From the sequence record MK524178.1: a stretch of 64,000 bases of DNA; one strand, written 5' to 3'. Below the pieces are notes generated by a model that was not told the DNA's origin, ran no database searches, and saw only the letters and a program-made list of their open reading frames with translations. Below, one piece after another: positions 1-64,000 of the stretch (positions are counted from its first letter, which is position 1; the number at the start of each line of letters is the position of its first letter). Source of the stretch: Escherichia phage PHB12. Position numbers and translations under genes: made by a program.

Positions 1-153
1 ACAATTCGGCACGAGCATTAATTTCTTCGAGATCTCGTTCACGTCCAGCCCAAAAACTAGGATTTAGATTACATTCGTAAAAATAATAGTCATTACCGAA
101 CATATCAAACCCATTCCAACTCTCTACCACGTACCGCTCAAAACTAATCATAA
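1..153 (-). CDS. partial ORF: the ATG at 153 opens a minus-strand frame that is still open at position 1 (first 51 codons visible)
   Basis: Manual translation MISFERYVVESWNGFDMFGNDYYFYECNLNP...; occupies the position downstream of nrdG. Confidence 0.3.
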
Positions 154-369
154 TTAAGCCTTTTTATCAAGAACAGAATTCAGTTTGTTAGTAATTTTGT
201 CCAAACGTTCATTGAATTCGCTGGAGGATAATCCCTTTTCCGGAGAAATTAAACTAATCACGAAAAATACAACAGTAAAAGGAATAAGAAAAATAGCTCC
301 AACTGCCATAAACAGAAAGAATGTTACAGTTGTAAGAAAATCAGCTAAACCTTTACGAAATTTATACAT
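154..369 (-). CDS. small hydrophobic (membrane) protein, 71 aa
   Basis: ORF track; ATG start; long hydrophobic stretch FLTTVTFFLFMAVGAIFLIPFTVVFFVISLI. Confidence 0.5.
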   Translation of the reverse strand: MYKFRKGLADFLTTVTFFLFMAVGAIFLIPFTVVFFVISLISPEKGLSSSEFNERLDKITNKLNSVLDKKA

Positions 370-483
370 ATTTTACCCTAATTGATTAACCAAGCATTGA
401 TAAGCACTAAACTATACTGCGAATAAAATTCTGGACCAAAATGAAAAATCATATCATTTATAGTATCCATAATATAATTCAAT

Positions 484-954
484 TTAATCATGTTTCCACA
501 CCCCATCGGTATTTGACCAAAGTCGCTGATTATCTGATCCTCGCCACAGTTTTTTGGTCGGAAAATTTTTCTCATACTTCCCATCAATAATAACATCAAC
601 ATATTTAAGCATTTCTAGTTGTTTAATATCTTCAAACTTATATCCTGTCCACAACCAAATGCTTTTATTGGGATAAAGATTTTTTACTGTTTGAGCAATG
701 CAATGAACAACATCTCTGTTATCAGGATAGAGAGGGTCTCCTCCAGTTATAGTTAATCCTTCTATATAATCATTATTCAAACATTCAATTAATTGTTCTA
801 GCGTTTCATCCGTGAATGGAATACCATTTCTAGCATTCCATGTTGATTTATTATAACACCCTTCACATTTATGCAAACAACCTGTAACGAAAAGAACGAC
901 CCTGCATCCAGGGCCATTCACAAAATCGCAGGGATAAAATCTATCATAATTCAT
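484..954 (-). CDS. nrdG: anaerobic ribonucleotide reductase activating protein (radical SAM)
   Basis: 156 aa with cysteine cluster CLHKCEGC; overlaps the end of nrdD as in T4. Confidence 0.9.
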   Translation of the reverse strand: MNYDRFYPCDFVNGPGCRVVLFVTGCLHKCEGCYNKSTWNARNGIPFTDETLEQLIECLNNDYIEGLTITGGDPLYPDNRDVVHCIAQTVKNLYPNKSIWLWTGYKFEDIKQLEMLKYVDVIIDGKYEKNFPTKKLWRGSDNQRLWSNTDGVWKHD

Positions 955-2768
955 TGGTGTTTAACCCTATGCATGATTTCTTTATTTTTACCGAGATTAA
1001 ATCCGCGTTCGTTCGGATTTCCAAGATAACCGCATGTTCTTCTTATGGTGTTCATCTTTTTAGGATCAGTTTCTCCACAAACTGAACAAACAAATCCGTT
1101 TTCAGTAGGAGTCATTTCATGGGTACTTCCGCATGTAAAACATTTATCTACTGGCATGTTAACACCAAAATAATCTAAATGTTGCGCAGCATAATCCCAT
1201 ACGGCCTCAAGTCCTTTTAAGTTATTTTTCATATCAGGAAGTTCAACATAAGAAATGTGTCCGCCGGTCGCAATGAAATGATATGGTGCTTCGCGAGAAA
1301 TCTTTTCAAACGGAGTAATATTTTCTTCTACCGAAACGTGGAAACTATTAGTGTACCAGCCTTTATCAGTAACATCTTTTACACTTCCATATTTCTCAGT
1401 ATCAAGTTTACAGAAGCGATAGCACAGGTTTTCAGCGGGTGTAGAATACAAGCTAAAAGCAAAACCAGTTCTTTCGGTCCACTGCTTAAGACGAGCATTC
1501 ATTTTAGTTAAAATTTCTTGTCCAATATCACGACCGACAAGAATATTCAATTCGTGAATACCAATGTATCCTAAGGACACCGAACTTCTACCGTTTTTAA
1601 ATAACTCAATTATATCATCGTCAGGTTTCAGACGAACCCCAAATGCACCTTCTTGGTAAAGAATAGGAGCAACTGTTGCTTTAACTCCTTTTAATGAACT
1701 AATTCTACACATCAATGCTTCAAAACACAGATCCATTCGTTCATTAAATAGCTCAACAAATTTCTGTTCATTGAATTGTGTTCCAATATAAGAATCTAAC
1801 GCAATACGAGGAAGATTCAGTGTTACAACACCAAGATTATTACGTCCATCAAGAATTTCATTACCAGTCGAATCTTTCCATACACTCAAGAAACTACGAC
1901 AACCCATTGGAGAAACAGGAATAGATGAACCAGTGATAGCTTTATTGTTCTTAACTGAAATAATATCAGGATACATTCTTTTGCTTGCACACTCTAGAGC
2001 AAGCTGCTTAATATCATAGTTCGGGTCGTCTTTATAAAGATTGACACCCTCTTCAACGAACATAACAAGTTTAGGGAAAATAGGAGTTATTCCATCACGA
2101 CCAAGGCCTTTAATGCGGTTTTTAAGAATTGCCTTCTGAATCATTCGTTCAGTCCAATCGGTTCCCGTACCAAATGTAATTGTTACAAAAGGCGTTTGTC
2201 CGTTTGAACTAAAGAGAGTATTTACTTCATATTCATAAGCTTGGAATGCATCGTATACGTCTTTTTCTGTTTTAGATTGGGCATAATTCAACGCATCAGC
2301 GATTTGCCATTTTTCTGCATCCTCAATATGTTTTGCATAGGTGCGTTTAACATAAGGAGAAAGTACTTTATCTACATTCGCAAAAGTCGTTCCGCCATAT
2401 TGATGGGAAGCGACCTGTGCAGTAATTTGTGCCATAATTGCAGTAGCAACACCGATCGATTTAGGCGTTTCAATTTGAGCATTACCTAGCTTAAATCCGT
2501 TCTCAAGCATTCCTTTTAAATCTACTAAACAGCAATTAGTAAACGGAAGAGCAGGAGAATAATCAATATCATGGAAATGGATAATTCCGCTTTCATGTGC
2601 TTTCATAATAAAAGACGGGACCATATTTTTGGCAATGTGCTTAGACACAATACCAGCCATAAGGTCCCGTTGAGTTGGAAAAACACGAGAATCTTTATTA
2701 GCATTCTCGTTCAAAAGATCTTTATTAGTTTTATGAATTAATCCTTCAATTTCTTTTTCAATTTTCAT
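951..2768 (-). CDS. nrdD: anaerobic ribonucleoside-triphosphate reductase (class III)
   Basis: 605 aa; C-terminal glycyl-radical motif RRTCGYLG; uninterrupted reading frame. Confidence 0.92.
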   Translation of the reverse strand: MKIEKEIEGLIHKTNKDLLNENANKDSRVFPTQRDLMAGIVSKHIAKNMVPSFIMKAHESGIIHFHDIDYSPALPFTNCCLVDLKGMLENGFKLGNAQIETPKSIGVATAIMAQITAQVASHQYGGTTFANVDKVLSPYVKRTYAKHIEDAEKWQIADALNYAQSKTEKDVYDAFQAYEYEVNTLFSSNGQTPFVTITFGTGTDWTERMIQKAILKNRIKGLGRDGITPIFPKLVMFVEEGVNLYKDDPNYDIKQLALECASKRMYPDIISVKNNKAITGSSIPVSPMGCRSFLSVWKDSTGNEILDGRNNLGVVTLNLPRIALDSYIGTQFNEQKFVELFNERMDLCFEALMCRISSLKGVKATVAPILYQEGAFGVRLKPDDDIIELFKNGRSSVSLGYIGIHELNILVGRDIGQEILTKMNARLKQWTERTGFAFSLYSTPAENLCYRFCKLDTEKYGSVKDVTDKGWYTNSFHVSVEENITPFEKISREAPYHFIATGGHISYVELPDMKNNLKGLEAVWDYAAQHLDYFGVNMPVDKCFTCGSTHEMTPTENGFVCSVCGETDPKKMNTIRRTCGYLGNPNERGFNLGKNKEIMHRVKHQ

Positions 2769-3238
2769 TTTAAACTCTTTCTAAGCTGCTTTTTGAATGA
2801 AGCTATTAATTGTGTTTTGGTATCAGATTCATTATATTCAAATCCTCTTTGAAGCATCTCAGCCATCATTTCCTCTTTACCTAGTCTTGAGAACTCTTTA
2901 GTTTTGTCTGGAACAAAATTAGGATGGATATTATTATCAGAATAATCTTGTTTCAAATAAGCAAGAAGAGCTTCAAGCCATTCTAAGTAGTCAACGTTTT
3001 GTCCTTTCAAACCGGAACGGTTGAACTTATGCTTCATTTGGCCTTCTGCTGCGTTGCACAGATTACAGAGTAACCCACGAACTCTACCTGCTTTTGGCCC
3101 GTTTAATTCGTGGTCGTGGTCAAGATGGTTACCTTGAACATCAGGGTCTAATTCACGGTGGCAAATAGGACACTTACCATTCTGTGCATCATAAAATTTT
3201 TGTTTTTCTTCTTTATATTTTGCGCCTGATAATAACAT
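2765..3238 (-). CDS. 49: endonuclease VII (Holliday junction resolvase)
   Basis: 157 aa, near-identical to T4 gp49 as recalled (CPICHRELDPDVQGNHLDHDHELNGPKAG...). Confidence 0.93.
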   Translation of the reverse strand: MLLSGAKYKEEKQKFYDAQNGKCPICHRELDPDVQGNHLDHDHELNGPKAGRVRGLLCNLCNAAEGQMKHKFNRSGLKGQNVDYLEWLEALLAYLKQDYSDNNIHPNFVPDKTKEFSRLGKEEMMAEMLQRGFEYNESDTKTQLIASFKKQLRKSLK

Positions 3239-3243
3239 GATAA

Positions 3244-3276
3244 ACCCTTACCTTAAATAGATAAGGGTATTTATAA
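3244..3276 (-). promoter_or_regulatory. late promoter TATAAATA plus a stem-loop that sequesters the gene 49 Shine-Dalgarno
   Basis: Minus-sense TATAAATA sits directly upstream of inverted repeat ACCCTTA/TAAGGGT, whose 3' arm carries the SD (AAGGTAAGGG) before the ATG at 3238. Confidence 0.6.
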
Positions 3277-3277
3277 T

Positions 3278-3448
3278 TTAGTAAACGTTATAAAAGTTAC
3301 GATGAGAACGTTTAGCTTTGCGAAGCTGACGTTTAGTAGGACGAACTGTAAATGGTTGTCCAGAGAAAAAATTCGGATCGGTTTTAATAAGCAAATACCA
3401 ATCATGCTTGCCATTTTTTAATAAACGGTACAATAATTTAACTTGCAT
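3278..3448 (-). CDS. small basic protein (about 56 aa from the first in-frame ATG)
   Basis: ORF track frame (65 aa from TTG); first in-frame ATG gives MQVKLLYRLLK...; basic C-terminal tail. Confidence 0.4.
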   Translation of the reverse strand: MQVKLLYRLLKNGKHDWYLLIKTDPNFFSGQPFTVRPTKRQLRKAKRSHRNFYNVY

Positions 3449-3576
3449 AATAATCTCTTCCCATTTCCATATCAATTAATTCATTTATTGAAGGCTCATC
3501 ATAACATGTTTCTTCGTCGTTGTAAACTGTTTCGACGTCTGGCTCAACAGTCTCCCATCGAGCCGAATACCACGGT

Positions 3577-3912
3577 TTAACCGCGGAGCTTATTGAGCTC
3601 TTCATAATAAATCCAGGATTCTAGCCCAGACGGCAAATCAGATTCAACATTCCACAGAAGCTCTTCGATGGCTTGTAGGCGATTATATTCTTCAACAGTA
3701 ATAGTAACCATTGTTTCAGGCTTTTTAACCATCATGTCATTCATCAGAATGTACAGGTCTTCACAAACAGCCGGGTCGTCCCATGTCCATATTTCAGCAT
3801 CTCGAACCAATGAAGTCGGAATCGAATTTAAAACTTCAAGCTTAGTAGGAGCGTCAGGGCCGAGAAGAGTTGCTACAAATTTATATGCTTTGGCGAAATC
3901 AATATCGTTCAT
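3577..3912 (-). CDS. hypothetical protein, 111 aa
   Basis: ORF track; acidic protein; stop overlaps the next gene. Confidence 0.55.
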   Translation of the reverse strand: MNDIDFAKAYKFVATLLGPDAPTKLEVLNSIPTSLVRDAEIWTWDDPAVCEDLYILMNDMMVKKPETMVTITVEEYNRLQAIEELLWNVESDLPSGLESWIYYEELNKLRG

Positions 3913-4172
3913 TTAAAATATTCTCGCAGTTGGTCGAATCCACCAATATGACTTCCGTCAGGAGCAAACACTTGAGGCATAGTCAATCCGACTTGTGATT
4001 CACGTCCAAGCTTAACCAGAAGCTCAGCAATTTTCTCATCATCAAAAACACCCTTTTCTGGCATAACATTAATGAATTCGAATGGCTGTTTCTTAACAGT
4101 CAGCAATCGTTTCGCATTATCGCAATAAATGCATTTATGAATAGTAGAGTCGTACCCGTACACTTTAAACAT
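3909..4172 (-). CDS. nrdC: phage thioredoxin/glutaredoxin
   Basis: MFKVYGYDSTIHKCIYCDNAKRLL... closely matches T4 NrdC as recalled; CxxC active site; start refined to the internal ATG (87 aa). Confidence 0.9.
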   Translation of the reverse strand: MFKVYGYDSTIHKCIYCDNAKRLLTVKKQPFEFINVMPEKGVFDDEKIAELLVKLGRESQVGLTMPQVFAPDGSHIGGFDQLREYFK

Positions 4173-4578
4173 TATTTTTCCTTTCATCAATTAAATATGC
4201 AACGCCAAATACAATACATGTAATAAAACCTGTGATACAGATAGAAACCAACAACACTGTACCAAAGAACCAAATCAAGTTATCTTTAGTAGTTTGTTTG
4301 ATATCCATCTCACGAATTTCTATAGCTATCGTATCACCTTTATTCAGAAGCGTATAAAACGATGGCGATACACGCCTGTCAAAAACTCGACCTTGTTCAT
4401 CTTTATAAACTGCAATAAATTCCAATTTAGAATATTTTCCTGTAGATTGTCCTGAAATTAATTCCACTACCTCTACAGGAATTACTTTAGTTTCCATGTA
4501 AGTATTCTGGCTGTTCCAAATGAATGGAATGATGGCAAAAACTAAAGCTGCAATAAAACAACGAAGGCTATATCTCAT
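4165..4578 (-). CDS. membrane protein with N- and C-terminal TM segments, 137 aa
   Basis: ORF track; hydrophobic segments at both ends flanking a soluble middle. Confidence 0.55.
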   Translation of the reverse strand: MRYSLRCFIAALVFAIIPFIWNSQNTYMETKVIPVEVVELISGQSTGKYSKLEFIAVYKDEQGRVFDRRVSPSFYTLLNKGDTIAIEIREMDIKQTTKDNLIWFFGTVLLVSICITGFITCIVFGVAYLIDERKNNV

Positions 4579-4883
4579 TATAATGTTCTCTCAAATTTGT
4601 GGAAGCATTTACGGCATTTCAATTTCAAGTTATCAGTGGTCCAGTTAACCAGTTGGACTTGGATAGTTCCACATTCCGGGCATGGATGTTTTGCTGCCGA
4701 TTTGGCAGCATTTTCACGTCGTTCAACCATTTTCATTATTTCGTTCCATGCCGGAGGAACGAACTCTTCTTCACCGTGGATTTTATCTCGCTGAACAAAT
4801 TCAATCTTTGAACTATCGTCAATAAACTTAACCAAGCCATGATTAGTGCTCATATCAATATCCTCTAAAAGACGTAGTTTCAT
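4578..4883 (-). CDS. small protein with C-terminal zinc-ribbon, 101 aa
   Basis: CPECG...CRKC cysteine pairs in the C-terminal 35 residues. Confidence 0.55.
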   Translation of the reverse strand: MKLRLLEDIDMSTNHGLVKFIDDSSKIEFVQRDKIHGEEEFVPPAWNEIMKMVERRENAAKSAAKHPCPECGTIQVQLVNWTTDNLKLKCRKCFHKFERTL

Positions 4884-5833
4884 TATAAAACCTCAATAGC
4901 ATTTCGTAAACCATCAGCTTTTGCATTCAGAGCTTTTAATGATTTAGTTTGTTCTGCAATCTGGGCTTCGACTTCTTTCAGACGAGATTTGAGATATTCG
5001 CGTTCTTCTCTTAAATTATCAACTTTTTCTACTTTAGTCTCTTTAATAGGCTTAGGTTTATACTCGTTAGGGTTCTTCAACTTAATTTGAATGCGAGAAC
5101 TGTATAACATTGAACCATTATCTTCAGTTTCATCATACATTTCTACCACGTCCATAGTCTGTAACATCATACGAAGTTTATAAGACAGCGAACGAACGGT
5201 TTTGTTGCGCTTATTAATTTCTTCGGCTTTCATGGTACCGAGATTACGTGAGTAGTAATAAGGAACCTGGATATCAATTGATAACGATGCAGCGCCATTA
5301 CCGGTTGGTTTGAATACTGCAGTAACCCAATCTTTAACATGAACTTTATTTGTACGACCATCACCGCCTGTGAATAATTTACGTGAATGTTTAAAAAGCA
5401 TATTCACTTGGTTATTGAATTCACAAGCAAATTTATCAGCAAATTTAGTTTCAGGAATGGTAGATAACCAATCAGCCAAATGAGTCTTTTTAACATCGTT
5501 AATAATAGTAAATTCAACCAAATCAGTTTTAGATGTCACAGATTTAATAAAGCTCGGCTTCATAAAGTTTTTAATGTTATCTCGAGCTACAGTAGAAGAT
5601 AATAAACGAGAACGTTTGAACCATTGAAGCAGTGTCCCTAATGAATGAGAATACGCATTCTGAGTATCTTTACAGATATGATTTTCTTGGCCTGTGTATG
5701 TACCAAAATCGCGAAGAATGCCACTTACTACAACTCGGTGTGGAACATCAAATCCTAATAAACCAGAAGCACGTTGGGCATGAACGTTAGCGATAAGACC
5801 TGCAAAATAATCAACATAATGTGAACGTGTCAT
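4883..5833 (-). CDS. hypothetical protein with C-terminal coiled coil, 316 aa
   Basis: ORF track; heptad-like tail (LREEREYLKSRLKEVEAQIAEQTKSLKALNAKADGLRNAIEVL). Confidence 0.6.
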   Translation of the reverse strand: MTRSHYVDYFAGLIANVHAQRASGLLGFDVPHRVVVSGILRDFGTYTGQENHICKDTQNAYSHSLGTLLQWFKRSRLLSSTVARDNIKNFMKPSFIKSVTSKTDLVEFTIINDVKKTHLADWLSTIPETKFADKFACEFNNQVNMLFKHSRKLFTGGDGRTNKVHVKDWVTAVFKPTGNGAASLSIDIQVPYYYSRNLGTMKAEEINKRNKTVRSLSYKLRMMLQTMDVVEMYDETEDNGSMLYSSRIQIKLKNPNEYKPKPIKETKVEKVDNLREEREYLKSRLKEVEAQIAEQTKSLKALNAKADGLRNAIEVL

Positions 5834-5895
5834 AATATTTTCCTCTCGTTAAGATAGAAAGATTATACTCCAACCATCCTTGGTTGTAAACTGAT

Positions 5896-6825
5896 TTATG
5901 ATTTTAATGCATTCATTGCATTAAAAAGTTTAGAGTATTGCAACTGGAGTTTGGTAACTACTTGTTGAGCATCACGAAGCTTAGCTTGTGCTTTGTCAAG
6001 TTCAACAGACAGTTGGTCCACAGTGGCTTTGATTTGATTATAATAGTAATCTTCGGCAGGAAGAAGACCGTTAGAGATTTCCAGTTTAGTCGACGGTGTG
6101 CCGTTAAACATAACAGGTTGTGCTGAAGCTGCATTAATCTTACCGATAGTCGGGGCGACAATAATTGACGCTTCGAACGTTGCATTTTCCTTTTTAAGAT
6201 TTTGATAGTATTCAGAGTCTTTGTGCCACCATGGCGCAGGAACCTTTTTACCAATAGATACACGAGCCTGGATAGCGATATGGCCCTTATTCTTGATAAC
6301 GTCGATAATATTAAGCTCACGAGAATAAATTGCTTTAATCTGGTGGATATTATCACCTAACACTTCCAACGCTTGGTGGAATACACGAGCAACGTTATCA
6401 TTCTTAGGTTTATACGTAAGAGTGAACTCGTTCTCACTGATAACCATGATTTCTAACTTATCGTAAGTATATTTCAAATGTTTCATGTTAATTGCTTGAG
6501 GACGAATACGAGAAGCAATGGCCATCAGATTGTTAAGGTTATTCCGGAACTGCTTAGCGAAATATTGTCCTTCACCGCCAATACAAAAATTACGAAGTTT
6601 CTGTTTGGCTAATAAACGGCTGAACTCACCATTTTTAATGAACTCTTTAACGGGTGTGTTAGTAACGCATTCAAATTGAGTAAACTTACGAGAAGTAATC
6701 CCATAATATGAACAGATTTCCTCAATCTCTTCAGGAGTCTTTACAGGCATACGGATAGGATTAGGACCTGGGGTATATGCGTTAGAGGTAAATTCTTTGA
6801 TAAGTTCTCTACGTGTAATAGCCAT
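5896..6825 (-). CDS. hypothetical protein with C-terminal coiled coil, 309 aa
   Basis: ORF track; own upstream promoter cassette; possibly a distant paralog of the 316-aa neighbour (shared YYY patch). Confidence 0.6.
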   Translation of the reverse strand: MAITRRELIKEFTSNAYTPGPNPIRMPVKTPEEIEEICSYYGITSRKFTQFECVTNTPVKEFIKNGEFSRLLAKQKLRNFCIGGEGQYFAKQFRNNLNNLMAIASRIRPQAINMKHLKYTYDKLEIMVISENEFTLTYKPKNDNVARVFHQALEVLGDNIHQIKAIYSRELNIIDVIKNKGHIAIQARVSIGKKVPAPWWHKDSEYYQNLKKENATFEASIIVAPTIGKINAASAQPVMFNGTPSTKLEISNGLLPAEDYYYNQIKATVDQLSVELDKAQAKLRDAQQVVTKLQLQYSKLFNAMNALKS

Positions 6826-6880
6826 TTTATATTCCTCATGTTGAAAAATTTATTATACTCCAACCATCCTTGGTTGTACA

Positions 6881-7876
6881 TCATTCCTTAAGAAGTTTTA
6901 CTACTTGAATAAGATTAGCTCGTTCTGTTTTATTTTTACTGTTTAAGCCTGCTAATCGTGAGATTTCATCATCAGTCTGTTGAATAGTTACATTAAGTTC
7001 GCTAATCAAAGCTTCAAAGTATTTGATTTGCTCAGCATGTTTTGATTCAAATTTCTGAACCGGAATAACGTCCTGGTTTAGTTCATCAATAAGGTCTTTA
7101 AGAGCATCTTCTTGATTGATATCATATTCAACTTCTTTTATTTCTTCAACGAGCTCGTCTTTATATCTAACGTCTTTTAGTCCTGGTGATGGTCCTGAAA
7201 TCTCTTCTTTAAGAGTACAAACATATCCAATACGGTATCCAATGCCGTCTCGCTTGATATCAACTTCGTCAATAAATCCACAATGTTTAAGACCAGAGCC
7301 GATTAGGTCAAAATATCCTTGACGTCGTCCTTCAAACGTTACACGAACTACTAAGACAGTTTTACCTGCAACCTTTTGAAGCTCACATTTATAAAAGTCT
7401 GTTGAACCTGAATAACGTGGATGAGTTTTAAAGTTCATCTGACGATCTAGGCCCATTTGTAAGCGTGCTGATACGGCCATAAAACGTGTTTGGTTCTCGT
7501 TAAGATGAGCAACAATCCATTTCAAAGGCATTTTACACTGTTCACGACCGAACAAATCAGTACGTCCTAGATTACGCAGGATGTTGTTAGAGTTAATCAT
7601 CGACAGAACGTTAAGTTTATTCAGCGCGCTGAAGATTCCATCGGCCATTGATTTTCCGTAACCTTTACACGCTTTAATAAGCGCTCGCGGTAGATTAGTA
7701 TAAATTTCAGACGGCATATGAAAATCAAATTTACTAGTCAGTAATTGATGAACTTGGATAGCAATTTGCTCATAATTAAGTGCTCTGCGATCATTATGGT
7801 CTTTAAACCACACTTTAATCTGTGAAGCACATAAACCGTTAATTTCATGTTTTACCGCATCAGATGTAATGCTCAT
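6881..7876 (-). CDS. hypothetical protein with C-terminal coiled coil, 331 aa
   Basis: ORF track; acidic linker followed by a coiled-coil tail. Confidence 0.6.
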   Translation of the reverse strand: MSITSDAVKHEINGLCASQIKVWFKDHNDRRALNYEQIAIQVHQLLTSKFDFHMPSEIYTNLPRALIKACKGYGKSMADGIFSALNKLNVLSMINSNNILRNLGRTDLFGREQCKMPLKWIVAHLNENQTRFMAVSARLQMGLDRQMNFKTHPRYSGSTDFYKCELQKVAGKTVLVVRVTFEGRRQGYFDLIGSGLKHCGFIDEVDIKRDGIGYRIGYVCTLKEEISGPSPGLKDVRYKDELVEEIKEVEYDINQEDALKDLIDELNQDVIPVQKFESKHAEQIKYFEALISELNVTIQQTDDEISRLAGLNSKNKTERANLIQVVKLLKE

Positions 7877-7938
7877 AACTATTTCCTCAGATTGAATTGG
7901 AACTCAAAACCATTATAACCCGTCCTTGGGTAAAGCGT

Positions 7939-8466
7939 TTATGCGTGAACCGTCTTTAAACGTTCTTCAAATTTCCGAAGAGTACTAATACGTTCTGCTT
8001 TCTGTTTTGTATAGTTTGCAATACGTTCTGAAGTGAGAGCGTATCGTTCGTTTACTGTTTCTTTCATGAAGTCAGGGATTTCACGAGAAGCTTTAATTTC
8101 ATCAAACTTATCGAGTACTGCCTGGTCTTCAGCGATTAAATTTTCGTACATCTCGATATCTTTCTTGATAAACTCGATATCTTCCTGGGTTACTTTGGAT
8201 AAACGAGATGCTTTATCCTTTTTGTACTGCTCGTTAGTTTCACGAGACCAGAATAATGTACGTTTTTTGTTAGTGTTTTTGTAGACTTCCACAATTCCAA
8301 CTGAATCGATGATAGCAATCCAATTCCAGTGAGATTTGAAAATCTGACCTCCGTCCACGGTAATCTCGTTACCATAAGCAACGTCATTAAAGAACTTGCT
8401 TTGTGCTTCAGATTTAAATTTACCGTCGTTATAATTTACCAGGTTGAAAATATCTTTAGCGTTCAT
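7939..8466 (-). CDS. hypothetical protein, 175 aa
   Basis: ORF track; charged helical C-terminal half. Confidence 0.55.
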   Translation of the reverse strand: MNAKDIFNLVNYNDGKFKSEAQSKFFNDVAYGNEITVDGGQIFKSHWNWIAIIDSVGIVEVYKNTNKKRTLFWSRETNEQYKKDKASRLSKVTQEDIEFIKKDIEMYENLIAEDQAVLDKFDEIKASREIPDFMKETVNERYALTSERIANYTKQKAERISTLRKFEERLKTVHA

Positions 8467-8484
8467 GTTTTACCTCCAGTAGTT

Positions 8485-8522
8485 GATAGGTCTATAATAA
8501 CATAACCATAGACCTTGTAAAC
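8485..8522 (-). promoter_or_regulatory. early promoter with embedded palindrome (PeSL-type cassette)
   Basis: Minus-sense GTTTAC, 17-nt spacer, TATTAT; inverted repeat GGTCTAT/ATAGACC spans the -10 region. Confidence 0.6.
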
Positions 8523-8524
8523 AA

Positions 8525-8866
8525 CTAAAAGAAACTTTTTTCGGTATTTTTTCCACTGAACCAAGCGGATTGGGTAGTATTTTTCCGTTGGTGTTCGATA
8601 CGAATGCGATATTCATTCCTGATGGCGCAGAGTTCACCTCGGAAGTCGCCTGCCAACTTTACCTGCTTTCGGTCTAGATTTATTAAGGCCTGAGTCTTCG
8701 CGGCCAAGAGCAGTCTCTTGTAGTCTCCTTCTTCACAATCGGTTTTATAAACTCTATTGGTATATCCGTTGATAACTTCTTTATCATAGTCCTCGACGGA
8801 TTGTTTCATAGCTTTGGAAAAAGTCTGACCTGCGTTATAAAGATTGTAAATAAATTGTTCAAACAT
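8525..8866 (-). CDS. hypothetical protein, 113 aa
   Basis: ORF track. Confidence 0.5.
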   Translation of the reverse strand: MFEQFIYNLYNAGQTFSKAMKQSVEDYDKEVINGYTNRVYKTDCEEGDYKRLLLAAKTQALINLDRKQVKLAGDFRGELCAIRNEYRIRIEHQRKNTTQSAWFSGKNTEKSFF

Positions 8867-8876
8867 AATTTCACCT

Positions 8877-9878
8877 TTATTTCAGAAGTGTAACTTCAGA
8901 GATTTCCTCCCAACCGTCTTTATCAGTTGAAATAAAATCTGCTACATAAAGAGCCGTACGTAATGATACATTGCGAAGACGAGATACGTTAGCCTTCATC
9001 CAGGACAATGCTTTATACGTTTCTGCATCTGTCAGACCACGTTTCTGCATCATGTCAGTAGATAATATTACATCTTCAACTCGAACCATAATCTCTTCAT
9101 TAGAGTGTACTCCAAGGTCGAGATACACTGAACGAGATACTAAAGCTTGAAGGTGCGGGGCAAGCTTCGAACCGCGTTCTAACTCTTTATCGATATCAAC
9201 GTTTGTAATGAAAACGATAGTACCTTCAAACACAAATTCTTTATCAATACCCTTATCATCGAGATAAGACGACGCAGTGCTCCAGCAAACTTTGCGTTTA
9301 TCTCCAGTATCTAATGCTGCTTTAAGAAGGTTCAAGATGTCCATATCCGAGAATACGTCAACGTCGTCGATTAAGAGAACGCTGTCTGCATCACGGTTGA
9401 GCCAAAGTTGTTCGTAAAGGCCTATACCAGAGATTTTACCATTAATGCTTTTGTATTTGATGAAACCGTTATCATTAGCATTATTAAGCGCTTTATCCAG
9501 AGAATACGTCTTACCAATACCTGCTGCACCTGAAATAATGAGTGAACGAATTTTGCCATCGATAATGCCATTCGTCATCATGTTCATTACTTTAAAGCGT
9601 TTGTTGATACGAGTTTTCATATCTTCACTGCTTTCAACAACTGCAACTGGTGATGTCTCAGCTCCTTCCATTACGATGTCTGATTTGAAGACCCATACTC
9701 CACGTTCAGAACCATCAATCATAACGAAAATTTTACCATCACCTAAGTGGGAACATTCAGGATTAAGCTTTGCCGGGAACCATGTCTTTGTGGCAACATA
9801 AGAACCAGAGATTTCGTTATTACGATAGATACCTTTTTTGATTTGAACGTTGAACATTTTATTCTCCAATTTACTCAT
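8877..9878 (-). CDS. P-loop ATPase (AAA+-like core) with a 100-aa N-terminal extension, 333 aa
   Basis: Walker A ISGAAGIGKTYS, Walker B VLLIDDVD, sensor-1-like VFITNVD. Confidence 0.7.
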   Translation of the reverse strand: MSKLENKMFNVQIKKGIYRNNEISGSYVATKTWFPAKLNPECSHLGDGKIFVMIDGSERGVWVFKSDIVMEGAETSPVAVVESSEDMKTRINKRFKVMNMMTNGIIDGKIRSLIISGAAGIGKTYSLDKALNNANDNGFIKYKSINGKISGIGLYEQLWLNRDADSVLLIDDVDVFSDMDILNLLKAALDTGDKRKVCWSTASSYLDDKGIDKEFVFEGTIVFITNVDIDKELERGSKLAPHLQALVSRSVYLDLGVHSNEEIMVRVEDVILSTDMMQKRGLTDAETYKALSWMKANVSRLRNVSLRTALYVADFISTDKDGWEEISEVTLLK

Positions 9879-9926
9879 TTCGTTTCGATAGGTCTATAAT
9901 AACATGTTTAAAGCAAAAGTAAACAA

Positions 9927-10145
9927 TTATTTGCGACGAGATTTTTTGGTAAGAGGTTGAAAGAACACTGCTTTACCTGCAGGAGTCAAAGTAACTCGTA
10001 ATGCATTACCGATTCCCAAGGATGCTTTAACAAGACCTTTAGATTTCAGTTCACCGAATGCTTGACGTTGGTCTGCATCACGAGTGTTAACCATAAGACC
10101 TTTATCACCAGCTTCACGAATCATTTCTAACATTTTGGTTTTCAT
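9927..10145 (-). CDS. small winged-helix-like protein (about 72 aa from the internal ATG)
   Basis: Internal ATG preceded by SD GAGGAG; helix-turn-helix-like MLEMIREAGDKGLMVNTRDADQRQAFGELKSKGLV. Confidence 0.5.
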   Translation of the reverse strand: MKTKMLEMIREAGDKGLMVNTRDADQRQAFGELKSKGLVKASLGIGNALRVTLTPAGKAVFFQPLTKKSRRK

Positions 10146-10230
10146 TTTGTTCTCCTCTTGTTTTGATAGGTCTATAATAACATATCCTAAAAGCATGTAC
10201 ACCACTTTTTAAAAATATTTTGACCCCCTA

Positions 10231-10248
10231 AAGGGCCCGAAGGCCCTT
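10231..10248 (-). terminator. GC-rich hairpin just downstream of the nucleotidyltransferase gene
   Basis: AAGGGCC-cgaa-GGCCCTT perfect 7-bp stem with tetraloop, followed by a U-containing tract on the minus transcript. Confidence 0.5.
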
Positions 10249-10249
10249 A

Positions 10250-11239
10250 TCATTTATAGTACGAATTGTGGTTTTCTAAGTAGACTTGCTCAAGGAAATC
10301 ATCCCAGAAACTCATATCTACTTTTTGTTGCATACCGTTCTTGGCAGCTTGTTCTGATGCTTGTTCAACTTTGTCAACGATATCTTCTAGGAATTCTTGT
10401 ACAGTTTTAAACGTATGTTTACCAAGCTTAACATCTAGAATAAATGGAGCATCCCGAAGTGGGTAAACCAGGTCGCCGGTTTTATAAATTTCTAATAGTT
10501 GAAGTCCACCACGACATGCATGACTCAATGCTTTCCAGTCAATACCTTCGTTAGCTTCTGCCTTACGAGCACGTTCGCCATAGTTCTCTTCCAGTTTAAC
10601 CAGGATGGCATTGAACTCTTTATTGGTTAATGTGTCTTGGAATTTACGGTCTAACAGATTATAGAACGTTTGCTTACCTGTTTTCTCGTTTTCGGTTTCA
10701 ACCCACGAAGCAAATTCACCTACGGGCAGAACATTCTTCATATGTGATAAACGAATTACTGCACCATTATCAAAGTATTGTCCCCATTCGTTAGAACGTT
10801 TAAGGGCTTGTCGAAGAACAGCCAGTCGAGAACCCTTGACACCATATTTAGAAGCTTGCTTACGGACATACCCTAAATAAGATTTCATGTTAGTAGTATA
10901 GAAACGAGACCTGTTGTCTTGAATATACTTCCACACGTCAGGCAAATCAGATTTAACTACTAGACTTTGCGGAGTGTGAAGCATATCTAATGCGACAGTT
11001 TCACCATCCATAGCTAGTTTAAAGAAATATTTGAGACTATACAACTCGTGGTCCACGTCGTCTTTTGTGTTCTTAGAAGATGTGTTATTCGTGTTCTTGC
11101 TCATGTGTTCTTTAACGTTACCAGTCAAGATATCACGAGCATGAGGGACATAAATTTCTTTAAAATCGACGTCAGATTCAGGAGTAGACGTTCCATAAAG
11201 GTGACTACCAAAGTAGCCTTTCATAATTGTTTTCATCAT
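10250..11239 (-). CDS. Pol-beta-superfamily nucleotidyltransferase, 329 aa
   Basis: N-terminal GS-x9-SDVDF motif (YFGSHLYGTSTPESDVDF) typical of minimal nucleotidyltransferases. Confidence 0.65.
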   Translation of the reverse strand: MMKTIMKGYFGSHLYGTSTPESDVDFKEIYVPHARDILTGNVKEHMSKNTNNTSSKNTKDDVDHELYSLKYFFKLAMDGETVALDMLHTPQSLVVKSDLPDVWKYIQDNRSRFYTTNMKSYLGYVRKQASKYGVKGSRLAVLRQALKRSNEWGQYFDNGAVIRLSHMKNVLPVGEFASWVETENEKTGKQTFYNLLDRKFQDTLTNKEFNAILVKLEENYGERARKAEANEGIDWKALSHACRGGLQLLEIYKTGDLVYPLRDAPFILDVKLGKHTFKTVQEFLEDIVDKVEQASEQAAKNGMQQKVDMSFWDDFLEQVYLENHNSYYK

Positions 11240-11709
11240 TTAGCCTTATATTCAAGAGTAGGACAGACTTTTTCTTTACGAGCTTTAAGGTATTCACCTA
11301 TTAATGATTTCTTACGTTCAATAGGCTCAAGTCCATTTTTAATTCGTTCTTGGTTTTTCGCAATGAGCTCGATTTCTTTATAATATTTTCTGTCGTTATA
11401 TTTGTCTAACAACCAAGACGGACCAATTATCAACCCGGCAGCAATAAAAGCCATGACTGCTACTATTAAAATGCCTACGCCAATTGAGGCTGGAACTAAT
11501 GTCCATAGACTGCTAAAAACAAAGAATTTAGTTAAAATTTCCTGGCCAATGATTACGACTGCTGCTAAAATCGCAAATCCGATAATTGAAACAGACAATA
11601 CCGGGATTAACGTTTTCCAAAAATAAGCACACAACGTTTTCGGGCGATTCCATGTACTATTGAACGCGGCATAAATTTTAAAGTGCCAAGAGTTTTCATT
11701 GATAATCAT
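11236..11709 (-). CDS. multi-pass membrane protein, 157 aa
   Basis: Three hydrophobic segments, then a charged C-terminus. Confidence 0.55.
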   Translation of the reverse strand: MIINENSWHFKIYAAFNSTWNRPKTLCAYFWKTLIPVLSVSIIGFAILAAVVIIGQEILTKFFVFSSLWTLVPASIGVGILIVAVMAFIAAGLIIGPSWLLDKYNDRKYYKEIELIAKNQERIKNGLEPIERKKSLIGEYLKARKEKVCPTLEYKAK

Positions 11710-11718
11710 AATAATTCC

Positions 11719-12249
11719 TTATTTCAAAGTCGGGATAATAGAATCAAGATAAGCTTTAAGAGCAACTGCTTCATCTTTGTCTAATGTAATGATATGTTGA
11801 CGAAGGTCATCAATTTGACGAATAACTACGACATCACCATCTTCATAAGAAGGATTAACGCCTAAGACCGTTGTAGAGTCAGAGTTGGCCGGATTTGTAA
11901 TAAAAGCATTACGGCATTTAGCCCATTGAAGTTTGGCCTTTTTGGCTGTTTCAGATTCCACGAATTCTTTCACCTTAGTGACGAATGTTTTCCAATTATT
12001 AATAGAAAAACATTCGTCTTCAGTTTCGATATTAACCCCACTATAAAGTCCATGATAAAAACGAACTTGAAGGTCTTCGTCAATGTTAATTACAGATGCA
12101 TGGCCCGGTGGATTGAGTTTCAAAATCTTGTCCAGTTCCATAGGAAGAATAGTAACCGCATCATCTTCTTGTGTCAGAACGTAAGCACAACCACGTTTTT
12201 CTATACATAAATCACCAAACAACTCAGTCGTTTCAATTACCGTTTTCAT
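11719..12249 (-). CDS. hypothetical protein (about 176 aa from the ATG at 12249)
   Basis: ORF track frame; ORF-track start is TTG, first ATG gives MKTVIETTELF.... Confidence 0.55.
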   Translation of the reverse strand: MKTVIETTELFGDLCIEKRGCAYVLTQEDDAVTILPMELDKILKLNPPGHASVINIDEDLQVRFYHGLYSGVNIETEDECFSINNWKTFVTKVKEFVESETAKKAKLQWAKCRNAFITNPANSDSTTVLGVNPSYEDGDVVVIRQIDDLRQHIITLDKDEAVALKAYLDSIIPTLK

Positions 12250-12250
12250 A

Positions 12251-12432
12251 TTATTCACCAATTAAAGTTTCAACAAAATTCACTAAATCATTCTGACAAG
12301 CATCAACCTGATTTTCATAAAAATCTCCGTTATCATTTACCGCGTGATAAGCTACATCATTCAAATCTGAATCGGCTTCACGTAAGTCACGGATAAGGTC
12401 CATCAATTTATTAGCTTGTTCACGGGTCATTT
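12251..12432 (-). CDS. small ORF, about 59 aa, below the ORF-track cutoff
   Basis: Manual translation MTREQANKLMDLIRDLREADSDLNDVAYHAVNDNGDFYENQVDACQNDLVNFVETLIGE; stop abuts the downstream start. Confidence 0.4.
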
Positions 12433-12594
12433 TACCATACTCGTTTCAATAAGATTCACTATGCCGTTTACCATGTTATAAGTAAACATCGGATAATTGT
12501 ATTGTACTACAACATAAGCGATAAGCAAAAGTTTCATTTTGTTCTCCATTTGTTTTGGTAGGATTACTATATCATAGTCCTACCAAGACGTAAA

Positions 12595-12801
12595 CTACCG
12601 ATTGTGTTTTAAATGTTGATAAAGCTCTTCAACTTGTTTAGGGTCCAAAACAATTAAGTCATTTTCTTGGCGAAGATAAATCCATCCCTTATCCCCAGGA
12701 CCATTTTTACAAAACATCACCACCGTATCATCATCTTCAGCGCTTTCAGGTAAAAGTTCAAGTACACCGTCTTCAGATTTTCCAGTATAATCGTAAAGCA
12801 T
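12595..12801 (-). CDS. hypothetical small acidic protein (about 68 aa)
   Basis: ORF track frame; ATG at 12801 preceded by SD GAGGT. Confidence 0.5.
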   Translation of the reverse strand: MLYDYTGKSEDGVLELLPESAEDDDTVVMFCKNGPGDKGWIYLRQENDLIVLDPKQVEELYQHLKHNR

Positions 12802-12808
12802 AATGACC

Positions 12809-12988
12809 TCACATAATCTCGTTAACATACATTTGCAATTCGGTGTGGGCAGATGCCATCTTTTTCATTGCCTTATTGATATCGATATCACCGTCTTCAC
12901 ACCCGTGGGCATTTTCCCAATCGGATACAGCGTTAGCGTACTCTTCAATCAAAAACATTAACTTAGAAATTTTTTCTTTACGTGACAT
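12809..12988 (-). CDS. hypothetical small protein (about 59 aa)
   Basis: ATG at 12988 preceded by SD GAGGAG and an early-promoter cassette. Confidence 0.5.
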   Translation of the reverse strand: MSRKEKISKLMFLIEEYANAVSDWENAHGCEDGDIDINKAMKKMASAHTELQMYVNEIM

Positions 12989-13060
12989 AACGTTCTCCTC
13001 TAGTAAGTAAGGTCTACTATAACACAACCTGAGGAGAAGTAAACTGCTAAATGCAAAAAA

Positions 13061-13086
13061 AGCCCCAACCTTTCGGAAGGGGCTTT
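13061..13086 (-). terminator. hairpin terminator (copy 1 of a 28-nt direct repeat)
   Basis: AGCCCC...GGGGCT stem with U-tract on the minus transcript (and a T-tract on plus). Confidence 0.55.
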
Positions 13087-13088
13087 GA

Positions 13089-13646
13089 TTAGTTTTTGTA
13101 ATATCGTAAAGGGTTGATATGGAATGAAAGCATTGCGCGTGGAATAGGACGACTCAAAAGACTCTTAAGTTTCCAACCACAATAAACACGCAGATAAAAT
13201 GTAATACCACCAACCTTAAGATAAGGTATAGCAGCGAATAATCCCCATGCAGACTCGTTCCAAACTAAAAGATATCCATGATGTGCCGGATCAGGAGATC
13301 CAGATTTAGTTTCGGCGTTGCCTTTATAGTGCCATTCTGATGAAGCTTCGCGACCTAAAACATGATACGAAAAATTATATGCTTTGTTGCGCCATAGCCA
13401 AGCTACGCGTTGAGCATATTTACCTATAACAGGAATTTTACGTATTTTAGACCAACGTTCAACATGGCCGCGGTCACCATCGATAGGATTATCGTAAGTC
13501 ATCATCCAGTCAAAGCCATAAGGTAGTTTACCGGTTTTTTCACTATGGAATGGAACTACAAATGGTGCTAGAATAATTGCTAAAATCGCTGCGATCCAAT
13601 CTATAGGAACAAGAACAACCCAACTTATATATTTTAAAAATTTCAT
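13089..13646 (-). CDS. membrane-anchored protein at the rI.-1 position, 185 aa
   Basis: N-terminal TM segment; minus-sense TATAAATA (late promoter consensus) and SD GAGAGGA immediately upstream. Confidence 0.6.
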   Translation of the reverse strand: MKFLKYISWVVLVPIDWIAAILAIILAPFVVPFHSEKTGKLPYGFDWMMTYDNPIDGDRGHVERWSKIRKIPVIGKYAQRVAWLWRNKAYNFSYHVLGREASSEWHYKGNAETKSGSPDPAHHGYLLVWNESAWGLFAAIPYLKVGGITFYLRVYCGWKLKSLLSRPIPRAMLSFHINPLRYYKN

Positions 13647-13683
13647 ATATCCTCTCTTAGTTTACAAGGATATTTATACAAAA

Positions 13684-13706
13684 AGCCCCAACCTTTCGGA
13701 AGGGGC
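13684..13706 (-). terminator. hairpin terminator downstream of rI (copy 2 of the 28-nt repeat)
   Basis: Same CAAAAAGCCCCAACCTTTCGGAAGGGGC sequence as at 13055-13082. Confidence 0.55.
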
Positions 13707-13713
13707 AGGTAAA

Positions 13714-14016
13714 TTAGATAGATGTAGGCTCTAATTTTATTTTCATGAACTCGGCAAATTGTCTGGCAGTTTTTATGCCTTGTTCATGACATTCAAATGC
13801 ATCATCACAGGGGCTATTTTTGTAATGCTTTACCATATACTTATAGAATTTTTCAGAATTCTCGACATTTTGAATTTCAAACAAAGTATATACGTTTTTA
13901 ATCCCTGATTCCATAAAGTTATCAAAATATGGGTCGGTATACGCAGTGCCAACGATAGGAGTTGTTGCTGCAAAAAACCCCAGCATCGCCACAATGGCTA
14001 TCGCTCTTAAGGCCAT
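13714..14016 (-). CDS. rI: lysis inhibition regulator (antiholin)
   Basis: 100 aa; signal-anchor N-terminus and FMESGI...YKN.PC motifs resemble T4 RI as recalled. Confidence 0.85.
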   Translation of the reverse strand: MALRAIAIVAMLGFFAATTPIVGTAYTDPYFDNFMESGIKNVYTLFEIQNVENSEKFYKYMVKHYKNSPCDDAFECHEQGIKTARQFAEFMKIKLEPTSI

Positions 14017-14028
14017 ATAGGCCTCCTG

Positions 14029-14241
14029 TTAATTTTGGCCAGTATTTATTTTTCGCCTTTGGACGGCCTTAACATCTGCGAGGTATTTTTCCAGCTTACG
14101 CTTACGAGTATAATCTGCTTTAGAACCGGTTTGACGGATATCCTCATTTAAATGAGAAATAGAATGTCCTAATTCTCTTCGGATTTCATCCAATTGGGTT
14201 ACAGTAAGATTACGAAGTTGTCTTTCGTTTAATTGCTGCAT
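14029..14241 (-). CDS. hypothetical protein at the rI.1 position, 70 aa
   Basis: ORF track; sits between rI and tk. Confidence 0.5.
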
Positions 14242-14268
14242 ATATACCTCTTGGTTAGATATTAGTAT

Positions 14269-14850
14269 TTATAACAACCCTGTCAAATCATTCCAATGCT
14301 TCCGGCATAATGACACATATCTATCGGTGTCACCAATTTCAATTTGACTGCCATCTGTAATTGGAAGTCCGTCTTCAGTGACTCTAGCTACCATTGTGGC
14401 CTTTTTACCACAATGACAGACACCTTTAAGTTCAACAAGCTTATCGGCAATAGCCATTAATGCTTGAGAACCTTCAAATAGATTACCTTTAAAATCTGTT
14501 CGTAGTCCATATGCCATTACCGGCACATTGTATACGTCAACAATACGACTAAGTTGATACACCTTTTCAGTAGTTAAGAACTGAGCTTCGTCAACAAATA
14601 CACAATGAATATCCTTTTGTGCTGCAGCCCATTTATAGAATTCAAAGATATCCATGTCTTTTGTAATTATATTGGCGTCCTGACGAATACCAATACGAGA
14701 GACTATTTCACCTTTTGAATCGCGAGTATCAATAGCCGGTTTAAGAACTAATACACCCATGCCACGTTCTTTATAGTTATGTGCGGCAGTAAGTAATGAA
14801 GCAGACTTACCAGCGTTCATAGCGGCATATGTAAAAATTAAACTAGCCAT
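14269..14850 (-). CDS. tk: thymidine kinase
   Basis: 193 aa; P-loop MNAGKSASLL and C-terminal zinc cysteines (CHCGKKAT...CRKH). Confidence 0.92.
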   Translation of the reverse strand: MASLIFTYAAMNAGKSASLLTAAHNYKERGMGVLVLKPAIDTRDSKGEIVSRIGIRQDANIITKDMDIFEFYKWAAAQKDIHCVFVDEAQFLTTEKVYQLSRIVDVYNVPVMAYGLRTDFKGNLFEGSQALMAIADKLVELKGVCHCGKKATMVARVTEDGLPITDGSQIEIGDTDRYVSLCRKHWNDLTGLL

Positions 14851-15040
14851 AAGAGTCCTTAGTTAAATTTTCTAAATATGTTTCTAAATCATTTTCAGCT
14901 TTATCGATAGATTTTACTAATTCGTAGTATGTTTCAGCATCTCCATAATCCGAAGCCAATTCAAAAGATAAATCTCGTTCTAAACCAATAATTTCGCTGA
15001 TTAAAAATCGTATTTCATTCTTTTGTTCGCGAGTAATCAT
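14843..15040 (-). CDS. small acidic protein, 65 aa
   Basis: ORF track; translationally overlapped with its neighbours. Confidence 0.5.
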   Translation of the reverse strand: MITREQKNEIRFLISEIIGLERDLSFELASDYGDAETYYELVKSIDKAENDLETYLENLTKDSYG

Positions 15041-15228
15041 AAGGAATTTATATAATCAATAAGTTCTTGTTCTTTATCGTCGAAATCTTTACACAGTTCT
15101 TCATATTCATCGGTATTAAAAGGACCGCATTCATCACAAACTTTTTCCAATTCATTGTTTTTATCCATAACTTCATGAATAAGAGAAAACAGTCTGTCTT
15201 TTTGTTCTTTGCTTAAACTCATAACCAT
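15037..15228 (-). CDS. small acidic protein, 63 aa
   Basis: ORF track; overlapping start and stop with neighbours. Confidence 0.5.
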   Translation of the reverse strand: MVMSLSKEQKDRLFSLIHEVMDKNNELEKVCDECGPFNTDEYEELCKDFDDKEQELIDYINSL

Positions 15229-15446
15229 GTCACCTTTAAGCAGTATTCTTCTACATGTTGTTTACGACCTTTCTTATCAATAAAGGTATATTCAACGAAT
15301 GTTCCAATGTAGTCTTTATCTACATCATGTGGACTATTAATTGGGCATTTAGTACGACAAATGCGTTCCCATTGACGAATAATTACTGCCTTATTCTTTG
15401 GGTCGTATGGATGTGGATAATGTATATTCATAATAATGGTTCCCAA
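15219..15446 (-). CDS. small protein, 75 aa
   Basis: ORF track. Confidence 0.5.
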   Translation of the reverse strand: MGTIIMNIHYPHPYDPKNKAVIIRQWERICRTKCPINSPHDVDKDYIGTFVEYTFIDKKGRKQHVEEYCLKVTWL

Positions 15447-15925
15447 TCAACAATCACAATTTCTAGTTTAGTGGAATACGTATCTAAAATCTCTTCGATG
15501 ACAACCCAGTTTCCACCACCGATACCTGCACCAATTCTTGGCATATAAATTACAGGCTTTGTTATCTTATTCTTTCCGAATTCATTTAATTCTATTATAC
15601 AATTCATTAAAGCAAAGTACTCAAAATTAGGTCCCGGCTCAAACTGTGTATAAAGATTAAAGCAATAAGCTTTATGGGTCTTAAAATATTTTTCATAAAC
15701 CGAATAAGTCCCGAGTTTAGACTCGTCTCCGAATTCGGTTTGAAGTTTATCGGCTTCTAAAATTTTTGGATAAGCCTTTGCTAATTGTCCTGCCACACCA
15801 GCGCCCATTGTATGAAAACAATTACACCCATGAGCAATATTATTACCTTTAGAAAACAGGGCGACAATATCGCCCTTGATATAGTTTTTAATCACTTGCT
15901 GCAAGTCCTCTAGTATAAGAGTCAA
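15428..15925 (-). CDS. macro-domain-like protein (possible ADP-ribose binding or hydrolase), 165 aa
   Basis: Glycine-rich loops GNNIAHGCNC...MGAGVAGQLAKA and PRIGAGIGGGNW resemble macro-domain signatures; motif-level only. Confidence 0.4.
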   Translation of the reverse strand: MTLILEDLQQVIKNYIKGDIVALFSKGNNIAHGCNCFHTMGAGVAGQLAKAYPKILEADKLQTEFGDESKLGTYSVYEKYFKTHKAYCFNLYTQFEPGPNFEYFALMNCIIELNEFGKNKITKPVIYMPRIGAGIGGGNWVVIEEILDTYSTKLEIVIVDWEPLL

Positions 15926-16235
15926 CTAGACGGTCCACCATAGAATTGCATGCTGCCTTATCTTTAGGTTCCGCCACCGAGCATTCTAATATTTGCCATT
16001 TTTTATGATATCGTTTAATTAAGGTAGACGCCTTGAACCTACTAGACGCCCCATCTTTTTCTCCGTCTTTATATGCGTATAACAATTTTTGTGAAAAATC
16101 TACTTTACACTCTTGACTTTTACCACAATAATCAGATGCCGTTCTGTTTGTATACTCCGTTACATCAGTATATGTAGTATTAGCAAGAGCGTTAAATGAA
16201 ACCAAGCCAACTATTAAAGCCAACATTTTGGTCAT
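15888..16235 (-). CDS. secreted protein with signal peptide, 115 aa
   Basis: N-terminal signal-like MTKMLALIVGLVSFNALA. Confidence 0.5.
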   Translation of the reverse strand: MTKMLALIVGLVSFNALANTTYTDVTEYTNRTASDYCGKSQECKVDFSQKLLYAYKDGEKDGASSRFKASTLIKRYHKKWQILECSVAEPKDKAACNSMVDRLVDSYTRGLAASD

Positions 16236-16774
16236 TCTTTTATTTCCAGTAGTTTATTTGATTTAAGGTAATTAGCCTTTTCTAGGACTTCAGAAGCATA
16301 TTTACTTCCAGCACTTGTCTTCCATCCCGCATTATATGAGGATATAGCTTTTCTTATATCCCCGTTATGTATATTTAACCAATAAGAAAATTCGATATAA
16401 GCCCATCTGGCTGAATTAGACCGCTTAGATAGCATTTTCTTAATTTGGGCATCAGTCATATTATAACCAAGCTGGTTAATTCTTGCCCTCATTGTCGGTA
16501 GATAATTTTGGAACATTCCATACGCATGGTGACCTTTCTTATCTTTAAGATTAATACCGGCAGATGATTCCTGCCATAGTATTGCGGCCATTATGTATCC
16601 AAGTCCTTTCTTATGCATATTTTCATGCGTTTTAAATTTTCCATCCTTAGAAAACTGTTCCCCAAACTGATAAGCATAATTCAAGTTATCGAGTTGGACA
16701 TTACTAAAAGTATGCTCGGAGCTATGTGCTGATAACGAAAGAGCAAATAGACCAGCGAGTAGTGCTTTTCTCAT
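16232..16774 (-). CDS. secreted lytic-transglycosylase-like protein, 180 aa
   Basis: Signal peptide plus SLT-type catalytic motif AILWQESSAG. Confidence 0.6.
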   Translation of the reverse strand: MRKALLAGLFALSLSAHSSEHTFSNVQLDNLNYAYQFGEQFSKDGKFKTHENMHKKGLGYIMAAILWQESSAGINLKDKKGHHAYGMFQNYLPTMRARINQLGYNMTDAQIKKMLSKRSNSARWAYIEFSYWLNIHNGDIRKAISSYNAGWKTSAGSKYASEVLEKANYLKSNKLLEIKE

Positions 16775-16782
16775 GTTTACCT

Positions 16783-17241
16783 CTAGATTTTAATCACTGC
16801 TTTAGAAGCTTTTCCTGGTAGTCGTTTATTGTTAATAATAGCCATTCTGCATTGAAGAGTCTTCATTTTGAATGCTGGATTTTCACGACAAACTGTAAGT
16901 CCTAACCAAAGATTTCCATCAGTTATTTCTAAACGGCCTGGGCGATATTCGACACCTTCGACAAAATCTTCATCAACATCTGGACGGGCCGGCATTGATA
17001 AAAATTCTGCAACTTCTTTAACATGATTTTTTACTTTACGAAATAATTCAAAAACGTAGTTCTCATCTATTTCTCTCTGGATGGCACGATCTAAGAGATG
17101 TTGAGAATACTTGATATGAAAGCCTGGTAGTCCAAGAGACTTTGCAGCATCTTTTATACCGGCATTTATTTTGCGGAACTCCGTTTCAAAGATTCGACGG
17201 AGTTTATTACGGCGGATAAAAACGTCTGAATTGATAGTCAT
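16783..17241 (-). CDS. regB: RegB site-specific endoribonuclease
   Basis: 152 aa; MTINSDVFIRRNKLRR...LQCRMAIINNKRLPGKASKAVIKI closely matches T4 RegB as recalled. Confidence 0.9.
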   Translation of the reverse strand: MTINSDVFIRRNKLRRIFETEFRKINAGIKDAAKSLGLPGFHIKYSQHLLDRAIQREIDENYVFELFRKVKNHVKEVAEFLSMPARPDVDEDFVEGVEYRPGRLEITDGNLWLGLTVCRENPAFKMKTLQCRMAIINNKRLPGKASKAVIKI

Positions 17242-17302
17242 TTTGATTTCTCCTCTAGTTGACAGGTCTATAGTAACACAACTAGAGGAGAAGTAAACTA
17301 CT

Positions 17303-17518
17303 TTATTGATAAAATGGAGTTAAAGCCCAAGATTCTTTAGATACCATGTTGGCGAAATGCCTCATCTCTTCGATTTGGCGACGACGCTGGTCAGCATAGT
17401 CTTCTTCGCCTTCTTCCTTACAATCTTCAAGGTCTTCTTCAAGATACTTTAAGTATTCACTACAAATTTTGTTGACCTTTTCTTGAAAGTCCAATAACCC
17501 AGTAATAGTAGAAGCCAT
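17303..17518 (-). CDS. small acidic protein, 71 aa
   Basis: ORF track; own early-promoter cassette upstream. Confidence 0.5.
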   Translation of the reverse strand: MASTITGLLDFQEKVNKICSEYLKYLEEDLEDCKEEGEEDYADQRRRQIEEMRHFANMVSKESWALTPFYQ

Positions 17519-17784
17519 TAGTATTTTTCCTCAGGTCGAAATACTGCACGACATGCCCACATGCTGGCTTCTTTTAGATGTTGCTTAGCATACTTAAGAG
17601 CCTGCACTGCATCCATATCTTCTTTGGTTTGTTGCTCTGATTCATTTTCTTTCAAGATATATGCTTCTTCAATCAGAGCATCAAACATCAATCCAAGACG
17701 GACTTCTGCATCTTTAATAGCGTTCACTTTACTGATTTTATCATCGGTATGCGGCTTGTAGCCTTTGATGTCTTCAATCGACAT
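17518..17784 (-). CDS. vs.4: Vs.4-like protein (Acb2 cyclic-nucleotide sponge family), 88 aa
   Basis: Internal ATG with SD GAGGAAAT; MSIEDIKGYKPHTDDKISKVNAIKDAEVRLG...KEASMWACRAVFRPEEKY resembles T4 Vs.4 as recalled; position between regB and the YfiD-like gene. Confidence 0.7.
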   Translation of the reverse strand: MSIEDIKGYKPHTDDKISKVNAIKDAEVRLGLMFDALIEEAYILKENESEQQTKEDMDAVQALKYAKQHLKEASMWACRAVFRPEEKY

Positions 17785-17998
17785 AAGGAATTTCCTCATC
17801 GGTGGCAAGGTCATATTCGACCAATTGGATAGGCTCGTTAATACCATATCCACGTACAGTGATATCGGTTGTCGGATATTTTCCAGTAATATCACCCATT
17901 CTAAATGCTTCAGTGAATGATTGCTCGCCTGAGCAACTAAACCAGGCGGCAAAACATTTTAAAACATCTTCAGACCCTTCTATAATCAATTTAGCCAT
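17774..17998 (-). CDS. small protein, 74 aa
   Basis: ORF track; stop overlaps the vs.4 start. Confidence 0.5.
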   Translation of the reverse strand: MAKLIIEGSEDVLKCFAAWFSCSGEQSFTEAFRMGDITGKYPTTDITVRGYGINEPIQLVEYDLATDEEIPYVD

Positions 17999-18360
17999 TA
18001 TAGACTCTCAGTAAAGGTACGAGCGATAACGTCGCGTTGCTGTTCTGGAGTCAGAGAGTTAAAGCGAACTGCATAACCGGATACACGGATGGTCAGCTGT
18101 GGATATTTTTCCGGATGCTTAACTGCATCTTCCAGAGTTTCACGACGCAGAACGTTAACGTTCAGATGTTGACCACCTTCAATTTTAACTTTAGGTTGAT
18201 GTTCAATTTCAATTTCACGGGCATTCAAACCGTAGAAAATTTCCGGGTCTACAATAGCGTCTTCTTTAAAAGTCTTAGAGACGATAATCCGGGCTTGAGT
18301 ACCGTCTTCAAAATAAATAGTGCCTTTATGTGCACCTTCAAGAATTTGATATGCTTTCAT
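17998..18360 (-). CDS. glycyl-radical spare-part protein (YfiD/GrcA-like)
   Basis: C-terminal two thirds match E. coli YfiD as recalled, including RVSGYAVRF. Confidence 0.85.
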
Positions 18361-18366
18361 ATAACC

Positions 18367-18675
18367 TCAATTAGAAAATAAATTTATCCAAGATTTTTCT
18401 TTAATCAAAAATGGGTCGGAATTAAACGCCATTAAACTTTGAGTGATTAATCCCTTAAATGGCCCATCAATAAATTCCATTTTGAAATGTGGAATACTAG
18501 TCATCAACCGTGCATTAGGAGCAGTACAAAGAACGTGCTGCCCTGCGAACGGACCTTTAGTCAAACGATATCGTTTAGGTTTAAAATGGTAAATCTCGTA
18601 ATTTTCTACAAGAGCCCTTTTATTGCATACTGGGCTGTTATAACAATACTCAAAAACTTCAATAGTGGTCATCAT
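18367..18675 (-). CDS. hypothetical protein (about 102 aa from the internal ATG)
   Basis: ORF track frame; likely start MMTTIEVFEY. Confidence 0.45.
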   Translation of the reverse strand: MMTTIEVFEYCYNSPVCNKRALVENYEIYHFKPKRYRLTKGPFAGQHVLCTAPNARLMTSIPHFKMEFIDGPFKGLITQSLMAFNSDPFLIKEKSWINLFSN

Positions 18676-19211
18676 TGCATTCCAATCACAAAAAATTGAG
18701 GACGAGCAATACCGCCGATGCAATATTTGCTTTTGCAGCAGTGCTGTACTGATTTAATATGGACATTGTAAATCTTATCCATATCAGGAGCTTTAATAGG
18801 CTCGTCAATTATATACAGAATACGAGAAAGCGTTAATCCACGGAATTTAGAACCTTCATTGCCAATAAAACTACGGACAGAATCAGTAAATAAACGGAAT
18901 CGAATATCATCGCTAGAATAACGAGAAAATTCTTTTTTAATGTTGCCAACAGAAATTTTAGCATAAGCTGAAGTATTAGAAAGAACAATAACTGTTCCAC
19001 CGTCGTACAGCCAATTAACAGCAAAATTAGTTACTGCGGTCGATTTACCTGATTGTCTGCCGCCGTCTAAACGAAGTGTACAGTACTGCTTGAGTACGTC
19101 TTCAAATGGCGGGATATAACCATTCTTACAAATTTCTTCTACTCTAGCATCAGAATGGTGTGTAAAAGCATTCATCAGGGATAGATAAGGTCCGGTTAAA
19201 AATGTTCTCAT
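18672..19211 (-). CDS. small P-loop NTPase, 179 aa
   Basis: Walker A GGRQSGKST and Walker-B-like ILYIIDEP. Confidence 0.6.
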   Translation of the reverse strand: MRTFLTGPYLSLMNAFTHHSDARVEEICKNGYIPPFEDVLKQYCTLRLDGGRQSGKSTAVTNFAVNWLYDGGTVIVLSNTSAYAKISVGNIKKEFSRYSSDDIRFRLFTDSVRSFIGNEGSKFRGLTLSRILYIIDEPIKAPDMDKIYNVHIKSVQHCCKSKYCIGGIARPQFFVIGMQ

Positions 19212-19484
19212 TTAGTTTCTCTTTTAGGTTGGGCTGTTCCGTGGCACATGAATTGTCCATTTCTGTATTTACCCATTACCGCACTTGGGCTCGACCTTAT
19301 TACAGGTTGGCGGGAATCCCTCATAGAATCATGAGGTCCAGGTTGTTCCCATGTTATTTGAATGTAAATATTTTTGCCTTAATACTTATACCAGTGTGGC
19401 TTCATTAAAATTTTTTCATCGAGTCATTTTACCTCTCCAAGTAATTATGAATATACTATCACAATTTTAGGAGAAAGTAAACTG

Positions 19485-19787
19485 TTATTTACCTTTAATT
19501 ACTTTAGCTGCTTCGATAGCCGCTTGCTGAAGGTCGTCCATAGACATACCGAATTTAGAAGCAAAGTTATCAATTTTCTTTTCGACAGCATTCAAAGGCT
19601 TGGCCTGTTTACCTTCATTAGCGCCAGGAAGAGCGAGAATACGCTCTTTGTCAATATAAAGGCTTACAAGTTTCTTACGGTCTTTATCGGATAAATCATG
19701 AAATGAATGGGCCTTTTTATTTATAGCGGCTTCTAATTTACCTGCACTCACTCGCGCTTCAGTAATAAATTCTTGATATGTTTTCAT
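19485..19787 (-). CDS. internal-protein-like head protein with capsid-targeting leader, 100 aa
   Basis: Begins MKTYQEFITEA, the T4 internal-protein targeting sequence, ending in an LxE-type protease site. Confidence 0.7.
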   Translation of the reverse strand: MKTYQEFITEARVSAGKLEAAINKKAHSFHDLSDKDRKKLVSLYIDKERILALPGANEGKQAKPLNAVEKKIDNFASKFGMSMDDLQQAAIEAAKVIKGK

Positions 19788-19828
19788 ATGTTTCCTTTAA
19801 ATGTAAATAGGCCTAAGTATCGGCCTTA

Positions 19829-20407
19829 TTAATTACCACGGGCTGCATTAGCAACGGCATAAGCGTACTGAACATTAGCGTCTTTAAACGTACCTTTAGA
19901 GGTGTCTATTTCTGCCTTAAAGCCGCCTTTAGCCATAACATCGGCAAATTCTTTACGGAAGGCCATTGCATCAAGACCCTTCCATGATGATTTATGCTTG
20001 GCAAATTCAAGACCTGCGAAGTTGACAGCTTTAGCCAATTTATTATCAATGACCCATTTACCGGCTTTAGGCACAAACTTCGGGCCTTTTTGTTTAGAGA
20101 ACAGTTTTAAATTCCAGCGACGAAGATCACTGTCGGCTTTAACAAAAGCTGCGTCTAAGTTACTAGCAACAACATCTTCAATATGAGCAAATTTAAGTCC
20201 GTCAACTTCAATATTTAGATCGTTACGCCAGCGAAGTCCTTCCCAAGCGAAGGCTTTAAAATCAGAAGCTTTTGTGGCTAGATATCGTTCAAGTGGAGCA
20301 GTTTTAGGGTCGAAGCCGTTTCCACCACGATAAGTCCACTCGTCCTTATTAATGCCTTGAGCTTTTCCTGCAAAGGCCTCGGCGATAAATTCTTTATATG
20401 TTTTCAT
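19829..20407 (-). CDS. internal protein (IPIII-like), 192 aa
   Basis: Begins MKTYKEFIAEA; length close to T4 IPIII. Confidence 0.7.
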   Translation of the reverse strand: MKTYKEFIAEAFAGKAQGINKDEWTYRGGNGFDPKTAPLERYLATKASDFKAFAWEGLRWRNDLNIEVDGLKFAHIEDVVASNLDAAFVKADSDLRRWNLKLFSKQKGPKFVPKAGKWVIDNKLAKAVNFAGLEFAKHKSSWKGLDAMAFRKEFADVMAKGGFKAEIDTSKGTFKDANVQYAYAVANAARGN

Positions 20408-20470
20408 TTTTGTTTCCTTGTTTGTTTTGATAGAGTAATTATACCATATTAATACTTAAGCGTAAACTGT

Positions 20471-20731
20471 TTAAGCTTTACCGCCGGAAATAATTCCGAA
20501 GTTGTTAAAATCGTATCCAATATCGTCGACATCTACTTTAGGGCTTGCTACAACATAAGCAATTTCACTACGTTTTGCATAGGTGTTGATTTCTTTACCA
20601 TCGCCACCTAAGAAAGAATACCCATTACGTTTTAATGAGCCAAAGTCTTCCGCATCACCAATGAAAGCTTTAACTTTAAATTTGGGGTCTTTGGCATCTG
20701 CTTCAATGATAAATTCTTGATACATTTTCAT
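20471..20731 (-). CDS. internal-protein-like protein, 86 aa
   Basis: Begins MKMYQEFIIEA. Confidence 0.65.
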   Translation of the reverse strand: MKMYQEFIIEADAKDPKFKVKAFIGDAEDFGSLKRNGYSFLGGDGKEINTYAKRSEIAYVVASPKVDVDDIGYDFNNFGIISGGKA

Positions 20732-20739
20732 TTTTTTCC

Positions 20740-21153
20740 TTAGTAAATTGATTTACCATAGTATTTGTACCAAGTCGGACGTTGAGCAATTTTTTCATCT
20801 AAGCGTGCTTGACTTATCGCAATGGACGCTTCGGACGGGACGTAATTATTACGAAATTCTACAGGAATGTCGGAAATATCCTGGACTGTCGTGTCCTTGA
20901 TTTTGAAACCACGTTTCAAACATTCGGTGATTAGCTCGATTTGACGTAAACGTAAAAATTCGAGTTTGTCGTAAAAGAATGTTACGTGACCTGTGCCTAA
21001 GATAAATGTTGGAGAGATTTTAAAATCTTTTACACGTTTACCGTTTTGAACATGTTTACGGACTGCACCAAATACGCGTGGTAATTCACGATACTCAGCC
21101 ATAAGATGTTGGTCGGTCAGTTCGGAAACGAGTGTTAAATTGATACGAGTCAT
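20740..21153 (-). CDS. denV: endonuclease V (pyrimidine-dimer DNA glycosylase)
   Basis: [12 protein letters not shown]...[10 protein letters not shown] closely matches T4 DenV as recalled; start refined to the internal ATG. Confidence 0.92.
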
Positions 21154-21211
21154 AATTTCCTCCAAGTAGTTGATGAATGTATAGTATCAAAGTCCTTGGA
21201 GGAAGTAAACA

Positions 21212-21493
21212 CTATTTTTCTGAAGCGCCCGAAATATATTTTTCAAGACGTTGTTTCATCAGCGAGCCGTTCTTAGCGATTTCTTCCGGTTTATCGCACA
21301 TACGCAACAAGGCTTCAAGCTTAACGATATCACTGGTACGTTCAAATTTGCGAGTATCTATCTTACTAGCAAGTTCAGAAATACGTGCTAATAGACTTTC
21401 AGCTTCAACCAAAGCTGCACCTAGCTTAGTTGCAAATGTGTCAGTAGCTTCGTTAAGAATAGATTCTGATAAAAATTCACTATATGTTTTCAT
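21212..21493 (-). CDS. internal-protein-like protein (about 93 aa)
   Basis: From the internal ATG begins [11 protein letters not shown]. Confidence 0.6.
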
Positions 21494-21978
21494 ATATACG
21501 CTTTCCAAGTTCCTGTTTTAAATGTTGAGATTACGCGTTTCGCGCGATTAGGTGTCTGACGATACCATTTAGATTGGGCTAGATTTACTGCCGCTTCGTC
21601 CCAACGTTTCTGTTGAAGCATACGAAGAGAATTAGTAAAACCAGCGACGCCTGCTACACCCATTTGGAAGACCATATTGACCAATGCACATCGACGAACT
21701 GCATCTAAAGAATCATATACCGGTTTAAGTTTAGCATTACCCAAGATTCCGCGAACGGCTTTATCAACGTCTTCATTAAATAGCTTTTCAGCCTCATCAA
21801 GGGTAATTGTACCGTTGCATTTACGTCCGATCATTCTGTCAAGTTCAGCTTTAGCTACGGCTAAAGACGGGTTCTTTGTTACTAAATGGCCTATGCCAAT
21901 CGTCCAAAAGCCTTCAGTGTCTTTGTATAAAGACAGTCTAAGACCTTCGTCATTACGAAGCATTTCAAATATATTCAT
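21490..21978 (-). CDS. e: lysozyme (endolysin)
   Basis: [15 protein letters not shown]...[12 protein letters not shown] closely matches T4 lysozyme as recalled; SD sits in a hairpin (ATACCTCC/GGAGGTAT) at 21980-22005. Confidence 0.93.
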
Positions 21979-22012
21979 AATACCTCCCACGTTTATAGGA
22001 GGTATTTATTAC

Positions 22013-22471
22013 TTATAAGAGGGTAGTGAGCACCTTATATAATGATTTGCCCATTACATATTCCCATTGAGAAGGTTTAATTAAAGCGAATGCATCAAAT
22101 TCAGGAATCTGTCGTCCATCCGGGAACGTATGATAGGAATTACAAACACTGTTTCTGAATTGCTCGTGCTCTACAGGGATGGTATATAAGAACAGATGAA
22201 TATTCTTATTGTCTGAGTAATGATGTTCACCTAGGTCTTTCAGGAAGGCAGGGTCATATTGTGTAAACCCAGTTTCTTCTTCGCATTCACGAATAGCGGC
22301 TTCGATAGGAGATTCACCGGGCTCGACACGACCTTTAGGAATATCCCACCGATGAGCTAATGCACCTTTAGGACGAGAACCAGTTACACGGCCCATGAAT
22401 AACTCTTTATCTTCGGTAAGGAAAATAATACCGGCTGATAGTTCTTTCACTTTATTTTTCTTACTCATCAT
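22013..22471 (-). CDS. nudE: Nudix hydrolase
   Basis: Nudix box GRVEPGESPIEAAIRECEEETGF. Confidence 0.85.
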   Translation of the reverse strand: MMSKKNKVKELSAGIIFLTEDKELFMGRVTGSRPKGALAHRWDIPKGRVEPGESPIEAAIRECEEETGFTQYDPAFLKDLGEHHYSDNKNIHLFLYTIPVEHEQFRNSVCNSYHTFPDGRQIPEFDAFALIKPSQWEYVMGKSLYKVLTTLL

Positions 22472-22712
22472 CTCGGTCCCATGATTTGGCCATTAATTCG
22501 GACATAAATTCTTCAATGCGCGTTTCTTTAGATGGACTTTCACTATTAGAGACCGCAAGTTTGTAATCTGCAATAGGACAGAACATATCAAGGTCCATAT
22601 TAAGGTCGTCTTTGATTTTTTCTTCTGACACATCTTTATCGTATGTGTACAGATAACTATCACATGATTCTGATTTAATGTAAATTGCTATACTCATCTC
22701 AAATTCCTGCAT
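22461..22712 (-). CDS. small acidic protein, 83 aa
   Basis: ORF track. Confidence 0.5.
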   Translation of the reverse strand: MQEFEMSIAIYIKSESCDSYLYTYDKDVSEEKIKDDLNMDLDMFCPIADYKLAVSNSESPSKETRIEEFMSELMAKSWDRDDE

Positions 22713-23173
22713 TCGGTAATAAAACGTTCAACTTCATTATTCTTGGCTTTTATCTTGTCTTTATGTTCTTGTAAACTACTTTTAATAAGATTAATAATGA
22801 TGGCGGCGGTACCGCCGCCAATGATGCCACCAACAACGCTTATGATACTAGATGCTAATAAGATAGCAATAATATCAACAAAACCGAAAGAACTCACCTT
22901 AGTACTGAAAAACCATATAGATGGTACAAATATAATCCATCCTGTTATCCATTGGCACTTATTGAAAAACTTTTCAAGCTCAGCTTGAGTTGTTCGTATT
23001 ACTTCATCGATAGGTTGATATCCATTAATGTATCTGTTCACGATAATACCTGCTGGCTGGTCGATTTTAAATTCTTGGCAAATATGTTTCACTAAGTAGG
23101 ATGGACATCCTGTCCAATCTACTGAATAGTATGAAATACCTTCATTGCCATCGTCTATATTATTGTTAATCAT
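22694..23173 (-). CDS. membrane protein with C-terminal RFITECR tail, 159 aa
   Basis: Two hydrophobic segments; tail shared with four other ORFs in this block. Confidence 0.55.
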   Translation of the reverse strand: MINNNIDDGNEGISYYSVDWTGCPSYLVKHICQEFKIDQPAGIIVNRYINGYQPIDEVIRTTQAELEKFFNKCQWITGWIIFVPSIWFFSTKVSSFGFVDIIAILLASSIISVVGGIIGGGTAAIIINLIKSSLQEHKDKIKAKNNEVERFITECRNLR

Positions 23174-23859
23174 TACCAGCCTTCCATAGGGAATTCCAGA
23201 TAAACTTGAGCATTGACACGAATTTCATTGGTAATCTTTTTAACTCGGTCTGTATTACGAGATACACGTCCGAACCAACGCCATCCATTACTAATTGCAC
23301 GAGAACCAGTGTGCCATGTTTGCCAATCAAACTGAAGAAGAGTACGATCTGGAGCTTCCCATTTCTCTAGTTCACCTTTTTCAATTTTTTCGAGGACTTC
23401 TTTGTGCCACTGACGATAGATAAGTTCGCCATCAGGAATCTGACTGAACTCTGCAGTTCCTGTTGCAAAATGAGTAGGACACACGTCAGCGTTAACAAGA
23501 CCAAGAATATGTTCAGACAAATAGCGAGGATTGTCATAATCAGGTTGTCCTGCAGTAATAAAATGTTGTCCTGTTGGAATATCTGGGCGTGGTACGTCAT
23601 CATGGTGATATCCAGGAATAGCAGGGTACCAACCAGGCATCAGCATGTGGACTCGTGAATCAAATACTACATCCGAGTCTTTCCAATCGTCAGGAAGATT
23701 TTGGATAAAGCTACGAGTAATTGGGCCGCCATTATCAAAAGCAAAATTCAAATCGCAGTTAAAGAACATAGGCTCGTTTTTAATCTGGTCGTTTTTAATC
23801 GCATGAGCAAAACCGCCTACTGCACGAGCTTGACTATTAAACACTTTAGAACTATTCAT
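23173..23859 (-). CDS. hypothetical protein, 228 aa (possible Fe/2OG-oxygenase-like, very tentative)
   Basis: ORF track; His/Asp-rich patch GYHHDDVP; no firm family assignment. Confidence 0.5.
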   Translation of the reverse strand: MNSSKVFNSQARAVGGFAHAIKNDQIKNEPMFFNCDLNFAFDNGGPITRSFIQNLPDDWKDSDVVFDSRVHMLMPGWYPAIPGYHHDDVPRPDIPTGQHFITAGQPDYDNPRYLSEHILGLVNADVCPTHFATGTAEFSQIPDGELIYRQWHKEVLEKIEKGELEKWEAPDRTLLQFDWQTWHTGSRAISNGWRWFGRVSRNTDRVKKITNEIRVNAQVYLEFPMEGW

Positions 23860-23860
23860 A

Positions 23861-24166
23861 TTATTTTCCTCGACATTCTTTAATGAAATTTTCTAGATTG
23901 GTAGATTCAATAGCTTTTTTACGAGCTTCTGCGTGTTCTTCTTCGGACAATTTACATTTATAATTGACCCAGACATTATGGTCGAAACTAGTCGTAGCAT
24001 ATAATAACAATGCTCCAACGAATAGCAAAAACGGCGATAAGAATACAAAACCAGGAACACCATCCATATCGTAAGCCTTTTGTAATACTGCAACAGAAAG
24101 GGCTGCGTAAAAAGGTGATGCAAATATTGTTAAAAGACCAATTCGGTTGGTTTCGCCTAATTTCAT
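23861..24166 (-). CDS. two-TM membrane protein with C-terminal ENFIKECR tail, 101 aa
   Basis: Hydrophobic helices LLTIFASPFYAALSVAVL and FVFLSPFLLFVGALLLY. Confidence 0.55.
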   Translation of the reverse strand: MKLGETNRIGLLTIFASPFYAALSVAVLQKAYDMDGVPGFVFLSPFLLFVGALLLYATTSFDHNVWVNYKCKLSEEEHAEARKKAIESTNLENFIKECRGK

Positions 24167-24185
24167 AATATTCTCCTCATGTTTT

Positions 24186-24226
24186 AATAGGACTACTATA
24201 ACATAGTCCCTATAATTGTGTAAACA
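24186..24226 (-). promoter_or_regulatory. early promoter with palindrome (PeSL-type cassette)
   Basis: Minus-sense GTTTAC; inverted repeat TAGGACTA/TAGTCC over the -10 region. Confidence 0.55.
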
Positions 24227-24237
24227 GTTTTGTGAAG

Positions 24238-25194
24238 TTATTTGAAAGGTTTTACCATATGGAAATTTTGTTTGAAACGTTTGACGTAATCATCATGTCC
24301 TAAGCTTTGGTACATACTTACTACTTTGCTGTAGTTTTCCCAGGCGTATTCACGGAACCAACCGGAGGTGATGCTTGTACAGACTTTTTCCAATGCCATC
24401 ATGAAACTGGCTTCAGGGTTAATTTTAAAGTCATTAGGAATCTGAGAACGTTCTAATGCTAGTACACATGATTCTTCGTATACACCGGCCAACTTGACCA
24501 TTTCTGGTAATGATTCGAACTTCTCGCGTGAGGTCATGACTTCAGAACCATCTTTCATATAAAATGTATACGCTGGACGGTCTGTTAGCGCAATGGCTTC
24601 ATGAATAGTATCATGGTCATATGTATAGATGCCATCTTTAAAGAACGCACTTTTAGAAGTGTCAAGAACTGGGTGAACATAGTTCAAGGTTTCTTTCTGG
24701 CGTTTCAGCATAATTTCAGTAAGTTCATCGTTCAGTGTAACACCTTTACCACGAAGATACTGAATATGGTTCATAGTCTTTAAAAAGAACGGATTATTTT
24801 TCTTGAAACGATGAGACATCTTAATTGCAAGACATATCTCAGGAGTCGCCCAGTAAAACCCGTTCAAACGGTCTTTAGTCAAATTTTTCTTGGCGTATTT
24901 TAAAAGGTCATAAGAAGACGTGAAATCTTCAGGAGTGAGTTCACCGACTAATTCACGGGCATTAGTGATTGCCGGAACAATATATGCTTCAAAATGAGTT
25001 TCGCGTCCATTATGGAAGCATTTGAAAACTTGGACATCAGGGTTATCTTGATGAACATATACACCCATCATTTGATTTTTGAACGCATTCCAAGAACATT
25101 GGTCTGCAATAAAGTCCCAATCACTATTTTTGATAGCGCTAGAATCAATAAGACCGTGATAGTGAAGTGCACGAGAACCAATAACTAACATCAT
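24238..25194 (-). CDS. hypothetical protein, 318 aa (possible nucleotidyltransferase-like N-terminus)
   Basis: N-terminal IGSRAL...SDWDF; spacing is atypical for a Pol-beta motif. Confidence 0.5.
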   Translation of the reverse strand: MMLVIGSRALHYHGLIDSSAIKNSDWDFIADQCSWNAFKNQMMGVYVHQDNPDVQVFKCFHNGRETHFEAYIVPAITNARELVGELTPEDFTSSYDLLKYAKKNLTKDRLNGFYWATPEICLAIKMSHRFKKNNPFFLKTMNHIQYLRGKGVTLNDELTEIMLKRQKETLNYVHPVLDTSKSAFFKDGIYTYDHDTIHEAIALTDRPAYTFYMKDGSEVMTSREKFESLPEMVKLAGVYEESCVLALERSQIPNDFKINPEASFMMALEKVCTSITSGWFREYAWENYSKVVSMYQSLGHDDYVKRFKQNFHMVKPFK

Positions 25195-25222
25195 AATATT
25201 TTCCTCGGATTAATTCATTAAC

Positions 25223-25462
25223 TTAAATTTCACGACATGCGATATCATATTCATCCCAGAGGTCATCGTGTGAAGCCTCTACTAATGGAACGATTGTACC
25301 ATTTATGTCTTCATTATAAGGGCAAATTGTACAGTGCGCATCTTCGAATCGGATGCCTTTGTGTTCAGATTTTTTATAACGCATATCGAATATCTTTGCA
25401 AACTTTTCACGAGTAATGGTTTTAGCAACCACTTTGGTTCCAATACTTTCATAATAAATCAT
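25223..25462 (-). CDS. small Cys/His-containing protein, 79 aa
   Basis: ORF track; HCTICPY motif. Confidence 0.5.
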   Translation of the reverse strand: MIYYESIGTKVVAKTITREKFAKIFDMRYKKSEHKGIRFEDAHCTICPYNEDINGTIVPLVEASHDDLWDEYDIACREI

Positions 25463-25480
25463 TGTGGACTCCGTTTAATT

Positions 25481-25521
25481 TGATAGGACTACTATAACAT
25501 AGCCCTATCTTGTTGTAAACT
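25481..25521 (-). promoter_or_regulatory. early promoter with palindrome (PeSL-type cassette)
   Basis: Minus-sense GTTTAC plus near-copy of the TAGGACTACTATAACATAG element. Confidence 0.55.
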
Positions 25522-25524
25522 GTT

Positions 25525-25722
25525 TTAGCAAGAATAACTAGATGATACCCAGCCTTGAACAGTGATACTATTGTGGGATAATGAGATCGCGTCCTGGAGA
25601 TTCAGACCTGCGTTATCTTCAATCCATAACGTAACTTCTTCGCTTTCTTCTGTTGCAATTTGGAACAGGTTTTCCAGAGCAGCTACTGCCGTACGTACAG
25701 CACAATCTAATTCACGAGACAT
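25525..25722 (-). CDS. Cys-tail family member (ends WVSSSYSC), 65 aa
   Basis: C-terminal G-W-V-S-S-S-x-x-C shared with two adjacent paralogs. Confidence 0.6.
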   Translation of the reverse strand: MSRELDCAVRTAVAALENLFQIATEESEEVTLWIEDNAGLNLQDAISLSHNSITVQGWVSSSYSC

Positions 25723-25731
25723 ATGGTTTCC

Positions 25732-26004
25732 TTAGCAAGTGTGAGAAGATGCGATCCAACCACCAGTTTCGAGGCTTAGGTTGTAGTCGTATTGGTAAAC
25801 GTCGGCCCATTCAGCATAGCCGTTTTTTGTACAACGTTCAAGGTCGGCTTTAAGCTGTCCGGGTGAATGATATGTTCCACCCATACCATAAGCTGGATAC
25901 AAGTCGAATGTTGTGTTTTGTTTATCAGCAATTTCTTTGGCAGCCTCAATAGCTGCATAGATTTTTGCTACAGCTTCAGCCAGTTCGGTTTGTTCTTTAG
26001 ACAT
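25732..26004 (-). CDS. Cys-tail family member (ends WIASSHTC), 90 aa
   Basis: Same C-terminal motif; the stop codon is followed directly by the SD of the next gene. Confidence 0.6.
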   Translation of the reverse strand: MSKEQTELAEAVAKIYAAIEAAKEIADKQNTTFDLYPAYGMGGTYHSPGQLKADLERCTKNGYAEWADVYQYDYNLSLETGGWIASSHTC

Positions 26005-26013
26005 AATGATTCC

Positions 26014-26319
26014 TTAGCACAACGCAGAAGACGAAACCCAAGCACCTTCAGTAATAACGTAACCATTACCTTCACGCTTAACATCGCCACCATTATTTTC
26101 AATTTCATCTTTCATCCACTGGGATACGATTTCACCCTTAGGATAATAAGTACGACCGCTACCATAATCACCTACAGAAAATGATACGGCATATTGGTCT
26201 GCGATCTTTGTTGCTTCTTCTTCGATACGTTCAGCTTGGTTCAGAAGTTTATAAATTGCATCTGAAGCGGATTTGGCATCATTAAACTCTGGTACTTTAA
26301 TTTCAATAATCTTACTCAT
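26014..26319 (-). CDS. Cys-tail family member (ends WVSSSALC), 101 aa
   Basis: Same C-terminal motif; N-terminal amphipathic helix. Confidence 0.6.
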   Translation of the reverse strand: MSKIIEIKVPEFNDAKSASDAIYKLLNQAERIEEEATKIADQYAVSFSVGDYGSGRTYYPKGEIVSQWMKDEIENNGGDVKREGNGYVITEGAWVSSSALC

Positions 26320-26675
26320 TTTCTACATTCCTTAATAAAGTTTTCTATTGTTTCATTTTCACGTCTAGCTAGGAGTTCATTATAACTAATCATTTGAGAA
26401 GCGTAAACTTTTTTATTTTTCTTGTTATGGTTTATAAAATCGTAGTAAAAATAGACTACAGTACAAAAGGATGCGATGGATGCAAAGGCTTGGGTATACC
26501 GTAAGTCCTGCCATTGGTCTGTGAATCCACCAGAGTTCCCTATAAATCCTAACACAACGCCGTCAATAAGAAATCCAACTAATCCAAAGGCAAATCCCAT
26601 GCCAATACTCATAATAAAAATTAGAATGTTCTCACCAAGAGAAGGCCATACGGTTAAGAGTTGAGGCTTTTGCAT
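26316..26675 (-). CDS. membrane protein with C-terminal ENFIKECR tail, 119 aa
   Basis: Hydrophobic segments ILIFIMSIGMGFAFGLVGFLIDGVVLGFI and FASIASFCTVVYFYY. Confidence 0.55.
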   Translation of the reverse strand: MQKPQLLTVWPSLGENILIFIMSIGMGFAFGLVGFLIDGVVLGFIGNSGGFTDQWQDLRYTQAFASIASFCTVVYFYYDFINHNKKNKKVYASQMISYNELLARRENETIENFIKECRK

Positions 26676-27079
26676 CTTATTTCCTTAACGAATTCCATAG
26701 CTTCTTCATATTCATACTTTTTAACAGCTTCATCATACTGAGCTTGGGCTTTTGCGCACTGAACTTTCCACTCACGAACTCGAGCTCTGTGATGACGGCC
26801 TTGGTGCCAATATCCTACCCAGTTAATAGGCATTAATAAAAATGGTACAATAAGTGGTGCGACGAACATTAATGAAAATGCTGCATCAGACGATATAACT
26901 TCACTAGAATCTAAAACAGCTCCTATAATCATAAAGATTAAAAATGCTAAAGCTAAAATAGGGCCAAATAGTACTTCGTTTGGGATTAATTTACGTTTGT
27001 ATTCATACGCCCAAGGCTTAATTGGCATGTATAGGGTTGGCTTTGACATATTCTCTACATTCCATAATAAATTGCTCAA
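26654..27079 (-). CDS. membrane protein with C-terminal EFVKEIR tail, 141 aa
   Basis: Two TM segments; likely start at the internal ATG (MSKPTLY). Confidence 0.55.
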   Translation of the reverse strand: MSNLLWNVENMSKPTLYMPIKPWAYEYKRKLIPNEVLFGPILALAFLIFMIIGAVLDSSEVISSDAAFSLMFVAPLIVPFLLMPINWVGYWHQGRHHRARVREWKVQCAKAQAQYDEAVKKYEYEEAMEFVKEIRCKSLNS

Positions 27080-27635
27080 GGATTAAATTGTTAGTGAAAT
27101 TAGGACTAACAACCATAGTTTCATAAAGCGCATCAATAGCACTTAAAGCATCAACTCTTTTAAGCAAAGGCTTGCCTTCATACATAGTTTCAGAATCGAC
27201 GATTAACGTAAAGTAGTATTTTTTATTATCGACTAGAACTTCTGTATCGATATAAAACATATTAGACCTCAGAAGCTTATCTCTAAAACCATAATAATCT
27301 TCAGAGCGTTCGCTGATATATTCCAATTCAGTGTTTAAACAACAAACAGACCACGTAGGAGCAACGAAATCAGTGAATCTAATATCATGGTCTGCAACTA
27401 GTTTAGCAATAGCTCCGATATCATTAATCATGATACCTGGGGCTAATAAAGATTTTCGGTTATTTGCATATTCAGTTGTCTCATAAGAAGCTGACCAGTA
27501 CCATTTACGTCCGGTTGCAACATATCGTAATGAATCGACTAAAGACGTAGGTGGATTTACCTTATCTCGGAACTCTTCGAACATTGAGTCAATATCATTA
27601 TTTTGGTTTCGCATGTTAACTCCTTTATTATCCAA
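27018..27635 (-). CDS. soluble protein carrying an EQFIMECR motif near its C-terminus, 205 aa
   Basis: ORF track; probable start at the internal ATG (MRNQNN). Confidence 0.5.
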   Translation of the reverse strand: MDNKGVNMRNQNNDIDSMFEEFRDKVNPPTSLVDSLRYVATGRKWYWSASYETTEYANNRKSLLAPGIMINDIGAIAKLVADHDIRFTDFVAPTWSVCCLNTELEYISERSEDYYGFRDKLLRSNMFYIDTEVLVDNKKYYFTLIVDSETMYEGKPLLKRVDALSAIDALYETMVVSPNFTNNLILEQFIMECREYVKANPIHAN

Positions 27636-27663
27636 AAGGAGGACCGGAGTCCTCCGTATTATT

Positions 27664-28272
27664 TTATTTCAAAGAGTTAATATATTCTTGTACATCAGCA
27701 GAAGTGGTTTCGACACCGGCTGGAGTGCCGTTGAACGTTTCAACACGAGTCAGAGTGTCTTCGATATCAACCTTAGTCAGTGCAGCAATTTCAATCACAT
27801 CATCAGCCGTAGAGATACCAAGAGCATTGGCTGCTCGAGTTTCACGAATGTATTCGAGTTTGATTGCCAGATTCTGACGAGCGTCATCAAGTTCAACCAC
27901 CTTACGAGCAATTTCAATTCGCATAGCGGCGTACCCGTCAGCTTTTGTATTAAGTTGTTCGGCAGTTCGACGATACAGAAGACCAAGCTTAGCATGCATG
28001 GTAACATCTTGTCCTTCAGCCAAGAGCTTACGAATTTCACGTTCCTTAGAAGCGGCTTGCTTGTTCTTTTCATTAACAAGTTCGCGAATACGTTTTTCTT
28101 CATTAATAGATTTAATAGAAGCCGTTTTTAGTTCTTTGATTTGGGTAATCAACTTATCTGCAGCTGCGTTATACTGTTCTTCGACAGTCAGATTTTTAGC
28201 CATAGCAGTACCCAGTTTAGTGCGGATGAATTCAACAAGTTTCTTCAGTGTGTTCATATTATTACCTTTCAA
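27664..28272 (-). CDS. coiled-coil protein, possibly PspA/IM30-like, 202 aa
   Basis: Heptad-rich and charged throughout, with the length and composition of PspA-family proteins; no motif-level proof. Confidence 0.45.
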
Positions 28273-28327
28273 TTGGTGGTTTATTATCCAATGAGAGCAT
28301 TATACTCTGCTCTCAAGAGTTTGTAAA

Positions 28328-28555
28328 TTATTTTTTAATCAAATTGACATAAAATTCTGCATCTTCAGGGTGCATGCCTTCGCAGTATTCTTCAACCATG
28401 AACTTCTTAACAGCTTCATAAGGGCCACTCAGATTAAGCTTGGTTGTCCAGAACTTGGAATCTTGGGCTGAATCGATACGAACTTCAGGGTGACGGTTGC
28501 GAATAACTTCTTCAGTGTATTCATAATCAACGACATCAATACTAACTGTAGCCAT
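28328..28555 (-). CDS. small acidic protein, 75 aa
   Basis: ORF track. Confidence 0.5.
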   Translation of the reverse strand: MATVSIDVVDYEYTEEVIRNRHPEVRIDSAQDSKFWTTKLNLSGPYEAVKKFMVEEYCEGMHPEDAEFYVNLIKK

Positions 28556-28601
28556 TTTGTTTTCCTCTTGATTTGATGTGATTACTATAACATAAACTTA
28601 C

Positions 28602-28766
28602 TTAGATGTAAATTATTTCAACGTCACCTTTAGCTGCTTTATAACCTTCAGCCCAAGATACAACAGAGTTTTTATCCGAGGATTCAAATTCAGGCATTGG
28701 ACTTTCACCGATATTCACACAGTATGTTTCTTCATTTTCATCGAACCAAATAATTAAAGTAGTCAT
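28602..28766 (-). CDS. small ORF, 54 aa, below the ORF-track cutoff
   Basis: Manual translation MTTLIIWFDENEETYCVNIGESPMPEFESSDKNSVVSWAEGYKAAKGDVEIIYI; SD GAGGAG and a promoter cassette upstream. Confidence 0.45.
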   Translation of the reverse strand: MTTLIIWFDENEETYCVNIGESPMPEFESSDKNSVVSWAEGYKAAKGDVEIIYI

Positions 28767-28937
28767 TTTGTTTACTCCTCTGTAGTTGATAAGTCTATAG
28801 TATCATGTCCTTAGAAGAAGTAAACATCTTTATGAAATATTTTTATGCCCTAGATACCAAAAGGCCCCAACCATAAGGAAGGGGCTAAGCCTTGCGGCAA
28901 CCTTGTCGGGGTTCCACCTGCTAAGGCAAGTGTTTGT

Positions 28938-29095
28938 ACGAAACGCCGGGATTCGAACCCGGTTATTAAGCAGTTGACGCTACTCAATATTTTTAAAAGG
29001 CCATATCTCGACCATATCCGAACGTTCCGTCAAAAACGCTACTCGGCTTATAGCAAAGATATTTCCTCGAATCGATAATTCGGTGCGCCGTTTCT
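28938..29095 (-). ncRNA. candidate stable RNA with a tRNA-like T-arm and acceptor 3' end (possibly related to T4 species 1/2 RNAs)
   Basis: Minus-sense CCGGGTTCGAATCCCGG followed by CGTTTCG, with complementary GAAACG about 150 nt upstream; too long for a tRNA; no long ORF. Confidence 0.3.
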
Positions 29096-29197
29096 GCTGT
29101 GATGTAAGGGGATATTAACGAATCATAAAGATTTATTAAGACCAGTCCTTACACAGGGAACATCAGTCCGACGACTTGCCGGTAGCGACCCGGCTTC

Positions 29198-29542
29198 TTA
29201 TTTTGGCATATTATCAATTTGCTCTCGACGCCGACGCCATAGATTAATCGCTTCATTAACACATTCGGCGTTTAGTATATGACGGCAATAATATAATGAT
29301 TCGCGTTTCTGAAACCGATGTTGCAATGGGATTTCGTTTAAAAGGTCTTTGCGATCAAAGTATTCAAAACTAGTTAACCCGGAACGGTTTTTAATGAACT
29401 TCCAATGACCAAATTCATTTTGGAAATAAACGTAATCAGCGTGTTGATATAACGAATTAATCAACCGGTCGGAAATAACTGTATCCTGTTCGTTAAAATA
29501 AAACGTTAAATCATGAACTACCAGATAAACATTGCCTTTCAT
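29198..29542 (-). CDS. hypothetical protein (about 114 aa from the internal ATG) between the tRNAs and the RNA region
   Basis: ORF track frame; the alternative-start extension would overlap tRNA-Arg, so the internal ATG (MKGNVYLVVHD) is preferred. Confidence 0.45.
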   Translation of the reverse strand: MKGNVYLVVHDLTFYFNEQDTVISDRLINSLYQHADYVYFQNEFGHWKFIKNRSGLTSFEYFDRKDLLNEIPLQHRFQKRESLYYCRHILNAECVNEAINLWRRRREQIDNMPK

Positions 29543-29560
29543 ATTTTCCTCACTTAAAAT

Positions 29561-29637
<77 letters not shown>

Positions 29638-29643
29638 AATATA

Positions 29644-29717
29644 TGACCCAGACCAGATTCGAACTGGTAACCTTTCCCTTATGAGGGGACTGCTGCTAAC
29701 CGTTGAGCTACAGGGCC
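29644..29717 (-). tRNA. tRNA with anticodon CAT (Ile-lysidine or Met type)
   Basis: T-arm ACCAG-TTCGAAT-CTGGT and anticodon loop CTCATAA; acceptor and D stems each carry one mismatch in my hand fold. Confidence 0.5.
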
Positions 29718-29796
29718 TAAATAACTTTCTATTATGAAAGGCACTTTAGAGCACCTTTGGTAATAGAGGGTATGAATTAATAATAACACATAATTC

Positions 29797-30312
29797 TTAA
29801 AGCAAATCAACCATTTTAACGGTTGGCAAAACAATTTCTTTTTCAATATAAGCAAATTCGACACGTTCAACTACACGCAAGAAATCGTAATCATAGTATT
29901 CAGAAGCATAGCCAAGAATATCAATAAGTCCTTGAGATATCTCATCGCCTTTCACAAAGAACAGGTCGAATACGCGGGCTTCGTCTTCTTCAGATTTATC
30001 ACCAAGGTCGACTTCAATATCAAAGACCTTTTTAATAAATTCCGGTTGGAGTTGGTCTGAGAACAGTCCTTCAACCAGATATTCGTAGATAATAAGCGAG
30101 CAACGTCCGAATGGTGTATTACCGCAATAACGTTCGGCTTTAGTGCTAGAATGACGGCTCTTAAATTTCTTAAAGAGATATTTAAACTGTTGGAGCTCAT
30201 GCTCTTCCACTTCAAACAATGTTTTGGTTTTATAGTTGTCACCATCACTTTCATATGTAGTGACATCAATTACGTAGCCCTTAGGAATTGTACTGCCTAA
30301 ACGAATATTCAT
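29797..30312 (-). CDS. hypothetical protein, 171 aa
   Basis: ORF track. Confidence 0.55.
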   Translation of the reverse strand: MNIRLGSTIPKGYVIDVTTYESDGDNYKTKTLFEVEEHELQQFKYLFKKFKSRHSSTKAERYCGNTPFGRCSLIIYEYLVEGLFSDQLQPEFIKKVFDIEVDLGDKSEEDEARVFDLFFVKGDEISQGLIDILGYASEYYDYDFLRVVERVEFAYIEKEIVLPTVKMVDLL

Positions 30313-30316
30313 TTAA

Positions 30317-30607
30317 TCACCATACCATATTAATGTAAGTATACTCAATACATTCAAGATTTAAAGGATTCTTGAAAATATCATATTCAAGAGGGCCTTT
30401 TTCTGTTTCAATAAAGAAATCAAAGTTAACTGTGTTAAATTTATCGTCTTCGCAGAGTAATTTAACCTGTGAAGACGAACGGTCGATATAAACCTTTTCA
30501 ACCTCAAAGTTAGTCAGAATACCGTAGTCATCGACTAGTGCTTTAGCTGCACGTTGGTCGCTTTCATATCCATTCTCAACGGATTTTACCTTAGCATAAA
30601 GAATCAT
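30317..30607 (-). CDS. hypothetical protein, 96 aa
   Basis: ORF track. Confidence 0.5.
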   Translation of the reverse strand: MILYAKVKSVENGYESDQRAAKALVDDYGILTNFEVEKVYIDRSSSQVKLLCEDDKFNTVNFDFFIETEKGPLEYDIFKNPLNLECIEYTYINMVW

Positions 30608-30984
30608 GAATGTTCCACCACTTCAAAGGTATGAGCATCAACAATATGGTACCAGTCAAAATTTTCTTCTGCGTTTTTATAAATTTCGCGAAGAGCTTCA
30701 ACAGTTTTTCCTGTAGCAACAAGATCATCAATACCACCAAGAGGATAACAGTCATAACCAGCAAACAGAAGGAAATTAATAGTTTCTGTAGGTTCTGGAT
30801 GCAGAACACCGTTATCATCTACCACTTCAAAGAAAGTGTAAGAAGGAGTACAAGTTTTAATCCAAGCCCATGCTTGAGCCGCTGAATCAAATGGTCTGCG
30901 TATCAAACGACAATCCGGGTCTTTAGAAGGATTTGCTTCAAAATCCGCATATACGTGATATTTCATTTTACTCACCTTTTGCAA
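30604..30984 (-). CDS. hypothetical protein, 126 aa
   Basis: ORF track; likely start MKYHVYADF. Confidence 0.5.
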   Translation of the reverse strand: MQKVSKMKYHVYADFEANPSKDPDCRLIRRPFDSAAQAWAWIKTCTPSYTFFEVVDDNGVLHPEPTETINFLLFAGYDCYPLGGIDDLVATGKTVEALREIYKNAEENFDWYHIVDAHTFEVVEHS

Positions 30985-31165
30985 TTTTATCCATAACGAT
31001 AGCGATTAAGCCGATTAGAAATGCTACTACCAATGAGATAGAGTTTTCGGTTGTTGTCAGTAGTCCACAAATGAATCCTACAAACATCGAAAAACTAAAA
31101 GCCATTGAAGCAATTACTACAGCAACATTACGAATCAGTTCAGCGCGTTTCATTTTATTCTCCAT
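30968..31165 (-). CDS. small two-TM membrane protein, 65 aa
   Basis: Hydrophobic segments VAVVIASMAFSFSMFVGFICGLL and LVVAFLIGLIAIVM. Confidence 0.5.
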   Translation of the reverse strand: MENKMKRAELIRNVAVVIASMAFSFSMFVGFICGLLTTTENSISLVVAFLIGLIAIVMDKIAKGE

Positions 31166-31180
31166 TTACTCATTTGTTTT

Positions 31181-31219
31181 GATAGGACTACTATAACATA
31201 GTCCTATAGGCTTGTATAC
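31181..31219 (-). promoter_or_regulatory. early promoter with palindrome (PeSL-type cassette, copy A)
   Basis: TTGATAGGACTACTATAACATAGTCCTAT element with a GTATAC -35-like hexamer. Confidence 0.55.
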
Positions 31220-31221
31220 CT

Positions 31222-31485
31222 TTATTTCAAATATATTGCGTATTTTTTATAGCCACCAGGCTCGTGTCGAAGACCTTTATCATTCGCAAAACGTTGAATG
31301 TTATTGAACTGGTTTTCATCAAGTTCGGATGTGTCAAATACGAAAAAGTTTCGTTTGTTACCAAGCGTGATATGCGGAGTTAAGTCAATGTTATACAAAT
31401 TAAGAATATCAGCAATAACCTGATTAACCGCTTTGTTAATTTTCACACCAGATGATTCTGAGATGAATTCGTTGAAAGTTTTCAT
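31222..31485 (-). CDS. internal-protein-like protein (about 87 aa)
   Basis: From the internal ATG begins MKTFNEFISES. Confidence 0.6.
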   Translation of the reverse strand: MKTFNEFISESSGVKINKAVNQVIADILNLYNIDLTPHITLGNKRNFFVFDTSELDENQFNNIQRFANDKGLRHEPGGYKKYAIYLK

Positions 31486-31506
31486 TTTAGGTTCCATTTG
31501 GTTGTT

Positions 31507-31547
31507 TTGATAGGACTACTATAACATAGTCCTATCATGTTGTAAAT
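31507..31547 (-). promoter_or_regulatory. early promoter with palindrome (PeSL-type cassette, copy B)
   Basis: Same TTGATAGGACTACTATAACATAGTCCTAT element as at 31178; -35-like GTAAAT on plus. Confidence 0.55.
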
Positions 31548-31858
31548 TATTTTATGCCTTTAGAAGAAATGGTATTTTGGCGTTTGACCCCTGTTTGTGA
31601 AAAATCGTGGTTATCGATTTGGTCAACTCGCATAACACCAAATGCGGATTTAATTTTGGCTTTTGAACCTTTTTTGATACTAATTACCATATAAGTATCA
31701 TTTTTCTTATATTCGAAATTTGTTACTTCAACGCCTTGATTAGAAATTGACTTAATAATAGCATTAGCGTATTCATCATCTAACGGACCGTTAGTGTTAA
31801 TAATAAAATTTTTATCCGCTTTAGTAGCTTCCGCGATGAATTCTTGATAGGTTTTCAT
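31547..31858 (-). CDS. internal protein (IPI position), 103 aa
   Basis: Begins MKTYQEFIAEA; lies immediately before 57B as ipI does in T4. Confidence 0.65.
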   Translation of the reverse strand: MKTYQEFIAEATKADKNFIINTNGPLDDEYANAIIKSISNQGVEVTNFEYKKNDTYMVISIKKGSKAKIKSAFGVMRVDQIDNHDFSQTGVKRQNTISSKGIK

Positions 31859-31884
31859 TTTATTTCCTTGAGGTTGTTTATTTG

Positions 31885-31922
31885 ATAGGATGATAGTAAC
31901 ACACCATCATCCTTATGTAAAC
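31885..31922 (-). promoter_or_regulatory. early promoter with palindrome upstream of 57B
   Basis: Minus-sense GTTTAC, 17-nt spacer, TACTAT; inverted repeat AGGATGAT/ATCATCCT. Confidence 0.55.
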
Positions 31923-31935
31923 TGTTTTGTGAAAA

Positions 31936-32621
<686 letters not shown>

Positions 32622-32625
32622 TTTA

Positions 32626-33360
32626 TCACCTTAAGATTTTTTCAATTTTAGAATAAAGCTCTTCTAACGAGCCGTCGTTTGTAATAACTAAGTCGCCTTC
32701 TTCAATAGGCAACCCAGCTTCTGTAATATGTTTATCAGTGGATTCCGTACCAGAACGAACCACATGAATAACTGTAGCACCCATCGCTCTAGCGGTTTCC
32801 ATTTCATGGACTTGGCGTGTATCGGTCACAACGTAGTAATCGAAATCACTTCCAATATAATCCATATAGTTTAATGCAAAAAGCTTAACCCAATACATAC
32901 GGTCAAATAAATTAACGACAACATCCGTACCGAGGGCTTGCATAAGACGGCGGATTGACCATGTGTCGTTGATATTATTTATAGCTTCACGCAGGGCTTC
33001 ATATGGTTTAATATCTAGATACGAATATCCACCTTCTAACGATGATAACACTTTAACATTATTAATCGGTAAATATTGACTTTGCAAATAAATTAGCGCT
33101 TCTTCCATTAATTCAATAACATCCAATTTATTGAGATTTAATGGTGTTTCACGGTCGTATCCAATGCCTTCAAAGTATTCATATTTCAACTTGGTGAATA
33201 CATCCGGGTTTTCGGCGTGTTTACGCTCCCAAGCTATTGCTAGAGCGTCTTTAATTGGATATGCTAATTGATATTTTATGGATTTAAAGTTTGAATTGAT
33301 GTAATCAGCAGTAGTGTCTTTACCACTACGTTTGATGCCGCTTAAAAAGATTAGCTCCAT
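32626..33360 (-). CDS. 1: deoxynucleoside monophosphate kinase
   Basis: 244 aa; P-loop LSGIKRSGKDT. Confidence 0.88.
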   Translation of the reverse strand: MELIFLSGIKRSGKDTTADYINSNFKSIKYQLAYPIKDALAIAWERKHAENPDVFTKLKYEYFEGIGYDRETPLNLNKLDVIELMEEALIYLQSQYLPINNVKVLSSLEGGYSYLDIKPYEALREAINNINDTWSIRRLMQALGTDVVVNLFDRMYWVKLFALNYMDYIGSDFDYYVVTDTRQVHEMETARAMGATVIHVVRSGTESTDKHITEAGLPIEEGDLVITNDGSLEELYSKIEKILR

Positions 33361-33414
33361 AGGTTTTTCCTCATATAATTTATGAACGATTATAACATAT
33401 GGAGCTAGAAGCGA

Positions 33415-34005
33415 TTAGCGCAAGGAAGGGTGTCTAGAAATGGATTTAGATTCGGCAGCCTGACGTGGTTGTTGAGATACAATGACTTCGCCATCCTTTT
33501 CTATCGTCATATACGCGTAATGAATAGTTGCTACGCAAGTAACGGCAGGGTCAGAGTCTTCAGTGTAACTAAATTCAATTTCGCTCAAATCGGAAATCCA
33601 TGGTTTATAGAAATTTGCCGTCAAAACCACTTCAGTCTTATTGTTGTTTAAAATGTGCAAAGTAACAAACTCAGGACCATCGGAGTGGGCCGTATTATGT
33701 CCGGTTATATAGTTATTAGTGCTGAGCATCCATTTATACATGTTCATCCAGGACGTCATGTCTTCATCAACTATAAATCGTACAATAAAGGGGTCATATT
33801 CAAATGTAGTGCCTGCACGCATTGCACGCCCTAACCCCATTGTGCCTGTCACAGTTTCAACAACAGGAATTCTCACACCTGGCAACGGCGCTGTTTGGGC
33901 ATTGAGCACAAAACCTGAAGTTCGTGTACTATCCGGGATATCCACAACAAAGTTTGTTATATTTGTTTGATTAAAAATCTGTCTCGCTGGACGAGTCATA
34001 AGCAC
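33415..34005 (-). CDS. 3: tail completion / sheath stabiliser
   Basis: Position between gene 1 and gene 2 and size match T4 gp3; no distinctive motif. Confidence 0.6.
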   Translation of the reverse strand: MLMTRPARQIFNQTNITNFVVDIPDSTRTSGFVLNAQTAPLPGVRIPVVETVTGTMGLGRAMRAGTTFEYDPFIVRFIVDEDMTSWMNMYKWMLSTNNYITGHNTAHSDGPEFVTLHILNNNKTEVVLTANFYKPWISDLSEIEFSYTEDSDPAVTCVATIHYAYMTIEKDGEVIVSQQPRQAAESKSISRHPSLR

Positions 34006-34101
34006 CTCAAAAACGCTTTAATAAAAATGCAGTATAATGGTTTTAGGTCTCTTCCATTAATCCGGTTCAACAGAATATCAGAAGAACGGAAGAGAATAGA
34101 A

Positions 34102-34923
34102 TTAAGATTTCCAAACAGTATTCGCAGAGAAACGTTTTCCTTTTGACATAAATTGCTGAGTAGGTAACATGATTATGTTAGCCCAGTCTTTAGGAGCTAT
34201 TTCTGTTATTGTTCCTATAATGTGGCCTGGCAGGTATGCTTTAATCATTTTGTCAGCACCTTGAAATCCTTTCACCTTGCTCCAGTCTATCTTCAACTTT
34301 GTGTTATTAGTAATAGTAGTTGTGCTAGCATATTGCTTCAGCAATTCTTCAAGAAACTGTTGACGTGCTTTAGGTGGGATATAGTGCAAGTTTAGCCCAT
34401 ACATCAAATTATGTTTACCTAATCCCAAATAAATAATCAAAGGATATCGGTCCCAATACGGCAGAGTATCTTTATGTTTAGCATCATACACGTAAGTATA
34501 AATTTTGCCTGGCGTAGGCTTGACTACTTTATGACCTTTTACACTTTTCTTAATTGTTTCAACAAACCACTTAGATGATTTGTTGTTTACTGCTGCGCCT
34601 TCATTTCTAATCTTTTCTCGTATTGAACTGCGAAACGAGTTTATCATCAGAAGTTGACGTTCTTGCTTATTGAGTTTATTTTTAGGTTTAGATTCAAGCG
34701 TTTCAATTTTCTGTGCAGTCTTAATAGATGATGCATATCTAGACATTGCAGATGTAAACGACGAGTATTTTATTCCTTTTGATTCTGCAAATGCTTTTGC
34801 AGTGATTCCTTTCTCTTTAGCTTTCTTGTATTCTAATCCTATCTCAATCCATTTTCTTTCATTCATAGACTGAGCAATCTTAGGGGCTTGTACGCCTTCA
34901 GATATAATTTGGAATATGCTCAT
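34102..34923 (-). CDS. 2: DNA end protector protein
   Basis: 273 aa; position and length match T4 gp2. Confidence 0.8.
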
Positions 34924-34925
34924 AA

Positions 34926-35519
34926 TTACCCCTTGTATCCGAGTTTTCTAAGACCATCTTCGGTTAGAACTCGAAATTTTATATTTCTCTTTTCAGCAAC
35001 AGCTGACGCCGCTTTCCATTTATCACAGTTCACAGACCAGGTATATATTTCATTCATATAACGTTTCTTTGCTGCAGTAGTAAGATTTGCAGGCTTAATA
35101 GGTGGTTGAGTTTCTTTCTTTGGTTTTATTTCTACAAAGAACTCTTGACCTGATGCATCTTTCATCCATATGTCCATATAGTATCGACGTTTCTTACCTT
35201 CAGCATTACAAAAATATGGAATTACTGCCGTTTCGCTGCCCCACGCAATAATTTCTGGATTTTTATCCAACCATTCGAAAAAGAATTTTTCCCAGTTTGA
35301 ACGATACGTTATTTTGGTATGGTCTCCACGGTATTTTTTTAAATTTTTTGGGACCCATTTACCAGAGTAGGCCATGTTGTCCTCCTTATAAATAGTATTA
35401 TTATTTATACCAATTTCATATTGGAAGGAGACTATCTTGTTATTTACATTCTTCGACCCAATAGGATATAGTGCTAAAACAGTTAATAAGAACGCACCTA
35501 CTATTCCTATGACAGACAT
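34926..35519 (-). CDS. 4: head completion protein
   Basis: C-terminal about 149 aa begin [11 protein letters not shown]... as in T4 gp4; the ORF-track N-terminal extension is probably untranslated. Confidence 0.8.
35388..35395 (+). promoter_or_regulatory. late promoter TATAAATA upstream of gene 53
   Basis: Exact T4 late-promoter consensus about 45 nt before the gene 53 start. Confidence 0.6.
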
Positions 35520-36012
35520 ATTTCGTAACTATAAAGAGTACTTTAAGCGTGTTGCTGCCAATTATAGATTACGTTCTTATTATATTAAAGGCTCTCCACG
35601 TCCTGAAGAACTAGCAAACATAATTTATGGCAACCCTCAATTATACTGGGTCCTTTTGATGTGTAATGACAACTATGATCCGTATTATGGTTGGATTACA
35701 TCTCAGGAAGCAGCGTATCAAGCTTCTATTCAGAAATATGCTAATGCTGGCGGCGACCAAATTCTTTATCATATTAACGAAAAACGCGAGAAATTTTATA
35801 ACTTAGTTTCATATCCAGATGAGCCATTAGTATGGTATGATAAAGGCGATAAAGCTCGTAAGTATCCACAATATAAAGGACCTTTAGCTGCAGTAGATAC
35901 TTATGAAGCGGCAGTATTAGATAATGAAAAACTTCGTAAAATAAAAATTGTTGCAAAAGAAGATATAAACTCGTTTATCACAGATTTGATTCGTGAGATG
36001 GAGATTGCATAA
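35437..36012 (+). CDS. 53: baseplate wedge protein
   Basis: 191 aa; [27 protein letters not shown]... closely matches T4 gp53 as recalled; TTG start. Confidence 0.88.
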   Translation: MLFTFFDPIGYSAKTVNKNAPTIPMTDIFRNYKEYFKRVAANYRLRSYYIKGSPRPEELANIIYGNPQLYWVLLMCNDNYDPYYGWITSQEAAYQASIQKYANAGGDQILYHINEKREKFYNLVSYPDEPLVWYDKGDKARKYPQYKGPLAAVDTYEAAVLDNEKLRKIKIVAKEDINSFITDLIREMEIA

Positions 36013-37745
36013 TGGAAATGATTAGCAGTAGCCTTAATTGGTTCGTGGGTGTTGTCGAGGACAGAATGGACCCATTAAAACAAGGGCGAGTTCGAGTTCG
36101 AGTCGTTGGTCTTCATCCGGCGCAGAGAACACAAGGTGATGTACAAGGTATTCCTACAGAAAAACTTCCATGGATGACTGTTATTCAGCCTATTACGTCT
36201 GCATCAATGTCAGGTATTGGTGGTTCTGTTACAGGTCCTGTTGAAGGAACTCGAGTATATGGTCATTTCTTAGACAAATGGAAAACAAACGGGATTGTAC
36301 TTGGTACATATGGCGGAATAGTACGTGAAAAGCCTAATAGACTTGAAGGTTTTTCAGACCCGACAGGCCAGTATCCGCGACGTTTAGGTAATGATACGAA
36401 CGTATTAAACCAAGGTGGTGAAGCTGGTTATTATTCGAACTCTAACGTAATTCAAGATAACAACTTGGATTACGGTATAAACCCAGACGATACAGATTTA
36501 GCAAATATCCCAGAAGATGATGACCCTAATTTTACAATAACAGAAATGTTACGTCGTGATGAAGGTCTTCGTGATAAAGTGTATTGGGACCATCTCGGAT
36601 ATCCTACAGTAGGTATTGGACACCTTATCGTAATGGAAAAGACCCGAGATATGTCTCGAATTAATAAATTGTTATCTGATCAAGTAGGGCGTGAAGTAAC
36701 AGGAAATCCCGGGACTATTACATTAGAAGAAGCAACAGCTCTATTTGAGAAGGACCTTGCTAAGATGCAGAAAGACATTCGTTCTAATTCTAAAGTAGGT
36801 CCTGTTTATGCTAAAATGAACAGATCTCGCCAAATGGCATTAGAAAACATGTGCTTCCAGATGGGCGTTGGTGGTGTAGCAAAATTCAATACTATGCTTA
36901 AAGCAATGGCCACAGGCGATTGGAAAACCGCATACAAATCCGGACGCGATTCGTTATGGTTCCAACAGACTAAAGGGCGTGCTTCACGTGTAACAACAAT
37001 TATTTTAACCGGTAACATGGAATCATACGGTGTTCCTGTTAAAACACCGCCTTCGCCTGGTGTTGGTGCCGATTTAGTTACTAGAAATACCGATCCAGAA
37101 GACCCGGCTGGTCCTCCTGTTCCGTTAGATTCACGTATCCTTTTTAAAGAACCAGAATCAAGTTATCGTGGTGAGTATCCATACGTTCATGCTATGGAAA
37201 CAGAAAGCGGTCATATCCAAGAATTTGACGATACTCCAGGTAATGAACGTTATCGCTTAGTTCATCCAACAGGGTCATATGAGGAAGTTTCTCCGTCTGG
37301 GCGTCGTACTCGTAAAACTGTAGAAGACCTTTTTGACATCACTAACGGCGATGGGAATTTCCTGGTTTCTGGTGATAAACTTGTTAACGTTGGTGCTAAC
37401 GAAATATATTATAACATGGCAGACCGCCTCCATCAAATAGACGGCAACGACACAATCTTTATTCGTGGCAACCAAGTTAAAACTGTTGAAGGTGATGGAA
37501 CTCTTTACGTTAAGGGCAATATCAAAATAGTCGTTGACGGGAATGCAGATATTCTTGTTAAAGGTGATGCTAAAACTCAGGTCGAAGGGAATCATGATTA
37601 CACCGTCAACGGAAACGTTAAATGGACTGTTAATGGTAATGTTGATATGACTGTTGCCGGGGATTGGGCAGAAACAATGTCTACAATGAGCTCGGTAGCT
37701 TCAGGACAATACACTGTTGACGGATCTCGTATTGATATTGGGTAA
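36012..37745 (+). CDS. 5: baseplate hub and tail lysozyme (cell-puncturing device)
   Basis: 577 aa; central lysozyme domain and C-terminal VxGxxxxx beta-helix repeats. Confidence 0.93.
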   Translation: MEMISSSLNWFVGVVEDRMDPLKQGRVRVRVVGLHPAQRTQGDVQGIPTEKLPWMTVIQPITSASMSGIGGSVTGPVEGTRVYGHFLDKWKTNGIVLGTYGGIVREKPNRLEGFSDPTGQYPRRLGNDTNVLNQGGEAGYYSNSNVIQDNNLDYGINPDDTDLANIPEDDDPNFTITEMLRRDEGLRDKVYWDHLGYPTVGIGHLIVMEKTRDMSRINKLLSDQVGREVTGNPGTITLEEATALFEKDLAKMQKDIRSNSKVGPVYAKMNRSRQMALENMCFQMGVGGVAKFNTMLKAMATGDWKTAYKSGRDSLWFQQTKGRASRVTTIILTGNMESYGVPVKTPPSPGVGADLVTRNTDPEDPAGPPVPLDSRILFKEPESSYRGEYPYVHAMETESGHIQEFDDTPGNERYRLVHPTGSYEEVSPSGRRTRKTVEDLFDITNGDGNFLVSGDKLVNVGANEIYYNMADRLHQIDGNDTIFIRGNQVKTVEGDGTLYVKGNIKIVVDGNADILVKGDAKTQVEGNHDYTVNGNVKWTVNGNVDMTVAGDWAETMSTMSSVASGQYTVDGSRIDIG

Positions 37746-37748
37746 TAT

Positions 37749-38264
37749 ATGGCACAAATACTTCCTTTAAATACCGACTTAGGAGAAGACATGGAAGGGG
37801 CGTCTATTGACGTCCTTTTTACTCCACAGTTAGAAACAACCGAAACTTTAGTGTCAATAAATATAACAGATTATGAACCAACACAAGGCATTACAGTTGA
37901 CGGTAATCACTTATATGGAATATACGAAAGCGTATTTAGCTTTTCTTCAGATGCATTGAAATACCGATTAAATGATGATTTTGAAACCGCATCTTCATGG
38001 GATGATTTACCGAAAGATGAATCCACACAGTTATATTTGTGGAGAGCTCCTCAGAATCTTCGTAAAGTGTTTAGTTATACGGTTGAAATGATTTATAACC
38101 ACCAAGAAGAAAGTTCATCAGGCGGTTCTAGAAGTGACTCTGCTACAGAACCTCCACCGGCTCCAGTACAAAAAACTCTTACTAAGGTTTATACAAAAAC
38201 TATAGTAGGAAATTGGAGCAAATGGGCTCAACAATTACGAAACTATGTTTATGCGAGGCCATAA
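37749..38264 (+). CDS. 5.1: gp5.1-position protein, 171 aa
   Basis: Position between genes 5 and 5.4. Confidence 0.6.
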
Positions 38265-38266
38265 AA

Positions 38267-38560
38267 ATGTCTGGATTAAGTTACGACCAGTGCGTTACAA
38301 CAGGTCATGAAGCATGGCCTCCTACAGTAATTAATGCTTCTCAATCTAAAGTATTCACTGGCGGTATTCCTGTTCTTGTGGCAGGAGACCAAATAACACC
38401 TCATACAGAAATTAAAAAACCGTACGAGACTCATGGTGGTGTTACTGAACCTCGTACATCTAAAGTATATGTCACCGGTAAAAAGGCCGTTCAAATGGCT
38501 GACCCAATTTCATGCGGGGATACTGTTTCTCAGGCCTCGTCAAAAGTCTTTATAAAATAG
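38267..38560 (+). CDS. 5.4: PAAR-repeat spike tip protein
   Basis: 97 aa from the ATG at 38267; PAAR-like size and position. Confidence 0.8.
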
Positions 38561-38568
38561 GAATTAAA

Positions 38569-40539
38569 ATGGCAAACACTCCTGTAAATTATCAGTTAGT
38601 CAGAACGGCGAATGCTATTCCCGAAATTTTTATCGGGGGCACATTTGCCGAAATCAAACAGAACATTATCGAATGGCTCAATGGGCAGAATGAATTTCTT
38701 GATTATGATTTTGAAGGTTCGCGTTTAAACGTATTGTGTGACCTTTTAGCATATAACACTCTTTACATCCAACAGTTCAGTAATAGTGCAGTGTATGAAA
38801 GTTTTATGCGTACTGCAAACTTGCGTAGTTCTGTTGTACAAGCGGCTCAAGATAACGGATATCTGCCTTCATCTAAATCAGCAGCACAAACAGAAATTAT
38901 GCTCACATGCACGGATGCATTAAATAGAAACTATATCACCATTCCACGTGGCACTCGTTTCTTAGCATACGCTAAAGATACTTCTGTTAACCCGTATAAC
39001 TTTGTTTCTACTGAAGATGTCATTGTAGTTAAAGATAAAAATAATCAATATTTCCCACGTCTTAGGTTAGCTCAGGGACGTATTGTTCGCACTGAATTAA
39101 CATTTGATAAATTAAAACCTATCATTATTCGCGATAAGAACATCGATCGTAATTTGGTTAAATTGTATGTTGACGGAGCAGAATGGATTAACTGGACTCG
39201 CAAATCGATGGTTCATGCTGGTTCTACTTCAACCATTTATTATATGCGAGAAACTGTTGACGGGAACACTGAATTTTATTTTGGTGAAGGTGAAATCTCT
39301 ATTAACACATCAGAAGGTGCTTTAACATCCAACTACATTGGTGGCCTTAAACCTGTCCAGGGTTCTAAAATCGTAATTGAATATATTTCTACTAATGGTG
39401 CTGAAGCAAATGGTGCAGTAGGATTCTCTTATGCTGATACATTAGCTAATATCACAGTTATTGGAATTAATGAAAACCCGAGTAATAACCCTGACTTCGT
39501 TGGTGCGGATGGCGGTGGCGACCCTGAAGATATTGAACGTATCCGTGAATTAGGTACAATTAAACGCGAAACTCAACAACGATGTGTGACCGCGACTGAT
39601 TACGACACATTCGTCTCTGAGCGATTTGGTTCTATTATTCAAGCGGTTCAGACATTTACGGATTCATCTAAGCCTGGGTACGCATTTATTGCTGCTAAAC
39701 CTAAGTCTGGGTTATATTTGACTTCCGTCCAACGAGACGATATTAAAAATTATCTTAATGAGTATAACTTAGGGACGATAACTCCTGTTGTTATTTCTCC
39801 TGATTATTTGTTTATTAAAATGAATATTCGTGTTACGTATGCATTGAACAAATTACAGGAATCTGAACAATGGTTAGAAGGCCAAATTATTAATAAAATC
39901 GACCGTTATTATATTGAAGACGTGGAAATTTTTAACTCGTCATTCGCAAAATCTAAAATGTTAACGTATGTCGATGACGCAGATATTTCTATCATTGGTT
40001 CGTCTGCGACTATTCAAATGGTTCGCGAGGTACAGAACTTCTACAAAACACCTGAAACAGGTATTAAATACAATAACCAGATTAAAGATAGAACATTAGA
40101 ATCTAACGTGTTTTCATTTGATAGTTTACGCGTTGACCCTGAAACGGAAGTTACTATTAAATACGACGTTCGCATTGTAGGTTCAGATAGAAATGACCGA
40201 GGCATTGGACAAGTTATTATTGGCCCGTTTGCGGATGGCGACGTTATAGAAAACGCTTATATTCAACCATATACTGGTGACGATTTTAATAAACTTAATG
40301 TTAAGGACGGAAGAAACAAATATTACTCTATAGGTGAAGTAAATTATCCGGCTGATTCAATTTATTGGAATATAGCTAAAATTGATTTAACTTCTGATAG
40401 GTTTGAAGTTCAAACTATTGAACTCTATTCGGACCCAGCTGATGATGTTATCTTTACTAAAGACGGGTCGTTAATTGTATTTGAAAATGACTTACGTCCG
40501 CAATATTTAACCATAGATTTGGAGCCTATTTCACAATGA
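38569..40539 (+). CDS. 6: baseplate wedge protein gp6
   Basis: 656 aa from the ATG at 38569; canonical position. Confidence 0.88.
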   Translation: MANTPVNYQLVRTANAIPEIFIGGTFAEIKQNIIEWLNGQNEFLDYDFEGSRLNVLCDLLAYNTLYIQQFSNSAVYESFMRTANLRSSVVQAAQDNGYLPSSKSAAQTEIMLTCTDALNRNYITIPRGTRFLAYAKDTSVNPYNFVSTEDVIVVKDKNNQYFPRLRLAQGRIVRTELTFDKLKPIIIRDKNIDRNLVKLYVDGAEWINWTRKSMVHAGSTSTIYYMRETVDGNTEFYFGEGEISINTSEGALTSNYIGGLKPVQGSKIVIEYISTNGAEANGAVGFSYADTLANITVIGINENPSNNPDFVGADGGGDPEDIERIRELGTIKRETQQRCVTATDYDTFVSERFGSIIQAVQTFTDSSKPGYAFIAAKPKSGLYLTSVQRDDIKNYLNEYNLGTITPVVISPDYLFIKMNIRVTYALNKLQESEQWLEGQIINKIDRYYIEDVEIFNSSFAKSKMLTYVDDADISIIGSSATIQMVREVQNFYKTPETGIKYNNQIKDRTLESNVFSFDSLRVDPETEVTIKYDVRIVGSDRNDRGIGQVIIGPFADGDVIENAYIQPYTGDDFNKLNVKDGRNKYYSIGEVNYPADSIYWNIAKIDLTSDRFEVQTIELYSDPADDVIFTKDGSLIVFENDLRPQYLTIDLEPISQ

Positions 40540-43500
40540 CAGTAAAAGCGCCAGCAGTCACGAGTCTCAGATTATCTAAATTGTCCGCAAACCAAGTTCA
40601 AATTCGCTGGGATGAGGTTGGCGCTAATTTCTACTATTTTGTGGAAATAGCTGAGACCAAAACAGCTAATGGGGAAGCAATTCCCCGTAATAGCTATAGA
40701 TGGACTAATTTAGGATATACCGCTGATAACAATTTCTTTGAGTCTGGTTTAAATTCATTAACAACATATATGATGCGTGTGGCTACAGCAGCGGAGGGAT
40801 TTGAGCAGTCTGATTGGAGATACACCGAAGAGTTTGAAACATTTGAAATAAACGCTTATACATTCCAACATATGATTGAAATGCAATTAGCTAATGAGTT
40901 TATTTCTGAAAAATTTACAAAAAATAATACCAACTACGTTGATTTTAATAATGACACGATCATGGCAGCACTGATGAGCGAGTCGTTCCAATTTAGTCCT
41001 GCATACACCGATGTGTCATCGATTAGAAATTTTATAATTGGCGAAAATCAGTATCATGAAATCCAGGGGCATATCCAGGACGTATGTAAAGATATAAATC
41101 GAGTATATCTAATGGAATCTGAAGGAATTCTTTACCTTTTTGAAAGATTCCAACCTATTGTAAAAGTGTCTAATGATAAAGGCCAAACATGGAAAGCGGT
41201 TAAATTGCTTAATGACCGTGTAGGATATCCACTTTCACGAACCGTATATTACCAATCAGAATATACGACGTATTTGCTCGGCTATGATAAGATTTTTTAC
41301 GGGCGTAAATCATCCGATATTCGTTGGTCTGCTGATGATGTTCGTTTCAGTTCACAAGATGTAACATTTGCTAAAATCGGGGACCGATTAAATTTAGGTT
41401 TTGATGTAGAGATTTTCGGTACATACGCGTCATTACCAGGAAACGTATCACGTATTGCAGAAGCTATTACTTGTAATGATGACTATGTTTATATTGCGGC
41501 CAGAGATAAAGTTCGCTTCGTTAAAACCAGTAACGCTCCTATTGATTCAGATCCATTATCTCCGACCTATTCCGAACGATTGTTTGAACCTGAGACGTTT
41601 ACAATAACAGGCAACCCTAAAGCAGTTTGTTATAAAATGGATTCTGTTGGTGGAAGAATATTCGCTCTTATTATTGGTGAAGTCGAAAACGTTAATGACG
41701 ACCCAAGAACAAAGCCTATTTTGGATTCCGTTGATAAAGGTGTATACGTTTTAGACCATGACGCTGGAACATTTAAAAGGATATTTGGTAATACCGAAGA
41801 AGAACGCCGTCGTATAGAACCGGCTTTCACCAATATGTCTACTGATGGTGTTGAGCTTTATATCTCTTCTAGTAATTTTAAATTTTTAGAATCTGATATT
41901 GTTGACGACCCAGAAACGCAATCTAAGTATGGACTTTTAGGAGCAGTTAAGTATGAATATCCTAGAGAATGGCTCGCAGATAAACATTACCATATGATGA
42001 TTTTCGCATCAAACGAAGAAAGTAATTGGGAAACTTTTTCACCAACTCCTATGCAGTATTATGCAGAACCTTTCTTTAGTTATTCTAGAAAATCAGGCAC
42101 ACGTTCTTGGATTAATAACTCTGATAGAGCGGTAGTGATTTATTCTGATTTGCTTTACACAAAGGTAGTGGAAGGCCACCCTAGCACTTCACCTGATCGT
42201 AAAGTTCATGAATACTGGAACGATGGTGATTGTAAGATTGTTATGCCGAATATAGAATTCACTGGATTTAAAAAATACGCATCTGGTATGTTGTTTTATA
42301 AATCATCAGGTGAAATAATTTCATATTACGATTTTAGTTATCGTGTTAGAGATAACGTTTCTATAATTTGGAAGCCCACTAACGTATTTTTGACCTCCTC
42401 ATTACAAAACCAAGAAAAAGAAACTTCTTGGGTTCCTGTTGAAGAGACAGGTCTAGCTGACCCGGATTTACGCCCATTACTCACTACAATGATGCCAGAG
42501 TCTTATCTGTTGGATAATACAAACTTTGAAGCATTTTGTGAAGCGTATATTCAATATCTTTCTGATGGATACGGGACTCATTATAATAACTTATTGAATT
42601 TGATTAAAAATAAATACCCACGAGAAGAACACGCATGGGAATATCTTTGGTCTGAAATTTATAAACGGAACATTTATTTGAATGCTGAGAAACGTGATCT
42701 AGTTTCTAGGTTCTTTGAGTCCAGAAGTTACGATTTTTATTCTACTAAAGGAACTGAAGCGTCGTATAAGTTTTTGTTTAAAGTTCTTTATAACGAAGAC
42801 GTTGAAGTGGAAATTGAGTCATCTGCTGGAACAGAGTACGATATCATAATTCAATCTGATTCTATAAGTGAAGATTTGGTTGGACAAACTATATACACCG
42901 CTACAGGTAGATGTAATGTTACATATTTAGAAAGAAGCTATTCTAAAGGTAAATTACAATGGACTGTGACTATTCATAACCTTTTAGGTAGGCTTTTAGT
43001 CGGTCAAGAAGTAAAAGCCGAAAGACTAGCAGATTTTGAAGGTGAAATAGTTCGCGGTATTAAAGGTAAAGAACTTGCCCAAAACACTATTGATTATTTT
43101 AATCGTGGTAGAGCTTATTACGTCATGAAAATAAAGTCAAATCTTCCATCCTCTCGTTGGAAATCTGACGTACTACGTTTTGTACATCCGGTAGGATTTG
43201 GATTTATTGCAATAACCTTATTAACAATGTTTATTAATACAGGATTAACGCTTAAACATGTTGAAACTATTATTAATAAATATAAAAATTATAAGTGGGA
43301 TTCCGGACTGCCTACGGAATATGCAGACCGCGTCGCTCGTTTAGACCCTCAAGGTAATGTAGAATTCAATCCTGTTACAGGTGAAGTAATTTATGATGCC
43401 GGTCCTTATGCCGGTATCGAATACCCTTTACCTGCAAATTATAACGAAGAAAATGATAACTCTATTTTCCAAGGACAATTACCGTCCGAACGACGCAAGC

Positions 43501-43634
43501 CAATGAGCCCATTATTTGATGCATCAGGTACAACGTTCTCTAGATTTAGAGAGCTTGTTAATGAAAGATTGTTAGATAACGTGGGAAATCCTAGAGACCC
43601 GATTAATCCACCACAGGTTAAATTAGATGAATGA
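40536..43634 (+). CDS. 7: baseplate wedge initiator gp7
   Basis: 1032 aa, the same length as T4 gp7. Confidence 0.9.
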   Translation: MTVKAPAVTSLRLSKLSANQVQIRWDEVGANFYYFVEIAETKTANGEAIPRNSYRWTNLGYTADNNFFESGLNSLTTYMMRVATAAEGFEQSDWRYTEEFETFEINAYTFQHMIEMQLANEFISEKFTKNNTNYVDFNNDTIMAALMSESFQFSPAYTDVSSIRNFIIGENQYHEIQGHIQDVCKDINRVYLMESEGILYLFERFQPIVKVSNDKGQTWKAVKLLNDRVGYPLSRTVYYQSEYTTYLLGYDKIFYGRKSSDIRWSADDVRFSSQDVTFAKIGDRLNLGFDVEIFGTYASLPGNVSRIAEAITCNDDYVYIAARDKVRFVKTSNAPIDSDPLSPTYSERLFEPETFTITGNPKAVCYKMDSVGGRIFALIIGEVENVNDDPRTKPILDSVDKGVYVLDHDAGTFKRIFGNTEEERRRIEPAFTNMSTDGVELYISSSNFKFLESDIVDDPETQSKYGLLGAVKYEYPREWLADKHYHMMIFASNEESNWETFSPTPMQYYAEPFFSYSRKSGTRSWINNSDRAVVIYSDLLYTKVVEGHPSTSPDRKVHEYWNDGDCKIVMPNIEFTGFKKYASGMLFYKSSGEIISYYDFSYRVRDNVSIIWKPTNVFLTSSLQNQEKETSWVPVEETGLADPDLRPLLTTMMPESYLLDNTNFEAFCEAYIQYLSDGYGTHYNNLLNLIKNKYPREEHAWEYLWSEIYKRNIYLNAEKRDLVSRFFESRSYDFYSTKGTEASYKFLFKVLYNEDVEVEIESSAGTEYDIIIQSDSISEDLVGQTIYTATGRCNVTYLERSYSKGKLQWTVTIHNLLGRLLVGQEVKAERLADFEGEIVRGIKGKELAQNTIDYFNRGRAYYVMKIKSNLPSSRWKSDVLRFVHPVGFGFIAITLLTMFINTGLTLKHVETIINKYKNYKWDSGLPTEYADRVARLDPQGNVEFNPVTGEVIYDAGPYAGIEYPLPANYNEENDNSIFQGQLPSERRKPMSPLFDASGTTFSRFRELVNERLLDNVGNPRDPINPPQVKLDE

Positions 43635-44631
43635 TTCAAGTGTTGTCTATCGTGCGATAGTTACTTCAAAATTTAGAACTGAAAAAATGTTGAATTTCTA
43701 CAATTCAATAGGTGATGGTGATAATAAAAACACCATCTTTATAACGTTTGGTCGGTCTGAACCATGGGCTGCTAATGAAAATGAGGTGGGCTTCGCCCCA
43801 CCATATCCAACAGACTCTGTTTTAGGTGTAACAGATATGTGGACTAACATGATGGGTTTAGTTAAAGTTATCCCATCTATGTTAGACTCGGTTATTCCTA
43901 GACGTGACTGGGGAGATATTCGTTATCCAGACCCTTATACATTCAAAATAAATGATATAGTCGTATGTAATACAGCCCCATATAATGCCACTGAAGTCGG
44001 GGCCGGATGGTTAGTATATCGTTGCGTAGATGTTCCTGATGTTGGGATGTGTTCTATTGAGTCTCTCGACAACAAAGAAGAATGTCTTAAATTAGGTGGT
44101 AAATGGACTCCGTCTGTTAGGTCTTTAACCCCTCCTGAAGGCCGTGGAGATGCTGAAGGGATTATCGAAGTTGGTGATGGATATATATGGGAGTATCTTT
44201 ATGAGATTCCGCCTGATGTGTCTATAAACCGATGTACTAATGAATATATAGTCGTTCCATGGCCGGAAGAAGTTAAAGAAGACCCTGCTCGTTGGGGATA
44301 TGAAAACAATCTAACCTGGCAGCAAGATGATTTTGGCCTTGTTTATAGAGTTAAAGCAAACATAATTCGTTTTAAAGCCTATTTAGACTCAGTTTATTTC
44401 CCTAATGCAGCACTGCCAGGTAATAAAGGATTTAGACAAATTTCTATTATCACAAACCCCTTGGAAGCTAAACTCCGTCCTAATGACCCTAATATAAAGG
44501 CTGAAAAGGATTATTATGACCCCAGAGATTTACAGCGTCATTCTGGTGAAATGATTTATATGGAAAACCGTCCACCTATTATTATGGCAATGGATCAAAC
44601 CGAAGAGATCAATATTTTGTTTATGTTCTAA
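43627..44631 (+). CDS. 8: baseplate wedge protein gp8
   Basis: 334 aa; canonical position. Confidence 0.9.
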   Translation: MNDSSVVYRAIVTSKFRTEKMLNFYNSIGDGDNKNTIFITFGRSEPWAANENEVGFAPPYPTDSVLGVTDMWTNMMGLVKVIPSMLDSVIPRRDWGDIRYPDPYTFKINDIVVCNTAPYNATEVGAGWLVYRCVDVPDVGMCSIESLDNKEECLKLGGKWTPSVRSLTPPEGRGDAEGIIEVGDGYIWEYLYEIPPDVSINRCTNEYIVVPWPEEVKEDPARWGYENNLTWQQDDFGLVYRVKANIIRFKAYLDSVYFPNAALPGNKGFRQISIITNPLEAKLRPNDPNIKAEKDYYDPRDLQRHSGEMIYMENRPPIIMAMDQTEEINILFMF

Positions 44632-44635
44632 TTTA

Positions 44636-44660
44636 GGGAGACTTCGGTCTCCCTTTCGTG
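44636..44660 (+). terminator. intrinsic terminator after gene 8
   Basis: GGGAGAC-ttcg-GTCTCCC hairpin followed by TTTCGTG; identical hairpin recurs after gene 23. Confidence 0.7.
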
Positions 44661-44668
44661 TATAAATA
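44661..44668 (+). promoter_or_regulatory. late promoter TATAAATA for gene 9
   Basis: Exact consensus about 25 nt upstream of the gene 9 ATG. Confidence 0.7.
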
Positions 44669-44693
44669 GTATAAACTATTAAGGATTAGCCAC

Positions 44694-45557
44694 ATGTATA
44701 TTCAAACTCCAAAACAATTGATTGACGTTGGCGAAATTGGTAACGCTTCTACAGGCGATATCCTTTTTGACGGCGGTGTTAAAATAAACAATGATATAAA
44801 TGCTATTTACAATGCGTTTGGTGACCAACGAAAAATGGCAACTGCTAATGGGACAGGACCAAATGGACAAATAATCCATGCCACTGGATACTACCAAAAA
44901 GGAGGCCCTACTGATTATTTCACCCCTGTTCCAGTAGGAAGTAGACACGACATAGATGCTTCTACCGGTGGTGTTATTGTTACTGTTGCTAGAGGTGAAC
45001 TCGGCGATTCCGTGGAATTTATAAATTCAAACGGGTCAATTTCTGTAAACAACCCATTAAGTATCCAAGCATTAGATTCTATTAAAGGTGTTGCAGGTAA
45101 TTTAGTTATAACTACACCTTATACTAAAGTTACTCTTCGTTGTATTTCTTCTGGTGCAGGCGGTTCAATATGGGATTATTCTACAGAAAGTATGTTTAGT
45201 CATACCGAAATTCCTGTAGACGGGACATGGAATATTATTTCAGACTATGTCAATATTCCTCTATTTTATAAAACTGAATATAATGCTGCTAAACTTTTGG
45301 TTACATGCCAATCTGCCAACGGCAGAAAAATTAAATCATGCGAAATAAATATTCTAATAGATACAATTAATTCAAGAGTTATTTCAACCGAATACGCAGT
45401 GATGCGCGTTGGTAATGATAACGAAGAAGATGAAATTGCGAATATTAGTTTTTCGATAATTAACAATTTTGCCACTATGACAGTTTCTTCACATATAAAT
45501 GGTCTTCGAGTGGCAGCTAAAGTTATTTCAACTCAGAAAATTAGGGTCGCTCAATAA
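44694..45557 (+). CDS. 9: baseplate protein gp9 (long tail fibre socket)
   Basis: 287 aa; canonical position. Confidence 0.9.
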   Translation: MYIQTPKQLIDVGEIGNASTGDILFDGGVKINNDINAIYNAFGDQRKMATANGTGPNGQIIHATGYYQKGGPTDYFTPVPVGSRHDIDASTGGVIVTVARGELGDSVEFINSNGSISVNNPLSIQALDSIKGVAGNLVITTPYTKVTLRCISSGAGGSIWDYSTESMFSHTEIPVDGTWNIISDYVNIPLFYKTEYNAAKLLVTCQSANGRKIKSCEINILIDTINSRVISTEYAVMRVGNDNEEDEIANISFSIINNFATMTVSSHINGLRVAAKVISTQKIRVAQ

Positions 45558-47371
45558 TGAAACAAAATATTAAAATTGGGAACGTCGTTGATGACGGACA
45601 AGGCGATTACCTTCGTCGTGGTGGTGCAAAAATTAATGAAAACTTTGATGAGTTGTATTATGAATTAGGCGATGGCGAAGTTCCGTATTCCGCTGGTGCC
45701 TGGAAAACATACCATTCTTCAGATGGACTTAATTTAGCTGCTGAATGGGGTAAATCATACGCAATTGATACTTCAACAGGGCGTGTTTCTATAAATTTAC
45801 CTAAAGGAACAGTGGAAGATTATAATAAAGTAATTAGAGCCCGTGATGTATTCGCCACATGGAATATTAACCCTGTAACATTAATTGCTGCCAGTGGTGA
45901 TACTATTAAAGGTTCTTCTAGCCCAGTAGAAATCAATGTGCAGTTTTCAGACTTAGAATTAGTTTACTGCTCTCCTGGGCGCTGGGAATACGTTAAAAAT
46001 AAACAAATAGACAAAATTACTAGTTCTGATATTAGTAGTGTAGCTCGTAAAGAATTTTTAGTCGAAGTTCAAGGTCAAACTGATTTTCTTGATGTATTTG
46101 GGTCTGTTTCTTATAATGTGAATAATATCCGTGTAAAACATCGTGGTAACGAATTATACTACGGTGATGCGTTCAGTGACAATAGTGACTTTGGTTCTCC
46201 AGGAGCTAATCCTGGAGAAATCGTTGCATTAGATGGTAAAAACATCCGTTTAAGACAACCATGTAATATTGGCGACACCGTACAAATTGAAACCTTTTTG
46301 GATGGGATTACACAATTACGCAGTTCTTATTCTCGCCGCCAAATACGTATTTTAGATTCGAAATTAACAACCCGTCCTTCCTTAGAAGGAAGTGTATATG
46401 TCGCTGATTTGTCAACTTTGAAATCTATTCCTTTTTCGGCATTTGGAGTTAATCCTTCAGAACCGGTCAATACCAATTCTTTAGAAGTTCGTTTTAATGG
46501 TATTCTTCAAGAATTAGCTGGTACTGTTGGTTTACCTATGTTCAGATGTGAAGGTGCTGATGCAGAAACTTCTACCGAGTGTTCAGCTTTAGGTGGGACT
46601 TGGGTTACATCTAACACCGATTATTCTATTGAATATGATGATAACGATGCAACTATTGCACGTGCTTTAGTCTTTGACCGTAAGTTTGAAGACCAAGACA
46701 TTATTGATATTACATGGTTTAATAACGATTTAGGCACTTTATTAAGTATCGATGACATTTTAGATACAACTGATGAAAAGTATGTCGCACAAGGTGCAAC
46801 CGTAAATGTGACCGGCGATGTGGCTTTGACCGATTTCAATAATATCGGATGGCCTAATGTAGAATCTGTTCCGGCATATAGCAGGGAATTCTCATCTATT
46901 GCAAATATTTTTAACACTATTTACCCTGTCGGTACTATTTACGAAAATGCAGTGAACCCTAATAACCCAGCCACGTATTTAGGATTTGGTTCTTGGAAAT
47001 TATGGGGACAAGGAAAAGTATTAGTTGGATGGAACGACGATATTAGCGATCCTAATTTTGCATTAAATAATAACGACCTTGATTCTAGCGGGAATCCTAC
47101 ACATACCGCCGGTGGAACAGTCGGAACAACGTCTAACACACTAACTAATTCTGATTTACCTCCTACTCAAACTGACGAGAAAGTTCTTATTTCCGATGAG
47201 AACGGTACAATTATTATTGGTGGATGTCAATACGACCCTGATGCAGAAGGTCCTATATACACCAAATACCGTGAAGGCCACGCCACAACGAATAGTACAC
47301 ACATACCGCCTCAAGCCGTAAATAATATTCAACCGTCAATTACCGTATACCGTTGGGTAAGGATTGCATAA
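45557..47371 (+). CDS. 10: baseplate wedge protein gp10
   Basis: 604 aa; canonical position. Confidence 0.9.
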
Positions 47372-48030
47372 TGACAATACTTAATACTAAAGCGGGAGTA
47401 ATATCCCGCGAAGCAGATTTTTTAGGATTTAGAAAAAATCCTACTCAAATTGATATTTTAAACAACCAAGGCGTAGGTTCTGTAACCATTTCTCAATTGG
47501 CAAAAGGATTCTACGATGATAACGTAGAATCTGCAATAAACGATGTTCATAATATTGCTAGAGCAGATGTAGGAACAGTTACAATTAACACCTCAGGTGT
47601 ATCTCCTGAAGGAACTTCACAGGTAGATTATTGGTCCTTTAGTGGAAGTGTAACTGACCCTAGTTTGCCCGATGGAAGCCCTGTTATTGTAAAAGTTTAC
47701 GGGCTTCCTGTTAATGCTACTGTAGGTATGACAGCCGACGAATTTGTTGTACAATTACGTACTACTCTCCAGAATGCGATTTCCGACCAATTGGCTATTG
47801 CAGAGTATAAAGATGACCCTACTGTTGGGACTAAATTACAAATAACATATTTAGATAACCAAAGACACGTACTCCCAACGTATTCCGCTTATGGTATCAC
47901 GGTTTCTCAAGAAATAGTGTCTCAGGCTAAGTCCGGGTACGGCACTTGGAATTTACTAGGTGCGCAAACCCTTACTCTTGACAACCATAATTCACCTACA
48001 ACCTTTTATTATTTTGTGAGAACCGCATGA
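47371..48030 (+). CDS. 11: baseplate wedge protein gp11
   Basis: 219 aa from the ATG overlapping the gene 10 stop (TAATG); matches T4 gp11 as recalled. Confidence 0.9.
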
Positions 48031-49577
48031 GTAACAATACATATCAACACGTTTCAAACGAATCTGTATATGTTGAATTTGACCCTACCGGGTCAAATTT
48101 TGATAGTTCAATAACCAATGTCCAGGCAGCCTTAGCCTCAATTAGCGCATACGGTGTTAAAGGTGTTCCGGACGCAAGCGAAGCAGAAAAAGGTGTAATT
48201 CAATTAGCGTCAGAACAAGAAGTTCTTGATGGATTTAATAGTACTAAAGCCGTTACACCAGCCACATTAAATGCAAGACTTCAGTATCCGAACGCGTCAG
48301 AAACACAGTACGGCGTAACTAAATATGCAACACAAGAGGAGGCCATTGCTGGCACTTTAGACACTGTTTCTATTACTCCGCTTAAATTAAACCAAACTAT
48401 TGATAACACTTTCTCTACTCGTTATTCAACAGAAACAACTAACGGTGTTATTAAAATTGCAACTCAAACCGCTGCACTTGCTGGGTCTGATGACACCACA
48501 GCAATGACTCCGCTTAAAACGCAACAATTAACAATAAAATTAATTTCTCAAATAGCTCCTAATAACGACCCGGCTTCAGAATCTATTACCGGTGTTGTGC
48601 GTTTAGCTACGGTGGCTCAAACACGTCAAGGAACTCTTCGCGAAGGATATGCAATTTCCCCGTATACCTTTATGAATTCTGTTGCAACACAAGAATATAA
48701 AGGTGTTATACGTCTAGGAACACAAGCGGAAATTAATAGCAATTTGGGAGATGTTGCTGTAACAGGTGAAACGCTAAATGGTAGAGGAGCTACCGGTTCT
48801 ATGCGTGGAGTCGTAAAATTAACGACGCAGGCTGGTATTGCCCCTGAAGGCGATAGCTCTGGAGCATTAGCATGGAACGCAGATGTAATTAATACACGCG
48901 GTGGGCAAACTATTAATGGTTCTTTAAATTTAGATCACCTCACAGCAAATGGAATTTGGTCGCGTGGCGGAATGTGGAAAAACGGTGACCAGCCAGTTGC
49001 AACAGAGAGATATGCATCTGAACGTGTTCCTGTTGGAACAATTCAAATGTTCGCAGGTGATAGCGCTCCTCCAGGTTGGGTTTTATGTCATGGTGGGACC
49101 ATTTCTGGAGACCAATTTCCGGACTATCGAAATGTGGTTGGAACAAGATTTGGCGGTGATTGGAATAATCCTGGAATTCCGGATATGCGCGGTCTTTTTG
49201 TTAGAGGAGCTGGTACTGGCAGTCATATTTTAAATAATCGGGGCCAAGACGGCTATGGAAAGGATAGATTAGGTGTAGGATGTGACGGCATGCATGTTGG
49301 TGGTGTCCAAGCACAACAAATGTCATATCATAAACATGCCGGTGGATGGGGCGAATATCAACGTCATGAGGCACCGTTCGGAGCATCCGTATATCAAGGT
49401 TATTTGGGTACTAGAAAATACTCTGATTGGGATAACGCATCATATTTCACAAATGACGGCTTCGAATTAGGTGGTCACCGCGACGCAACAGGCACTCTTA
49501 ACCGTGAAGGACTTATCGGATATGAGACTCGTCCATGGAATATATCTTTAAATTATATTATTAAAGTCCATTACTAA
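48027..49577 (+). CDS. 12: short tail fibre protein gp12
   Basis: 516 aa; canonical position. Confidence 0.9.
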
Positions 49578-49586
49578 GGGTAAAAA

Positions 49587-51029
49587 ATGATCGAATTAAA
49601 AAGTCTACCATATGTTGATGGCCCTCCTGATGAGGGTCAAAAACGTTTAAACTGGATTAAAAATTCAGAAGAAATAACTGGCGCTGATACGTTATACGGT
49701 TCTGAAGGAGTAATGAACCGTCCAATAACAGAAGTTCAACGAAATGTAGAAACAATTAACGATAACGTTAAGACTATCGCAGAATCTTTAGATACCGCTA
49801 ATGCTGATATTGTCACAATTAAAAGTATCTTGGATGTTTCTGGTGACGTAGATGCTTTAGCACAAATTGGACATAACACTGATGATATTGAAGTATTAAA
49901 ACACACTGTAAATTCACACGGTGTTGATATTTTAAACACTGAAGAAAAACTAGATGATACTATTGCTAATATCGGAGTAGTTAATCCAGAAACAGATTCG
50001 GTGTATCGTACGGTGCGTAACGACCTTCTTTGGATTAAAACCGAATTAGGGCAATATACTGGACAAGATATTAATGGTGTCCCAACCGAAGGTAATGAAA
50101 GCACCGGGATGAAACGACGTATTATTACTAACAGTTCAGTGTTGGTTGACCAAGGCGTTCGTTTAACCGAGTTAGAAAATAAATTTGCCGATTCTGATGT
50201 TGGGGCTCTGACAACTGAAGTTGAAAACCTCCGTCAAGAAATAGGTCCTAGACCATCGTTAACAGTACCGGTTTACACTCGTTTATCTGGTATTGATTCA
50301 TCCATTTCTATCCAAACCAGAGATATTGCGGCATTAAAAGATTTTGTTGGATATCCTAATTCAACCGCTATTAAAACTCAAGTCGAGGCCAATCGTCTTT
50401 CTATATCAGCAATAAATTCAGACATTAACTCGCCTGGTGGTATTAAACCACGTTTGACAACGTTAGAAACTACTGTAGGCTCTCCAGATTTACCGACTAC
50501 TCTTCAGGGTAAGATCAAATTAAATACCGATTCCATTTCAGGTATTAACACAGTTTTAGGTGTTGATTCTTCTAGTGGTTTACGTTTTAACGTAGCATGG
50601 CTTAATCAGGTGGTTGGCGTTGATTCAAATGGTGGACAACCTGAACCGGCTGGTTCACTTTTATATAGGACTCGTATTCTTGAAACGGGTGTTACTGACC
50701 TAGGCAATAACATTCAAAACGTTCAAACCGAATTGGGAACTAATTCGTCCGGTATTAAAGGACAAGTGACTAGTTTAAATAAACTTATAAGCGGCACTAA
50801 CCCAAACGGTCAAACCATAGAAGAACGTGGTATATTGCCAACAGTTAAAAACCATGACACGACAATTATGGCTTTAACTACGCGTGTTACCACTTTAGAA
50901 ACAGACCTTGCTGCAGCAGAAGCAGAAATTCAGGCCCTTAAAGAGGCTGGATATATCGAAGATGCTCCTTCAGACGGTAAATTCTATGTTCGTAAAGATG
51001 GTGCTTGGGTTGAACTTCCTACAGCTTAA
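49587..51029 (+). CDS. wac: fibritin (whisker antigen control)
   Basis: 480 aa coiled-coil-rich with C-terminal foldon-like GYIEDAPSDGKFYVRKDGAWVELP. Confidence 0.9.
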   Translation: MIELKSLPYVDGPPDEGQKRLNWIKNSEEITGADTLYGSEGVMNRPITEVQRNVETINDNVKTIAESLDTANADIVTIKSILDVSGDVDALAQIGHNTDDIEVLKHTVNSHGVDILNTEEKLDDTIANIGVVNPETDSVYRTVRNDLLWIKTELGQYTGQDINGVPTEGNESTGMKRRIITNSSVLVDQGVRLTELENKFADSDVGALTTEVENLRQEIGPRPSLTVPVYTRLSGIDSSISIQTRDIAALKDFVGYPNSTAIKTQVEANRLSISAINSDINSPGGIKPRLTTLETTVGSPDLPTTLQGKIKLNTDSISGINTVLGVDSSSGLRFNVAWLNQVVGVDSNGGQPEPAGSLLYRTRILETGVTDLGNNIQNVQTELGTNSSGIKGQVTSLNKLISGTNPNGQTIEERGILPTVKNHDTTIMALTTRVTTLETDLAAAEAEIQALKEAGYIEDAPSDGKFYVRKDGAWVELPTA

Positions 51030-51035
51030 TGAAAA

Positions 51036-51049
51036 GGGCCTTCGGGCCC
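51036..51049 (+). terminator. hairpin after wac
   Basis: GGGCC-ttcg-GGCCC stem-loop; weak T-tract, so possibly an RNA-stability element. Confidence 0.45.
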
Positions 51050-51061
51050 TAAAGGATTTAT

Positions 51062-51988
51062 ATGTCAGGTTATAATGCACAAAACCCTAAAGAATTAAAG
51101 GATGTAATATTACGTCGTTTAGGCGCTCCTATTGTAAATGTTGAATTAACTACAGATCAAATTTATGATTGTATTTCACGAGCGTTAGAACTTTATGGTG
51201 AATACCATTTTGACGGGTTGAATAAAGGTTTCCATGTATTTTTTGTTGATGACGAAGAAAAATACCGTCACGGCGTATTTGATATGCGTGGTTCTAACGT
51301 ATTTGCTGTAACAAGAATTATAAGAACAAACATTGGCTCTATTACTTCAATGGATGGTAATGCAACTTATCCTTGGTTCACTGATTTCCTTTTAGGAATG
51401 GCCGGTGTTTCAGGTGGTATGGGTAGTAATTGTGGTAAATTCTATGGACCGAACGCTTTTGGCGCTGACCTTGGGTATTATTCTCAATTAGTATCTTATA
51501 TGGGTATGCTTCAAGATATGATTGCTCCTCTTCCAGATTTTTGGTTTAACTCTGCAAACGAGCAATTAAAAGTAATGGGTAACTTTAGACAGAAAGATGT
51601 CATTATTGTTGAATCGTATGTTCGTTCTTATATTGAGACCCATAAGATGGTAGGAAATACAGTAGGTTATGGGCAGGTCGGTCCTCGTGATTCATGGTCT
51701 ATTTCTGAACGTTATGATAATCCAGACCATAATTTGGTCGGACGACGAGTTGGTGAAGATCCTGCAACTAAACAAGGCGCATATAACAACCGCTGGGTTA
51801 AAGATTATGCAACTGCATTAGCTAAAGAGCTTAATGGGCAAATTCTTGCTAAACATCAAGGTATGATGTTACCGGGTGGCGTCACTGTTGATGGGGTTCG
51901 ATTAATTGAAGAAGCTCGTTTAGAGAAAGAAGCTTTACGAGAAGAGTTATATTTACTGGACCCTCCTGCTGGTATTTTGGTAGGTTAA
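51062..51988 (+). CDS. 13: neck protein gp13
   Basis: 308 aa; canonical position. Confidence 0.88.
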
Positions 51989-51989
51989 T

Positions 51990-52754
51990 ATGGCAACTTA
52001 TGATAAAAATCTTTTCGCCAAACTAGAAAATCGCGGTGGGTATTCTCAGACAAATGAGACCGAAATCCTCAATCCATTTGTCAATTTTAATAACTACGAG
52101 AATAGTCAGACATTAGCCGATGTTCTAGTGGCAGAAAGCATACAGATGCGCGGTATTGAATGTTTTTATGTTCCACGTGAATATGTTGCTGTGGACCTTA
52201 TCTTTGGTGAGGACCTTAAAAATAAATTTACTAAAGCATGGAAATTTGCTGCATATCTGAACTCATTTGAAGGTTATGAAGGAGCGAAATCGTTCTTCAG
52301 CAACTTCGGAATGCAAGTTCAAGACGAAGTTACATTATCTATTAACCCAGGTCTTTTCAAACACCAGGTCAACAATCAGGAGCCCAAGGAAGGTGATTTA
52401 ATATACTTCCCAATGGACAACAGTTTGTTTGAGATTAACTGGGTTGAACCATATGACCCATTCTATCAAGTAGGTAAAAATGCGATTCGTAAAATTACTG
52501 CAGGCAAGTTTATTTACTCTGGTGAAGAAATCAATCCGGTGCTTCAGAAAAATGAAGGTATCAATATACCTGAATTTAGTGACTTGGAACTTAACCCTGT
52601 TAGAAATCTTGACGGTATCCATGACATTAATATCGATGAATATTCTGAAGTTGAGCAAATCAATTCAGAGGCAAGTGAATACGTTGAGCCGTATGTAGTA
52701 GTTAACAACCGTGGTAGACAAAATTCACCCTTTGATGACGGATTTATGAATTAA
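51990..52754 (+). CDS. 14: neck protein gp14
   Basis: 254 aa; canonical position. Confidence 0.88.
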
Positions 52755-52803
52755 TAAATAGATAAGATAAAGCAAACACCGGTCGAAAGGCCGGTTAGGA
52801 GAA

Positions 52804-53628
52804 ATGATGTTTGGCTATTTTTACAACTCGTCGTTCAGGCGATATATCACAATGATGGGCGATTTGTTTTCAAATATCCAAGTTAACCGTCAATTGTCTA
52901 CAGGCAATAAATTAATTAGGGTTCCTATTACGTATGCATCTAAAGAGCACTTTATGATGAAACTTAATAAATGGACCTCTATAAACTCACAAGAAGATGT
53001 GGCTAAAGTCGAAACTATTCTACCACGTATAAATCTCCAAATGGTAGATTTCGTTTATAACCCAACGTTTAAAACGAATATATTGAATAACTCTCTTTTG
53101 AGTAAATCGACTAAGGATATTGTAGACCAATACAACCCATCACCAATTAAAATGATTTTTGAACTGAGCATCTTTACTCGTTATGAAGATGATATGTTCC
53201 AAATCGTTGAGCAAATTATTCCATATTTTCAGCCGCATTTTAATACGACTATGATTGAGCAATATGGGCAGGATATTCCATTTGAAAGGGATATTAAAGT
53301 CGTATGGATGTCAGCAGCAATGGATGAACAAATAGACGGTGATAATTTATCCCGTCGACGTTTAGAGTGGTCATTAACATTTGAAGTAAATGGATGGATG
53401 TATCCTCCGGTAGGCGCAGCAGAAGGCCTTATTAAAACGACTTATCTTGATTTTCATGCTAATGAACGAGACCTTCAAACAGCCGCCAGCGTTTTTGAAT
53501 CAGTTGATACAGAAATTAAACCGAGAGACGTTGAAGCACAAGATTGGAATGGCGAAGTTGAACAAACTTATACTCATGATATTCCAATCCCGACTCCACC
53601 AACCCCTCCTGGTCCTAGAAAACAATAA
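52804..53628 (+). CDS. 15: tail sheath stabiliser / tail terminator gp15
   Basis: 274 aa beginning MMFGYFYNSSFRRY as in T4 gp15. Confidence 0.9.
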   Translation: MMFGYFYNSSFRRYITMMGDLFSNIQVNRQLSTGNKLIRVPITYASKEHFMMKLNKWTSINSQEDVAKVETILPRINLQMVDFVYNPTFKTNILNNSLLSKSTKDIVDQYNPSPIKMIFELSIFTRYEDDMFQIVEQIIPYFQPHFNTTMIEQYGQDIPFERDIKVVWMSAAMDEQIDGDNLSRRRLEWSLTFEVNGWMYPPVGAAEGLIKTTYLDFHANERDLQTAASVFESVDTEIKPRDVEAQDWNGEVEQTYTHDIPIPTPPTPPGPRKQ

Positions 53629-55954
<2,326 letters not shown>

Positions 55955-55981
55955 AAATAAAGCAAATTAAGAGGAATTAAA

Positions 55982-57964
55982 ATGGCACTTCTCTCTCCGG
56001 GCGTTGAGCTCAAAGAAACTACCGTACAGAGTACTGTAGTTAATAACTCCACTGGTACTGCTGCCCTGGCTGGAAAATTCCAATGGGGACCGGCATTCCA
56101 GATTAAACAAATCACTGATGAAGTTGCATTAGTTGATATGTTTGGTACTCCTAATACGGATACAGCAGATTATTTCATGTCTGCTATGAACTTCCTTCAA
56201 TATGGTAATGACCTTCGTGTTGTGCGCGCAGTTGATCGTGATACTGCTAAGAACTCATCTCCTGTAGCAGGTAATATTGAATTCACAATCTCTGCTGCTG
56301 GTAGTAACTATGCAGTTGGTGATAAAATTATCGTTAAGTATTTGACCGAAACTGTTGAAGCAGATGGTTATGTCACTTCAGTTGATGTCGATGGTAAAAT
56401 TCTTAACATTTATATCCCAACCGGTAAAATTATTGCTCGTGCAAAAGAAATTAATGAATATCCGGCATTGGGTTCTAACTGGACCGCCGAAGTTGCCAGT
56501 TCTTCTTCTGGACTTTCTGGCGTTATTACAATTGGTTCTATCGTAACCGATTCGGGTATTCTGTTAACTGAAGTTGAAACTTCTGAAGAAGCTATTACTT
56601 CTCTAACTTTCCAAGAATCTATTAAAAAATATGGTGTCCCAGGCGTAGTTGCTCTTTATCCTGGTGAACTTGGCGACCAGCTTGAAATCGAAATCGTATC
56701 TAAAGCAGACTATGACAAAGGTGCTTCAGCCCAGTTAAAAATTTATCCTGATGGTGGTACTCGTGCATCTACGGCTAAAGCAGTGTTTGGATATGGCCCA
56801 CAAACTGATGACCAATATGCAATTATCGTTCGTCGTAACGATGCTGTAGTTCAGAGCGTAATTCTTTCTACTAAACGCGGTGAACGCGATATTTATGGTA
56901 GTAATATCTTTATTGATGATTTCTTTGCTAAAGGCGCAAGCAATTATATTTTCGCTACGGCACAAGGTTGGCCAAAAGGTTTCTCTGGCGTAATCAAACT
57001 GAACGGTGGCTTATCATCTAATGAAACGGTTGACGCTGGTGATTTAATGGAAGCTTGGGATTTGTTTGCTGACCGCGAATCTGTTAATGCGCAGTTGTTT
57101 ATTGCCGGTTCTTGTGCAGGTGAATCTTTAGAAGTTGCTTCTACAGTTCAGAAACATGTTGTAGCAATTGGTGATTCTCGCCAAGATTGTTTGGTTCTTT
57201 GCTCACCGCCACGTGCAACTATAGTCGGTATTCCTGTTAATCGTGCAGTTGATAATCTAGTTGATTGGCGTACTGCGTCAGGAACTTACACTGATAATAA
57301 CTTTAATATAAGTTCTACTTATGCTGCTATTGACGGTAACTATAAATATCAATATGACAAATATAATGACGTGAATCGTTGGGTTCCATTAGCTGCTGAT
57401 ATTGCTGGTCTTTGTGCTCGCACAGACAATATTTCTCAGCCTTGGATGTCTCCTGCCGGTTATAACCGTGGACAAATTCTTAACGTTATTAAGCTTGCAA
57501 TTGAAACTCGCCAACCACAGCGTGATCGTTTGTATCAGGAAGCTATTAACCCTGTTACTGGTACCGGTGGTGATGGGTATGTTCTGTATGGTGATAAAAC
57601 TGCCACTTCTGTTCCTTCGCCATTTGACCGTATTAACGTTCGTCGTTTGTTCAATATGGTTAAAACGAACATTGGTTCAGCATCTAAATATCGTCTGTTT
57701 GAATTGAACAACGCATTTACCCGTTCTTCTTTCCGTACAGAGACTTCTCAATATCTACAGGGTATTAAAGCTCTTGGTGGTGTATATAACTTTAAAGTTG
57801 TTTGTGATACTACCAATAACACCCCAGCAGTTATCGACCGTAATGAATTTGTAGCTACTTTCTACTTACAACCTGCCCGCTCGATAAATTATATTACGTT
57901 GAACTTTGTAGCAACAGCAACTGGTGCCGATTTCGACGAACTAATTGGTACTGTAAGCGGCTAA
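55982..57964 (+). CDS. 18: tail sheath protein
   Basis: 660 aa; canonical position. Confidence 0.93.
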   Translation: MALLSPGVELKETTVQSTVVNNSTGTAALAGKFQWGPAFQIKQITDEVALVDMFGTPNTDTADYFMSAMNFLQYGNDLRVVRAVDRDTAKNSSPVAGNIEFTISAAGSNYAVGDKIIVKYLTETVEADGYVTSVDVDGKILNIYIPTGKIIARAKEINEYPALGSNWTAEVASSSSGLSGVITIGSIVTDSGILLTEVETSEEAITSLTFQESIKKYGVPGVVALYPGELGDQLEIEIVSKADYDKGASAQLKIYPDGGTRASTAKAVFGYGPQTDDQYAIIVRRNDAVVQSVILSTKRGERDIYGSNIFIDDFFAKGASNYIFATAQGWPKGFSGVIKLNGGLSSNETVDAGDLMEAWDLFADRESVNAQLFIAGSCAGESLEVASTVQKHVVAIGDSRQDCLVLCSPPRATIVGIPVNRAVDNLVDWRTASGTYTDNNFNISSTYAAIDGNYKYQYDKYNDVNRWVPLAADIAGLCARTDNISQPWMSPAGYNRGQILNVIKLAIETRQPQRDRLYQEAINPVTGTGGDGYVLYGDKTATSVPSPFDRINVRRLFNMVKTNIGSASKYRLFELNNAFTRSSFRTETSQYLQGIKALGGVYNFKVVCDTTNNTPAVIDRNEFVATFYLQPARSINYITLNFVATATGADFDELIGTVSG

Positions 57965-57977
57965 TAAGACGCCTGAT

Positions 57978-58004
57978 GGGCTATTTCGGTAGCCCATATA
58001 AATA
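57978..58004 (+). promoter_or_regulatory. hairpin followed by late promoter TATAAATA upstream of gene 19
   Basis: GGGCTA-tttcg-GTAGCCC stem-loop at 57978-57995, then TATAAATA at 57997-58004. Confidence 0.65.
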
Positions 58005-58077
58005 TAACTATATCGTTTAAAAATTAATTCTATGGGCATCTGGTTAATCCTAAGCCCATATTACTACAGAGGCTAAT

Positions 58078-58569
58078 ATGTTTGTAGATGACGTAACTCG
58101 TGCCTTCGAATCAGGTGATTTCGCTCGCCCTAACCTGTTTGAAGTAGAAATCTCTTATCTTGGGCAAAACTTTAGCTTCCAGTGTCGTGCTACTGCTCTT
58201 CCTGCTGCGATCGTTGAAAAGGTTCCTGTTTCTTATATGAACCGTAAAATTAACGTGGCCGGTGACCGTACATTCGATGATTGGACTATTACAGTAATGA
58301 ACGATGATGCTCATAGCATTCGTCAGAAATTTGTTGATTGGCAAGGTATTGCAGCAGGACAAGGTAATGAAATTACCGGTGGTAAACCTGCTGAATATAA
58401 AAAGACTGCTATCGTTCGTCAATTTGCTCGTGATGCTAAAACTGTCACTAAAGAAGTTGAAATTGTTGGCTTGTGGCCTACTAACGTTGGCGAAGTATCT
58501 CTTGACTGGGACAGCAATAACGAGATTGAAACGTTCGAAGTAACTCTTGCTCTTGATTGGTGGGAATAA
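58078..58569 (+). CDS. 19: tail tube protein
   Basis: 163 aa; canonical position. Confidence 0.92.
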   Translation: MFVDDVTRAFESGDFARPNLFEVEISYLGQNFSFQCRATALPAAIVEKVPVSYMNRKINVAGDRTFDDWTITVMNDDAHSIRQKFVDWQGIAAGQGNEITGGKPAEYKKTAIVRQFARDAKTVTKEVEIVGLWPTNVGEVSLDWDSNNEIETFEVTLALDWWE

Positions 58570-58616
58570 TCTGGTTGGGGAGAAATCCCCAGCTTCCCGT
58601 GATGACGGAGAAGTCC

Positions 58617-58624
58617 ATATAAAT
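58617..58624 (+). promoter_or_regulatory. late promoter TATAAATA for gene 20
   Basis: Exact consensus about 30 nt upstream of the gene 20 ATG. Confidence 0.7.
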
Positions 58625-58653
58625 ATAACTATAATTCCCATTCGGAGAATACA

Positions 58654-60225
58654 ATGAAATTTAATATCTTAAGTTTGTTTGCTCCATGGGCAAAAATGGA
58701 CGAACGTGATTACAAAGACCAAGAAAAAGAAAATTTAGAATCTATCACCACACCAAAATTAGACGACGGCGCTAAAGAATATGAAGTATCTGAAAATGAA
58801 GCACAGCAAACATATAATGCTATGTTTCAGAGAATGTTCGGTAGCCAAGAACCAGGGCTCAAATCAACCCGTGAATTAATCGATACGTATCGAAATTTGA
58901 TGACGAACTATGAAGTGGATAATGCAGTCTCTGAAATAGTTTCTGATGCTATCGTATATGAAGATGATACAGAAGTCGTTTCTATAAATTTAGACAACAC
59001 AAAATTTAGTCCAAATATCAAATCAATGATGTTGGATGAATTTAACGAAGTGTTAAATCATTTATCTTTCCAACGTAAAGGTTCAGATCATTTTAGACGT
59101 TGGTATGTGGATTCTCGAATTTTCTTCCATAAAATTATTGACCCTAAACGCCCTAAAGAAGGTATTAAAGAGCTTCGTCGTTTAGACCCACGCCAAGTTC
59201 AATATGTCCGTGAAGTTATTACAACCACTGAAGCCGGTGTTAAAATAGTCAAGGGTTATAAAGAATATTTCATTTATGACACATCACACGAATCTTATGC
59301 TTGTGATGGTCGCATATATGAAGCTGGCACAAAAATAAAAATCCCTAAAGCCGCGATTGTTTATGCCCATTCTGGTTTAGTTGATTGTTGTGGTAAAAAT
59401 ATCATTGGTTATTTGCATCGGGCTATTAAGCCGGCGAACCAATTAAAACTTCTCGAAGATGCCGTCGTAATTTATCGTATTACTCGTGCTCCCGATCGTC
59501 GTGTATGGTATGTTGATACAGGTAATATGCCCTCAAGAAAAGCAGCAGAACATATGCAACATGTTATGAATACGATGAAAAACCGTATTGCATATGATGC
59601 TACTACAGGCAAGATTAAAAACCAGCAGCATATTATGTCGATGACCGAAGATTATTGGTTACAACGACGTGATGGTAAAGCGGTAACAGAAGTTGATACA
59701 TTGCCGGGTGCAGATAATACTGGAAATATGGAAGATGTACGTTGGTTCCGTAATGCGCTTTATATGGCTTTACGTATTCCTATTACCCGTATTCCAAGTG
59801 ACCAAGGTGGTATACAGTTTGATGCTGGTACTTCTATTACACGAGATGAATTGTCATTTGGTAAATTTATTCGTGAGCTGCAACATAAATTTGAAGAGAT
59901 ATTCCTAGACCCGCTTAAAACTAATTTAATTCTTAAAGGAATTATTACAGAAGATGAGTGGAATGATGAAATAAATAATATTAAGATAAAATTTCATCGG
60001 GATAGTTATTTCTCGGAATTAAAGGATGCTGAGATTCTGGAGCGTCGCATTAATATGCTTCAGATGGCCGAACCATTTATTGGTAAATATATTTCTCACA
60101 GAACAGCTATGAAAGATATTCTTCAGATGTCTGACGAGGAAATTGAACAAGAGGCTAAGCAAATTGAAGAAGAGTCGAAAGAGGCTCGTTTCCAAGACCC
60201 CGACCAAGAACAAGAGGATTTTTAA
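58654..60225 (+). CDS. 20: portal vertex protein
   Basis: 523 aa; canonical position. Confidence 0.93.
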
Positions 60226-60452
60226 TGGACGATTTAATTCAAGCTATTAAATCAAACGACCTCGTTGCTACTCGAAAGTTTTTTGAAAGTGCAATGGCAG
60301 AAAAAACGGTTCGTTTGATTGAAGCACGCAAAGCAGAAATCGCTTCTCAATTTTTGATTGAAGGCGAAGAACCCGAAGAAGAGAAAGCTTCGGAAGACGA
60401 CGCTGATGAAGGCGATGACGACGAAGACGAAGATGATGAGGACGATGAATAA
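60225..60452 (+). CDS. 67: prohead core protein gp67
   Basis: 75 aa with poly-acidic C-terminus. Confidence 0.85.
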
Positions 60453-60877
60453 TGTATCTTATCCCTGAATCTTATGAATTGGTACTCGAAAATGTCGAAG
60501 CACTTATTCCTGAAGCACAGGGCCGAATCGATGCATTGTCTTCTGCTCTCGATATTGACGATATAAATACTATTATCGAGAACATGCTTGAAACTGAAAC
60601 GGATTTAGCTGTTGCAATGGCTTCCATTATTAATGAAGAACAGTTAAATGAGTTTATCGTTAAACATGTTTCTTCTCGTGGTGAAGTCACTCGCACTAAA
60701 GACCGTAAAACTCGTGAACGTAACGCGTTCCAAACAACCGGTCTTTCTAAAGCAAAACGTAGACAAATCGCTCGTAAGGTCGTTAAAGCTAAAAAAGCTA
60801 ACCCTTCAGGCCAAGTTAAAGGCTTGCGTAAGCGTAAAAAAGCTCTTAAACGTCGTAAAGCATTAGGATTAAGCTAA
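60452..60877 (+). CDS. 68: prohead core protein gp68
   Basis: 141 aa with basic C-terminus. Confidence 0.85.
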
Positions 60878-61518
60878 TGAATAAACCCGAGTTACTTATT
60901 GAAACTTGGGGTCAACCCGGTGAGATTATTGATGGCGTTCCAATGTTGGAATCTCATGATGGAAAAGATTCTGGCTTAAAACCAGGGCTTTATATAGAAG
61001 GTATTTTTCTTCAGGCAGAGGTTGTTAACCGAAATAAACGTTTATATCCTAAACGCGTTTTGGAAAAAGCAGTAAGTGACTATATTAAAGAACAAGTCGC
61101 AACCAAACAAGCCCTTGGAGAATTAAACCATCCACCTCGTGCAAATGTTGACCCTATGCAAGCCGCTATCATTATTGAAGATATGTGGTGGAAAGGAAAC
61201 GATGTATATGGACGTGCTAGAATTATTGAAGGCGACCATGGTCCCGGCGATAAATTAGCTGCTAATATACGAGCTGGTTGGATTCCAGGTGTTTCCTCTC
61301 GTGGTCTTGGTTCTTTAACCGACACCAATAAAGGGTACCGTATCGTGAACGAAGGATTTAAATTAACCGTCGGCGTAGATGCCGTATGGGGACCTTCTGC
61401 TCCAGATGCTTGGGTTACTCCTAAACAAATATCAGAATCAGAAAATTCGGTGGAAATCACCAAAAACAGTGCTGACGAAGCATTTAAAGCTCTCGCAGAG
61501 AGTTTAAAAGCATTATAA
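60877..61518 (+). CDS. 21: prohead core protease
   Basis: 213 aa; canonical position. Confidence 0.9.
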   Translation: MNKPELLIETWGQPGEIIDGVPMLESHDGKDSGLKPGLYIEGIFLQAEVVNRNKRLYPKRVLEKAVSDYIKEQVATKQALGELNHPPRANVDPMQAAIIIEDMWWKGNDVYGRARIIEGDHGPGDKLAANIRAGWIPGVSSRGLGSLTDTNKGYRIVNEGFKLTVGVDAVWGPSAPDAWVTPKQISESENSVEITKNSADEAFKALAESLKAL

Positions 61519-61521
61519 ATA
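61514..61521 (+). promoter_or_regulatory. late promoter TATAAATA for gene 22
   Basis: Exact consensus about 30 nt upstream of the gene 22 ATG. Confidence 0.65.
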
Positions 61522-61551
61522 ATAATGTAATCTAAACCACAGGACACTAAA

Positions 61552-62364
61552 ATGATCAAAGAACAACTTTTGAAAGAAGCTCAGAACATCGAGACTTCAG
61601 TTGCTCTTAATAGTGTTTTCGAATCAGTAGAACTGTCTCCGGACGTTAAAGCTAATTTCAGCACTGTATTCGAAGCCACCGTTAAGCAGGAAGCAGTCAA
61701 ACTGGCTGAATCTCATATCAAAGCCATCGCCGAAAAGGCTGAAGAAGAAGTTGAAAAGGCTAAAGAAGATGCTGAAGAGAAAGCTGATAAAAAATTGGCT
61801 GAACAAGCTTCTAAATTCCTAGACCATCTTGCAAAAGAATGGCTCGCAGAAAACCAAATCGCAGTTGATAAAGGCATTAAAGCTGATTTGTTCGAATCCA
61901 TGCTTGGTGGTCTGAAAGAACTGTTTGTTGAACATAACGTTGTTGTTCCAGAAGAATCTGTAGATGTTGTAGCAGAAATGGAAGAAGAGCTGGCCGAACA
62001 TAAAGAAGAAACCGCTCGTTTGTTCGAAGAAGTTACCAAACGTGATGCATATATCAATTACGTTCAGCGTGAAACCGCTATTAATGAAAGCGTAAAAGAC
62101 CTGACTGAATCTCAGAAAGAAAAAGTTATTGGCCTGGTTGAAGGTATGGATTATTCTGACGCATTTGGTACTAAGTTAACTGCTATTGTAGAAATGGTTA
62201 AAGGTTCTACTAAAGAAGAAGCCGCTATTACCGAAAATATAAATACAGTTGACAATGACGCTGCCGGTCTTAATTTTGTTGCCGAAGCAGTTGACACTAC
62301 CACAACTCAGGTAGAACAGAATTCTAATGTAAGTTTATATGCGAAAGTCGCATCTCGTTTCTAA
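61552..62364 (+). CDS. 22: prohead scaffolding core protein
   Basis: 270 aa, highly acidic and helical. Confidence 0.9.
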   Translation: MIKEQLLKEAQNIETSVALNSVFESVELSPDVKANFSTVFEATVKQEAVKLAESHIKAIAEKAEEEVEKAKEDAEEKADKKLAEQASKFLDHLAKEWLAENQIAVDKGIKADLFESMLGGLKELFVEHNVVVPEESVDVVAEMEEELAEHKEETARLFEEVTKRDAYINYVQRETAINESVKDLTESQKEKVIGLVEGMDYSDAFGTKLTAIVEMVKGSTKEEAAITENINTVDNDAAGLNFVAEAVDTTTTQVEQNSNVSLYAKVASRF

Positions 62365-62381
62365 TTTAAAGGTTAACACAA

Positions 62382-63950
62382 ATGACTACTATCAAAACTA
62401 AAGCTCAGCTCGTAGACAAATGGAAAGAACTGCTGGAAGGTGAAGGCCTGCCGGAAATCGCTAATAGCAAGCAGGCTATTATCGCTAAAATCTTCGAAAA
62501 CCAGGAAAAAGATTTCGAAGTATCCCCTGAATATAAAGACGAGAAAATCGCTCAGGCATTTGGTTCTTTCTTGACCGAAGCTGAAATTGGTGGTGACCAT
62601 GGTTATAATGCTCAGAACATCGCAGCAGGTCAAACCTCTGGTGCAGTAACCCAGATTGGGCCAGCAGTTATGGGTATGGTTCGTCGTGCTATTCCTAATC
62701 TGATCGCTTTTGATATTTGTGGTGTTCAGCCTATGAACAGCCCTACCGGTCAGGTATTTGCTCTCCGTGCAGTATATGGTAAAGACCCTATCGCTGCTGA
62801 CGCTAAAGAAGCTTTCCATCCGATGTATGCCCCAGACGCGATGTTCTCTGGTCAGGGTGCTGCTAAGAAATTCCCAGCTCTGGCTGCTAGCACACAAACC
62901 GTTGTAGGTGATATCTATACTCACTTCTTCCAGGAAACTGGTACTGTGTATCTGCAAGCTTCCGCTGTAGTAACAATCGATGCTAGTGCTAACGATGCAA
63001 CTAAACTGGATGCTGAAATTAAGAAACAAATGGAAGCTGGTGCACTGGTAGAAATCGCTGAAGGTATGGCTACTTCTATCGCTGAACTTCAGGAAGGCTT
63101 CAATGGTTCTACCGACAACCCGTGGAACGAAATGGGCTTCCGTATCGACAAACAAGTTATTGAAGCTAAATCTCGTCAGCTGAAAGCAGCTTACTCCATC
63201 GAATTGGCACAAGACCTCCGTGCAGTACACGGTATGGATGCTGATGCTGAACTGAGCGGTATTCTTGCTACTGAAATTATGCTGGAAATCAACCGTGAAG
63301 TTGTTGACTGGATTAACTACTCCGCTCAGGTTGGTAAATCTGGTATGACTAATATCGTTGGTTCTAAAGCTGGTGTATTTGACTTCCAGGACCCGATTGA
63401 TATCCGTGGTGCTCGTTGGGCCGGTGAAAGCTTTAAAGCTCTGTTGTTCCAGATTGATAAAGAAGCAGTTGAAATTGCTCGTCAAACCGGTCGTGGTGAA
63501 GGTAACTTCATTATCGCTTCCCGTAACGTAGTTAACGTACTGGCTTCAGTTGATACTGGTATTTCTTACGCTGCACAGGGTCTGGCTTCTGGTTTTAATA
63601 CCGACACTACTAAGTCTGTATTTGCCGGTGTACTTGGTGGTAAATACCGCGTATACATAGACCAGTATGCTAAACAGGATTACTTCACCGTTGGTTACAA
63701 AGGCGCTAACGAAATGGACGCAGGTATCTACTATGCTCCGTACGTTGCACTTACCCCACTGCGTGGTTCCGATCCTAAGAACTTCCAGCCGGTAATGGGC
63801 TTTAAAACTCGTTACGGTATCGGTGTTAACCCGTTTGCTGAAAGTTCCCTGCAGGCTCCAGGTGCTCGCATCCAGTCCGGTATGCCGTCTATCCTGAACA
63901 GCCTTGGTAAGAACGCTTACTTCCGCCGTGTATATGTAAAAGGCATCTAA
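62382..63950 (+). CDS. 23: major capsid protein
   Basis: 522 aa; closely matches T4 gp23 as recalled (MTTIKTKAQLVDKWKELLEGEGLPEIANSKQAIIAKIFENQEKDF...). Confidence 0.96.
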   Translation: MTTIKTKAQLVDKWKELLEGEGLPEIANSKQAIIAKIFENQEKDFEVSPEYKDEKIAQAFGSFLTEAEIGGDHGYNAQNIAAGQTSGAVTQIGPAVMGMVRRAIPNLIAFDICGVQPMNSPTGQVFALRAVYGKDPIAADAKEAFHPMYAPDAMFSGQGAAKKFPALAASTQTVVGDIYTHFFQETGTVYLQASAVVTIDASANDATKLDAEIKKQMEAGALVEIAEGMATSIAELQEGFNGSTDNPWNEMGFRIDKQVIEAKSRQLKAAYSIELAQDLRAVHGMDADAELSGILATEIMLEINREVVDWINYSAQVGKSGMTNIVGSKAGVFDFQDPIDIRGARWAGESFKALLFQIDKEAVEIARQTGRGEGNFIIASRNVVNVLASVDTGISYAAQGLASGFNTDTTKSVFAGVLGGKYRVYIDQYAKQDYFTVGYKGANEMDAGIYYAPYVALTPLRGSDPKNFQPVMGFKTRYGIGVNPFAESSLQAPGARIQSGMPSILNSLGKNAYFRRVYVKGI

Positions 63951-63974
63951 TCTTAATTGATTAAATCTTATTTT

Positions 63975-63999
63975 GGGAGACTTCGGTCTCCCATTTTTG
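63975..63999 (+). terminator. intrinsic terminator after gene 23
   Basis: GGGAGAC-ttcg-GTCTCCC hairpin followed by ATTTTTGG. Confidence 0.75.
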
Positions 64000-64000
64000 G

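Follow-up and report, generated by a model that had tools for sequence, protein, structure and literature searches.

The vs.4 gene of an RB69-like Escherichia phage: a probable Acb2-type sponge for CBASS cyclic dinucleotides with a hypervariable hairpin tip

The locus described here raises two related questions: where does the protein encoded by a minus-strand reading frame begin, and does this protein act, like its T4 counterpart, as a sponge for the cyclic nucleotides that signal in CBASS defense? The window, that is, the whole 64,000-nt stretch of DNA that was analyzed (Escherichia phage PHB12, sequence record MK524178.1), presents in its ORF list a 144-aa minus-strand ORF at 17518..17952, which starts with TTG and contains the vs.4 frame. 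An initial annotation had placed at 17518-17784 an 88-aa product made from an internal ATG; both the coordinates and the translation agree with ours. Reading from the internal ATG at 17784 yields the 88-aa product MSIEDIKGYKPHTDDKISKVNAIKDAEVRLGLMFDALIEEAYILKENESEQQTKEDMDAVQALKYAKQHLKEASMWACRAVFRPEEKY. The elements of the locus are the following:

17303..17518, minus strand: vs.3 (71 aa), the downstream neighbor, 40% identical to T4 Vs.3 and matching phrog_2037.
17518..17784, minus strand: vs.4/acb2 coding sequence, 88 aa plus a TAA stop, translated from ATG.
17774..17998, minus strand: vs.5 (74 aa), the upstream neighbor, from the ORF list and phrog_1986; labeled vs.5 in JS09.
17785..17952, minus strand: spurious N-terminal extension of the vs.4 ORF, 56 codons from the TTG.
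17793..17797, minus strand: Shine-Dalgarno motif GAGGA, 8 nt upstream of the vs.4 ATG, within the 3' end of vs.5.

Relatedness of the 88-aa protein to T4 Vs.4 had been claimed initially and is borne out by alignment. BLASTP pairs the window protein with T4 Vs.4 (NP_049728.1) over its full length, with identical residues at 56 of 87 positions (64%; E 2e-37). A phmmer search against all PDB chains returned a single significant match, 7uq2_A "Vs.4" (E 7.9e-30), covering residues 3-88. Membership in the Acb2 family, the other part of the same claim, is likewise upheld: the protein scores 64.8 bits against the Pfam profile PF24729, Acb2_Tad1_hairpin (gathering score, 27), with all 58 profile positions (1-58) aligned, and it matches phrog_717 with an E value of 1.5e-27. 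PF24729 is carried by all 120 database homologs listed. PHROG 717 is the group used by Jenson et al. to gather Vs.4 homologs (PMC10097602).

Gene order leads to the same assignment. When the window was searched with T4 proteins (tblastn), the matches fell in the order tk, vs, vs.1, regB, vs.3, vs.4, vs.5, vs.6, vs.7, vs.8, denV, e; the T4 order vs-vs.1-regB-vs.3-vs.4-vs.5-vs.6-vs.7-vs.8 is collinear with it. Edwardsiella phage PEi20 has the same gene order, and the position of vs.4 agrees with the T4 and JS09 annotations. As expected of a T-even ortholog, vs.4 is flanked by vs.3 and vs.5 and shares its strand with the rest of the regB-vs.8 early block. T4 Vs.4/Acb2 (PDB 7UQ2; Jenson et al. 2023, PMC10097602) is also 88 aa long and occupies the same slot between vs.3 and vs.5. 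At 17518..17784 on the minus strand lies vs.4/acb2, and the phage that carries it is an RB69-like (Mosigvirus-type) T-even phage.

The allele itself is already known. Its DNA is 100% identical to that of vB_EcoM-RPN187 and 99.3% identical to that of RB69, where the counterpart is annotated as "vs.4: Vs.4 conserved hypothetical protein" (NC_004928.1); the protein matches QIG57591.1 of phage F2 at every residue (100% identity). The surrounding 3.5 kb shows 97-98% nucleotide identity to Escherichia phages NHEP29, SF, JS09 and others, JS09 being classified as Mosigvirus and its record labeling the gene vs.4. The copies in RB69, RPN187, F2 and JS09 represent the same allele, with the same CDS boundaries and no difference of substance. 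Protein identity reaches at least 95% in about 130 phage records, and more distant alleles occur in about 1,100 more. The window thus carries the RB69-type allele of a gene already catalogued, with nothing new as to gene identity. Most RB69-type records still name the product "hypothetical protein", without an Acb2 label, and no paper joining RB69 and Acb2 was found in the literature searched. Two isolates of Mosigvirus belong to the BASEL collection, but no link was found between them and the phages assayed against Panoptes.

The fold was modeled with AlphaFold2 as a monomer, from 121 sequences with the T4 row left out. The model has a mean pLDDT of 85.2 and consists of two helices (residues 14-42 and 50-81); no beta-strands of at least three residues occur in it. 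Foldseek comparison with the PDB ranks the 7uq2 chains first (TM 0.71-0.74, E 5.5e-7) and also retrieves the Acb2 protein of PaMx33 (8h2j/8h2x, TM 0.62-0.69). The window protein is predicted to fold as a two-helix antiparallel hairpin, the Acb2-type protomer, on which the T4 structure 7UQ2 superposes. PaMx33 Acb2 (PDB 8H2J/8H2X; Huiting et al. 2023; Cao et al., PMC10312549) shares the Pfam family and the hairpin fold, at a sequence identity of about 13-16% (Foldseek).

Residues that matter in T4 Vs.4 provide a closer reading of the protein. Crystallography and mutagenesis have identified Y8, H11, K23, S74, R79 and F82 as ligand residues: Y8 and F82 stack on the bases, Y8, H11, K23 and R79 contact the ligand through hydrogen bonds or salt bridges, and the S74N change perturbs ligand contacts (Jenson et al., PMC10097602). 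The hexamer interfaces involve L29, F33, A66, A73 and A77, with T12 acting as a helix cap (PMC10097602). Window Vs.4, unlike the T4 protein, has an extra Ser after the initiator Met; its residue numbers are those of T4 plus one in the N-terminal part and unchanged in the C-terminal part. The window protein has all of the dinucleotide-pocket residues (Y9, H12, K24, S74, R79 and F82), none of which varies in a 122-sequence alignment. Also present are hexamer-interface residues L30, F34, A66, A73 and A77 and helix-cap residue T13; in the same alignment, A66 is invariant, and at least 90% of the sequences share T13, L30, A73 and A77. The residues for cGAMP contact and for the hexamer interface are therefore identical in T4 Vs.4 and in the window protein. 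Y9 and K24 are the equivalents of Y11 and K26 in PaMx33 Acb2, both essential for dinucleotide binding.

The hexamer of T4 Vs.4 holds three molecules of 3',3'-cGAMP with a Kd of about 30 nM, and T4 lacking vs.4 is about 50-fold more sensitive to CBASS (PMC10097602). By analogy, we consider it very likely that this vs.4/acb2 gene specifies a hexameric product that sponges CBASS cyclic dinucleotides as T4 Vs.4 does. Like its T4 counterpart, the product would very probably soak up the CBASS signal cGAMP. Six copies of the hairpin would interlock into a hexamer, as deduced from T4 Vs.4. At each of three dimer interfaces, the segment bearing Y9, H12 and K24 and the tail bearing S74, R79 and F82 would close around a single cyclic dinucleotide (3',3'-cGAMP, for instance), held at nanomolar affinity. 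The CBASS second messenger would in this way be withheld from effectors such as CapV, and as a consequence the infected cell would not abort the infection. We infer hexamer formation, ligand binding, the anti-CBASS phenotype and the ligand range of the RB69-type allele from this parallel with the T4 protein.

Ligand range deserves separate consideration, as belonging to the family does not by itself determine what is bound: some Acb2 members (e.g., Acb2_43) have switched to 3'cADPR, which they bind instead of CBASS signals. Proteins of the Thoeris-inhibiting Acb2_43 type possess extra N- and C-terminal beta-strands that form the 3'cADPR pocket; the window protein, whose model lacks strands of at least three residues, does not belong with this subgroup. 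As judged from the alignment, the T4-type pocket residues are intact in window Vs.4, despite the ligand switches elsewhere in the family. A second type of ligand is known from PaMx33 Acb2, which also binds cyclic trinucleotides at the three-fold axis via R67 and T74 (Cao et al., PMC10312549). T4 Acb2, with D61 and T68, binds dinucleotides and not cA3, and its D61R variant did not gain cA3 binding (PMC10312549), because the geometry of the T4 helix differs. Unlike the window protein, PaMx33 Acb2 combines a kinked helix with R67 and T74 for trinucleotide binding. Window Vs.4 has Q61 and Q68 at the positions of PaMx33 R67 and T74 (T4 D61 and T68), and we rejected its placement in the PaMx33/JBD67-type trinucleotide-binding subgroup, Q61 and Q68 replacing the Arg/Thr pair. 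The Arg/Thr trinucleotide site is absent from T4 Vs.4 as it is from the window protein, and the latter is therefore predicted to bind dinucleotides only.

Sponging may also carry a cost. Sequestration of 2',3'-c-di-AMP by T4 Acb2 triggers Panoptes (PMC12657218). Since Y9 and F82 are intact, the same liability is expected for the window phage; judging from the T4 case, Vs.4 would probably expose it to Panoptes, a sensor of 2',3'-c-di-AMP sponging.

Conservation is not uniform along the protein, and one segment has to be delimited here:

17590..17673, minus strand: Vs.4 hairpin tip, residues 38-65, hypervariable in comparison with homologs.

Identity to T4 Vs.4 amounts to 30 of 36 positions over residues 1-36 and 20 of 23 over residues 66-88, against 5 of 29 over residues 37-65. 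The tip proper (residues 38-65) is only 16-17% identical to that of T4, to which it is essentially unrelated in sequence (the same 5/29), and it lacks the two cysteines of the T4 tip (NCEDCE). Relative to 121 homologs, mean identity is 83% and 86% in the flanks and 18% in the middle, which also varies in length. Codons of the tip match those of T4 at 28%, 48% and 24% for positions 1, 2 and 3, a random level obtained with indels from an alignment that is unreliable over this segment. The variable part comprises the distal hairpin tip together with the beginning of helix 2. Among its positions are 61, 64, 65 and 68, equivalent to the three-fold-axis pocket in which PaMx33 Acb2 binds trinucleotides; they are occupied by Q61, K64, Y65 and Q68 in the window as against D61, T64, I65 and T68 in T4. 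As the divergent part includes these pocket-lining positions, the ligand range could differ from that of T4. In megablast comparisons, some phages match only nt 1-86 or nt 1-129 of vs.4, at high identity; these partial-gene matches suggest intragenic mosaic exchange.

The tip may act as a neutral spacer or as a surface for specificity or evasion. A functional shift brought about through the tip seems unlikely to us. Such a shift would keep the Acb2 fold and the hexamer while changing or widening the ligand spectrum via the tip and Q61, K64, Y65 and Q68, either by forming a second site for another immune signal or by altering dinucleotide preference. This scenario draws on the contrast between residues 38-65 (18% identity, variable in length) and the flanks (83-86%) among the 121 homologs, on the precedent of Acb2 proteins that switched to 3'cADPR, and on the differences in ligands between Acb2 homologs, the trinucleotide site of which maps to the same helix (PMC10312549). 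However, the canonical dinucleotide pocket is fully conserved, the cA3-binding Arg and Thr of PaMx33 are both absent, the D61R change in T4 gained no cA3 binding, and the model is devoid of the extra beta-strands of Thoeris-type Acb2_43. We accordingly regard a shifted spectrum as improbable. Just as doubtful is the proposal that the tip is a diversifying surface, variable in length and apparently cassette-swapped between T-even vs.4 genes that are otherwise near-identical, and that in the RB69-type allele it adds a further ligand site on the three-fold axis (Q61, K64, Y65, Q68) or allows escape from a host factor that directly recognizes Acb2.

A very improbable alternative to a dinucleotide sponge is that vs.4 has lost the sponge function and persists through linkage, as an inactive relic. 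Nothing specific speaks for it, other than the ease with which T-even phages lose acb2 under Panoptes selection (PMC12657218). Against it, the ORF is intact and provided with a ribosome-binding site, the functional residues are all kept, and the protein is found at 95% identity or more in the roughly 130 phage records mentioned above. Codon comparison with T4 points the same way: in the flanks, positions 1 and 2 are 89-100% identical and position 3 is 46-61% identical, a pattern indicative of strong purifying selection on the protein.

The start codon remains to be considered. Codons 1-56 of the 144-aa ORF gave no match in a PHROG search, and the frame competing with them, that of the 74-aa vs.5, matches phrog_1986 over its full length (E 2.1e-39). 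In the alignment of 121 homologs, the vs.4 proteins start at the same M(S/A)IEDIKGY or MIEDIKGY, and their lengths are 81-98 aa; the N-terminal extension is absent from all 121 of these database sequences. The GAGGA motif in front of the ATG has its parallel in T4, where GAGGAA likewise precedes the vs.4 ATG in the alignment. The records of JS09 (RefSeq) and F2 annotate identical 267-nt vs.4 CDS boundaries. That the real product might nonetheless be the 144-aa protein from the TTG at 17952, with a 56-aa extension added to the Acb2 domain, is close to inconceivable, since the frame being open from 17952 and a weak resemblance between the extension and T4 Vs.5 in its annotated C-terminal part are outweighed by the location of the extension wholly inside vs.5, by a PHROG match to the vs.5 frame and none to the extension, by the complete lack of extended homologs (0/121), by the GAGGA before the ATG and by the curated 88-aa CDS, the similarity to T4 Vs.5 being explained by a 1-nt indel in T4 that shifts the annotated vs.5 into the vs.4 frame. 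The vs.5 overlap, the PHROG results, the homolog starts and GAGGA effectively refute the longer ORF as a gene product. It is an over-extension, as its extra 56 codons fall in an alternative frame of vs.5. The initial annotation had indeed stated that the N-terminus in the ORF list was too long, and the extension, lacking a PHROG match and sitting across the vs.5 frame, proves it right; the ATG at 17784 is the true start of vs.4. On the opposite strand, a 66-aa ORF (17561..17761, plus) found no family match in a PHROG search and was rejected as a gene on this account.

The vs.5 gene of the T4 reference calls for a comment of its own. It is given as 58 aa (4844..5058 of T4 locus L004) and is set apart from the window gene by an indel of 1 nt that follows roughly codon 13. 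The 74-aa vs.5 frame is still conserved in T4 DNA, with 68% amino-acid identity (E 2e-25). Conservation of this frame together with the 1-nt indel makes the T4 reference vs.5 look frameshifted or misannotated.

Genes are tightly packed around vs.4. The final 11 nt of vs.5 overlap the start of vs.4, compared with a 36-nt gap at the vs.5/vs.4 junction of T4. At the other end, the TAA stop of vs.4 and the ATG of vs.3 share one base (TAATG). Stop/start overlaps of the TAATG type are typical of translational coupling, and tight, translationally coupled packing is usual in early gene blocks of T-even phages.

Several neighboring genes depart from their T4 counterparts. The vs.3 segment (17303..17512) has no detectable nucleotide match to vs.3 of T4 or F2, whereas the flanking DNA aligns at 75-97%; its product measures 71 aa, compared with 92 aa in T4, the two proteins being 40% identical. 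vs.3 appears to be a cassette-like replacement that directly abuts the vs.4 stop codon. Two genes upstream of vs.4, vs.6 (120 aa; 17998..18360, minus) encodes a GrcA-like autonomous glycyl-radical cofactor, 93% identical to T4 Vs.6 and scoring 67 bits against Pfam Gly_radical. Further upstream, the vs.8 region (18672..19324, minus) consists of a 38-aa ORF (19208..19324) and a 179-aa ORF (18672..19211) lying in different frames, with an ATGA overlap. T4 vs.8 is a single 219-aa ORF, and JS09 RefSeq annotates the 179-aa part only; the split could reflect a lineage-specific frameshift, or the true gene could be shorter.

Beyond vs.8, a 3' fragment of denV at 19364..19423 is 70% identical to residues 118-137 of T4 DenV, and a full denV lies at 20740..21165. 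Four ORFs that start with MKTYxEF (19485..19787, 19829..20407, 20471..20731 and 21212..21508) resemble internal head proteins; they surround denV in an order unlike that of T4. The segment 19364..21508 looks like a rearranged, plastic internal-protein region.

Signals that might bound the transcription unit were sought by scanning. A sigma-70 promoter scan gave 13 sites, as against 18.5 expected from shuffled sequences, and picked out no promoter for vs.4; no Rfam family reached threshold in 15500..20000. One candidate 3' boundary was recorded:

15858..15876, minus strand: terminator-like GC-rich hairpin with a T-run, from a consensus scan only, directly after vs, which ends at 15888.

This hairpin may possibly mark the 3' end of a minus-strand unit extending from vs.8 to vs and containing vs.4, a tentative reading that rests on the consensus match.

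The initial annotation had also placed a second anti-CBASS gene, 57B (acb1), in the window, and this gene is present:

31936..32391, minus strand: 57B/acb1 (151 aa), from ORF boundaries, tblastn, BLASTP and Pfam.

Its product is 85.5% identical to T4 57B by tblastn and shares 129 of 151 residues with it by BLASTP; it scores 198.2 bits against PF23474, "Anti-CBASS protein Acb1" (cutoff 27). As in T4, 57B adjoins 57A and gene 1. Both H-x-T/S motifs typical of the 2H phosphoesterase fold, HST and HIT, are shared by the window and T4 proteins, and we take these motifs to be the catalytic ones of Acb1 (Hobbs et al. 2022). Acb1 and Vs.4/Acb2 share a purpose, removal of the CBASS signal, but are unrelated in fold and mechanism: the enzyme Acb1 cleaves the signal; Vs.4/Acb2 ties it up and leaves it intact. 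The Acb1 phosphodiesterase, encoded 14 kb from vs.4, would degrade cyclic nucleotides; with cleavage by Acb1 and sponging by Vs.4, the phage would dispose of two independent anti-CBASS activities. Cao et al. note both anti-CBASS functions in T4 itself (PMC10312549).

The result matters little beyond annotation: in place of "hypothetical protein", the gene can be labeled acb2 (vs.4), with the start that gives 88 aa. RB69-like phages carry the Acb1 and Acb2 pair, as T4 does. This pair predicts resistance to most dinucleotide-based CBASS systems, along with sensitivity to Panoptes, and these predictions would be useful when T-even phages are selected or engineered for therapy. The variable hairpin tip would offer a cheap target for chimeras addressing sponge specificity.

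What the first reader, a model, noticed from the sequence alone, without database searches (positions are those of the whole stretch)
19485..21508. Four internal-protein-like genes around denV, three of them on the far side from e
Four ORFs begin with the T4 internal-protein capsid-targeting leader (MKTYQEFIxEA, [33 protein letters not shown]). In T4 as I recall it, ipII and ipIII both lie between denV and e. Here only one does, and three lie between the P-loop vs.8-position gene and denV. Internal proteins are injected with the DNA and include known anti-restriction factors, so extra divergent copies are candidate new injected effectors.
Basis: partly seen in the sequence, partly recalled or inferred. 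Interest (0 to 1): 0.6.

Follow-up and report, generated by a model that had tools for sequence, protein, structure and literature searches.

The report
Known T-even internal-protein genes, mosaic locus
The four genes are real packaged-and-injected "internal protein" genes of an RB69-like T-even phage, all from already catalogued families, and their odd order around denV comes from an imported T4-type gene cassette whose own denV copy survives only as a gutted remnant.

Summary
Four minus-strand ORFs (19485-19787, 19829-20407, 20471-20731, 21212-21493) start with the T4 capsid-targeting leader. The window holds six such ORFs; 200 shuffles gave none.

Two of the four are plain orthologs of T4 IpII (94%) and IpIII (93%). 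The other two are the RB69 ORF125c-type and ORF127c/Ip5-like proteins. Both families occur in hundreds of sequenced phages and are already annotated "internal head protein".

The window comes from a Mosigvirus, about 96% identical to RB69 on both sides of the locus. The unusual order has a concrete cause. A T4-order cassette (ipIII-ipII-denV) replaced RB69's ORF124c-ORF123c downstream of the resident denV. The imported denV was then destroyed by a 347-bp deletion between two GACTCG repeats. Its remnant sits at 19358-19427, exactly at the T4 denV position.

Comparison with relatives shows 0 to 6 internal-protein genes at this locus. Junctions fall in the leader-coding DNA and in early-promoter/stem-loop cassettes.

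The prohead protease gp21 and scaffold gp22 are in the same window. Packaging, cleavage and injection are inferred, not shown. The targets of the two RB69-type proteins are unknown. Low novelty.

The parts
19485..19787 (-). ipII ortholog (100 aa; leader MKTYQEFITE|A)
   Evidence: 94% aa identity to T4 IpII. phrog_7857 E 4.5e-55. 91% nt identity to T4.
19829..20407 (-). ipIII ortholog (192 aa; leader MKTYKEFIAE|A)
   Evidence: 93% aa identity to T4 IpIII over 192 aa. phrog_5341 E 2e-117. 90% nt identity to T4.
20471..20731 (-). Protein C: RB69 ORF125c-type internal head protein (86 aa; leader MKMYQEFIIE|A; mature part acidic, pI 5.2). Starts 6 nt after the denV stop.
   Evidence: Mature part 97% identical to RB69 ORF125c, 74% to VR7 ORF127c and 73% to STP4-a gp116. 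phrog_2667 and phrog_35655. 217 phage records. All distant relatives found also carry the leader.
20740..21153 (-). Resident, intact denV (endonuclease V, 137 aa)
   Evidence: Pfam Pyr_excise E 5e-14. phrog_1183 E 3e-62. About 96% nt identity to RB69 and 78% to T4. Thr2 and Glu23 are present (translation).
21212..21493 (-). Protein D: RB69 ORF127c / Ip5-like internal head protein (93 aa; leader [10 protein letters not shown]|SILNE|A). Its ATG overlaps the stop of e (ATGA).
   Evidence: Mature part 100% identical to RB69 ORF127c and 48.6% to RB68 Ip5, E 1e-19. phrog_3499 E 1.2e-46. 496 phage records. Predicted three-helix protein, pLDDT 72.7.
19358..19427 (-). denV pseudogene remnant at the T4 position of denV: ATGACTCG joined to the last ~60 nt of a Tequatrovirus-type denV. 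It has a frameshift, TAC>TAA, and the old stop changed to CAA.
   Evidence: Alignment to fHoEco02 denV shows a 347-bp internal deletion between two GACTCG repeats, with the flanks almost identical. T4 homology stops 8 nt into denV on one side and at its stop codon on the other. Tequatrovirus records match the two halves across a full-length denV.
19428..19484 (-). PeSL-like cassette after ipII: GTTTAC ... TGaTAGTAT early-type promoter inside a stem-loop whose 3' arm carries the Shine-Dalgarno sequence
   Evidence: Fold -18.4 kcal/mol, z -4.06, 0 of 200 shuffles as good. Same element in T4 after e and after ipII. Definition of PeSL taken from PMC2839356.
21154..21211 (-). PeSL-like cassette between D and denV
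   Evidence: Fold -17.8 kcal/mol, z -3.26. Inverted repeat I1 and direct repeat D7 with the cassette after ipII.
20438..20466 (-). Early (sigma-70-type) promoter upstream of ipIII: TTTACG-17-TATAAT with an upstream TG. In RB69 and phi25-307 the same sequence precedes the Ip10-like gene.
   Evidence: 10 of 12 match with TG. Sequence comparison. No stable stem-loop.
20379..20419 (-). Right-hand recombination junction: RB69/phi25-307 homology (upstream region of the Ip10-like gene) switches to ipIII inside the leader-coding DNA
   Evidence: RB69 homology resumes at 20379. Leader-to-leader join visible. 42-nt leader repeat family D1.
31547..31858 (-). Fifth leader-bearing gene, Ip7-like (103 aa), at the ipI locus next to 57B
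   Evidence: Motif scan. phrog_2667 E 1.8e-38. 41.6% identity to VR7 Ip7.
31222..31485 (-). Sixth leader-bearing gene (87 aa, MKTFNEFISES)
   Evidence: Motif scan. phrog_7673 'internal head protein' E 4.8e-49.
60877..61518 (+). gp21 prohead protease, the enzyme expected to remove the leaders
   Evidence: Pfam Peptidase_S77 E 2.9e-107.
61552..62364 (+). gp22 scaffolding core protein, the structure the leader is thought to target
   Evidence: Pfam T4_CASP E 1.5e-89.

Best explanation
This is the e-to-vs.8 internal-protein locus of an RB69-like (Mosigvirus) T-even phage. It carries four genes for small proteins with the 10-residue capsid-targeting leader.

Inferred mechanism, from T4 experiments:
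- The leader takes each protein into the gp22 scaffolding core of the prohead.
- gp21 cuts after Glu10. For protein D the cut is probably after Glu15, in LNE|A.
- The mature proteins stay in the DNA-filled head and are ejected with the DNA.
- In the host they block nucleases that attack the modified phage DNA.

Two genes are orthologs of T4 IpII and IpIII, which in T4 inhibit two different GmrSD type IV restriction enzymes. The other two are the RB69 ORF125c type and the ORF127c/Ip5-like type. Their targets are unknown.

The order differs from T4 because the locus is a mosaic.
- The backbone e-D-denV-C is the RB69 type.
- RB69's next two internal-protein genes (ORF124c, ORF123c) were replaced by a T4-order cassette, ipIII-ipII-denV.
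- The redundant incoming denV then lost 347 bp between two GACTCG repeats.
- Exchanges use the conserved leader-coding DNA and early-promoter/stem-loop (PeSL-like) cassettes as homology patches.
For: Shown here:
- Leaders and gene order. Motif count 6 against 0 in 200 shuffles.
- IpII and IpIII orthology.
- Family assignments for C and D.
- gp21, gp22 and gp23 lie in the same window.
- RB69 is about 96% identical on both flanks, and that homology breaks exactly at 19311-20378.
- ipII and ipIII are 90-91% identical to T4 at nucleotide level. The values are 71% for e/nudE, 78% for denV and 83% for the vs genes.
- The denV remnant and its deletion endpoints.
- Junction sequences in relatives.
- The locus holds 0 to 6 internal-protein genes in fHoEco02, Sf24, T4, VR7, RB69, STP4-a, mogra and phi25-307.
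- Folds of the PeSL-like cassettes.

From the literature:
- Leader determinants at positions 4, 7, 8 and 10 (PMC9026906).
- Ip1, Ip2 and Ip3 each inhibit a distinct GmrSD enzyme (PMC12373910).
- IpIII is needed on strain ECOR17 (PMC9391042).
- PeSL-mediated shuffling (PMC2839356).
Against: - No virion proteomics or cleavage data were found for C or D, so packaging and injection rest on the leader alone.
- There is no exact TATAAATA late promoter in front of any of the four genes. The only exact copy lies inside ipII. One-mismatch versions sit upstream of e. Late expression is therefore assumed by read-through or coupling.
- Mature C and D are acidic to neutral (pI 5.2 and 6.3). IpII and IpIII are basic at pI 9.6.
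- Ip4 to Ip10 gave no reproducible inhibition of a 15-group GmrSD panel. The anti-GmrSD role therefore does not simply extend to all internal proteins.
- The direction and order of the recombination events are inferred from a handful of genomes, not from a phylogeny.
Confidence: 0.85

Rival explanations
1. The locus arose by local duplication and divergence of internal-protein genes, or by denV moving within one lineage. On this view the two extra genes are young paralogs of ipII/ipIII.
For: All four genes share a 42-nt leader repeat (family D1). They are adjacent and on the same strand.
Against: - Beyond the leader, the mature parts of C and D show no detectable similarity to IpI, IpII or IpIII, or to each other.
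- Each has orthologs in other genera at the same slots.
- A second, dead denV copy at the T4 position shows that a cassette was imported, not that denV moved.
Confidence: 0.05
2. C and/or D are not virion proteins. On this view the leader-like N-terminus is a recombination scar or relic, and the proteins act only in the cytoplasm, co-expressed early with denV or e.
For: - C is coupled to denV (6-nt gap) and D to e (ATGA overlap). They sit behind early-type promoters rather than TATAAATA.
- Both mature parts are non-basic.
- The RB69 reference copy of D has a scrambled leader, MKTYMNFYQNLS.
- IpIII lacking its leader still works when expressed in the host (PMC9391042).
Against: - Y4, F7, I/L8 and E10 are kept in C and D across genera, while the mature parts diverge to about 40-70%.
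- Every distant relative of C recovered from 1.84 billion representatives also has the leader.
- T4 e is itself served by late promoters, so a gene coupled to e would be made late.
Confidence: 0.12
3. C and D are packaged but serve head or DNA physiology, such as charge balance, DNA condensation or ejection, and are not inhibitors of host defences.
For: About 1000 internal-protein molecules are embedded in T4 DNA, and their lysines contact phosphates (PMC3012670). No target was found for Ip4 to Ip10.
Against: - C and D are not basic.
- The genes are dispensable and swapped freely between close relatives, from 0 to 6 per locus. That fits host-specific accessory functions better than a structural need.
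- All three characterised internal proteins are nuclease inhibitors.
Confidence: 0.2

Closest known systems
T4 IpII and IpIII (internal proteins II and III)
   Same: The window genes at 19485-19787 and 19829-20407 are 94% and 93% identical to them. They have the same length and leader, the same ipIII-ipII order, and the same promoter/stem-loop cassette after ipII.
   Different: They lie downstream of the resident denV and of protein C, not directly after e. The denV that follows them is a remnant.
RB69 ORF125c and ORF127c ('internal head protein' in RefSeq NC_004928)
   Same: The mature parts are 97% and 100% identical. They hold the same positions flanking denV, with the same coupling to denV and e.
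   Different: RB69 follows ORF125c with ORF124c (Ip10-like) and ORF123c. The window has ipIII, ipII and the denV remnant there. The RB69 record has a scrambled ORF127c leader.
Ip5 of T2/RB-type Tequatroviruses (RB68, RB5, GiZh 'ipV')
   Same: Protein D is 48.6% identical over 74 residues, E 1e-19. Both have a conserved x-x-E site at residue 15.
   Different: Ip5 sits at the ipI locus next to 57B. D sits between e and denV.
T4 IPI*, the GmrSD inhibitor with a solved NMR structure
   Same: Same concept: a small protein that is delivered by a leader, trimmed by gp21 and injected with the DNA.
   Different: There is no sequence similarity to C or D and no IPI ortholog in the window. The IPI leader is 19 residues long.
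PeSL cassettes (promoter-early stem-loops) of RB49/phi1
   Same: An early sigma-70-type promoter is combined with a stable stem-loop and a Shine-Dalgarno sequence, between accessory genes in a hyperplastic region, at the borders of swapped modules.
   Different: These stems are A/T-rich with GGAG/CTCC cores, not the GGGG...CCCC described for RB49. Promoter and terminator activity were not tested here. One of the three junction promoters has no stem-loop.

Membership tests
T4-type internal (head) proteins | N-terminal capsid-targeting leader, with the targeting determinants at residues 4 and 7 | tested here: met
   Y4 and F7 are present in all four proteins. The determinants are taken from PMC9026906.
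T4-type internal (head) proteins | gp21 cleavage motif (I/L-x-E) at residues 8-10 | tested here: met
   The motifs are ITE, IAE, IIE and LSE. D has a second, better conserved site, LNE15|A16. This is a sequence match only.
T4-type internal (head) proteins | The same genome encodes the T4-type prohead protease and scaffolding core | tested here: met
   gp21 Peptidase_S77 E 2.9e-107; gp22 T4_CASP E 1.5e-89.
T4-type internal (head) proteins | Physically present in the virion, leader removed, ejected with the DNA | not testable with these tools
   No proteomic data for the C or D families turned up in the literature searches.
T4-type internal (head) proteins | Located in one of the two variable ip loci (e-vs.8 or 57B-tRNA), and dispensable or variable among relatives | tested here: met
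   The locus holds 0 to 6 ip genes across nine phages.
IpII / IpIII orthologs | Full-length high identity to T4 IpII and IpIII | tested here: met
   94% and 93% identity.
GmrSD (type IV restriction) inhibitors | Blocks a specific GmrSD nuclease | not testable with these tools
   For IpII and IpIII this is inferred from orthology to the T4 proteins tested in PMC12373910. For C and D there is no evidence, and Ip4 to Ip10 gave no reproducible hits.
Ip5 family | Sequence homology of the mature part | tested here: met
   D against RB68 Ip5: 48.6% identity over 74 aa, E 1e-19.
PeSL regulatory cassettes | Early sigma-70-like promoter plus a stable stem-loop in an intergenic region of a hyperplastic region | tested here: met
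   Two elements have z -4.06 and -3.26 and a GTTTAC...TGnTAnnAT promoter. The third promoter, at 20438-20466, lacks a stem. Activity was not tested.

The most novel reading that the evidence does not exclude
Protein C (RB69 ORF125c family, never given an Ip number and apparently never tested) and/or protein D may be injected inhibitors of a defence other than the GmrSD enzymes. One example would be a nuclease or glycosylase that recognises the arabinosyl-hmC DNA of RB69-like phages. That would extend the internal-protein arsenal to a new class of target.
Probability: 0.2. Interest if true: 0.55.

Novelty: already known. Interest (0 to 1): 0.2.

Why it matters
It matters little as a discovery. 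Diverse leader-bearing internal proteins in T-even phages have been known since 1994, and these four belong to catalogued families.

Two points have modest value.
- The window gives a clean example of how the internal-protein arsenal is reshuffled. A whole T4-order cassette was imported, and the duplicated denV was caught half-way through its removal. The junctions lie in the leader-coding DNA and in promoter/stem-loop cassettes.
- Ip1, Ip2 and Ip3 were all recently shown to be subtype-specific GmrSD inhibitors. The RB69-type proteins C and D are therefore reasonable untested candidates for the next inhibitor-target pairs.

Tried and rejected
- Structure prediction of C failed (pLDDT 47).
- The model of D is a generic three-helix protein (pLDDT 72.7, pTM 0.35). 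Foldseek against BFVD and PDB gave nothing with E below 0.6.
- Sequence searches of C and D found nothing in PDB, Pfam or NCBIfam.
- The profile search of the C family over 1.84 billion representatives found only a few more leader-bearing phage proteins. It also returned weak hits to repeat proteins that I regard as spurious.
- I searched the literature for virion proteomics of RB69-type internal proteins. The search for ORF125c/ORF127c/Ip7/Ip10 returned only irrelevant papers.
- Repoila 1994 is not held, so I could not map C to an Ip number.
- Petrov 2010 does not discuss internal proteins.
- I looked for canonical late promoters in front of the genes and found none.
- I rejected local duplication and denV transposition as explanations for the gene order.
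Full report
**Observation**

The minus strand of 19485-21508 carries four ORFs with the quoted N-termini:
- 19485-19787, 100 aa, MKTYQEFITEA.
- 19829-20407, 192 aa, MKTYKEFIAEA.
- 20471-20731, 86 aa, MKMYQEFIIEA. I call this protein C.
- 21212-21493, 93 aa, [12 protein letters not shown] call this protein D.

The coordinate 21508 is a TTG-extended reading of the last ORF. The leader begins at the ATG at 21493, which overlaps the stop codon of e as ATGA.

The gene order is vs.8-like P-loop gene (18672-19211), ipII-like, ipIII-like, C, denV (20740-21153), D, e (21490-21978), nudE.

The motif M[KR]x[YF]xEF[ILVM]xE occurs six times in the six-frame translation of the window and never in 200 shuffles. 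The other two copies are at 31222-31485 and 31547-31858, just downstream of 57B, which is the classical ipI locus.

**Where the window comes from**

The 3.5 kb around the finding matches 917 phage records. The best matches, at about 96-97%, are Mosigvirus isolates: RPN187, AV112, phi25-307 and mogra.

Against RB69 itself the window is 96.6% identical over 17000-19310 and 95.6% over 20379-24000. There is no homology in between apart from short leader matches.

**What the four proteins are**

- The 100-aa and 192-aa products are 94% and 93% identical to T4 IpII and IpIII.
- Protein C matches PHROG families 2667 and 35655. Its mature part is 97% identical to RB69 ORF125c, 74% to VR7 ORF127c (Gaprivervirus) and 73% to STP4-a gp116 (Gelderlandvirus). 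tblastn finds it in 217 phage records.
- Protein D matches phrog_3499. Its mature part is 100% identical to RB69 ORF127c and 48.6% identical (E 1e-19) to Ip5 of RB68. It is found in 496 records.
- RefSeq already labels both C and D 'internal head protein'.
- Beyond the leader, neither C nor D shows similarity to IPI, IpII or IpIII, or to each other.

A profile search of the C family against 1.84 billion representative proteins found four further distant relatives: P0018, P0019, P0020 and P0022. Each also starts with a leader of the same type. The family therefore seems confined to leader-bearing phage proteins.

**Does the leader look functional?**

T4 experiments summarised in PMC9026906 place the targeting determinants at residues 4 and 7 and the processing determinants at residues 8 and 10. 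All four proteins have Y4, F7, I or L at 8, and E10.

In the D/Ip5 family the better conserved site is at residue 15. It reads LNE|A here and in RB69, and IITE|S in Ip5. Some members lack E10. The mature N-terminus of D is therefore probably A16.

The window also encodes the portal gp20, the prohead protease gp21 (Peptidase_S77, E 2.9e-107), the scaffold gp22 and the capsid protein gp23. Packaging, cleavage and injection are thus well motivated, but they remain inferences. I found no proteomic evidence for C or D.

**Why the order differs from T4**

Directly after ipII comes the same promoter/stem-loop cassette that follows ipII in T4. Next come ATGACTCG, the first eight bases of denV, and then a segment that reads ...LDEKILMKPHWYKY*GKNIYIQ in one frame.

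I aligned this region to the denV of the Tequatrovirus fHoEco02.
- The region is that denV with 347 bp removed between two GACTCG repeats.
- It also carries a TAC>TAA change and a mutated stop codon.
- The retained 60 nt and the downstream spacer are almost identical to fHoEco02.
- Many Tequatrovirus records match the two halves of this segment across a full-length denV.

So a dead denV sits at 19358-19427, exactly where T4 has denV.

ipII and ipIII are 90-91% identical to T4 at the nucleotide level. The corresponding values are 71% for e/nudE, 78% for the intact denV and 83% for the vs genes. RB69 has two other leader-bearing genes at this place, ORF124c (Ip10-like) and ORF123c.

The simplest reading is this. 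An RB69-type backbone e-D-denV-C received a T4-order cassette, ipIII-ipII-denV, in place of ORF124c-ORF123c. The redundant incoming denV was then gutted.

**Junctions and relatives**

- The right junction lies in the leader-coding DNA. The sequence upstream of ipIII in the window is the upstream region of the Ip10-like gene of RB69 and phi25-307. It switches to ipIII within ATGAAAAC...TATAAAGAATTTAT.
- phi25-307 keeps the Ip10-like gene, ipIII, ipII and an ORF123c-like gene. That makes six internal-protein genes at this locus.
- mogra has lost the denV remnant altogether, between two GGTAAA repeats.
- fHoEco02 has no internal-protein gene here.
- Sf24, which is T2-like, has e-denV-Ip4.
- VR7 has e-denV-ip10-C-like-ip7.
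- STP4-a has one internal-protein gene before denV and three after it.

Internal-protein genes on the vs.8 side of denV are therefore common. T4's arrangement is only one of many.

Two of the intergenic elements (19428-19484 and 21154-21211) combine a GTTTAC...TGnTAnnAT promoter with a stable stem-loop whose 3' arm holds the Shine-Dalgarno sequence. Their fold z-scores are -4.06 and -3.26. They fit the PeSL cassettes proposed to mediate modular shuffling in T4-type phages (PMC2839356). The promoter ahead of ipIII (20438-20466) is a good early promoter without a stem.

**Function**

- For IpII and IpIII the function follows from orthology. In T4, Ip2 inhibits the GmrSD of ECOR21 and Ip3 the two-gene GmrSD of ECOR17. 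Each is specific for its target (PMC12373910). IpIII is needed for growth on ECOR17 (PMC9391042).
- For C and D I commit to the same general mechanism: injected, target-specific inhibitors of host nucleases directed at modified DNA. My confidence in that is only about even.
- Ip4 to Ip10 showed no reproducible activity against a 15-group GmrSD panel.
- C and D are acidic to neutral, unlike the basic IpII and IpIII.
- No fold or family match gives a hint. The C model is unusable, and the D model is a generic three-helix protein with no significant neighbours. PDB, Pfam and NCBIfam are all empty.
- No exact TATAAATA late promoter precedes any of the four genes.
- D is coupled to e, and C is coupled to denV by a 6-nt gap.

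**Verdict**

The idea that divergent internal proteins are injected anti-restriction factors is textbook for this group (PMC3012670). What this analysis adds is an explanation of the gene order, through a mosaic cassette and a denV pseudogene. That is a tidy illustration of a known mode of evolution, not a new kind of system.

Noticed in passing
window 19358-19427 (- strand): A denV pseudogene remnant between ipII and the vs.8-like gene. It is ATGACTCG fused to the last ~60 nt of a Tequatrovirus-type denV, a 347-bp deletion between GACTCG repeats. The phage keeps an intact RB69-type denV 1.3 kb away.
   Followed up: yes
window 31222-31485 and 31547-31858 (- strand): Two further leader-bearing genes at the ipI locus next to 57B: an 87-aa protein (phrog_7673) and an Ip7-like 103-aa protein. 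There is no IPI ortholog anywhere in the window, although RB69 is reported to have one.
   Followed up: partly
L008 (RB69 NC_004928) about 5170-5204, compared with window 21460-21493: In the RB69 reference record the ORF127c leader is scrambled by a -1/+1 pair of indels (MKTYMNFYQNLS in place of [12 protein letters not shown]). The frame is regained before LNE|A. This is either an old sequencing error or a natural leader-defective allele.
   Followed up: partly
window 19718-19725 (- strand): The only exact late-promoter consensus TATAAATA in the region lies inside the ipII coding sequence (codons AINK). T4 has GTAAATAA at the same place. Significance unknown.
   Followed up: no
window 29561-29717: Only two tRNA genes (Arg-TCT, Met-CAT) were found in the whole window. 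T4 has eight in the corresponding region.
   Followed up: no
P0020 (194 aa, metagenomic): A distant member of the C family carries the leader plus the C-like domain, followed by an extra ~100-residue C-terminal domain.
   Followed up: no
window 18672-19211 (- strand): The vs.8-like gene has a Walker-A motif (GGRQSGKST) and weak similarity to the N-terminal ATPase domains of terminase large subunits (Pfam Terminase_6N E 0.01; phrog_2 E 1e-6). Its function is unknown in T4 as well.
   Followed up: no

Follow-up and report, generated by a model that had tools for sequence, protein, structure and literature searches.

An RB69-type accessory gene region between nudE and the tRNA genes of Escherichia phage PHB12

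The interval between nudE and the tRNA genes of Escherichia phage PHB12 raises the question of what its many small genes are, and whether they are peculiar to this phage. An earlier note on the sequence had counted about 18 ORFs at positions 22461-28800 of the window (the whole 64,000-nucleotide stretch analysed, to which all positions refer). This count is too high: we find 15 tightly packed ORFs of 54 to 318 aa, all on the minus strand, as are the small RNAs, 150c, and the transcription signals described below. The 228-aa and 318-aa proteins mentioned in the note are present, at 23173-23859 and 24238-25194, respectively, and its description of the products as mostly small membrane or acidic proteins holds, four (e.2, 133c, e.3, and e.4) having hydrophobic membrane-type segments and eight a pI below 5.3. 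The composition of the block is unremarkable, with a GC content (0.34-0.43) similar to that of the flanks. Each ORF has orthologs in other phages and, in a profile search, matches a PHROG family (E ≤ 2e-18).

The window is that of a Mosigvirus (RB69-like phage), with DNA 96-97% identical to many sequenced phages; a DNA search with the stretch 21400-29800 as the query found at least 80% of it covered in 132 phage records. RB69 itself (GenBank AY303349, 66171-72493; RB69ORF130c-ORF145c, e.2-e.6, and frd.3) has an identical gene set, in the same order and on the same strand. All 15 proteins are colinear with RB69 orthologs at 87-100% amino acid identity, the most diverged being e.2 and 130c (87-90%), and the DNA gives one colinear 6.9-kb alignment, 96.4% identical with 21 gap positions. 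The flanks are also alike, with nudE on one side and rnaC/rnaD, ORF150c, tRNA-Arg, and tRNA-Met on the other. Four RB69 ORFs (ORF146c, e.8, ORF148c, and ORF149c) are missing from the window, where 1545 bp are replaced by about 50 bp. The core order e.6, trio (three small paralogs, see below), 134c, 132c, e.2, nudE, e is kept in at least 20 T4-like genomes of other genera, and nudE identity falls as low as 57% among T4-like genomes with the order e.6 ... trio ... 134c ... 132c ... nudE ... e. The block is an ordinary RB69-type accessory-gene region, already known and annotated, and matched gene for gene. The RB69 colinearity, the 132 records, and the 20 or more T4-like genomes give no support to anything in it being special to PHB12; the earlier note had named same-position orthologs of every ORF in well-studied T4-like phages as evidence against itself, and RB69 has these for 15 of 15. 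We consider it highly probable that the plastic "e-to-tRNA" accessory region known from T-even phages is represented here in its Mosigvirus (RB69-type) form.

In T4 the interval likewise lies between nudE and rnaC/rnaD/tRNAs. The note had put about eight ORFs there (e.1-e.8), and T4 indeed has nudE (= e.1) followed by e.2-e.8, the latter comprising seven ORFs in about 3.4 kb (NC_000866, 67.5-70.9 kb); the block is, as had been proposed, larger, at about twice this size (15 versus 7 ORFs). In a whole-genome tblastn only e.2-e.6 were found in place in T4, plus frd.3 elsewhere, and nine of the 15 genes (130c, 132c, 133c, 134c, 135c, the trio, and 145c) were without a homolog in any part of the T4 genome. 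T4 carries e.7 and e.8 instead of these nine genes, keeps frd.3 at 146.6 kb, next to frd, and has eight tRNAs plus segB where the window has two tRNAs. Amino acid identity to T4 is 88% for e.6, 54% for e.4, 47% for e.5, 34% for e.3, and a weak 24% for e.2, which in T4 is cut by in-frame stops. T4 is the reduced outlier among T4-like genomes, and the block is an accessory region enlarged relative to it; the block genes are presumed to be accessory and non-essential, since T4 lacks them and related phages differ by indels.

Next to nudE, 130c (22461-22697; 78 aa; phrog_2900) is acidic (pI 4.2) and 90% identical to its RB69 ortholog; an ATG further upstream, at 22712, would give 83 aa. Its neighbor e.2 (22694-23173; 159 aa; 87% to RB69; phrog_2203 "membrane protein") is a predicted membrane protein with a hydrophobic segment at residues 88-131 and a C-terminal FITECR tail, and 133c (23861-24166; 101 aa; phrog_9798) has two hydrophobic segments and a C-terminal FIKECR tail. 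Two further membrane proteins are e.3 (26316-26675; 119 aa; 98% to RB69), the FIKECR tail of which overlaps the start of 138c/139c, and e.4 (26654-27049; about 124-131 aa; 99% to RB69), with the tail FVKEIRC; e.5 (27018-27614; about 198 aa; 95% to RB69; phrog_2607) is acidic and soluble, with FIMECREY close to its C-terminus. In these membrane proteins and e.5 the region coding for the F-[IV]-x-E-C-R tail overlaps the translation start signals of the next gene, both its ribosome-binding site and its start codon, and F-[IV]-x-[ED]-C-R tails are common to the T4 and window proteins. The acidic 135c (25223-25462; 79 aa; 100% to RB69; phrog_3723) has three Cys (CxxC plus C-terminal ACREI) and, at other T4-like loci, adjoins the homolog of 134c. 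The helical e.6 (27664-28257; 197 aa) is unusually conserved, as its identity to T4 attests; the idea that it is a PspA/Vipp1 relative was tried and is unsupported. The frd.3 homolog (28328-28555; 75 aa) matches Pfam Phage_FRD3 (E = 3e-37) and is 57% identical to T4 146578-146802, and 145c (28602-28766; 54 aa) is acidic. Outside the interval 22461-28800, yet within the nudE-tRNA region, lie two small stable RNAs homologous to those of T4, rnaC (28937-29075; identity to T4 97%) and rnaD (29082-29201; 84%), a stretch that matched no Rfam family, and the RB69ORF150c ortholog (29198-29542; 114 aa; 96% to RB69), between rnaD and tRNA-Arg (29561-29637); tRNA-Met is at 29644-29717.

Several genes had been credited with their own promoter cassettes, and this is borne out by five T4-type early promoters (TTTACA/TTTACT, a 17-18 nt spacer, and TATAGT/TATAAT). 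They match the consensus published for the promoter-early stem-loop (PeSL) cassettes of the PST/T4 pair, TTTACW N17 TAYWAT (PMC4122927), from which the three promoters with TATAGT are one position off. Three of the five have the -10 enclosed in a stable hairpin (z = -2.4 to -4.1): those of 133c (24195-24224; TTTACA N18 TATAGT; hairpin AGGGACTATGTTATAGTAGTCCT, z = -2.35), 135c (25491-25519; TTTACA N17 TATAGT with TG; z = -3.08), and e.6 (28299-28327; TTTACA N17 TATAAT, 11/12 matches; z = -4.07). The other two, that of frd.3 (28584-28612), which overlaps the 3′-end of 145c, and that of 145c (28796-28856 together with the indel junction), have no convincing hairpin centred on the -10. A strong intrinsic terminator follows e.6 (27638-27655; GGAGGACTCCGGTCCTCC then TTTT), and neither a late promoter (TATAAATA) nor a MotA box was found within the block, which is early-transcribed from the five cassettes. 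The 133c promoter is an insertion hotspot, O157 typing phage 3 having a 273-bp insertion between its -35 and -10 (at window 24213/24219); the same phage carries elsewhere a 93% identical copy of the 135c cassette. The breakpoint of the 1545-bp difference from RB69 falls inside the 145c promoter, and in relatives this promoter segment occurs a second time. The block is recombination-prone, close relatives differing by indels at two of the promoter cassettes; for a role of the cassettes in this recombination, the basis is two breakpoints in three compared genomes.

Among the products, 132c (23173-23859; 228 aa) and 134c (24238-25194; 318 aa) give confident structure models and fold matches, and the catalytic residues of both families are invariant over 68-84 divergent homologs. 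The former is predicted to be an Fe(II)/2-oxoglutarate dioxygenase with a PhyH/EctD/EasH-like double-stranded beta-helix, and matches no Pfam family; it has an invariant His-x-Asp ... His and an Arg 11 residues past the distal His, presumably the same spacing as in PhyH. The latter is a nucleotidyltransferase of the pol-beta superfamily (DUF7277) to which DUF7275, a conserved helical domain, is fused; its catalytic residues are intact, and a second invariant His/Asp/Glu/Lys/Arg cluster lies in DUF7275. The genes of the two enzymes lie side by side at 23 of 80 loci, all in T4-like genomes, so that the two probably do not form one pathway.

Upstream of 134c lies the trio of tandem small acidic paralogs (25525-26319): 136c (25525-25722; 65 aa), 137c (25732-26004; 90 aa), and 138c/139c (26014-26319; 101 aa), the last a single intact ORF in the window and two ORFs in the RB69 record. 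All end in W-[VI]-[SA]-S-S-x-x-C. In a 26-sequence family alignment, from which 136c was left out, Y52, G53, G55, W94, S97, and C101 are invariant; 136c keeps the tail and lacks the YGxG segment. The tail is always at the C-terminus or at most two residues from it. The family is rare (46 representatives in 1.84e9 proteins) and closely tied to the enzyme: its HMM matches upstream of the nucleotidyltransferase in 67 of 79 testable phage loci, while among 24 loci found by the small-protein motif alone the enzyme gene is just downstream in 17, the remaining seven being truncated. Near the nucleotidyltransferase there are 180 tail-bearing frames upstream and none downstream, as against 2/7852 in 704 kb of control loci and 0/1408 in T4. 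The module is phage-restricted; bacterial genomes have essentially no members of the 134c family, the five matches all coming from metagenome bins, where they lie on large contigs of phage size. We infer that 134c and the trio-type proteins are an enzyme plus its cognate small-protein partner, either regulator or substrate. In jumbo-phage contigs, 130c-like genes adjoin trio-like genes.

What the extra genes do can be read in several ways. The T-even counter-defence genes Dmd, Arn, and IpI are of similar general character and occupy similar regions. AdfA and AdfN likewise resemble the block genes in character and regional setting (PMC11825919), and the latter are small, acidic, early-transcribed, and variable between relatives in a plastic region, all of which suits a counter-defence island in which most of the extra genes would be inhibitors of host immunity; the earlier note had seen in the block the kind of module where counter-defence and host-takeover genes accumulate. 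We regard the counter-defence reading as somewhat doubtful: no block gene matches the RB69/T4 counter-defence genes or other characterised anti-defence proteins in the literature searched, the PADLOC library (of host defence proteins, not phage counter-defence), or Pfam/NCBIfam functional families, except for FRD3 and two DUFs. Moreover, variability is not a feature of most of the extra genes; the order of the trio, 134c, 132c, and e.6 is conserved across genera, and 132c is 70-93% identical in phages of hosts from Escherichia to Aeromonas, a conservation more in keeping with a housekeeping-like accessory role than with an arms race. The same data largely refute, and make very improbable, decaying or neutral ORFan filler without functional consequence. 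The plasticity of the block, the split 138c/139c of the RB69 record, the stops in T4 e.2, and the four lost RB69 ORFs would agree with it, but all 15 ORFs are intact at the RB69 identities given above and belong to PHROG families, the catalytic residues are invariant, and synteny is maintained across genera.

For the trio and 134c, one possibility is a MenAT/AbiE-like pair, in which 134c would be a toxic, tRNA-modifying nucleotidyltransferase that halts host translation, kept in check by the small upstream proteins as cognate inhibitors. With MenT/AbiEii (DUF1814) toxins 134c shares the pol-beta core, including GS...DxD and a third acidic residue; its best structural neighbour is MenT1, and both kinds of enzyme have the gene of a small protein directly upstream. 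This reading seems rather unlikely to us, since 134c has no DUF1814 match in Pfam and lacks the motif IV Asp, the structural similarity is modest (TM ≤ 0.5, 8-12% identity), DUF7275 is much larger and unrelated, and the family is restricted to phages where MenT/AbiEii reside on bacterial chromosomes; unlike MenA, the upstream proteins occur in one to five copies, and two to five tandem paralogs with an invariant C-terminal Ser/Cys motif are atypical of known antitoxins. Alternatively, the trio proteins may be substrates, the enzyme nucleotidylating the invariant Ser of W-x-S-S-x-x-C, possibly followed by an elimination and the closing of a thioether to the terminal Cys, to yield post-translationally modified small proteins. 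A Ser that precedes a C-terminal Cys by three to four residues resembles lanthionine/AviCys-forming peptides, and invariance confined to the YGxG motif and a strictly terminal tail, which 136c retains despite losing YGxG, points the same way, as do the intact active site of 134c and the DUF7275 cluster. We nevertheless judge it unlikely, as dehydratase, cyclase, and decarboxylase homologs were searched for in the neighbourhood and none was detected, and no precedent was found for a pol-beta nucleotidyltransferase in such chemistry.

The RB69-type reading is then as follows. The block is an early-transcribed, single-strand accessory array colinear with RB69ORF130c-ORF145c, larger than that of T4 because it keeps cassettes absent there. 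It contains separable units: the small acidic W-x-S-S-x-x-C proteins (one to five; three here) followed by the 134c nucleotidyltransferase; the stand-alone, very strongly conserved dioxygenase 132c; four small inner-membrane proteins and e.5, with their common C-terminal tail; and e.6, frd.3, and several small acidic proteins. Repeated early-promoter/stem-loop (PeSL-type) cassettes would be the sites where recombination edits the array, the PHB12 window being a deletion variant at one of them. The analysis establishes the orthology, the gene anatomy, both folds with their catalytic residues, and the gene linkage; by inference, the genes would target host physiology or defence at an early stage of infection. 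The interest of the block lies mainly in its widespread, uncharacterised enzyme and small-protein module.

Compared with known systems, 132c shares its fold with PhyH/EctD/EasH-type dioxygenases and differs in being short and unusually conserved across phage genera. The cassettes recall the PeSLs of T4-type phages (Arbiol et al. 2010, PMC2839356; Comeau et al. 2014, PMC4122927), a literature in which PeSLs are not described for the RB69 group. They differ in that three enclose the -10 hexamer in the hairpin and two have no convincing hairpin there. As in the PeSLs, a sigma-70-like early promoter, here TTTAC(A/T) N17-18 TATA(G/A)T, is combined with a stem-loop, repeated within a plastic region, and placed at the indel boundaries of close relatives.

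A megablast search with window positions 21400-29800 against 50,697 phage records gave 835 matching records, and in 132 of these a single region spans 80% or more of the query. The best DNA matches, at 96-97% identity, are to the Mosigvirus phages O157 typing phage 3, APCEc01, JK45, pEB20 and RB69, and the window thus derives from an RB69-like T-even phage, not T4. Fifteen close-packed minus-strand ORFs of 54-318 aa occupy the interval that starts where nudE (22013-22471) ends and runs to 28800, fewer than the approximately 18 that an earlier note had counted in 22461-28800; a further ORF (29198-29542) precedes tRNA-Arg (29561-29637) and tRNA-Met (29644-29717). All fifteen match PHROG families (E <= 2e-18), and are therefore genes rather than chance ORFs. 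Their portrayal as mostly small membrane or acidic proteins is accurate: four (e.2, 133c, e.3 and e.4) possess membrane-type hydrophobic segments and eight have a pI below 5.3. The base composition of the block resembles that of its flanks.

In the GenBank record of RB69 the order on the same strand is nudE, RB69ORF130c, e.2, ORF132c, 133c, 134c, 135c, 136c, 137c, 138c/139c, e.3, e.4, e.5, e.6, frd.3 and ORF145c. Local tblastn gave amino acid identities to RB69 of 87-100% for 15 of 15 block genes, and window 21900-28805 aligns with RB69 in a single colinear stretch at 96.4% identity, with 21 gap positions in 6925 columns. The synteny comparison that the earlier note had proposed as a check on the uniqueness of these ORFs thus goes against it, each having a colinear RB69 ortholog; nothing in the block is unique to the window. 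RB69 138c and 139c (RB69 locus L001, 6125-6431) are the frameshift-split form of one 101-aa ORF, found at 26014-26319 in the window and intact there, in pEB20 and in O157 typing phage 3. The RB69 record has such errors elsewhere, in genes 46/47 (PMC13326640).

The same interval in T4 consists of nudE, then e.2-e.8, followed by rnaC, rnaD and eight tRNAs with segB. The T4 gene content given in the earlier note (e.1-e.8) was right, and the block is indeed larger than its T4 counterpart, with 15 ORFs against seven (e.2-e.8). When the whole T4 genome was searched, only e.2 (24%), e.3 (34%), e.4 (54%), e.5 (47%) and e.6 (88%) were found in place; the T4 copy of frd.3 (57%) is at 146.6 kb, close to frd, and no homolog was found for the other nine block genes. 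The T4 reference e.2 (NC_000866, 67472-67960; locus L006), annotated as 102 aa, contains two in-frame stop codons; read past them, the same frame encodes a membrane-like segment and then "...NNFITECRKLK," and overlaps nudE, like the full-length e.2 (159 aa) of the window; the T4 gene looks like a nonsense-truncated one. Homologs of 132c are carried by 80 viral contigs, 23 of them T4-like genomes (approximately 150-230 kb), and at least 20 of these 23 keep the order e.6 ... trio (136c, 137c, 138c/139c) ... 134c ... 132c ... (e.2) ... nudE ... e, even where nudE identity is down to 57%. Such an arrangement is the usual one, from which T4 departs as a reduced outlier. The block is accordingly real and larger than that of T4, but an ordinary, already-annotated accessory region of the RB69 type.

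Five T4-type early promoters stand upstream of block genes, ahead of 133c, 135c, e.6, frd.3 and 145c, and bear out the claim that several genes have their own promoter cassettes. The sites score 10-11 of 12, P_145c (the promoter upstream of 145c; the others are named likewise) being read by eye, and three contain TATAGT; e.6 is followed by a strong intrinsic terminator. On folding of the five cassettes, the -10 lies within a hairpin more stable than shuffled sequence at P_133c, P_135c and P_e.6 (z = -2.4, -3.1 and -4.1, respectively). P_145c also folds (z = -2.4), yet not as a compact hairpin, and no stable stem-loop was found at P_frd.3. Both the late promoter (TATAAATA) and the MotA box are absent within the block. 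Across 21900-29900 a single MotA-box-like middle promoter (TTTGCTTTA ... TATTAT) is present, at 29806 on the minus strand, just upstream of the tRNA-Met/tRNA-Arg pair.

In O157 typing phage 3, an insertion of 273 bp with a 66-aa ORF separates the -35 from the -10 of P_133c (window 24213/24219). Homology with RB69, pEB20 and O157 typing phage 3 ends at 28805, inside P_145c (breakpoints 28805-28856), and in all three a second copy of the P_145c segment is present further on. RB69 possesses ORF146c, e.8, ORF148c and ORF149c here (1545 bp) against approximately 50 bp in the window, so that the window block is smaller than that of RB69. The break within P_145c and the second promoter copy in the relatives suggest that the window (28805-28856, versus L001 8924-10468) arose by deletion between repeated cassettes.

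The 318-aa protein 134c (24238-25194) matches Pfam DUF7277 and DUF7275 and yields a confident AlphaFold model (pLDDT 93.2). It fits the DNA polymerase beta-like nucleotidyltransferase (NTase) superfamily, having hG[GS] ... DxD, a third carboxylate and the NTase alpha/beta fold; the signature residues G6, S7, D25, D27 and E69 are invariant in 84 homologs with identity down to 45%. The C-terminal domain, for which a solved structural analogue was not found, contains an equally invariant cluster: K125, H128, K139, R165, H174, D193, H194, D195, H198, E240, E241, R249 and R281. By tblastn the gene is present in 733 phage records, nearly all as "hypothetical protein," while a scan of 185,579 bacterial and archaeal species, each represented by a single genome, gave only five matches. 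These bacterial-labelled contigs (L197-L201), four of them 73-383 kb in length, belong to metagenome bins named Saccharibacteria, Bacteriovoracales and Chitinophagales, and are probably mis-binned phage contigs. All five matches are in metagenome bins, on contigs of up to 383 kb; the family is effectively phage-restricted. Full-text literature searches found no paper on DUF7275 or DUF7277, and nothing specific on phage MenT-like enzymes.

The small proteins 136c, 137c and 138c/139c are tandem paralogs ending in G-x-W-[VI]-[SA]-S-S-x-x-C. Only 46 relatives emerged when 1.84 billion representatives were searched exhaustively with an HMM; they measure 64-124 aa, except for two long multi-domain proteins, and the 25 that were retrieved have in common AYGMGGTYYP and a W-x-S-S-x-x-C at the C-terminus, where the Cys is the final residue or close to it. 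To find trio-like loci, viral contigs were searched for YGMGGTYY at the DNA level with a degenerate pattern. In 17 of the 24 loci so found, a 134c homolog lies on the same strand 0.1-1.3 kb further downstream; in the remaining seven the available sequence stops within about 1 kb downstream. ORF mapping placed a full-length NTase directly after one to three trio-like genes, including on contigs of 355-389 kb. Reciprocally, 67 of 79 testable NTase loci (38-97% identity) have a trio-family HMM match upstream. Frames bearing the tail number 180 upstream of the NTase and 0 downstream. The controls are clean: none of the 1408 frames of T4 carries the tail, the window has it in 3 of 559, all of them trio frames, and 704 kb of NTase-free phage loci in 2 of 7852. 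From this we infer that the trio and 134c form an enzyme/partner pair in which the small protein is a regulator or substrate. The module occurs in several hundred sequenced phages, jumbo phages included, and seems to have been described by nobody. It is a tentative and rather doubtful further step to regard it as a phage-exclusive enzyme/partner system of a yet undescribed kind, in which the enzyme would nucleotidylate or further process the invariant Ser/Cys of the tail, yielding modified small proteins, or the small proteins would gate a MenT-like RNA-end NTase in host takeover.

A small acidic protein resembling 130c (28-33% identity) is encoded in contigs L093, L098, L101, L102, L113 and L114, jumbo-phage contigs among them. 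In the four loci where such a gene was called it lies immediately upstream of the trio-like genes, and in two mapped loci small membrane proteins are found further upstream of it. Given these neighbors, 130c and the membrane proteins may belong to an extended NTase module.

The most conserved gene of the neighborhood is 132c (23173-23859; 228 aa), which is 70-93% identical over more than 100 clusters; in Aeromonas phage AP1 the identity is 81%, compared with 45% for 134c and 50% for e.6. It is present in 472 phage records by tblastn, again nearly always as "hypothetical protein." Residues H85, H86, D87, D88, H183 and R194 are invariant in 68 of 68 homologs, and the protein fits the Fe(II)/2-oxoglutarate dioxygenases, with a double-stranded beta-helix fold, an HxD/E...H iron triad and a basic 2OG-binding residue, these roles being assigned by sequence position, not superposition. 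There is no Pfam or NCBIfam match, including to PhyH, 2OG-FeII_Oxy and similar families; one homolog carries the UniRef name "phytanoyl-CoA dioxygenase family." The gene is located beside Nampt in eight of the 55 loci without other block genes (L043, L055, L071, L075, L077, L084, L088 and L092), overlapping it by 4 nt in three and directly abutting it in a fourth; several of the eight also encode an NMNAT-Nudix fusion, which makes the two a gene pair for NAD+ salvage in phages. The Nudix gene nudE is 0.7 kb away from 132c in the window. We regard the association with Nampt/Nudix genes as a lead, not a result.

A single pathway comprising both 132c and 134c was rejected because the two are adjacent only in the T4-like genomes (23 of 80 loci), 132c standing alone in 55. 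Participation of either in the synthesis of arabinosyl-5-hydroxycytosine was also rejected. The RB69 DNA arabinosylation pathway maps elsewhere, outside the block; a 2026 NAR paper names other genes (RB69p003, 028, 045-055 and 159), with no block gene in its Table 1, and the enzyme that makes 5hoC is a ThyA homolog, not a dioxygenase (PMC13326640). Assignment of 134c to the true MenT/AbiEii (DUF1814) toxins fails on two points: there is no PF08843 match at E <= 0.1, and no motif IV Asp approximately 15 residues past the candidate motif III Lys. Motif IV is the catalytic Asp unique to the DUF1814 family (PMC10435456).

Counter-defence, which the earlier note had raised for the whole block, is plausible by analogy only. 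PADLOC, the models of which describe defence and not anti-defence systems, gave no match for the block genes. An NCBIfam search of the block returned no match assigning a function, and 132c, 134c and e.6 hit nothing significant among PDB sequences. The anti-DarTG1 genes AdfA and AdfN map elsewhere, not in the block (PMC11825919).

The product of e.6 (27664-28257), much closer to its T4 counterpart than its neighbors are to theirs (24-54%), has only 39 homolog clusters and is called "host specificity protein" in some sources. A role as a PspA/Vipp1/ESCRT-III-like membrane remodeller is not supported: the collinear Vipp1/IM30 match, the sole structural hint for e.6, is non-significant (E = 1.3-2.6, profile versus PDB), and hhalign against an approximate E. 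coli PspA sequence gave a probability of 0.5%. Elsewhere in the block, e.2, 133c, e.3, e.4 and e.5 share a C-terminal F-[IV]-x-E-[CI]-R tail, of which the 64-kb window has no copy beyond these five. It is present in T4 e.3, e.4 and e.5, and among 2752 open frames from related loci it turns up 19 times, invariably in this block; its conservation extends to T4 and the other sampled T-even genomes of the E. coli type but not to genera further removed. The five proteins have no further mutual similarity, and paralogy of the membrane proteins was rejected, only tails of 9-15 residues aligning. The tail coincides with the Shine-Dalgarno sequence and start codon of the gene that follows. A reading of it as a purely DNA-level repeat at gene junctions was considered; the Arg codons differ among copies (AGG, CGA, AGA), as do those for Cys and Phe, which argues, tentatively, for selection at the peptide level instead. 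Beyond the block, on the minus strand, are homologs of the small stable RNAs rnaC (species 1; 28937-29075), 97% identical to T4 over 139 nt, and rnaD (species 2; 29082-29201), 84% identical. The former is far more conserved between T4 and the window than any neighboring protein gene; no Rfam family covers either homolog.

As a genomic feature the block, a standard RB69-type accessory region, matters little; it is valuable as a pointer, the residual interest being in the small-protein/NTase module and the hyper-conserved dioxygenase. Both 132c (Fe/2OG dioxygenase) and 134c (DUF7277-DUF7275) are predicted enzymes whose catalytic residues are intact; hundreds of phages conserve them, under no annotation but that of hypothetical proteins, and 134c is tightly linked to the small-protein family with its invariant C-terminal Ser/Cys motif. 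RB69 is genetically tractable, which makes 132c, 134c and the trio inexpensive and clearly delimited targets for deletion and biochemical work.

Compared with known systems, 134c only resembles the MenT/AbiEii toxins, and the gene order, with a small protein upstream, is the sole point analogous to their toxicity by addition of nucleotides at tRNA 3′ ends and its neutralization by the upstream partner. The gene set is not that of the T4 e.2-e.8 interval, e.7 and e.8 being missing from the block. The block promoters are near the early sigma-70-like TTTACW N17 TAYWAT of PeSL cassettes (early promoter plus stem-loop units), and, as in those cassettes, indel boundaries between close relatives fall within two of the promoters in the three genomes compared. 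The closest likeness is to the nudE-to-tRNA region of RB69, with which the block shares colinear orthologs of RB69ORF130c ... ORF145c (15 of 15) between nudE and rnaC/rnaD/tRNA-Arg/tRNA-Met.

Follow-up and report, generated by a model that had tools for sequence, protein, structure and literature searches.

A conserved C-terminal tail as a portable protein module, and possibly a docking element, on the e.2 to e.5 proteins of an RB69-like phage

Why should five genes of a T4-family phage, with bodies that look unrelated, end in nearly the same peptide, and is it the peptide or the DNA of the gene junction that is conserved? The question arises in a 64 kb window (the whole stretch of DNA analysed here) from an RB69-like Mosigvirus (T4 family), where a first-pass annotation had described the tail E-x-F-[IV]-x-E-C-R on five open reading frames (ORFs). 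All five are present with the described C-termini, on the minus strand, and are homologues of T4 e.5, e.4 and e.3, of RB69ORF133c and of e.2. Two starts needed revision, as TTG had been used for e.5 and e.4; the likely starts are ATG 27614 (e.5) and ATG 27049 (e.4), from which e.4 begins MSKPTLY..., matching the T4 annotation. A literature search found nothing on e.2-e.6. The features are as follows.

27664..28257, minus strand: e.6 homologue, 197 aa, candidate partner of the tails (AF2, Foldseek)
27018..27614, minus strand: e.5 homologue, 198 aa, soluble; phrog_2607, PF26876; tail ...LILEQFIMECREYVKANPIHAN, then stop
27054..27077, minus strand: tail motif EQFIMECR of e.5 (six-frame motif search)
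26654..27049, minus strand: e.4 homologue, 131 aa, two TM segments, cytoplasmic C-terminus; phrog_2604; tail ...AMEFVKEIRCKSLNS, then stop
26675..26695, minus strand: degenerate tail EFVKEIR of e.4, with I in place of Cys
26316..26675, minus strand: e.3 homologue, 119 aa, K-rich cytoplasmic C-terminus; phrog_2330; tail ...ETIENFIKECRK, then stop
26322..26345, minus strand: tail motif ENFIKECR of e.3 (six-frame motif search)
23861..24166, minus strand: RB69ORF133c homologue, 101 aa, two TM segments; phrog_9798; tail ...NLENFIKECRGK, then stop
23870..23893, minus strand: tail motif ENFIKECR of ORF133c (FIKECR encoded by TTC ATT AAA GAA TGT CGA)
22694..23173, minus strand: e.2 homologue, 159 aa; phrog_2203, PF26896 Phage_T4_Y06M; tail ...EVERFITECRNLR, then stop
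22706..22729, minus strand: tail motif ERFITECR of e.2 (six-frame motif search)

The shared tail is real. Six-frame translation of the window contains exactly four copies of E.F[IV].ECR, compared with 0.0018 expected from residue frequencies and no match in any of 200 shuffles, and all four lie 1-11 residues ahead of the stop of a long ORF; the e.4 copy is degenerate. Neither F[IV].[ED]C[RK] nor looser forms occur in RB69 1-50,000 or 107,000-156,999, so the motif is confined to this cluster in ~157 of the 167.5 kb of this genome type. As first written, however, the pattern was too strict, since the glutamates are dispensable in other phages (FIKGCRK, FIQMCRR, FVDYCRR). The core is hydrophobic(-3)-x-x-[FW](0)-[IV](+1)-x-x-C(+4)-[RK](+5), at the end of a cytoplasmic alpha-helix, and it stands 0 to 25 residues from the true C-terminus. 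Cys is missing (I, S, V or M) in e.4, where the position holds I here, S in T4 and V in Gaprivervirus, and in one Serratia-phage paralogue; it is thus not indispensable in every carrier.

Four of the five carriers are membrane proteins, as had been proposed, and e.5 is soluble (hydropathy; e.3 by inspection). In e.4, ORF133c and e.2, hydropathy gives two TM segments and 40-56 C-terminal residues that are basic and cytoplasmic, preceded in e.2 by a soluble N-terminal domain; the two hydrophobic segments of e.3 follow the same layout. By hydropathy and the positive-inside rule, the tails are cytoplasmic. The AF2 model of e.5, which is poor (pLDDT 63) and for which no structural neighbours were found, puts the tail inside helix 177-192. 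Beyond this window, the tail was found in at least 10 genera of T4-like phages on about nine unrelated bodies, which include e.5-like soluble proteins of 93-316 aa, the membrane proteins e.2, e.3, e.4 and ORF133c/orf186, and a second soluble family (e.g., PEi26 orf139). Comparison of the families by hhalign found similarity in the last 10-40 residues only, and profile-profile comparison after tail removal found none. The tail is a genuine, portable protein module. The description of the bodies as otherwise unrelated nearly holds, the exception being a topology and a ~35-residue C-terminal helix common to the four membrane proteins. Because of these features and the M-x-K-P N-terminus of e.4 and e.3 (in full, M-[SQ]-K-P-x-L), the four are probably old paralogues; the ORF133c homologue also weakly matches the C-terminal half of the e.2 family phrog_2203.

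The tails could be inert relics: an ancestral gene for a small membrane protein would have been duplicated in tandem and, together with gene fusions, have spread the junction, and recombination would keep the copies alike with no selection for what the tail does. This agrees with the likeness of e.4 and e.3 in N-terminus, topology and tail, with the e.5/e.4 and e.4/e.3 junctions, which are homologous DNA with a 5-nt indel, with a chimeric e.3/e.4 protein in P0016, and with an internal e.2 motif (L-I-x-E-[FY]-[KR]-M) that resembles a fossil tail and start codon. Natural tail-to-tail or junction-to-junction recombination is also seen, with e.2 lost in L012, e.4 lost in Dhakavirus, and orf186 present in ZX14 and missing from L022; the repeated junction DNA provides short homology for the precise deletion or insertion of whole genes. 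Nevertheless, ancestry accounts for the origin of the tail and not for its maintenance. The bodies have diverged past detection, yet the only invariant columns among 12 e.2 homologues (17-31% identity) are G12, I152, C155 and R156, three of the four being the I, C and R of the tail, and one consensus spans ten genera despite saturated synonymous sites. Nor are tails more identical within a genome (similarity 0.72) than between orthologues (0.73) or unrelated family/genus pairs (0.70), and without such an excess gene conversion does not explain the similarity. We consider inert relics unlikely.

The core is very probably kept by purifying selection on amino acids rather than on junction nucleotides. 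Peptide-level selection had been proposed from codon differences between the copies (TTT/TTC, TGT/TGC, AGA/CGA/AGG), which were correctly read, and it is borne out by synonymous turnover at F, [IV], C and R, by a frame that is always kept and by a variable distance to the next start. The 13 loci yielded 54 candidates, a few of them not tails, in which Cys is encoded by TGT (22) and TGC (17), Phe by TTT (33) and TTC (13), and Arg by AGA (21), CGT (9), CGA, AGG and CGC (5 each) and CGG (1). When 21 representative tails are compared, the conserved codons reach an identity of 0.91 at their second position and 0.56 at their third; Leu(-3) is encoded by CTT, CTA or TTA, and position +2 holds seven different residues. 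The end of the e.5 tail, ECREYVKA, is identical in T4; Gaprivervirus and Dhakavirus have FI[TAK]ECREYAK with TGT/TGC and CGT/CGC codons, and in Gaprivervirus the e.4 start lies 18 nt further off with FITECREYAK still kept.

Alternatively, the similarity could be a by-product of a conserved junction cassette (AU-rich stretch, SD, spacer, ATGA coupling), the peptide itself being functionless. Tail codons do provide the ribosome-binding region for the gene that follows: in the e.3 tail AAGGAA (K-E) is the SD of a gene whose start overlaps the e.3 stop as ATGA, and CGAGGA (R-G) in the ORF133c tail plays the same part. The final 32 nt of e.5 overlap the e.4 start, and the e.3 ATG sits within the codons after the e.4 tail. 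All tails lie ~17-40 nt from the next start codon, and a recurrent junction class (TTYATTAARGRNTGYAGAAAATGA) is alike at the DNA level across genes and genera, with an F-to-ATG distance of 20 nt in ~15 cases and a purine run (AAGGA/AAAGG) that stays as the +3 residue varies (E, G, D). Moreover, 24 nt of e.5 (GAATGTAGAGAATATGTCAAAGCC), overlapping the e.4 start, are identical in T4 and RB69. However, conservation in the tail is lowest at the SD core; T, A, M, I or S at +2 breaks AAGGA in many tails that keep F, I, C and R, and Arg is drawn from both AGR and CGN, Cys from both codons and Leu(-3) from both families. The SD is placed at differing sites within the tails, the F codon stands 17 to >40 nt from the next start codon, and e.5-like genes of PEi26, avDM5 and Banach carry the motif 20-75 nt from any downstream start. 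Junction nucleotides kept with a different upstream frame, the pattern named in advance as pointing to such a by-product, did not turn up when sought: each of the 41 good DNA matches stands at an ORF end and reads in frame, with no out-of-frame case. As the whole explanation, the cassette is already largely refuted, and we regard it as quite unlikely. The earlier caveat that ribosome-binding sites overlap the tails stands for positions +2/+3 and the residues after R, but not for the conserved F, I, C and R. Through the SD overlap, K-E, K-G and E-E are favoured at +2/+3, and AGG-AAA and CGA-GGA in the codons after R, so that K at +2 and E/G at +3 are partly due to the embedded SD rather than to the protein. 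As at coupled ATGA junctions, a start codon overlaps or closely follows most tails, and part of the tail is an SD; unlike there, the conserved residues are not SD-forming, and spacing and SD position vary.

What might the peptide do? Our overall reading, to which we give a probability of roughly 0.5, is of a portable protein module that is also a common docking element, with e.6 as its likeliest partner. In this view, the tail would let a single cytoplasmic partner at the inner membrane gather all of the carriers. That partner is perhaps the e.6 product, whose predicted form is a long helical hairpin, and the membrane carriers may act as anchors or clients, like PspB/PspC or LiaI for PspA/LiaH. 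A shared docking function is a tentative proposal at somewhat less than even odds. The predicted fold of e.6 is an N-terminal helix and a long helical hairpin (AF2, pLDDT 75; hairpin 25-80/86-145), for which the top eight Foldseek matches in the PDB are Vipp1 (best E 7e-4), followed by PspA, CdvB and CdvB2; profile matches to Vipp1 are weak and colinear. The models thus predict a PspA/Vipp1 (ESCRT-III)-like, membrane-shaping form. At the loci examined, the tail genes always form a run beginning just downstream of e.6, and the ORF directly downstream bears the tail at 25 of 26 loci; at the 26th, e.5 is frameshifted and the tail is still present. Aeromonas phage avDM5 and Cronobacter phage Banach (e.6 identity, 52% and 35%) keep the e.6/tail-gene pair in a different neighbourhood, beside nrdD. 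This synteny among related phages is no independent evidence of interaction, and that e.6 is the partner is rather doubtful.

Several known systems resemble this arrangement. PspA with PspB/PspC in E. coli and LiaH with LiaI in Bacillus are hairpin polymer-formers encoded beside several small proteins of the inner membrane, and recruitment of the hairpin protein is attributed to the cytoplasmic ends of these small proteins. Similarly, as in these systems and the ESCRT-III superfamily, e.6, a predicted hairpin with Vipp1/PspA as best Foldseek matches, precedes genes for two-TM proteins whose tails are cytoplasmic. Short C-terminal docking peptides include the T4 gp45 clamp-binding tails of gp43, gp55 and gp33 and the ESCRT-III MIM motifs that bind MIT domains, where one short motif, helical or linear, lets several clients use one partner. 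The present tail is likewise one short C-terminal motif on unrelated proteins, conserved at the protein level; it differs in its sequence, [FW]-[IV]-x-x-C-R, and in that its carriers, mostly membrane proteins, come from a single run of genes.

Two further functions compete with docking. The tail might be a C-terminal signal for stability or quality control, such as a degron or a protective tag read by a host or phage protease (FtsH, ClpXP or Tsp, for instance), timing the removal of these early proteins. Such signals usually sit in the C-terminal cytoplasmic tails of small membrane proteins, where this short motif is found; the motif, however, stands at variable distances from the C-terminus, unlike end-anchored degrons, and no likeness to known tags was seen. 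We consider the idea improbable. The capsid-targeting sequence (CTS) of T4 internal proteins is N-terminal, MKTYQEFIAE|A, and is cleaved by gp21 after [LI]-x-E. The tail shares its F-[IL]-x-E core, the hydrophobic residue at -3 and a small residue following E, but is C-terminal, can dispense with Glu and is defined by a Cys-Arg missing from most CTS sequences. A related targeting or prohead-protease site is very improbable, even with six CTS-bearing internal-protein genes in the window and the striking FITEAR vs FITECR (TYQEFITEAR of an IPII-like gene being the best non-tail match of the tail PSSM in ~164 kb, six frames), because that match scores 11.8 bits, the level of noise in non-coding frames, the Glu required by gp21 is G, Q, M, Y, H or N in many tails, and the tail genes, whose products are mostly membrane proteins, lie on the early-gene strand.

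Finally, T4-type phages carry short repeats at gene boundaries in hyperplastic regions, the PeSL mobile regulatory cassettes, which are intergenic early-promoter and stem-loop elements and serve as points of homologous exchange (Arbiol et al. 2010, PMC2839356; Comeau et al. 2014, PMC4122927). The tails resemble them as exchange points for the precise gain or loss of genes, and differ in being coding, without promoter or hairpin, and conserved as peptide. True PeSL-like elements lie apart from the tails in the same region, at 25483-25520 and 24187-24225.

The C-terminal E-x-F-[IV]-x-E-C-R motif (here, the tail) reported in the first-pass annotation is real. Six-frame translation of the window returned four copies of E.F[IV].ECR, all 1-11 residues before the stops of the minus-strand ORFs in question, and no further copies; 0.0018 copies were expected, and none of 200 shuffles contained one. 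The e.4 tail is the degenerate EFVKEIR. Even looser patterns were absent from the other ~100 kb of RB69 scanned, and a profile of the tail alone, searched against 5.8 billion proteins, recovered short fragments of the same families and no new carriers. The codon differences listed between copies (TTT/TTC, TGT/TGC, AGA/CGA/AGG) are likewise genuine.

The window shares 96-97% identity with Mosigvirus phages of the RB69 type, and the RB69 annotation identifies the five ORFs as e.5, e.4, e.3, RB69ORF133c (hereafter ORF133c) and e.2, flanked by e.6 and nudE/e (lysozyme). Each falls into a separate PHROG, all labeled 'unknown function'. A local copy of Pfam gave no informative match for the five proteins and their neighbors and has no model for the five, and precomputed labels assign the newer families PF26896 (Phage_T4_Y06M) and PF26876 (Phage_T4_Y06P). 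The count of four membrane proteins held for e.4, ORF133c and e.2 by hydropathy and charge, and for e.3 by eye, the automatic segmentation having failed there. By the same measures, e.4, ORF133c and e.2 are predicted to be N-in/C-in proteins with two TM helices and a basic C-terminal stretch, 40-56 residues long, in the cytoplasm, and e.5 is soluble by hydropathy. The e.5 family is narrow, as a homologue search found T4 and RB69 types only; its structure model is poor (pLDDT 63), with no Foldseek neighbor in the PDB at E <0.1. The likely starts are ATG 27614 (e.5) and ATG 27049 (e.4), in place of the TTG starts of the mechanically called ORFs. At the e.4 start (window 27028-27049), the RB69 record uses the second ATG (MPIKPW...) and T4 starts MSKPSLY...; since MSKP[ST]LY is conserved between T4 and RB69, the upstream ATG 27049 is favored, which produces a 32-nt overlap with e.5.

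Two further genes are interspersed with the tail genes and keep this synteny in every Tevenvirinae locus examined; the ORF132c-like protein is very highly conserved from RB69 to the Kanagawavirus PEi26.

Genes between the tail genes
24238-25194, minus strand: ORF134c-like gene, DUF7277 and DUF7275
23173-23859, minus strand: ORF132c-like gene, 228 aa

The comparison loci came from T4 and T4-like phages, other Mosigvirus, Gaprivervirus, Dhakavirus, Kanagawavirus (PEi26 and ZX14), a Klebsiella phage, Yersinia phage fHe-Yen9-01, a Serratia Winklervirus-type phage, Aeromonas phage avDM5 (Biquartavirus) and Cronobacter phage Banach (Pseudotevenvirus). The tail was found in the e.5, e.3 and e.2 orthologues of all sampled phages, and in its degenerate form in the e.4 orthologues. 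Selection acts on the peptide and not on the junction nucleotides, as had been argued from the codon differences: synonymous codons turn over, matches occur in frame only, and the distance to the next start is not fixed. Among 54 candidate tails, a few of which are chance matches, Cys is encoded by TGT (22) and TGC (17), Phe by TTT (33) and TTC (13), and Arg by AGA (21), CGT (9), CGA, AGG and CGC (5 each) and CGG (1). For 21 representative tails, identity at the five conserved codons was 0.77, 0.91 and 0.56 at codon positions 1, 2 and 3, respectively; in this set, Leu at -3 (counting from the F/W as 0) uses CTT, CTA and TTA, and position +2 holds seven different residues. Differing codon pairs were synonymous in 326 cases and non-synonymous in 211 at the conserved codons, against 58 and 663 at the variable ones. 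Searching the loci for the junction DNA (up to 4 mismatches) gave 58 matches, comprising 41 in-frame tails, 2 in-frame e.3 remnants, ~11 copies of an in-frame internal e.2 motif and 4 noise hits. The pattern that the first-pass annotation had named as contrary to its reading, a junction kept under a different upstream frame, was looked for among these 58 and found in none. Furthermore, the F codon lies 17 to >40 nt from the next ATG, and in Gaprivervirus the e.4 start is 18 nt further off with FITECREYAK retained. Across 12 e.2 homologues at 17-31% identity, no columns are invariant except G12 and the I, C and R of the tail.

The glutamates of the original motif do not belong to its core, as the wider sample includes FIKGCRK, FIKDCRK, WIEGCRK, FIQMCRR, FVEQCRT, FVDYCRR and FIKHCRE. 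The core is instead [FW]-[IV]-x-x-C-[RK] with a hydrophobic residue at -3, a spacing that places L, F, I and C on one helix face. It had been cautioned that the tail codons overlap the ribosome-binding region of the next gene, so that part of the conservation might belong to the junction. This stands for positions +2/+3 and the codons after R, which form the Shine-Dalgarno (SD) sequence, and fails for the conserved residues, which do not. Where the next start lies 20 nt after the F codon, +2/+3 is biased to K-E, K-G, K-D or E-E and the SD reads AAGGAA, AAAGGA or GAGGAA; in other tails it is AGGAAA (R-K) or CGAGGA (R-G). Since these codons supply the SD of the following gene, the tail is under a double constraint, a clear natural case of one sequence serving as both a peptide motif and the next gene's ribosome-binding site. 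A pure RNA cassette for ribosome binding or translational coupling is largely excluded as the source of the likeness, because conservation follows codon position (lowest at the third), Arg uses six codons and Cys two, neither distance nor register to the start codon is fixed, the SD is drawn from K-E, E-E, K-G, R-K or R-G, and no copy is independent of the upstream reading frame.

The five carriers do not form a single paralogous family detectable outside the tail. In hhalign comparisons with the tail included, likeness was confined to the last 10-40 residues (probabilities of 58-90% over 10-63 columns; e.2-e.3 90%, e.3-e.4 89%, e.3-ORF133c 85%, e.2-e.5 58% over 10 columns); without it, the highest probability was 24%, at the N-terminus of e.3-e.4, and the others were below 8%. 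ORF133c also matched the C-terminal half of the e.2 PHROG weakly (E 0.002). Those in the membrane are probably paralogues from ancient tandem duplication. The soluble carriers have the tail alone in common; they comprise e.5-like proteins (93-316 aa) together with a second family (PEi26 orf139, the Klebsiella phage ORF at L028 9666-9950, and a ZX14 member). Inert common ancestry explains where the tails came from but not why they are maintained, and we consider it an improbable account of them. Since tails within a genome are no more alike than others (pairwise similarity of 0.72 within a genome, 0.73 between orthologues and 0.70 between unrelated tails), gene conversion is not what maintains their likeness. 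Concerted evolution, suspected from V-rich T4 tails and CGT-rich Gaprivervirus tails, was rejected when the pairwise test revealed no within-genome excess.

Several irregular carriers were observed. Possible additional ones are L005 6776-7105 and a site near L018 7868 (Dhakavirus) and L028 10127-10486 (Klebsiella phage), with the ends ...KLFLEYCRSDVQL, then the stop, and ...MFLALCRKRVYN...; the first of these and its neighbors carry the labels capsid, scaffold or tail protein, apparently an annotation error. Homologues of e.2 contain an internal, in-frame, tail-like L-I-x-E-[FY]-[KR], usually followed by Met (L002 5462, L004 9394 and others); in the window it is ICQEFK (23066-23083, residues 31-36). 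This internal motif may be a fossil tail and start codon, left behind when two genes fused long ago. ZX14 encodes the membrane half of the RB69-type e.2 as a gene of its own, orf186, and DKIKAK is common to both. T4 strain 147 (L002) has a split e.2 (5360-5668 and 5656-5847), with an annotated 102-aa product without the tail and an unannotated overlapping ORF that carries the e.2 tail ...LNNFITECRKLK; other T4-like genomes have one intact e.2 of 162 aa. In the Mosigvirus phages LF82-3 (L003 4991-5090) and phiE142 (L010), the e.3 body is deleted and its last 30 codons remain with an intact tail, and phage OLB35 has an annotated chimeric e.3/e.4 protein.

Two further rival readings were considered. 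A degron seems quite unlikely, as the distance from the tail to the C-terminus varies from 0 to 25 residues. A relationship to the T4 capsid targeting sequence (CTS) or gp21 cleavage site, suggested by the eye-catching resemblance of FITEAR to FITECR, is very improbable, since the CTS consensus MKTY-x-EF[IL]-x-E and the six true CTS of the window are N-terminal and the tails C-terminal, and since gp21 needs Glu at P1 of [LI]-x-E, where many tails have G, Q, M, Y, H, N or D at +3. It was rejected as the main reading on this lack of a conserved Glu and on its score: the best non-tail match of the tail PSSM was a CTS at 11.8 bits, at the level of the noise, which reaches 11.5. The six CTS-bearing genes (MKTYQEFIAEA and variants) flank the cluster and are an unusually large set.

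CTS at gene starts in the window
31835-31858, minus strand: CTS at the start of a gene
31462-31485, minus strand: CTS at the start of a gene
21470-21493, minus strand: CTS at the start of a gene
20708-20731, minus strand: CTS at the start of a gene
20384-20407, minus strand: CTS at the start of a gene
19764-19787, minus strand: CTS at the start of a gene

The tails and their junctions also contain the indel breakpoints of three independent events. One T4-like genome (L012) has no e.2, and its e.3 tail runs straight into the sequence that usually comes after the e.2 tail. Dhakavirus has no e.4; its e.5/e.4 junction is fused to the e.4/e.3 junction, generating a hybrid e.5 end, ...EVQNGTA. In Kanagawavirus, ZX14 has an extra tail-bearing membrane gene, orf186, inserted after the e.2 tail and before nudE; a relative (L022) lacks it and has an e.2 with an orf186-type tail end. 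PeSL (promoter-early stem-loop) elements, which consist of an intergenic early promoter (-35/-10) and a stem-loop or terminator (PMC4122927), mediate modular shuffling (PMC2839356, PMC4122927). The tails resemble them in behavior only, as indel breakpoints between related phages; unlike them, they lie in coding sequence and have no GTTTACA...TATAGT promoter or hairpin. As a joint for the gain and loss of gene cassettes, the tail extends this kind of shuffling to coding junctions. Apart from the tails, the window has two nearly identical PeSL-like elements (gtttaca...tatgttatagtagtcctat), each an early promoter with a stem-loop.

PeSL-like elements
25483-25520, minus strand: upstream of the ORF135c-like gene
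24187-24225, minus strand: upstream of ORF133c

A constant neighbor of the tail genes is e.6, a predicted helical hairpin with homologues in 1103 phage records. It is syntenic with tail genes in 26 of 26 loci, and the ORF directly downstream bears the tail in 25, the exception being an e.5 with a frameshift that nonetheless retains the tail. The arrangement extends to avDM5 and Banach, although e.6 identity there falls to 52% and 35% and the pair of e.6 and a tail gene adjoins nrdD and not nudE; for distant metagenomic representatives of e.2, contigs end just upstream of the gene and give little context. As in PspA/Vipp1 (ESCRT-III) systems, e.6 adjoins small two-TM proteins with basic cytoplasmic C-termini (e.4, e.3, ORF133c and e.2). 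Unlike members of that family, it lacks PF04012 sequence membership: PspA_IM30 (PF04012) matched neither e.6 nor any of 22 homologues with E relaxed to 10, and PDB profile matches to Vipp1 reached E 1-2 only.

PspA-type proteins usually have small membrane partners encoded alongside them, and from this analogy we infer that the tail would be a shared cytoplasmic docking element, with e.6 as its most likely partner. In its fullest form, to which we assign a probability of about 0.2, T4-like phages would encode their own ESCRT-III/PspA-like system of membrane remodeling or repair. In it, e.6 would be the polymer and the [FW]-[IV]-x-x-C-R tail an address label by which changeable small inner-membrane proteins and soluble e.5-like adaptors recruit or regulate e.6, the coding sequence of the label acting as the recombination joint for client swaps. 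Such a neighbor, if PspA/ESCRT-III-like, points to inner-membrane integrity or remodeling during infection.

The literature, as far as covered, describes neither the shared tail nor any function for e.2-e.6, and it yielded nothing relevant on Y06M-Y06Q, phage PspA or genome-wide T4 screens. As a device, the shared C-terminal docking peptide is already known; the sequence of this tail, its carriers and its double role as ribosome-binding site and recombination joint appear to be new. The genes e.2-e.6 are conserved in the best-studied phage, and a tail shared at the protein level offers a common handle on them, with one peptide bait and one four-residue mutation applicable across many proteins.

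Finally, three tandem small ORFs within the span of the tail genes end in a different tail, W-[VI]-[SA]-S-S-x-x-C, directly before the stop codon.

ORFs with the second tail
26014-26319, minus strand: ends GAWVSSSALC
25732-26004, minus strand: ends GGWIASSHTC
25525-25722, minus strand: ends QGWVSSSYSC

In related phages (PEi26, the Klebsiella phage and fHe-Yen9-01), tandem runs of four to six genes of this kind occur, with the ends ...WVSSSMEC, ...WQPSSC and ...WYSSSMQSC. Rich in Ser and closing on a terminal Cys, this second tail recalls peptide precursors.
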